This document shows positions 1 to 12,913 of a DNA stretch of 12,913 nt, one piece after another. The DNA is from Candidatus Hodarchaeota archaeon (GTDB lineage Archaea > Asgardarchaeota > Heimdallarchaeia > Hodarchaeales > Hodarchaeaceae). Numbering within the stretch: the first letter of the stretch is position 1; every line of letters starts with the position of its first letter. Location of the stretch: assembly GCA_029856365.1 (NCBI GenBank), contig JAHQWW010000109.1, positions 1-12,913 of the forward strand, written 5' to 3'. The notes under the pieces were generated by a model. The model was not told where the DNA came from, ran no database searches, and saw nothing but the letters and a program-made list of their open reading frames with translations. The position numbers were made by a program, and so were the translations under genes.

Positions 1-213
1 TAAGTGCAAACTAATTATATACAAGCGAGTTCGTCAGATCCTCTCCCCTCGAGAGAAATCATTTTGCAATGGCCTAAGGTGTAAGCGAAAAAAGTACGAT
101 CATAATCGACAATTATATTTAGAAACTGTTAAGTACAACACTCCTATAAGAAGTGTGAATGCGGAGAAAATAAAATTTTAACATCAAATATTCCCATATA
201 TGGGTGAAAAAAA

Positions 214-756
214 GTGTTTGAGAATAACACTAATACAGGTATGATATTTAATATTGCCATTCTTAGTTTTCTCGATAAACCTGTTGATCATATTATTCAA
301 GCTTTTCTCCAAAAATATCCAGATCAAATTGAAAACCGAGAAACCAGCGTTTCATTGAATATGGCCTCAGTTCTTTATGAAACCGATGAAAGTATCATTA
401 AAATAAATCTGATGCAACCTATAAGTCCATATCTAATTGATAAGCTCGCAAAAACATATTATAACGAAAAAGAAGGAGCCATTATTCTATTTTCGAAAAA
501 TAACGAATATTCCTTTAAAGCAGCTAAAACATTTTATAACAAATTAATAATAGAAAATGAGGGATTTCCTATACCTATCGCTTTTGTAGAGTTATTGGAA
601 ACAGATGAATCGAGCCAACTATACATCGATGAACCTGAGACTCTAGAAGATAGTCCGTATGTAGCATATTATGGGATTACTGAAAATGCTGATGGATTTG
701 AATCCATTCTTCGATTTATAATTCAAAAGTATAATGCAGCCCTTAAGAGCTCCTAA
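214..756 (+). CDS. Ras/Rab-fold small-GTPase-like protein lacking G1/G3/G4 motifs (putative pseudo-GTPase)
   Basis: 180 aa ORF with GTG start and GGGTGA upstream at 202-207. Segments line up in order with the Rab scaffold: FNIAIL (beta1), IIKINLM (beta3), KTYYNEKEGAIILFSKNNEYSF (cf. YYRGAxGiilVYDvTxxxSF), PIPIAFV (beta5). No GxxxxGKS/T, DxxG or NKxD. Confidence 0.6.
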   Translation: MFENNTNTGMIFNIAILSFLDKPVDHIIQAFLQKYPDQIENRETSVSLNMASVLYETDESIIKINLMQPISPYLIDKLAKTYYNEKEGAIILFSKNNEYSFKAAKTFYNKLIIENEGFPIPIAFVELLETDESSQLYIDEPETLEDSPYVAYYGITENADGFESILRFIIQKYNAALKSS

Positions 757-1011
757 TTACTTCAAAAAAAATTCTCCATTTAACATTAATTATATAGGTT
801 TTATCCAATGCAAGCTCCTTTTCATGTGTTTTAGAATAAACGACTCCTATTTTCTGTAGATACATTAAAAATTGAACATTCATAATGAGAGTAGCAATAA
901 ACTAACCTCTAGGAAGATAAGAATTACTCAAAATATGAAATTGTCATTTAAACATTTCAAAGGAAAAAATTGTCCATATAAAGATTAAATAAGCCCTTAA
1001 ACGAGTAGAAT

Positions 1012-1800
1012 CTATTTCAAAACCATCGTGGCTCCAATTAAAGCAAAATCTTTTGCAATATTTGACACTTCACGACGCAAACCATTAAGATAGACTTCAT
1101 TACTCCATTGTTTGGGGAAAATCTCCAAGAGGTTGGGTTTGATTCTTCGAACGCCTGGGATATTCTCCTCATATTTGCTATTTGTTGATTCAATTGAGAT
1201 TTCATTCACAAATATCTCATTATAAAATTCGGAAATGAGAACTCTCATAGGAGCAGGAGAATAGTAAAATTCTTCATAATTTTCCGTTGCTTTCTTTAAC
1301 ATAACCAAAGGTTCCTTGAGTGGAAAAACAAGTTGTGTTAATATTCTACCTCGTTCAAAAGCTCGGCGACTTTGGCCTACATAATCCTCTTGAACTTGCA
1401 ACGTATTAAAAGAGAATTCTAGGAGATTCTCACCGGCAATCATGAAATCATAGGGAGGAGGAAACACGAATGGTTCTGTACTGAAATGATTATTGAGCCA
1501 TTTTTCCTCTGGAATGACAAGGCCAGTTAAATACCTCGTGTCTGTAGTAATTGCTTTCTTCCCTACGGAAAATTTAGTCCAATATATCCCTACTCCATAA
1601 AGTAGGATATATGAAATATTAAAAAGAAGTAAACGTGAAAAATCTACAGGAATAAAGATGACACTGGATGTTTCAACGGATTCAATGTCTTGATTTTTAT
1701 AAAGCCATCTCATATCTGTTGGTTTGTCAGGATCAGAAAAGGAAATCCAATCTGAAATTACGATTAAAGATCTTAACATTCCTAAGGGTTTCTGTTTCAT
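1012..1800 (-). CDS. Hypothetical protein (262 aa)
   Basis: A 789-nt ATG-initiated ORF in AT-rich DNA is unlikely by chance. One hydrophobic stretch (LLLFNISYILLYGVGIYW); no motif recognised. Confidence 0.75.
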   Translation of the reverse strand: MKQKPLGMLRSLIVISDWISFSDPDKPTDMRWLYKNQDIESVETSSVIFIPVDFSRLLLFNISYILLYGVGIYWTKFSVGKKAITTDTRYLTGLVIPEEKWLNNHFSTEPFVFPPPYDFMIAGENLLEFSFNTLQVQEDYVGQSRRAFERGRILTQLVFPLKEPLVMLKKATENYEEFYYSPAPMRVLISEFYNEIFVNEISIESTNSKYEENIPGVRRIKPNLLEIFPKQWSNEVYLNGLRREVSNIAKDFALIGATMVLK

Positions 1801-1925
1801 TTTAACCCAGCCTTTTATACATCTAGATCAAGATAGTAACTCTGTATTGTATAGATTAGCTTTATCATATATAATTTAATTTTTACAAATTGTGAAAACA
1901 TATGTATTAAAGATTTTTCCATTGA

Positions 1926-2835
1926 TTACATTGTATAATTAATTATTGTTTGTATCATTCGACAAGCTGAGTACTCAGGAGTAGATGAATAAGATGAGCA
2001 ATTTTTACATTTATACACTTTTTCAACTTGTGTTTTAATCGATTTTTCTCTTTGAATTGATGAAACTATGTTGTAAAGGATATGGGGATCTTTTTTATCC
2101 ATTTTAATTAGGAAAGGGGCAATTTCAGAACGTAGGGATCTATGAGTAAAAGCACATTGGATTTTCAAAATAGGTAATTGGTGAATTTTAGAATTATTAC
2201 GGATTGTCTTTTCAGAAATTTCCGACAGAGGTTTAATTCTCAATAGCAATGATTTTCTATCAGCTGGTTTATACTCAATCTTGTCACGATAATTTTTCCA
2301 TAGATTGCCTCGAATTATATTGAGAAGTATTGTTTCCGCCTCATCTTCTAGAGTATTTCCCATTGCAATAAAATCAGCTTTGATATCCAAAGCCAAGCTC
2401 ATCATGCCATGACGGCGTAATACGCCACAAATAGCACACGGTGTAAATCCTAATCCCCGTTTATTTGATTCTTGAACCAAACTAGGTAGAGAGTAATCGA
2501 GATAATCGAGAATGAGATTTCTGAATAAAATTTATATCAGGATAATTCTGTTCAAGTTGCTTAATGACCTTTTTTCTAGCCAACTGCACTTCAGGTATCT
2601 CTTCTTCAAGGATAATAGCAGCTAACCTAGTTATTCTGAGTTTTTGCTGATATTTATGGAGAACATGAAGCATTGTGGTGCTATCTTTACTCCCTGATAA
2701 TGCAATAACAATAGGGTGGCCTCGGACACATCTTGGAATCTGGTTTAGAATTCTTTTCTCAAACTTTCGAGAGAAGCAAAAGTATTGAGGGGATTTTAAT
2801 TTGCCAAGTAAACCACAGCTACACTGATAACTCAT
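1926..2835 (-). pseudogene. ttuA: TtuA/Ncs6/TtcA-family PP-loop tRNA 2-thiolation protein, split by a frameshift near 2500
   Basis: The 5' ORF (2482-2835) has the PP-loop ALSGSKDS (canonical SGGKDS). The 3' ORF (1926-2480) has PCAICGVLRR, GNTLEDEAETILLNIIRG (canonical GHNLDDxAxT), RIKPL and a C-terminal CKNC. The halves are collinear and offset by 1 nt. Confidence 0.8.
2494..2511. repeat. 9-bp tandem repeat (TAATCGAGA x2) at the ttuA frameshift
   Basis: taatcgaga at 2494-2502 and 2503-2511. Confidence 0.9.
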
Positions 2836-2837
2836 CT

Positions 2838-2843
2838 AAAAAA
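2838..2843 (-). terminator. Oligo-T (T6) archaeal-type terminator after the sRNA candidate
   Basis: aaaaaa at 2838-2843 on + reads TTTTTT on -, 5 nt after box D. Confidence 0.4.
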
Positions 2844-2920
2844 GGAGGTCAGTTGCCAGTTCTCATCATTTCCCTATTAATAATAACAAGGATCGGTCGG
2901 TAAAACCTTCGTCATGCCAC
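2838..2920 (-). ncRNA. Candidate box C/D guide sRNA
   Basis: Minus strand: box C ATGACGA (2915-2909); 12-nt guide AGGTTTTACCGA; D' CCGA (2896-2893); 9-bp hairpin TCCTTGTTA-TTAT-TAATAGGGA (2892-2871); C' ATGATGA (2869-2863); 10-nt guide GAACTGGCAA; D CTGA (2852-2849); short GG/CC terminal pairing; T6 run. Confidence 0.7.
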
Positions 2921-2940
2921 TAACAAACTAAATTTTCTAC

Positions 2941-2961
2941 TTATTTAATGATTATCATTAA
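2941..2961 (-). promoter_or_regulatory. TATA-like box overlapped by an 8-1-8 palindrome (putative regulator site)
   Basis: Minus-strand TTAAATAA (2948-2941) lies about 21-28 nt upstream of the predicted sRNA 5' end. Perfect inverted repeat TTAATGAT-T-ATCATTAA at 2945-2961. Confidence 0.45.
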
Positions 2962-3029
2962 GACCCATGAGATGTTGCCTCATCGATTTAATGTATTCTT
3001 AAACATGAAAAGACCAATACGACATTTTT

Positions 3030-3070
3030 TGGGACTGTGGTCTCTTTCAAAGAGACTATCTGTACTCCCA
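3030..3070. repeat. Inverted repeat / stem-loop downstream of the HEAT gene
   Basis: GTCTCTTT-C-AAAGAGAC (3040-3056) nested in TGGGA...TCCCA (3030-3034 / 3066-3070). Confidence 0.7.
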
Positions 3071-3092
3071 CTTTGCAGTGAGAAAATTATTT

Positions 3093-6000
3093 CTATGGAA
3101 TTTTATGACTAAGTTCTAAGATTTTGGCTTTTTTCTCTAGCCTTCTCGCCTCACTATCATTCCCTAAATCATTCATACATTCAAACCAGATTTGATATAT
3201 CCTGGGATCTGATGGGCTGATTTGTTGGGCCTTTTTTAAAATTTGAATGGTTTTTTCAGGTTCTCTCTGATCTAAGAACATTAATGCAATTGCTAGTATA
3301 CTATTTAATTCTAAAGGATTAATGGTAATAACTTTCTCAAACATTTGCTTTGCTTTAATGTAATCCTCCATTTGATTGTAAATAAACCCCAAGGCATGAT
3401 AAACCTCTGGAGATTGGGGATAATTCTCAATAATAGGGAGAAATATTTTTAAATTATCTTTAAGAAAAAAAGCTGCTTCTTTTCTCACATTTACATTTGG
3501 ATTAGACAGTAAATCGAGAATCTTCCTTGTAATTGGTGAATATCTCGTATACGATAAGTTAATCCTTGTATCCAATAGCTGCCAAACTTGATTGCGAACA
3601 AGTGGATTCTGATCCTCCATTTTGTTAATAATTTGATTGAAAATAGTTTCATACTTCAAGTCTTTAATGTTAATACATGATAATAAAAGAGAAATAGCTT
3701 TAGCACGAGTATCATCATATATACTATTGAGAGAGTCTGTGATGACTGATAATATTTTTGGATCCAATTCATTGGTTTTAAGTAAATTATTTTGAATGAT
3801 ATTCCAAGAAATGGTTCGTATTTTAAAGGAATTGTCGTTAATGGAAGTAATTATGGCTTCTTTAATCCTGTTAAATTGTAAAGCTGAAAGATCAACGCGT
3901 TTATCGATTTCTAACAATAAACGAATGCGAATTGATTCCTGCTGACGACGCATGAGGTTAACGATTTGTAAAGGTGTACTTAATCCGATATCACTTTTGA
4001 AAATTTCCATGAATCCAAATTTATCAATGCCCTGCTTGATTTGATTCAATATTCCCTCTTGAAACTTGATCTTTATTTCATCTAAGTGGGGATGATTGAT
4101 TTTTTGGATGAAATCAAATTTATTTTCAAGATTTAACCACTTTTCTAATCGTTTATCATCATTGGTACTATCAAAGAGAAACTCCTCTATATTAAACTCT
4201 AGAAGGTCTTTCTCTAGGCTTTCAAATAAAGCATCGATTGACTGAGAGGATGTTTGGGAAGAGTCTTTGCTTTTAACTATGGGGTCAGTTAATAGATTAA
4301 TAATTATTTTTTGGAAATCCATTTCTTCTAGTGTTTTTCCACTATCTTTAATAAGAAAATGTATTAGAAATGGAATGAGCATCTCTTGCACATCCCATTG
4401 TCCTTCTTCAATTAATTGGGAGATTATTTGTGGTTCAAGAAAATTAAACAACTTTTGACTCATGAAAACGCTTAAAATTCTCTTTTTTAACTCCCTAGAA
4501 ATATTCTGTTTAGAAAGTATCTGAATAAATTGATCTCGAAGAAGATCATTGTCATTTATTATATTATAATTCTGATAAGTTTCACAGACAAACACGGCTA
4601 TTTTAGAATCAAGGTCTTCAAGATTTTCGGAAAGTTGAGAGATATACGCTGAGGTATAAGAAAAAACTTCATTATACTTAGTTACCAATTCCCATGCACT
4701 AGAAAGCACATTGGAGTCTTTATCCTCCAAAAGGGATGTGAAACTCATGAGTACAATTTTCTGATTAGGCCTCCAAAATTCAATGTCTTCATGTAAAAAT
4801 TCACAAGCATCAAATCGCACTTCTGGATTAGGATGACTAAATAATGTGATCAATTCAGAAATAAAGGTCTGATGATGGGTATCTGATAGTTGTGTTTTCT
4901 GTAACATCAACCAAGTCTTTTCCCGCACATTACGGTTTCTGTCACTAAGTAATTTAATAAGACAGTTAAAAATAGTTGGAAAATGTTTATCGTAATAAGG
5001 ATTATTTAAGAAACTGAGAAGGTTCTTTAGGGCCACATCACGAACCAACCATTTTGGATCTTCTAAAAGCCAGACGATTTTCTTAAACATATCCTCCTTC
5101 CTCTCCTTAAATGCATTGAATCGTTTAGATATAATATTACAAGCGGTTCTCCTGACTTGTTCATGTAAATCAGTTGTTAGATAGCTGATTTTTATCAGTA
5201 CGTTGTTGAATTTGACTTTATCTAAATCTAAATTTTGATTTAGTGATGTAGCAGCACTTTCTCTCACCTCCCAATTAGGGTCATCAAGGGCCGCCATTAG
5301 ACTTTCCAAAATAATTTTATTTCTCTGTTCCTTTAAGGATTGTAGAACTGGTAGTGTTTCACAGATATTCTTTCTCACACGCCATTCTGGATGCCAAAAT
5401 AGGCCAATAACCTTATCCCAGGTTCTTTGATCGTCTAAAAAACCATGTGTAACCATACTCTTTAGAGCGATTTTCTGAACACGCCAAGATGGATCAGATA
5501 ACCTACATTCCAAAATTTTCCCGATATTATTTCTATATTGATCAAAATTTAATATTTGATTCAATATTTCACATGTTAATCTACGAACTTCACGATTCTC
5601 ATCGTTAGATAATATTGAAAAAACATCAATTACTTGTTGAGAAAAAAAATCTGGATTATTCCAGAAAATTATGCAAATAGCTTTCTTCACGTCACTGCCC
5701 TGATTAACTACGGTATCCAGAATCCCAGTTAAAACTTCAGGGAATTTTTCACAAAGATCTTTTAAGATAAAAATGAGAAATCCTTGCGCATAACTTGCAT
5801 TGCTAGTTAAAATTTTTATTAATGTATCAGTCCTAGATTCAATGAAAGGTAATAAAAAAAATAATTTTGTGCAACGAAACCAGAAATCCTGTTTTGTTTC
5901 CTTTTGACTAAATACTTCAGTCAGTAATTCAATAAGATCCTCTTTAGACTCTGAAGAATATTCAATGAAGAAGCTCAGAATTTCTTCAGCCTTATTTCGA

Positions 6001-6155
6001 ATATAATGATTTTCATGATTTAATAAATTAAAAACTTTATTTATAATTTCTTTATCTGCTAAAAGAGATTCATTAACGATACAGAAATCAAGCGCTCTTA
6101 ATTGCTTGTCAAAGGATTCATTTGTCAATCCTGTTAAAATCGTCTCTAATTCCAA
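3093..6155 (-). CDS. Large HEAT-repeat alpha-solenoid protein with about 3 C-terminal TPRs (1020 aa)
   Basis: Recurring HEAT signatures at about 39-aa spacing: LSNDENREVRR, LSDPSWRVQK, WHPEWRVRK, LDDPNWEVRE, DLHEQVRR, LEDPKWLVRD, LSDRNRNVRE, HPNPEVRF, EDQNPLVRN, LSNPNVNVRK. The C-terminus (about 3093-3415) is TPR-like (PEVYHALGFIYNQMEDYIKAKQMFEKVITINP). TTG start. Confidence 0.88.
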   Translation of the reverse strand: MELETILTGLTNESFDKQLRALDFCIVNESLLADKEIINKVFNLLNHENHYIRNKAEEILSFFIEYSSESKEDLIELLTEVFSQKETKQDFWFRCTKLFFLLPFIESRTDTLIKILTSNASYAQGFLIFILKDLCEKFPEVLTGILDTVVNQGSDVKKAICIIFWNNPDFFSQQVIDVFSILSNDENREVRRLTCEILNQILNFDQYRNNIGKILECRLSDPSWRVQKIALKSMVTHGFLDDQRTWDKVIGLFWHPEWRVRKNICETLPVLQSLKEQRNKIILESLMAALDDPNWEVRESAATSLNQNLDLDKVKFNNVLIKISYLTTDLHEQVRRTACNIISKRFNAFKERKEDMFKKIVWLLEDPKWLVRDVALKNLLSFLNNPYYDKHFPTIFNCLIKLLSDRNRNVREKTWLMLQKTQLSDTHHQTFISELITLFSHPNPEVRFDACEFLHEDIEFWRPNQKIVLMSFTSLLEDKDSNVLSSAWELVTKYNEVFSYTSAYISQLSENLEDLDSKIAVFVCETYQNYNIINDNDLLRDQFIQILSKQNISRELKKRILSVFMSQKLFNFLEPQIISQLIEEGQWDVQEMLIPFLIHFLIKDSGKTLEEMDFQKIIINLLTDPIVKSKDSSQTSSQSIDALFESLEKDLLEFNIEEFLFDSTNDDKRLEKWLNLENKFDFIQKINHPHLDEIKIKFQEGILNQIKQGIDKFGFMEIFKSDIGLSTPLQIVNLMRRQQESIRIRLLLEIDKRVDLSALQFNRIKEAIITSINDNSFKIRTISWNIIQNNLLKTNELDPKILSVITDSLNSIYDDTRAKAISLLLSCINIKDLKYETIFNQIINKMEDQNPLVRNQVWQLLDTRINLSYTRYSPITRKILDLLSNPNVNVRKEAAFFLKDNLKIFLPIIENYPQSPEVYHALGFIYNQMEDYIKAKQMFEKVITINPLELNSILAIALMFLDQREPEKTIQILKKAQQISPSDPRIYQIWFECMNDLGNDSEARRLEKKAKILELSHKIP

Positions 6156-6205
6156 TATCCTTAATTCCTTTACTTTTGTCGAATATTAAATGAAGAAATT
6201 CTTTC

Positions 6206-7135
6206 TTATTTAAATAAACTAATTTGATTAGATATGGAAATTATTTGATCGTAAATTGTAGATGTTTCTTCTTGAAGCAATTTTTCCGTCTCATTTGAAA
6301 TTAGGATCAGTGTTGCTAATCCATTTTCTAAAAAATCGGCAAAACATATTTGATCTATAACTTCAGTAGAAAAAAACCTTTTATGGTTTCCTCCATTATT
6401 AGTTAAACGTTGAACAGATGATTCAAATAATTTCTTTATTTGGATTGAAGATAATTTGGGTGGATTATCTTTATTTTCATTTACATATAATAAAATACCC
6501 TCCTTTGTCATAATCTGGACATGATTGACTATATTGGGAAGACTTTGAATGAATTCATCTGATATTGAGCATAAATCAGCTTCAATGTCCAAGATTTCAG
6601 CAAAAATTTTTCCAATGACCATATAAATTGACTCAGAAAATACTGATGTTTTGTGAAACTGTAAATCTTTTGAAATTTCTGAACAAAAGTAACTCGTGAT
6701 ATATTCAAAGACATTATCAATTAATCTTTCAGGGAGAAGATCCATTTTATGGAGAAAAATGTGAACATTTGCCTTCGGACTGAATTGGTCGAGTTTTTCT
6801 AATGAGAGTTCTAGATAGTACTTCGCTCGAGAAAGGTCTACTACTTGAAGAGGCTCCAGAACGAAAATAAACACATCAACATCACTAAAAACAAACTCTG
6901 AAAGATCTCCTGTAAAACGATCCAAAAAACGCGTCTGTCCACCTAAATCAAATATATTTAATTCCGTACCACAAAGCATCTTTCTTTTTCTTTGATAATT
7001 AATTGTAGCGTCATATTTTCCCCCGAGTTGAGGAATTGTACCCTCAATAACACTGCTAATAATGGTAGACTTTCCTGACTCTGCTAAACCTAGAAAAACG
7101 ATCTTTTTACTTGGGATTTGGTGTTGAGAAGACAT
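6206..7135 (-). CDS. Gtr1/RagA-like small GTPase with a C-terminal roadblock/longin-like domain
   Basis: G1 GLAESGKS, G2 ATINY, G3 DLGGQ, G4 HKMD and G5 TSVF. HKMD and TS[IV] are typical of Rag/Gtr GTPases. The roughly 125-aa tail has a roadblock-like pattern (VNHVQIMTKEGILLY). Confidence 0.85.
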   Translation of the reverse strand: MSSQHQIPSKKIVFLGLAESGKSTIISSVIEGTIPQLGGKYDATINYQRKRKMLCGTELNIFDLGGQTRFLDRFTGDLSEFVFSDVDVFIFVLEPLQVVDLSRAKYYLELSLEKLDQFSPKANVHIFLHKMDLLPERLIDNVFEYITSYFCSEISKDLQFHKTSVFSESIYMVIGKIFAEILDIEADLCSISDEFIQSLPNIVNHVQIMTKEGILLYVNENKDNPPKLSSIQIKKLFESSVQRLTNNGGNHKRFFSTEVIDQICFADFLENGLATLILISNETEKLLQEETSTIYDQIISISNQISLFK

Positions 7136-7626
7136 TTTGTATAATCATTTTGAATGAGATTAATAACATTAACCAATCTCAAATTATTAGGTGGCTAAAA
7201 GAAAAGCTAAATTATAAGACAAAATTCACTTTATTGATCAATAGGAGGTGAAAACTGTCTATTAACTAGTTTTGTAAGATATAATTAAAATTATAAAAAG
7301 AAAAAAATAATCAATAATTTTGTAAGTAAAATAATTGAATTTAGGGACAGATTATCTAGAATTCTTCTTAAAATCTTAAGCCTTAGCTATCCCAGCGAAT
7401 ATACGTATATTATTATAACAAGGATTCTGTTTCAATTCATTAAATCCTAATATATTAACTAATATCTGTTTTAAAAACCAGATACTTAATAATGGTGAAC
7501 GGTTTGGGTAATATTTGGTTGTATTTTTACTTTTTTATAAGCCTATTCCATATTCCTTCAAAGAAATCATTTTTCTTCAGTTTATCTCCTATTTTAAGAT
7601 CCCTGAGAATTTCGGAGAGGTAATTT

Positions 7627-10600
7627 ATGATGAGTCAGGAAAATCTGAGTTTATTTCTGTTAATAAGCATTTTATCTTTAAATACATTAGTGATGACTTC
7701 TTCTTTACAAAAAGAGAATTACTTAGAATCAGATGAAAAAATCCCAGCTTTGTTACGGGGAATTGGCCTCAAAGGACAGAAAAATGAAATTTATCATCAA
7801 GTACCTCGACTGCTAAATTCTTCAAAAATTTATTCTCAAATTAACCAATCTTATTCAAATAGAATTCATTTTGCCCAATCACAATATTCTGTACCTGGTT
7901 GGGTTGATACAAGGTGGAAATATCGGAAAAATATTTCCATTTTACCCTCTCAAGTTTTTGGTGATTTCATTGATTTTCCTGTGTTGATAGAACTATTCGA
8001 TGAGGATCTTCGTGATCATGCCCAAGTTACGGGTAATGATATTTTCTTTACTAATGAGCAGGGAGTGAAATTAGATCATGAAATTGAGCTCTATGATAGA
8101 CAATACTCCTATACACAAGCACACCTCGTAGCCTGGATGAAAACAAATCTAACTGATCTCGAAGGGGCTTATATTTCGATGTATTATGGCAATCCTAGTG
8201 CAGGTGTACAGGAAAACCCAACAGGAGTGTGGAATACCAATTATGTAGGTGTTTGGCATCTCTCAGAAGACCCCACAGAGGTGATCCATGATAGTACGTC
8301 CAATACTAATGATGGGACATCTCAAGGCTCTATGACTCCTACTGATCAAGTAGAGGGAAAAATTGACGGTAGTATTGATTTTGATGGAGATAACGATTAT
8401 ATTGATTGTGGGAACGATAGCTCACTGGACATCACGGGAGACATCACACTACAATTCTGGGTAAAGGCTGAGAATTATATAAATGACCCTGATCTGCTTA
8501 CCAAAGGGGATTACACCCAGGCATATTCATCATTTATTTATGATGCTGATGATGACAATAGTGGAGGTGTAATTTATTTTAAGCTTAATAATCATGAATT
8601 AATAAGCGTTAATTCTCTTACTATTGGAACCTGGTATTATATAACATGTGCAAGGGAGAGTAATTCAATGAAGATATACATTGATGGAGATGTGGACTCT
8701 ACTGACACCTATTCAAACCCCATTGAAACCATACCAGATTCATTAACAATTACAAGAAGTCCTGATAATCTTGATGGTATCTTAGATGAAGTGCGTGTAT
8801 CTTATACAGCTCGTTCAGAGAATTGGATCAAAACAGAGTATGCTAATCAATATAATCCAATTTCATTTTATACCATTACCTCTCAAGAAGAGTCACCAAT
8901 TTCATATTACTGGCCCTTTCCTACGTTTAAATATAGAACGAACATAAGTATCGACTCAACAAAGGTGTTTGCCGATCTTACCAATTTCACTGTGTTAATT
9001 GATCTGAATGATAGTAATCTACACGACCAGGACAAAGTTCAGACAGACGGTGACGATATTATGTTTGCTATTGATTCTATAAAATTAGATCATGATATCG
9101 AAACTTTCGATCAAACTGGAAATGGCACTCATGCTCATCTAATTGCATGGGTAAGGGTGCCAAACCTGTCAGGTTCAACTAATACAACAATTTCAATGTA
9201 CTATGGAAATAACGCTATTAGAAGTCAAGAAAATCCTGAAGGGGTTTGGGACAGTGATTATGGAGCTGTCTGGCATTTAAACGATGATTTTTTAGATTCA
9301 TCATCTAACAATAATAATGGTACGAATAGTGGTTCGACTAATACAGTAGGAAAAATGGCAAATGCTCAGGATTTCGATGGAGTCGATGATGATATAGATA
9401 CAGGATCAGGTAGCAGTATGGATAACATTTTCAATAATGGAGGTACTATCAGCGCTTGGATCTATCCAACAGGATGGGGAGAGGGAAATTTTGGGCGAAT
9501 TATAGATAAGTCAACAGCTACAGACGGTTCTAATGGCTGGGGATTCTGTATAGACAATGATGGCTTTCCTAATCAGCATTTATTATTCTTTAGAGATTTT
9601 AGTATATCGCGAGGGTTATGGTATACACCAGATGATTCAATCAGTCTTAATCAATGGCAATATGTGGTCGTATCTTATGATGATACCGACAAACAAAATG
9701 ATCCATATGTGTTTATCAATGCTTTATCTCAATTATTAGTTGAGGAACCTACACCAGATGGAGATTCAATAGATGATTCAGCCCAATCTGTACATATAGG
9801 AAATTTTGCGGGAGATACCACTCGAACATTTGATGGTATCATCGATGAAGTCCGCATTTCTCATGTGATGCGTTCTGCTGATTGGGTTAATACGGAATAT
9901 TATAATCAATTCGATCCTGCGAATTTTTATTCAATAGGAGAGGAAGAGGAACATTCTAGATGGTGGGCTGATGCCTCTTTCACAAATCGCAGAGACATTG
10001 TAATTAAAAGGGAAAAAGTCTCTACTCATTTGACAAATTTTCCAGTTCTTATTGATATAACATCCACAGATTTTAAACAAGGGGAAGTCCAAGCTGATGG
10101 TAAAGATATTATGTTTACTGATGATTCTGGATCAATCTTGGACTTTGAAGTTGAATATTTCAGCCAAAATGTTGCGGAAGGGCATTTAATTACTTGGATA
10201 AGGCTAAATGTATCGAATAAAGATGACACCATCGTCTCAATGTATTATAGTAATGATCAAATAGTGCAATCACAGGAGACTCCTGCAGAAGTGTGGGATT
10301 CTAATTATGTAGGGATTTGGCATCTTCAGGAATCACTTGGGAACGCTCAGGATTCAACATCCTACGGACAGGAGGGGGTAATAAGCGGAGGTGTTACTCA
10401 AGGAGCTTCTGGTTTCATCGATGGAGCATATTATTTTGATGGAGTAGATTGCAATGTAAGCATGGGAGACCCTTCTGATGGTCACCTTGATTTCGGGACA
10501 GGCAGTTTTACAGTTGAAACTTGGATAAATAGGGATTCAACAATGAGTTCAACCCAGTACGGCGGGATCTTCAAAGGAAATGGTGACGTTAATGATAATG

Positions 10601-12913
10601 AAGGCTGGTTATTACGATTTAAGGGAAGTGATAGTGTTAGATTTAGTGCGGGAGATGGATTAGCAAGTGTATTTAATATACATCAGTCATCAATCCTTGT
10701 AGATGAAACTTGGATGCATTTTGTTGGGGTTCTTGATAGGAGTGCGGGAGAGGCTTATCTCTATAAAGATGGCCAGAAAATTGCAACTGATACTGCAACG
10801 AATGGAGATATTGATAGTAATTACTTATTCCGAATAAGCGAGGATTGGGATAACGCTTTTCATTTCAAAGGACTTTTTGATGAAGTTCGTCTTTCTAACA
10901 TAGCACGTTCTTCTGATTGGATTACTACTGAATATCAAAACCAGTACAATCCAACGAGTTTTTATTCCGTGGGTTCGGAAGTTATCTTTGATACTAAACC
11001 ACCTATTATCAATGATTTTGGCGTTGATGATCCTGGAACTGGCGCAGGAAAATTCTGGGCTGATGTATCTGACAGTACTAGTGATGTCCAAACAGTAAAA
11101 ATCACGATTAATGAAACTGAATACTCAATGAGTCAAAATGCCTCTGGGTACTGGATTTATCAGATGGGGGTAGTATGGCAAGGATATTATAAGTTCTGTA
11201 TCACTAATGCTAGTGATTTCCTCGGTAATTACATTCAAACAAACTCAAGCTTGAAAACCTATACATTCACTTACGATCTGGCAGCTCCTGATGTTTTTAA
11301 ATGGAAATATACTACTAGTACGAACACTTTTCGAGCCAACGTAAGTGATGGCTGGGGAGAAGTAGATACGGTAATTGTGAACGTCACTGATCATTCAAAA
11401 ATATTACCAGACCCAGCCACACAAATCATGCACTTCTATCAAGATTTTGGAGGAGCTGGTTTAGGGTACATCAACGATACCCTTATAATGGCTAATGGCG
11501 ATATTGAATTTAAGATCTTTGTTAATGATACATCTGGTAATAGTTTTCTTTCCTCAGCCCATCCTGGTGTCGTCTGGGTGAACCATGCTCCCATCGCTGA
11601 AAATTTGACCCTCAGTCCTTCCCCTTTATATAGTAACGAAACGTTAGTGCTCAAGTATGATTATGATGACGAAGATAATCACGGTGAAAGCGGTACTGAG
11701 ATCCGTTGGTATAAAAATGGGGTTCTTCAAGCCTCTTTTAATGACAGCACTCAAATCGATGATGCCTATCTCATTCCTGGGGATGACTGGAATGTGACGG
11801 TCCGCCCAAAAGATGGCGAAAAGTTTGGGGAAATAAACACCTCATTGACCGTCACTGTACTCAATACTCCTCCAGTAGTTCAAGTTGTTACACTAAATCC
11901 TATAACTGCATACACCACGTCTACTCTCAGTATTACCAACACAACCTCTGATCATGAGAATGACGACCTTAGTTATTATATCGAATGGTATTGGAATTCA
12001 CAACACAATTTCTCATATGATAATCTCCTCACGATTACCCCTGACAAGACAACCAAGGGAGAAAGCTGGCACTGCCGAATTCGGGCCTTTGACGGCACCA
12101 GTAATTCCAGTTGGCTTTCCTCTGCTCCCATCATTATCCAGAATACTGTTCCCCAAGCAGTGAACTTGACTATTACCCCTGATCCTGCGTATACTAATGA
12201 TATTCTTGTCGCCAGCTGGGATATGGCGGATGCGGATGGGGATGCTGAAAATAAAAGTGCTGCCATTATTTACTGGTATAAATATGGTGATTTACAACCC
12301 CTTCTGAATAACTGTGTATCGATTAATCCTGGGAACACTAGTAAAGACCATACATGGTTTTTCCGAATCCAGGTCTTTGATGGGACAGATTATTCCGCTC
12401 TCCCACCGACTCAATCTGGAACCATCACGATTAGTAATTCTGTACCTATTGCTCAGAATGTTTCAATTATACAACCTGCTCCCCTCACAACAGATGATCT
12501 GCAAGCTGACTGGGATTATTTGGACATTGATAATGATAACTATGGTCCGCCACTCATTAAATGGTATACCAACAGTAGTGGGATCTGGCAGCACCAATCT
12601 AGTTATGATGATTATGATACTTTACCTGCGAGTGCAACCACCAAGGGTCAATACTGGTGTTTTGGTATTCAAGTGTATGATCAGGATGACTACGCTGCTG
12701 AAGTCAACTCGTCTCCTGTGTTAATTCTCAACACGCCACCTGAAATTACTAACCTGGAGTTGACCAGTACTCCGACAACTACCGTTGATCTAGTTGCGAC
12801 ATGGGAATCCAATGATAATGATTCTGATTCGCTGACATTTTATGTTACTTGGTATTTGAACGGCTTACTGAACGCTACTTTGCAAACATCCAGTATGAAC
12901 TCTACTCTTACTT
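7627..12913 (+). CDS. Giant secreted/cell-surface protein with 3x DUF2341+LamG modules and tandem Ig-like repeats; partial, runs off the window
   Basis: Frame +1 reads open from ATG 7627 (after in-frame TAA 7621-7623 and GGAGAGGT just upstream) to the window end, giving >=1762 codons. N-terminal hydrophobic segment LSLFLLISILSL. Repeated motifs W..YRxxI.I, FPVLI, DGxDIxF, LDHEIE, MYYGN, GVWHL, FDGxDD, DGxxDEVRxS and RSxxWIxTEYxNQ. Absent from the ORF track, presumably because it has no stop codon in the window. Confidence 0.93.
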   Translation, partial: MMSQENLSLFLLISILSLNTLVMTSSLQKENYLESDEKIPALLRGIGLKGQKNEIYHQVPRLLNSSKIYSQINQSYSNRIHFAQSQYSVPGWVDTRWKYRKNISILPSQVFGDFIDFPVLIELFDEDLRDHAQVTGNDIFFTNEQGVKLDHEIELYDRQYSYTQAHLVAWMKTNLTDLEGAYISMYYGNPSAGVQENPTGVWNTNYVGVWHLSEDPTEVIHDSTSNTNDGTSQGSMTPTDQVEGKIDGSIDFDGDNDYIDCGNDSSLDITGDITLQFWVKAENYINDPDLLTKGDYTQAYSSFIYDADDDNSGGVIYFKLNNHELISVNSLTIGTWYYITCARESNSMKIYIDGDVDSTDTYSNPIETIPDSLTITRSPDNLDGILDEVRVSYTARSENWIKTEYANQYNPISFYTITSQEESPISYYWPFPTFKYRTNISIDSTKVFADLTNFTVLIDLNDSNLHDQDKVQTDGDDIMFAIDSIKLDHDIETFDQTGNGTHAHLIAWVRVPNLSGSTNTTISMYYGNNAIRSQENPEGVWDSDYGAVWHLNDDFLDSSSNNNNGTNSGSTNTVGKMANAQDFDGVDDDIDTGSGSSMDNIFNNGGTISAWIYPTGWGEGNFGRIIDKSTATDGSNGWGFCIDNDGFPNQHLLFFRDFSISRGLWYTPDDSISLNQWQYVVVSYDDTDKQNDPYVFINALSQLLVEEPTPDGDSIDDSAQSVHIGNFAGDTTRTFDGIIDEVRISHVMRSADWVNTEYYNQFDPANFYSIGEEEEHSRWWADASFTNRRDIVIKREKVSTHLTNFPVLIDITSTDFKQGEVQADGKDIMFTDDSGSILDFEVEYFSQNVAEGHLITWIRLNVSNKDDTIVSMYYSNDQIVQSQETPAEVWDSNYVGIWHLQESLGNAQDSTSYGQEGVISGGVTQGASGFIDGAYYFDGVDCNVSMGDPSDGHLDFGTGSFTVETWINRDSTMSSTQYGGIFKGNGDVNDNEGWLLRFKGSDSVRFSAGDGLASVFNIHQSSILVDETWMHFVGVLDRSAGEAYLYKDGQKIATDTATNGDIDSNYLFRISEDWDNAFHFKGLFDEVRLSNIARSSDWITTEYQNQYNPTSFYSVGSEVIFDTKPPIINDFGVDDPGTGAGKFWADVSDSTSDVQTVKITINETEYSMSQNASGYWIYQMGVVWQGYYKFCITNASDFLGNYIQTNSSLKTYTFTYDLAAPDVFKWKYTTSTNTFRANVSDGWGEVDTVIVNVTDHSKILPDPATQIMHFYQDFGGAGLGYINDTLIMANGDIEFKIFVNDTSGNSFLSSAHPGVVWVNHAPIAENLTLSPSPLYSNETLVLKYDYDDEDNHGESGTEIRWYKNGVLQASFNDSTQIDDAYLIPGDDWNVTVRPKDGEKFGEINTSLTVTVLNTPPVVQVVTLNPITAYTTSTLSITNTTSDHENDDLSYYIEWYWNSQHNFSYDNLLTITPDKTTKGESWHCRIRAFDGTSNSSWLSSAPIIIQNTVPQAVNLTITPDPAYTNDILVASWDMADADGDAENKSAAIIYWYKYGDLQPLLNNCVSINPGNTSKDHTWFFRIQVFDGTDYSALPPTQSGTITISNSVPIAQNVSIIQPAPLTTDDLQADWDYLDIDNDNYGPPLIKWYTNSSGIWQHQSSYDDYDTLPASATTKGQYWCFGIQVYDQDDYAAEVNSSPVLILNTPPEITNLELTSTPTTTVDLVATWESNDNDSDSLTFYVTWYLNGLLNATLQTSSMNSTLT
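7891..10980 (+). repeat. Three tandem DUF2341+LamG protein modules of about 340 aa
   Basis: Modules at about 7891-8892, 8908-9950 and 9961-10980, ending TEYANQYNPISFY, TEYYNQFDPANFY and TEYQNQYNPTSFY. Confidence 0.85.
11581..12913 (+). repeat. At least 5 tandem Ig/cadherin-like repeats of 93-98 aa
   Basis: Repeats start at NHAP 11581, NTPP 11863, NTVP 12142, NSVP 12436 and NTPP 12730. Each has a DxD/ExD-like loop and WY; the four complete ones also have a W...[IV]..xD strand. Confidence 0.8.

Follow-up and report, generated by a model that had tools for sequence, protein, structure and literature searches.

What is the small element on the minus strand at about positions 2921-2838 of the window, and, if it is an RNA gene, what would its product act upon? 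The window, i.e., the whole stretch of DNA that was analyzed, is 12,913 nt long and makes up one whole contig of a Hodarchaeales MAG of 204 contigs (35% G+C, 83.6% complete). The original prediction had been that the locus is an unannotated box C/D guide sRNA, and this identification is confirmed by its anatomy, conservation and covariation. We consider it very likely that the sequence read on the minus strand is a genuine stand-alone box C/D guide sRNA gene, with a D' guide directed at Um531 of 16S rRNA and a short D arm that acts as a helper, and we hold the assignment to the class of box C/D sRNAs with more confidence still than this reading as a whole.

Anatomy of the sRNA gene

The four boxes of the gene lie on the minus strand in the right order with spacers of 12 and 10 nt (Table 1), and order, spacer lengths and coordinates had all been predicted as such; the prediction had left the strand unnamed. 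The TATA-like box upstream and the T6 run downstream that had also been proposed are both present and recur in most close homologs, the TATA box as (A/T)TTAAATA(A/G) at an equal distance in most of the closest same-genus homologs; a second family has a TATA-like A/T tract at about -30. The T6 run is likely an archaeal oligo-T stop, and the ATG of the downstream gene (2835, minus strand) lies 2 nt past it. Over both strands of the 4.24-Mb genome there are two matches to a strict four-box pattern, vs none in a reversed-sequence control, and a looser, target-filtered scan gives five matches in the genome, again vs none in the reversed control. The fold of the whole molecule is unexceptional (z = -0.46), as is usual for guides with open spacers. 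A pairing between the D' and D guides in the minimum-energy fold (GGUUUU with AGAACU) is lost in GUAC lineages, and we read it as chance for that reason.

Table 1. Features of the sRNA gene and other loci discussed in the text. Positions without a prefix are those of the window; prefixes give the contig, or the genome and contig.
Feature	Position	Strand	Remarks
TATA box TTAAATAA	2948-2941	minus	about 27 nt before the terminal stem (first paired G)
Terminal stem, 5' half, GG	2918-2917	minus	pairs with CC at 2848-2847
Terminal K-turn, 3-nt bulge	C2916, A2915, U2914	minus	precedes tandem G-A
Box C, AUGACGA	2915-2909	minus	
D' guide AGGUUUUACCGA, 12 nt	2908-2897	minus	core is GGUUUUACCG
Box D', CCGA	2896-2893	minus	CUGA in most relatives
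D'-C' linker, 23 nt	2892-2870	minus	between box D' and box C'
Linker stem, 9 bp, two G-U	2892-2884 / 2879-2871	minus	loop of 4 nt at 2883-2880
First bulge nucleotide of the predicted internal C'/D' K-turn	A2870	minus	
Box C', AUGAUGA	2869-2863	minus	
D spacer GAACUGGCAA, 10 nt	2862-2853	minus	
Box D, CUGA	2852-2849	minus	
3' tail: CC, UCC, T6	CC 2848-2847; T6 2843-2838	minus	CC is the 3' half of the terminal stem
Other candidate C/D sRNA	C190:281	plus	36-nt hairpin linker; no rRNA target found
Other candidate C/D sRNA	C36:28279	minus	36-nt hairpin linker; guides match both strands of 16S helix 34 (9 nt; 10 Watson-Crick + 1 G-U)
Other candidate C/D sRNA	C81:42442	minus	14-nt hairpin linker; D' guide 10/10 to 23S CGGGGAUAAC
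Other candidate C/D sRNA	C81:30655	minus	12-nt unfolded linker; D guide matches a 10-nt stretch of 23S
Stand-alone 23S 3' piece	G000:C184:257-566	minus	this genome
Stand-alone 23S 3' pieces	G010:C12:515019-515329; G007:C8:27759-28068 and 46367-46669; G001:C45:1819-2129		

Conservation and covariation

BLAST detected a homolog in nine of 21 same-genus genomes, and R1, a covariance model built from ten copies (the window copy and the nine BLAST homologs), found the RNA in 19 of those 21 and, in a second Heimdall family, in 14 of 31 genomes; five other families that were searched with R1 yielded no copy. The RNA is also carried by nine public contigs (Candidatus Hodarchaeota, Hodarchaeum mangrovi, Heimdallarchaeota). 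Throughout the 30 aligned copies the core of the D' guide is invariant (30/30) and the boxes are kept, and this core stays fixed while linker and flanks diverge among homologs. Boxes D' and C' are conserved across the genus, and box C reads RUGAYGA in all same-genus copies but a degenerate one in G019 (L116:591-667, G019:C65). The latter, which still precedes the ncsA-like gene, is probably a copy in decay: box C and the D' guide remain, whereas box C', box D and the D spacer between them are gone.

Covariation in relatives had been put forward as a check by the original prediction, and both helices show it. The two pairs of the terminal stem each change on both sides among 30 homologs (GC, AU, UA and GU; 89.7% of cells paired), and all eight modeled pairs of the hairpin do the same in the 30-sequence alignment. 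Over these pairs 87.8% of cells are paired, vs 61.8% in shuffles and 25-46% with the partners slid. Fitting of the alignment to the model favors the structure, but independent folds of each linker agree with it.

The D'-C' hairpin and the internal K-turn

Archaeal C'/D' motifs form an internal K-turn or a K-loop, depending on the presence of stem I (PMC8413462), and textbook archaeal guides are about 50 nt long with a K-loop at C'/D' (PMC6009581; PMC7994747). Which of the two does the window RNA have? Its linker hairpin folds at -8.9 kcal/mol (z = -6.5 to -7.4 vs shuffles), and because the stem adjoins D' on one side and is separated from C' by a single nucleotide on the other, it is followed by a bulge A-A-U and then tandem G-A, which is canonical K-turn geometry. 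Judged from its sequence, the hairpin is stem I of an internal K-turn, and C'/D' is a true K-turn and not a K-loop. The proposal that the hairpin converts the K-loop into an internal K-turn is thereby supported by fold and covariation, but the accompanying statement that this places the RNA "closer to eukaryotic snoRNAs" was overstated, because an internal K-turn with stem I is a known archaeal form (PMC8413462) and the L7Ae of this organism is archaeal-type. The typical archaeal K-loop is absent from C'/D' of the sRNA; this does not exclude membership in the class, since the K-turn is listed as the archaeal alternative (PMC8413462). The hairpin recurs among the candidate guides of this genome, three others having hairpin linkers and a fourth an unfolded linker of 12 nt, and it lengthens from the second family, in which linkers span 8-14 nt with a stem of 2-4 bp, to this genus, in which they span 19-36 nt (8-36 nt overall).

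The core proteins fibrillarin, Nop5 and L7Ae are all encoded in the organism, the first two side by side (C118:1367-2023 and C118:2220-2897, respectively) and L7Ae (125 aa) on contig C48 (L123:1426-1803). The match of this L7Ae to the solved archaeal protein of A. fulgidus has an E value of 1.8e-39, vs 3.5e-21 for human 15.5K, and on this comparison it is clearly of the archaeal type. A Snu13-like L7Ae unable to bind K-loops is, given such a protein, unsupported as the cause of the hairpin. An extra pairing contributed by the hairpin loop, as in yeast snR70, was also considered and rejected because the loops are not conserved. In loop 9 of L7Ae, which contacts stem I of the K-turn, the sequence is NLGVRTA vs GIEVPCA in A. 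fulgidus, so that it has glycine in place of the glutamate, and an additional arginine; we read this loop as keeping the archaeal V and A positions, by the names of the Snu13 mutants in PMC8413462.

The D' guide and U531 of 16S rRNA

What would the D' guide pair with? As this MAG has no 16S gene and has 23S only as its last ~250 nt, the target was read from the 16S of relatives, in which the guide pairs 10/10 with CGGUAAAACC of the 530 loop (E. coli 528-537), on the 3' side of helix 18. This stretch occurs once per 16S, in the 530-loop context GGUGCCAGCCGCCGCGGUAAAACCAGC; all four 16S sequences from the genus have it unchanged, as do nine of the ten taken from other families of the class, and G034, the tenth, departs from it by one base. 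When guides were shuffled, 27 of 5000 found a perfect 10-mer site in 16S plus 23S. By the +5 rule, the fifth guide nucleotide from D' faces U531 (E. coli numbering), and the D' guide very probably directs 2'-O-methylation of this nucleotide (predicted Um531). The first target that had been proposed for the RNA was UCGG[Um]AAAACCU; it is the 10-nt core of that string that was found in the 16S of relatives and is now assigned to the 530 loop, with the methylated U as Um531.

The E. coli numbering was taken from published anchors, a BLAST search of E. coli with the helix 18 region having given no match. Archaeal G507 corresponds to E. coli G530 (PMC4644070), as does yeast G577 (PMC4896748), and U531 is therefore yeast U578. 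The latter is known as Um578 (snR77) in yeast, and is equivalent to Um627 (HBII-135/SNORD65) in humans, Um580 (snoR77Y) in Arabidopsis and Um571 in Dictyostelium (PMC8817022; PMC11542601). Helix 18 is a known hot spot of methylation in archaea, with predicted sites at A532 and A535 (E. coli numbering; PMC4644070), and U531 (archaeal U508) does not figure among the sites that Dennis 2015 (PMC4644070) predicted from guides in seven archaea.

The D spacer as a probable helper arm

Is the second arm of the RNA also a guide? All that is conserved family-wide in the D spacer is CUGGCA (GGCAC in one genus), its flanks being variable and its length 10-12 nt. This hexamer is antisense to UGCCAG of 16S (E. 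coli 516-521), which lies on the 5' strand of helix 18, 6 nt upstream of the D' target. The complements of the spacer variants are GUGCCAG, which occurs once in 16S plus 23S, or GGUGCC, and the pairing is 6 nt long here and 7 in relatives. Summed over 18 spacer variants, the 5' strand of helix 18 is the single best of 5115 windows of 16S and 23S, a test that, because the variants are related, rests on essentially one conserved hexamer; the chance that such a hexamer falls beside the main target is roughly 1 in 100 to 1 in 200. The +5 nucleotide of the D arm varies by lineage (C519 here, C518 or G517 elsewhere), and this shift, together with a drift in spacer length through 12, 11 and 10 nt, makes the arm ill-suited to a conserved methylation site. 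In yeast snoRNAs, methylation is helped by "extra base-pairing" beside the target (PMC3116282), which the D arm resembles. Most likely this arm takes hold of helix 18 and opens it, as a helper or chaperone, with perhaps a weak second methylation directed at C519 as well.

Genomic setting

The RNA lies close in front of a gene for a PP-loop protein (305 aa; tRNA-thiolation group NcsA/TtuA/TtcA) in 17 of 20 genomes of the genus, with 10-20 nt between its end and the start of that gene; in the other three, and in the second family, its location is different. A scan of the locus for bacterial-type promoters and terminators found none, as expected in an archaeon. The ncsA/ttuA-like gene (1926-2835, minus strand) is a single ORF of 305 aa in G009 and G011. 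The window version is split into ORFs of 117 aa (2482-2835) and 184 aa (1926-2480), which is a frameshift or an assembly error, and the window lacks 10 nt at the start of this gene relative to the relatives. Adjoining the sRNA locus, a gene for a RagA/Gtr1-type GTPase (309 aa) lies directly upstream of one for a 1020-aa HEAT/TPR repeat protein (3093-7135, minus strand); both neighbors are in keeping with an Asgard genome.

Alternative readings of the locus

If the D spacer truly guides a second site, the RNA would be a full double guide, and its second target could be UUGCCAGUUC in a missing RNA, C519 of 16S, or helix 34. We regard this as unlikely. Box D and box C' are canonical and the spacer GAACUGGCAA is near-identical in the 11 closest species (the same in eight, with one position different in each of the other three), yet the second target that the original prediction had derived from it, UUGC[Cm]AGUUC (UUGCCAGUUC), could not be upheld. 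Most of these MAGs are without rRNA operons; of the rRNAs searched, neither the 16S of G007 nor the 23S of G001 (full) and G004 (3' half) contains a perfect match to this target, or a near-perfect one. Nor does it match any of the 12 to 14 tRNAs (an incomplete set) recovered by Aragorn, in which the only near-match of the D spacer, to tRNA-Pro CGG, was rejected on account of a mismatch, a G-U pair and a +5 position in the anticodon stem. Within this genome, all 14 exact matches outside the sRNA gene are inside long ORFs, and no intergenic match found with G-U pairs allowed is stable-RNA-like. The exact matches in G015, G011 and G008 have only one coding stretch, read antisense, as a common context, and a comparison of contexts across the whole genomes of five relatives gave no conserved non-coding site. 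By raw pairing, the best rRNA site for the D spacer is UCGUCAGUUC in helix 34, where same-genus 16S offers eight contiguous pairs including one G-U and the methylated C of the candidate UCGU[C]AGUUC would be, by our own count, about E. coli C1066; this site was also rejected, as it is at chance level (76 of 400 shuffled guides equal it) and is broken in the GUACUGGCAA (GUAC) lineages.

Could the element instead be a K-turn leader, or part of an sRNA-mRNA co-transcript, that controls the ncsA/ttuA-like gene via L7Ae or sRNP assembly? A milder form of this idea would have the sRNA processed out of the leader of the ncsA/ttuA-like mRNA. The same gene follows in the 17 genomes mentioned even where the identity of its protein has fallen to 41-44%, the interval between sRNA and ATG shows neither a promoter of its own nor a Shine-Dalgarno sequence, binding of L7Ae to mRNAs has been published (PMC5539422), and so has the processing of C/D sRNAs from mRNA ends (Tripp 2017, as cited in PMC7994747). 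We nevertheless think control of this gene very doubtful, because the RNA, with invariant boxes and D' guide, is also present in G005, G001, G016 and ten genomes of the second family that lack such a gene downstream, because a conserved TATA box of its own precedes it at the proper spacing and an oligo-T stop follows it, and because a regulatory leader would have no need of 10 invariant nucleotides antisense to the 530 loop. The RNA may be co-transcribed with the downstream gene; this would be compatible with guide function, but it does not replace that function and is not the reason for the conservation of the RNA. That box-like motifs fell into this order by chance in an AT-rich intergenic region, and that no functional RNA is made, might have been suspected given the shortness of the boxes, the G+C content of the genome and the unexceptional fold of the whole molecule. 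The comparative data have already refuted this reading, whose probability is practically nil: 33 other genomes, from two families, have the RNA with invariant boxes and guide and with a covarying hairpin and terminal stem, the reversed genome yields no four-box match, and the 10-nt core of the guide pairs perfectly with the decoding center.

Relation to known box C/D RNAs

The RNA has what is found in archaeal box C/D sRNAs, namely a terminal C/D K-turn, the D'-C' order, spacers of 10-12 nt and an rRNA antisense of at least about 9 nt, and in kind it is ordinary, one RNA among many of a large class that is well understood. No Rfam family matched at the gathering score. The Infernal search that the original prediction had put forward as a check returned weak matches only; these 11 sub-threshold matches are all to C/D snoRNA families on the minus strand (best 8-18 bits). 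With the archaeal C/D sRNAs in the literature (Omer 2000; PMC4644070; PMC6009581; PMC7994747) the RNA shares the box order, RUGAUGA/CUGA boxes, the short terminal stem, the +5 rule, the presence of genes for L7Ae, Nop5 and fibrillarin in the genome and a target in the decoding center of rRNA, whereas its predicted length is about 75-80 nt rather than about 50 nt, its spacers are unequal (12 and 10 nt) with one full guide only, and no Rfam family covers it. Additionally, it has a 9-bp hairpin K-turn where the guides of thermophile models have a K-loop of 3-9 nt.

The crenarchaeal RNAs Sac sR115, Pca sR28, Tte sR114 and Iho sR21 (PMC4644070) are alike in that their D' and D arms grip both strands of helix 18, the D' guide on the 3' side of the 530 loop and the D guide on the 5' strand. 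These double guides, which we compared by description only, have predicted sites at A535 and G515 (PMC4644070), whereas those of the window RNA are U531 and at best C519, with a D arm of 6-7 bp. Similarly, in yeast snR70, snR75 and snR76 a stem closes C'/D' and a short second complementarity helps the main guide (PMC3116282). However, the extra pairing of snR70 is in the loop of the stem, and here it is in the regular position of the D spacer and the loop is not conserved; the protein that binds C'/D' would also be an archaeal-type L7Ae, unlike that of these yeast snoRNAs.

The family comprising snR77, SNORD65 (HBII-135), snoR77Y and Dictyostelium CD21 (Rfam clan CL00057; PMC8817022) has as its methylated nucleotide the U beside the decoding G, which is also the one predicted here. 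Since the predicted nucleotide is the same, the antisense element of the window RNA is similar to that of snR77/SNORD65, and since the target is shared and invariant, a shared guide sequence is forced. Against the models of the clan, the window copy gave no match at E values up to 10 and the G061 homolog none either, and the G028 homolog scored 22 bits to snoR77Y, for which the threshold is 52.

Proposed mode of action and evolutionary implications

For transcription, particle assembly, U531 methylation and the helper role we infer the following course from sequence. An sRNA of about 75-80 nt would be transcribed from its own TATA promoter, and its transcript would stop at, or read through, the T6 run that abuts the ncsA/ttuA-like gene. 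L7Ae would bind two K-turns, the terminal one at C/D and the internal one at C'/D' with the hairpin as stem I, and a Nop5 dimer and two fibrillarins would complete the particle. The D' guide would then pair with 16S 528-537, and fibrillarin would 2'-O-methylate U531 beside the decoding nucleotide G530. On the opposite strand of helix 18 the D spacer would pair over 6 nt with 516-521 as a helper, maybe with weak methylation of C519.

The literature that we searched gave no description of C/D guide RNAs from Asgard archaea. The interest of the RNA lies mainly in a site that is common with eukaryotes and is found in their closest archaeal relatives. The U531 equivalent is methylated in yeast, plants, amoebae and humans and is not guide-predicted in seven other archaea (PMC4644070), and we predict that 16S U531, the neighbor of G530, is methylated in the archaea most closely related to eukaryotes. 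If this is confirmed, at least one decoding-center methylation of eukaryotes predates eukaryogenesis. Is the helix 18 sRNA of Heimdall archaea then the direct archaeal ancestor of the pan-eukaryotic snR77/SNORD65/snoR77Y family? We think this improbable. Were it true, the Hodarchaeales would show first steps towards snoRNA architecture, in that the D'-C' linker stem lengthened from 8-14 to 19-36 nt, one full guide was kept and the second arm was reduced to "extra base-pairing". The RNA family also forms a natural series of C'/D' motifs, from near K-loop to long-stem K-turn, that could be used to probe what the archaeal particle tolerates.

Observations on rRNA genes

In several of these genomes, pieces of the 3' end of 23S (model positions 2721-2973) stand alone, apart from other rRNA and some of them in the middle of long contigs (Table 1); a cmscan at gathering scores gave no match at three of the loci. 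G001 has a full 23S elsewhere besides its stand-alone 3' piece. These pieces could be a split 3' domain of 23S, an extra copy or a scoring artefact. The 16S gene of G007 (G007:C9:1695-3919) spans 2225 nt vs the 1478 positions of the model, and the insertion of about 750 nt that it contains possibly represents one or more introns.

Follow-up and report, generated by a model that had tools for sequence, protein, structure and literature searches.

The window analysed here, a stretch of 12,913 nucleotides from a Hodarchaeales archaeon, carries two consecutive genes on the minus strand: a Rag/Gtr1-type GTPase gene (6206..7135 (-); product P0001, 309 aa) and, behind it, a HEAT/TPR solenoid gene (3093..6155 (-); product P0002, 1020 aa). 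The two are separated by a spacer of 50 nt, read from the sequence (6156..6205 (-)). Both open reading frames and the spacer confirm the layout described in the initial annotation, namely same strand, GTPase first and a 50-nt gap. On the other side of the GTPase gene lies an AT-rich region of 491 nt (7136..7626, assigned to neither strand), presumed to be the promoter region of both the GTPase gene and a divergent gene for a giant DUF2341/LamG surface protein (7627..12912 (+)). The latter encodes more than 1762 aa, is open at the window end and matches Laminin_G_3 (1.2e-47) and DUF2341 (1.9e-14) in Pfam. A search of the window against Rfam returned nothing.

P0001 is composed of a G domain (approximately residues 1-185; 6581-7135 (-)) and a roadblock-type C-terminal domain (approximately residues 186-309; 6209-6580 (-)). 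Residues 11-182 match the Pfam family Gtr1_RagA (PF04670) with an E-value of 3.8e-26 and a score of 92.4 bits, where the cut-off is 22. Among proteins of known structure, the best sequence matches are RagA (1.4e-15) and Gtr1 (3.5e-15), followed by RagC/Gtr2 (1e-6 to 1e-4); in this PDB search the E-values thus favour RagA/Gtr1 over RagC/Gtr2 by roughly nine orders of magnitude. The AlphaFold2 model of P0001 (pLDDT 87) has RagA (6u62_B) as its best Foldseek match, with a TM-score of 0.82 over 306 columns, and when superposed over its full length on RagA and Gtr1 it reaches TM-scores of 0.74-0.82. Residues 185-306 are modelled as an alpha-beta-beta-alpha-beta-beta-beta-alpha domain, that is a roadblock. 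Taken together, the profile match above threshold, the G motifs described below and the C-terminal roadblock place P0001 in the Rag/Gtr family, and the Rag-type identity originally proposed for it is borne out.

The G motifs can be read directly from the P0001 sequence as GLAESGKST, T44, DLGGQ (G3, of the DxxGQ form), HKMD (G4, of the Rag-type HKxD form) and TS, and they align to those of RagA in the PDB sequence comparison. Furthermore, the G1-G5 residues are invariant across 64 relatives. P0001 retains every G motif as well as the catalytic Gln67 and should therefore be able to cycle. We treat it as a putatively competent Rag/Gtr1-type GTPase, as part of the explanation preferred below. Eukaryotic Rag/Gtr proteins are obligate heterodimers joined through their roadblock domains, and the source genome encodes about ten Rag-like paralogues that are candidate dimer partners for P0001. 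Possible heterodimer partners include the sister paralogue of the source genome (309 aa, contig C96) and a 735-aa Rag-like protein (contig C12).

P0002 starts with an N-terminal PR65-like HEAT horseshoe (residues 1-605; 4341-6155 (-)), continues through a low-confidence insert (residues 612-720; 3996-4322 (-)) and a second HEAT block (residues 727-900; 3456-3977 (-)), and ends in a TPR cap (residues 902-1018; 3102-3452 (-)). Its Pfam matches are HEAT (1e-33), HEAT_2 (6e-28) and, at residues 917-947, TPR_8/TPR_1; the repeats bear a DxxWxVR-type HEAT consensus. The AlphaFold2 model (pLDDT 87.8) is helical throughout, with dips in confidence at residues 605-611 and about 700-720. Profiles and model thus agree with the earlier description of a 1020-aa HEAT-TPR solenoid. 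The best fold match for residues 25-570 is PP2A-A (TM-score by target 0.69; VIA Z 15.7, rmsd 6.8, 515 aligned residues). Because the match list is flat, this likeness denotes a fold class only. In Pfam, P0002 reaches 26.1 bits against PPP2R1A-like_HEAT, under the cut-off of 27, and has no match to 2AA_helical; Adaptin_N and the importin-beta N-terminal domain are absent from the scan at E-values up to 0.1. A more specific family was sought by PDB sequence search, Foldseek, Atlas shape search and VIA, all of which returned flat lists of generic HEAT/ARM/TPR solenoids.

The identity of the two proteins raises the question of whether P0002 might be an archaeal orthologue or forerunner of Raptor/Kog1, of the HEAT region of TOR or of another eukaryotic Rag partner. 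The HEAT regions of mTOR and other eukaryotic solenoids do appear among its many generic fold matches. However, TM-scores by query do not exceed 0.43, the lists are dominated by PP2A-A, CAND1 and karyopherins, and the Pfam scan of P0002 finds none of the WD40, caspase-like (RNC) or kinase domains, whose absence the initial annotation had noted. A profile search with P0002 of 1.84 billion proteins recovers only about seven full-length clusters, beyond which the matches are single HEAT/TPR stretches inside much longer repeat proteins. Together with the lineage-specific character of the GTPase described below, these results make such an ancestry extremely improbable; the initial annotation likewise claimed no orthology to Raptor or TOR.

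The arrangement of the two genes is conserved. Of the related loci, 12 have readable sequence upstream of the solenoid gene, and in all of them (12/12) a GTPase gene lies directly ahead of it on the same strand, with intergenic gaps of -1 to 62 nt, and this linkage persists while the solenoid identity falls from 76% to 32%. Synteny, which had been put forward as a check on the proposed pairing, is therefore conserved at every informative locus, and such recurrence goes far beyond chance neighbourhood. Divergent genomes thus keep the pair in an operon-type form, with the same order and strand and with short gaps. Within the spacer at 6156-6205, an AAGGA(A) Shine-Dalgarno-like stretch is found a few bases 5' of the TTG start of the solenoid gene, and runs of five or more T are absent. 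From the short gaps, the lack of oligo-T in the spacer and the Shine-Dalgarno-like stretch, we infer that the two genes share one transcript. A search for longer proteins that contain the GTPase turned up just two, both Rag-like (548 and 597 aa), and no fusion to the solenoid, a negative of little weight.

The pair is present in 9 of the 24 Hodarchaeales genomes. All 11 linked GTPases fall into a single clade (UFBoot 99 / SH-aLRT 96). It is distinct from a GTPase paralogue found in nearly all of the 23 genomes with a match, and is a fast-evolving side branch of this broadly kept paralogue. The solenoid occurs only where the linked GTPase clade occurs, so that the two are strictly co-inherited. 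Judged from the sequence phylogeny, the clade is a lineage-specific paralogue, specific to Hodarchaeales. Because the pair is limited to 9/24 genomes and its GTPase is a fast-evolving paralogue branch, it looks like a lineage-specific invention and not like an ancestral arrangement foreshadowing Rag-Raptor; the suggestion that the pair anticipates the eukaryotic arrangement thus loses ground.

We modelled the complex of P0001, supplied with GTP/Mg, and residues 1-650 of P0002. The prediction scored an ipSAE, which is the self-confidence of the model, of 0.70/0.70/0.66, compared to 0.00 for the best control; the runs have at least 82% of contacts in common, with a partner pLDDT of at least 81. 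In a benchmark, 58 of 80 solved complexes attained the score mark, as did 2 of 110 mismatched pairs, counts that apply roughly here because our own alignments and the GTP/Mg rider were used. Direct binding of P0001 to P0002 is thus predicted, in line with the pairing proposed at the outset. Structures of Rag-Raptor, Arf-adaptin and Ran-karyopherin complexes have been solved, and part of the score may therefore reflect a learned likeness between GTPase-solenoid complexes.

In the model, the alpha3/alpha4 face of the G domain sits on HEAT repeats 2-6 of P0002, which defines a predicted docking surface at residues 50-333 (5157..6008 (-)). Apart from three residues of switch I, discussed below, the confident contacts of P0001 lie in the loop that joins beta4 to alpha3, at the beginning of alpha3, in alpha4 and in the loop behind G4 (residues 133-135), and a hydrophobic core is formed by L96, L133 and Y149 of P0001 against F93, Y122, G125, F129 and W165 of P0002. 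These core contact residues are kept in 11/11 gene pairs. The P0002 interface has a mean identity of 0.64 compared to a background of 0.49, a value reached by 35 of 20000 random sets, or by 541 of 20000 when sets are drawn from the local region 40-340. Seven interface residues of P0002 are invariant (Q124, G125, K158, W165, E189, L193 and E196). Conservation at the interface is partly confounded, since this alignment was also input to the predictor. Residues specific to the GTPase clade are not enriched at the P0001 interface (3/24 vs 23/309 overall).

A co-varying contact was also observed. Position 162 of P0002 is I or M where position 101 of P0001 is L, within a close group, and W with mostly F or Y elsewhere. 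Because this reflects a single evolutionary event, the covariation is not counted as evidence.

A purely functional link would require no contact between the proteins: the genes might be co-expressed for one pathway, perhaps tied to the neighbouring giant surface protein. Conservation of gene order is by itself no proof of contact, blind neighbours pass the predictor's own test in just 7 of 44 cases, and no fusion protein joining the two was found. We nevertheless consider this quite unlikely, given a complex score of 0.70 against 0.00 for controls, the conserved interface residues, and the strict adjacency, at very short distances, that holds throughout the family.

If the proteins do bind, the face used by the GTPase bears on what the solenoid does. 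In the reading of the initial annotation, P0002 may be a nucleotide-dependent effector. As a classical effector, it would recognise P0001 solely in the GTP-bound state, by way of switch I/II, and pass the signal on in the manner of Raptor with RagA, adaptins with Arf1 and karyopherins with Ran. This agrees with the conservation of the linkage, with the binding predicted in the presence of GTP/Mg and with the expectation that P0001 cycles; moreover, the confident contacts include residues 37-39, which mark the N-terminal edge of switch I. These three residues are however the whole share of switch I, and the remaining contacts fall mainly on the alpha3/alpha4 side and the loop after G4; no residue of switch II (about 63-83) or of the P-loop is listed among the confident contacts, where an unlisted residue is uncertain and not excluded. 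In the published structures of Raptor with Rag proteins, Raptor recognises the face of RagA formed by switch I and the interswitch region, which differs from the face predicted here. Because the confident contacts lie mostly off the switches, the interface is unlike that of a classical switch-dependent effector, and we regard GTP-dependent effector action of this kind as unlikely.

The same contacts invite a comparison with helical-repeat proteins that regulate GTPases, such as TBCD with Arl2, SmgGDS with Rho/Rap and Ric-8 with G-alpha. P0002 could by analogy be an exchange factor, a dissociation inhibitor or a folding/holding factor for P0001: the loop right after HKMD (133-135) and alpha4 lie beside the base-binding site, a dedicated one-to-one partner encoded just behind its GTPase is what one typically sees with regulators or chaperones, and the Arl2-TBCD structure 9edt is among the fold matches of the P0001 G domain. 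On the other hand, P0002 has generic HEAT matches only, with no sequence or fold match to a known exchange factor, the model predicts no P-loop or switch II contact, and a pure regulator would typically be smaller than a 1020-aa protein with a TPR cap. A regulatory or chaperone role is on these grounds distinctly improbable.

The explanation that we prefer, and to which we give a somewhat better than even chance, is that the locus is a conserved two-gene unit of some Hodarchaeales, very probably read as one transcript, in which a competent Rag/Gtr1-type GTPase is bound directly by a dedicated HEAT/TPR scaffold. The G domain of P0001 would dock through its alpha3/alpha4 side, with a minor switch I contact, onto HEAT repeats 2-6 of P0002. 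This would leave the roadblock domain free, presumably to dimerise as in Rag/Gtr, and would keep the rear HEAT block and TPR cap available for binding further proteins. Such a complex would be a GTPase-bearing scaffold, and the GTP/GDP state may control either binding to the solenoid or the action of the loaded scaffold.

The surroundings of the pair suggest a possible client for such a scaffold. Homologues of the giant surface protein adjoin the pair in 8 loci, and the divergent GTPase/surface-protein arrangement recurs in five relatives (G011, G015, G016, G017 and G020). Furthermore, in one Hodarchaeales genome the solenoid gene lies within a cluster of five to six genes for Rag-like GTPases, beside a gene for a 4066-aa surface protein. 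Based on this cluster and on the giant DUF2341/LamG proteins that accompany the pair in nearly every locus, one may speculate about a larger archaeal Rag machine of which this pair would be the surviving core; in it, a Rag-like dimer and the HEAT/TPR scaffold would form a GTPase-controlled adaptor for the export, placement or turnover of giant surface proteins. We view this as a long shot; if true, it would be a prokaryotic GTPase-solenoid sorting device acting on the cell envelope.

Other neighbours were also considered. The product of positions 214-756 (P0003, with a weak Ras match at E 0.0036) was rejected as a third member, since it has no homologue beside the pair in the relatives' loci examined. 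In G016 and G017, a 735-aa Rag-like fusion lies after the solenoid gene, and its C-terminal extension shows no similarity to the solenoid profile (hhalign probability 0.3%) and gave no usable match in the Atlas. A conserved 262-aa protein is encoded downstream and, like the N-terminal or cytoplasmic parts of the giant surface protein, is a candidate ligand of the TPR cap and rear HEAT block.

Asgard archaea encode dozens of eukaryote-like small GTPases, and to our knowledge almost none has a known partner. Here, an archaeal Rag-type GTPase has a dedicated, strictly co-inherited HEAT/TPR partner and a specific predicted interface. Because the partner is dedicated and the predicted interface residues can be named, archaeal Rag function becomes testable with two recombinant proteins. 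More broadly, GTPases paired with alpha-solenoids are central to eukaryotic trafficking and TOR signalling, and the present case shows that archaea, too, can give rise to such a pairing. Because the pair is a lineage-specific offshoot, it probably arose independently of the eukaryotic one.

P0001 has the GTPase-roadblock architecture of Asgard Rag-like GTPases described before, LokiRagO (8yl2, a fold match at E 1.5e-17) and LokiRagM (8zla/9m28). Our literature search found no paper under the LokiRag names or on an Asgard Rag GTPase with a HEAT repeat, and a broader query gave mTORC1 papers only. The structural study of Asgard Rab and Rag proteins by Tran et al., 2024 (PMC10933270) gives the role of the Rag-like GTPases as unknown, describes MK-D1 GTPase genes as not generally in operons with regulator genes and finds that genome layout rarely helps to pair GTPases with partners. 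No HEAT partner is reported there for the Asgard Rags. The linked clade described here is Hodarchaeales-specific.

Compared to other small GTPases on HEAT solenoids, the modelled complex resembles Arf1 with AP/COPI trunks, Ran with importin-beta and Arl2 with TBCD, with the GTPase here on the N-terminal repeats. These systems use another GTPase family and another GTPase face than the one predicted for P0001, so that the likeness is one of analogy only; the AP-1, AP-3 and beta-COP trunks are among the fold matches of P0002, and its karyopherin/adaptin-type matches are generic (TM-score at most 0.31). PP2A-A (PR65) has 15 HEAT repeats, to which P0002 adds 400 residues with a TPR cap. Raptor/Kog1 is, as predicted for P0002, an alpha-helical repeat partner of a Rag-type GTPase, but it combines a caspase-like RNC, an ARM/HEAT middle and a WD40 propeller, whereas P0002 has neither RNC nor WD40. 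The eukaryotic Rag system includes Ragulator, TOR and a heterodimer partner, while the unit described here comprises the GTPase and the solenoid. Finally, RagA/B and Gtr1, the best sequence and fold matches of P0001, share its two-domain build of G domain and roadblock and its HKxD G4 motif, at an identity to RagA of only about 19%.

The GTPase gene (P0001, 309 aa, ATG start) lies at 6206-7135 and the solenoid gene (P0002, 1020 aa) at 3093-6155, both on the reverse strand and separated by a spacer of 50 nt. The solenoid frame opens with a TTG, which is the first possible start downstream of an in-frame stop. The spacer carries an AAGGA(A) stretch directly 5' of this start and contains no run of five or more T. 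Reading the two frames in the window, we recovered the same coordinates, order, strand and gap as the initial annotation, which had proposed this pair as a candidate prokaryotic Rag-effector module.

The GTPase belongs to the Rag/Gtr1 family. P0001 matches Pfam Gtr1_RagA with 92.4 bits (E 3.8e-26, cut-off 22), with Arf, Roc and Ras far behind, and when compared to all solved structures, its only matches below 1e-3 are Rag proteins (RagA 1.4e-15, Gtr1 3.5e-15; RagC, RagD and Gtr2 1e-6 to 1e-4). The G motifs GLAESGKST, T44, DLGGQ, the Rag-type HKMD and TS are present, and their residues do not vary across 64 aligned relatives. In the AlphaFold model (pLDDT 87.1, pTM 0.87), the G domain leads into a roadblock-type domain (residues 185-306). 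The model superposes on full-length RagA from the Raptor-Rag-Ragulator complex with a TM of 0.82; further fold matches are Gtr1 and 8yl2, a crystallised Lokiarchaeal RagA-like protein. Taken together, 'RagA-like' is a fair label when it refers to family and architecture, as opposed to orthology with the RagA rather than the RagC branch.

P0002 shows strong HEAT/HEAT_2 matches and a TPR block at about 908-1010 in Pfam, and the same scan found no WD40, caspase-like or kinase domain, in agreement with its description as a HEAT-TPR solenoid devoid of these domains. The model is all helical (pLDDT 87.8). An N-terminal HEAT horseshoe (residues 1-605) is followed by an insert of lower confidence (612-720), another HEAT block (727-900) and finally a TPR cap (902-1018). 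The structure searches brought up generic solenoids in flat rankings (CAND1, karyopherins, PP2A-A, mTOR HEAT, adaptin and COPI trunks, importin-alpha), from which no specific solenoid family could be assigned. The best overall match is that of residues 25-570 to PP2A-A (PR65), with a TM by target of 0.69 and a VIA Z of 15.7 (rmsd 6.8, 515 aligned residues). When membership was tested, P0002 fell outside the Raptor, adaptin, karyopherin and TBCD solenoid families.

The association between the two genes is conserved among relatives. The solenoid was found in 9 of the 24 genomes of the order, and an orthologue of P0001 is located directly upstream of it on the same strand at every locus with upstream DNA. 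Database proteins closest to the pair carry the labels Hodarchaeales, Hodarchaeota or Heimdallarchaeota. Among 1.84 billion representative proteins, a profile search retrieved only about seven clusters of full-length solenoids plus fragments, the other matches being confined to individual HEAT or TPR stretches within far longer repeat proteins; the three most divergent solenoids (32-38% identity) were traced to their contigs, and each has a Rag-like gene directly ahead of it. Overall, the pair is kept at all 12 informative loci, with gaps ranging from a 1-nt overlap to 62 nt. The patchy distribution of the pair in the order is probably real because several genomes devoid of it are 93-99% complete. 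On contig C112 of one relative (G001; L018/L021), the solenoid orthologue is broken near residue 125 by one in-frame TGA into frames of 125 and 893 aa, which could reflect either a damaged gene copy or an error in sequencing.

The window's own genome (4.24 Mb, 84% complete) encodes some ten Rag-like proteins, each about 300 aa long. A slowly evolving paralogue, 40-44% identical to P0001, is present in nearly every genome of the order, and matches closer to P0001 than this paralogue were found only in genomes of the order where the solenoid occurs. When 47 Rag-like proteins were placed in a maximum-likelihood tree, the 11 GTPases linked to a solenoid grouped as a single clade with long branches (UFBoot 99, SH-aLRT 96). 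Since this group is defined by the linkage itself, its support shows a single origin and joint inheritance rather than an independent statistical association. The clade meets its nearest neighbours, the widespread paralogue and a clade of two members from the L073 cluster, at a three-way fork whose order the tree leaves unsettled; L073 is located on a 251-kb contig of a relative (GCA_054390175.1).

The own-genome copy of the widespread paralogue resides on contig C96, in a cluster (L061, 29000-43000) encoding Rag-like proteins of 300 aa (reverse strand), 334 aa and a degenerate 332 aa, a 288-aa protein without family assignment, the 309-aa universal sister paralogue and a 184-aa protein. The cluster probably represents the organism's core Rag-like system. 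In addition, proteins of 727-735 aa combine an N-terminal Rag-like G domain with about 400 further residues matching no family (L063, 6431-8614; L064, 8061-10259; own genome L062, 2882-5089, reverse strand). These genes directly follow the solenoid in G016 and G017, and the own-genome homologue is on contig C12, where it diverges from the Rag-like gene of 300 aa that scores best. In the L073 'supercluster' (504-15569), the solenoid is embedded in a run of five to six Rag-like genes whose counterparts in the window's genome are scattered over C96 and C12; the order is an 801-aa Rag fusion, a 313-aa Rag, the solenoid, a 321-aa Rag, two Rag-like proteins (304 and 303 aa), a 273-aa orphan on the other strand and a 4066-aa DUF2341/LamG protein.

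Downstream of the pair, the flank varies between a 262-aa orphan, a tRNA thiolase gene, a 727-732-aa Rag-like fusion and other genes. In the window, the orphan (P0006, 1012-1800, reverse strand) matches no family; its homologues, 83% identical, directly follow the solenoid in G011 and G020 and are absent from more distant loci, making it a possible third gene of the unit in this close group only. A frame change at about 2480-2484 divides the PP-loop tRNA thiolase gene (NcsA/TtuA/TtcA-like, 1926-2835, reverse strand) into frames of 117 and 184 aa, the second part matching NCBIfam NcsA at 3.5e-20; its orthologue in G015 (L013) is intact at 305 aa; the split gene is either a pseudogene or an assembly error. 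A candidate box C/D sRNA (2838-2920) falls inside the 257-nt gap after the solenoid gene, and no Rfam match at gathering thresholds was obtained anywhere in the window. The 180-aa protein at 214-756 (forward strand), previously annotated as a pseudo-GTPase, has only a weak Ras-family match below cut-off (E 0.0036), and a homologue adjoining the pair was found in none of the relatives' loci examined.

Divergently upstream of the pair, the window carries a giant DUF2341/LamG surface-protein gene (7627-12912, forward strand). Related genes adjoin the pair divergently in G011, G015, G016, G017 and G020; one lies upstream on the same strand in G001 and one 5 kb downstream in L073, and G005 has a weak convergent match. 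The family is large in the window's genome, spanning about a dozen contigs with one open frame of 6884 aa (contig C5). Because the loci are related by descent, we regard this neighbourhood as a lead and not as a demonstrated association.

Binding of the two proteins was assessed by complex prediction, using solenoid residues 1-650 and the full GTPase with GTP and Mg and alignments for both proteins. Binding is predicted, with scores of 0.70, 0.70 and 0.66 compared to 0.00 for all three controls, the score being the model's confidence and not a measurement. Of 80 solved complexes, 58 attain this mark, as do 2 of 110 mismatched pairs, a calibration that is only rough here, own alignments and a small-molecule rider having been used. 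At least 82% of contacts are common to the runs, and partner pLDDT is at least 81.

Confident contacts in the model involve HEAT repeats 2-6 of the solenoid (residues 50-54, 93-97, 121-130, 155-166, 189-200, 225, 232 and 333) and GTPase residues 37-39, 95-106, 117 and 133-153. By the secondary structure of the GTPase model, the latter correspond to the beta4-alpha3 loop, the start of alpha3, the post-G4 loop, alpha4 and the first switch I loop residues; neither the roadblock domain nor switch II contributes a confident contact. Across ten divergent orthologues, contacted solenoid residues have a mean identity of 0.64 versus 0.49 for the rest. Of 20000 random sets, 35 reach this value, and 541 do so when the comparison is with the local region 40-340. 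Seven are invariant (Q124, G125, K158, W165, E189, L193, E196), and all 11 gene pairs retain a hydrophobic core (L96, L133 and Y149 of the GTPase; F93, Y122, G125, F129 and W165 of the solenoid). On the GTPase side of the interface, clade-specific residues are not enriched.

The best-supported reading is a dedicated GTPase-scaffold complex. More specifically, the G domain of a GTP-cycling Rag-type protein would dock onto the front HEAT repeats of a horseshoe resembling PR65. The roadblock domain would then remain available to dimerise, and the rear HEAT block and the TPR cap could hold further proteins. Of this picture, the domain identities, the linkage and the joint inheritance are shown, the binding and its interface are predicted, and the rest is inference. 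Because most of the modelled contact falls on the alpha3/alpha4 side, a complex that is constitutive, or responds to nucleotide only in part, is more likely than a classical switch-reading effector. The modelled contact also adjoins the guanine-specificity loop, which leaves room for a regulatory or chaperone role of the solenoid toward the GTPase.

Asgard Rag-like GTPases of the same architecture have been described and crystallised, with their role stated as unknown and genome layout said to reveal their partners only rarely (PMC10933270); our literature search found no published account of a HEAT partner for them. The initial annotation suggested that the pair may foreshadow the eukaryotic arrangement. 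The clade speaks against this view: because it is narrow, fast-evolving and lineage-specific, the pair is unlikely to be an ancestor of that arrangement. Compared to Rag-Raptor, Arf-adaptin, Ran-karyopherin and Arl2-TBCD, the likeness of a GTPase-scaffold complex would be one of working principle only.
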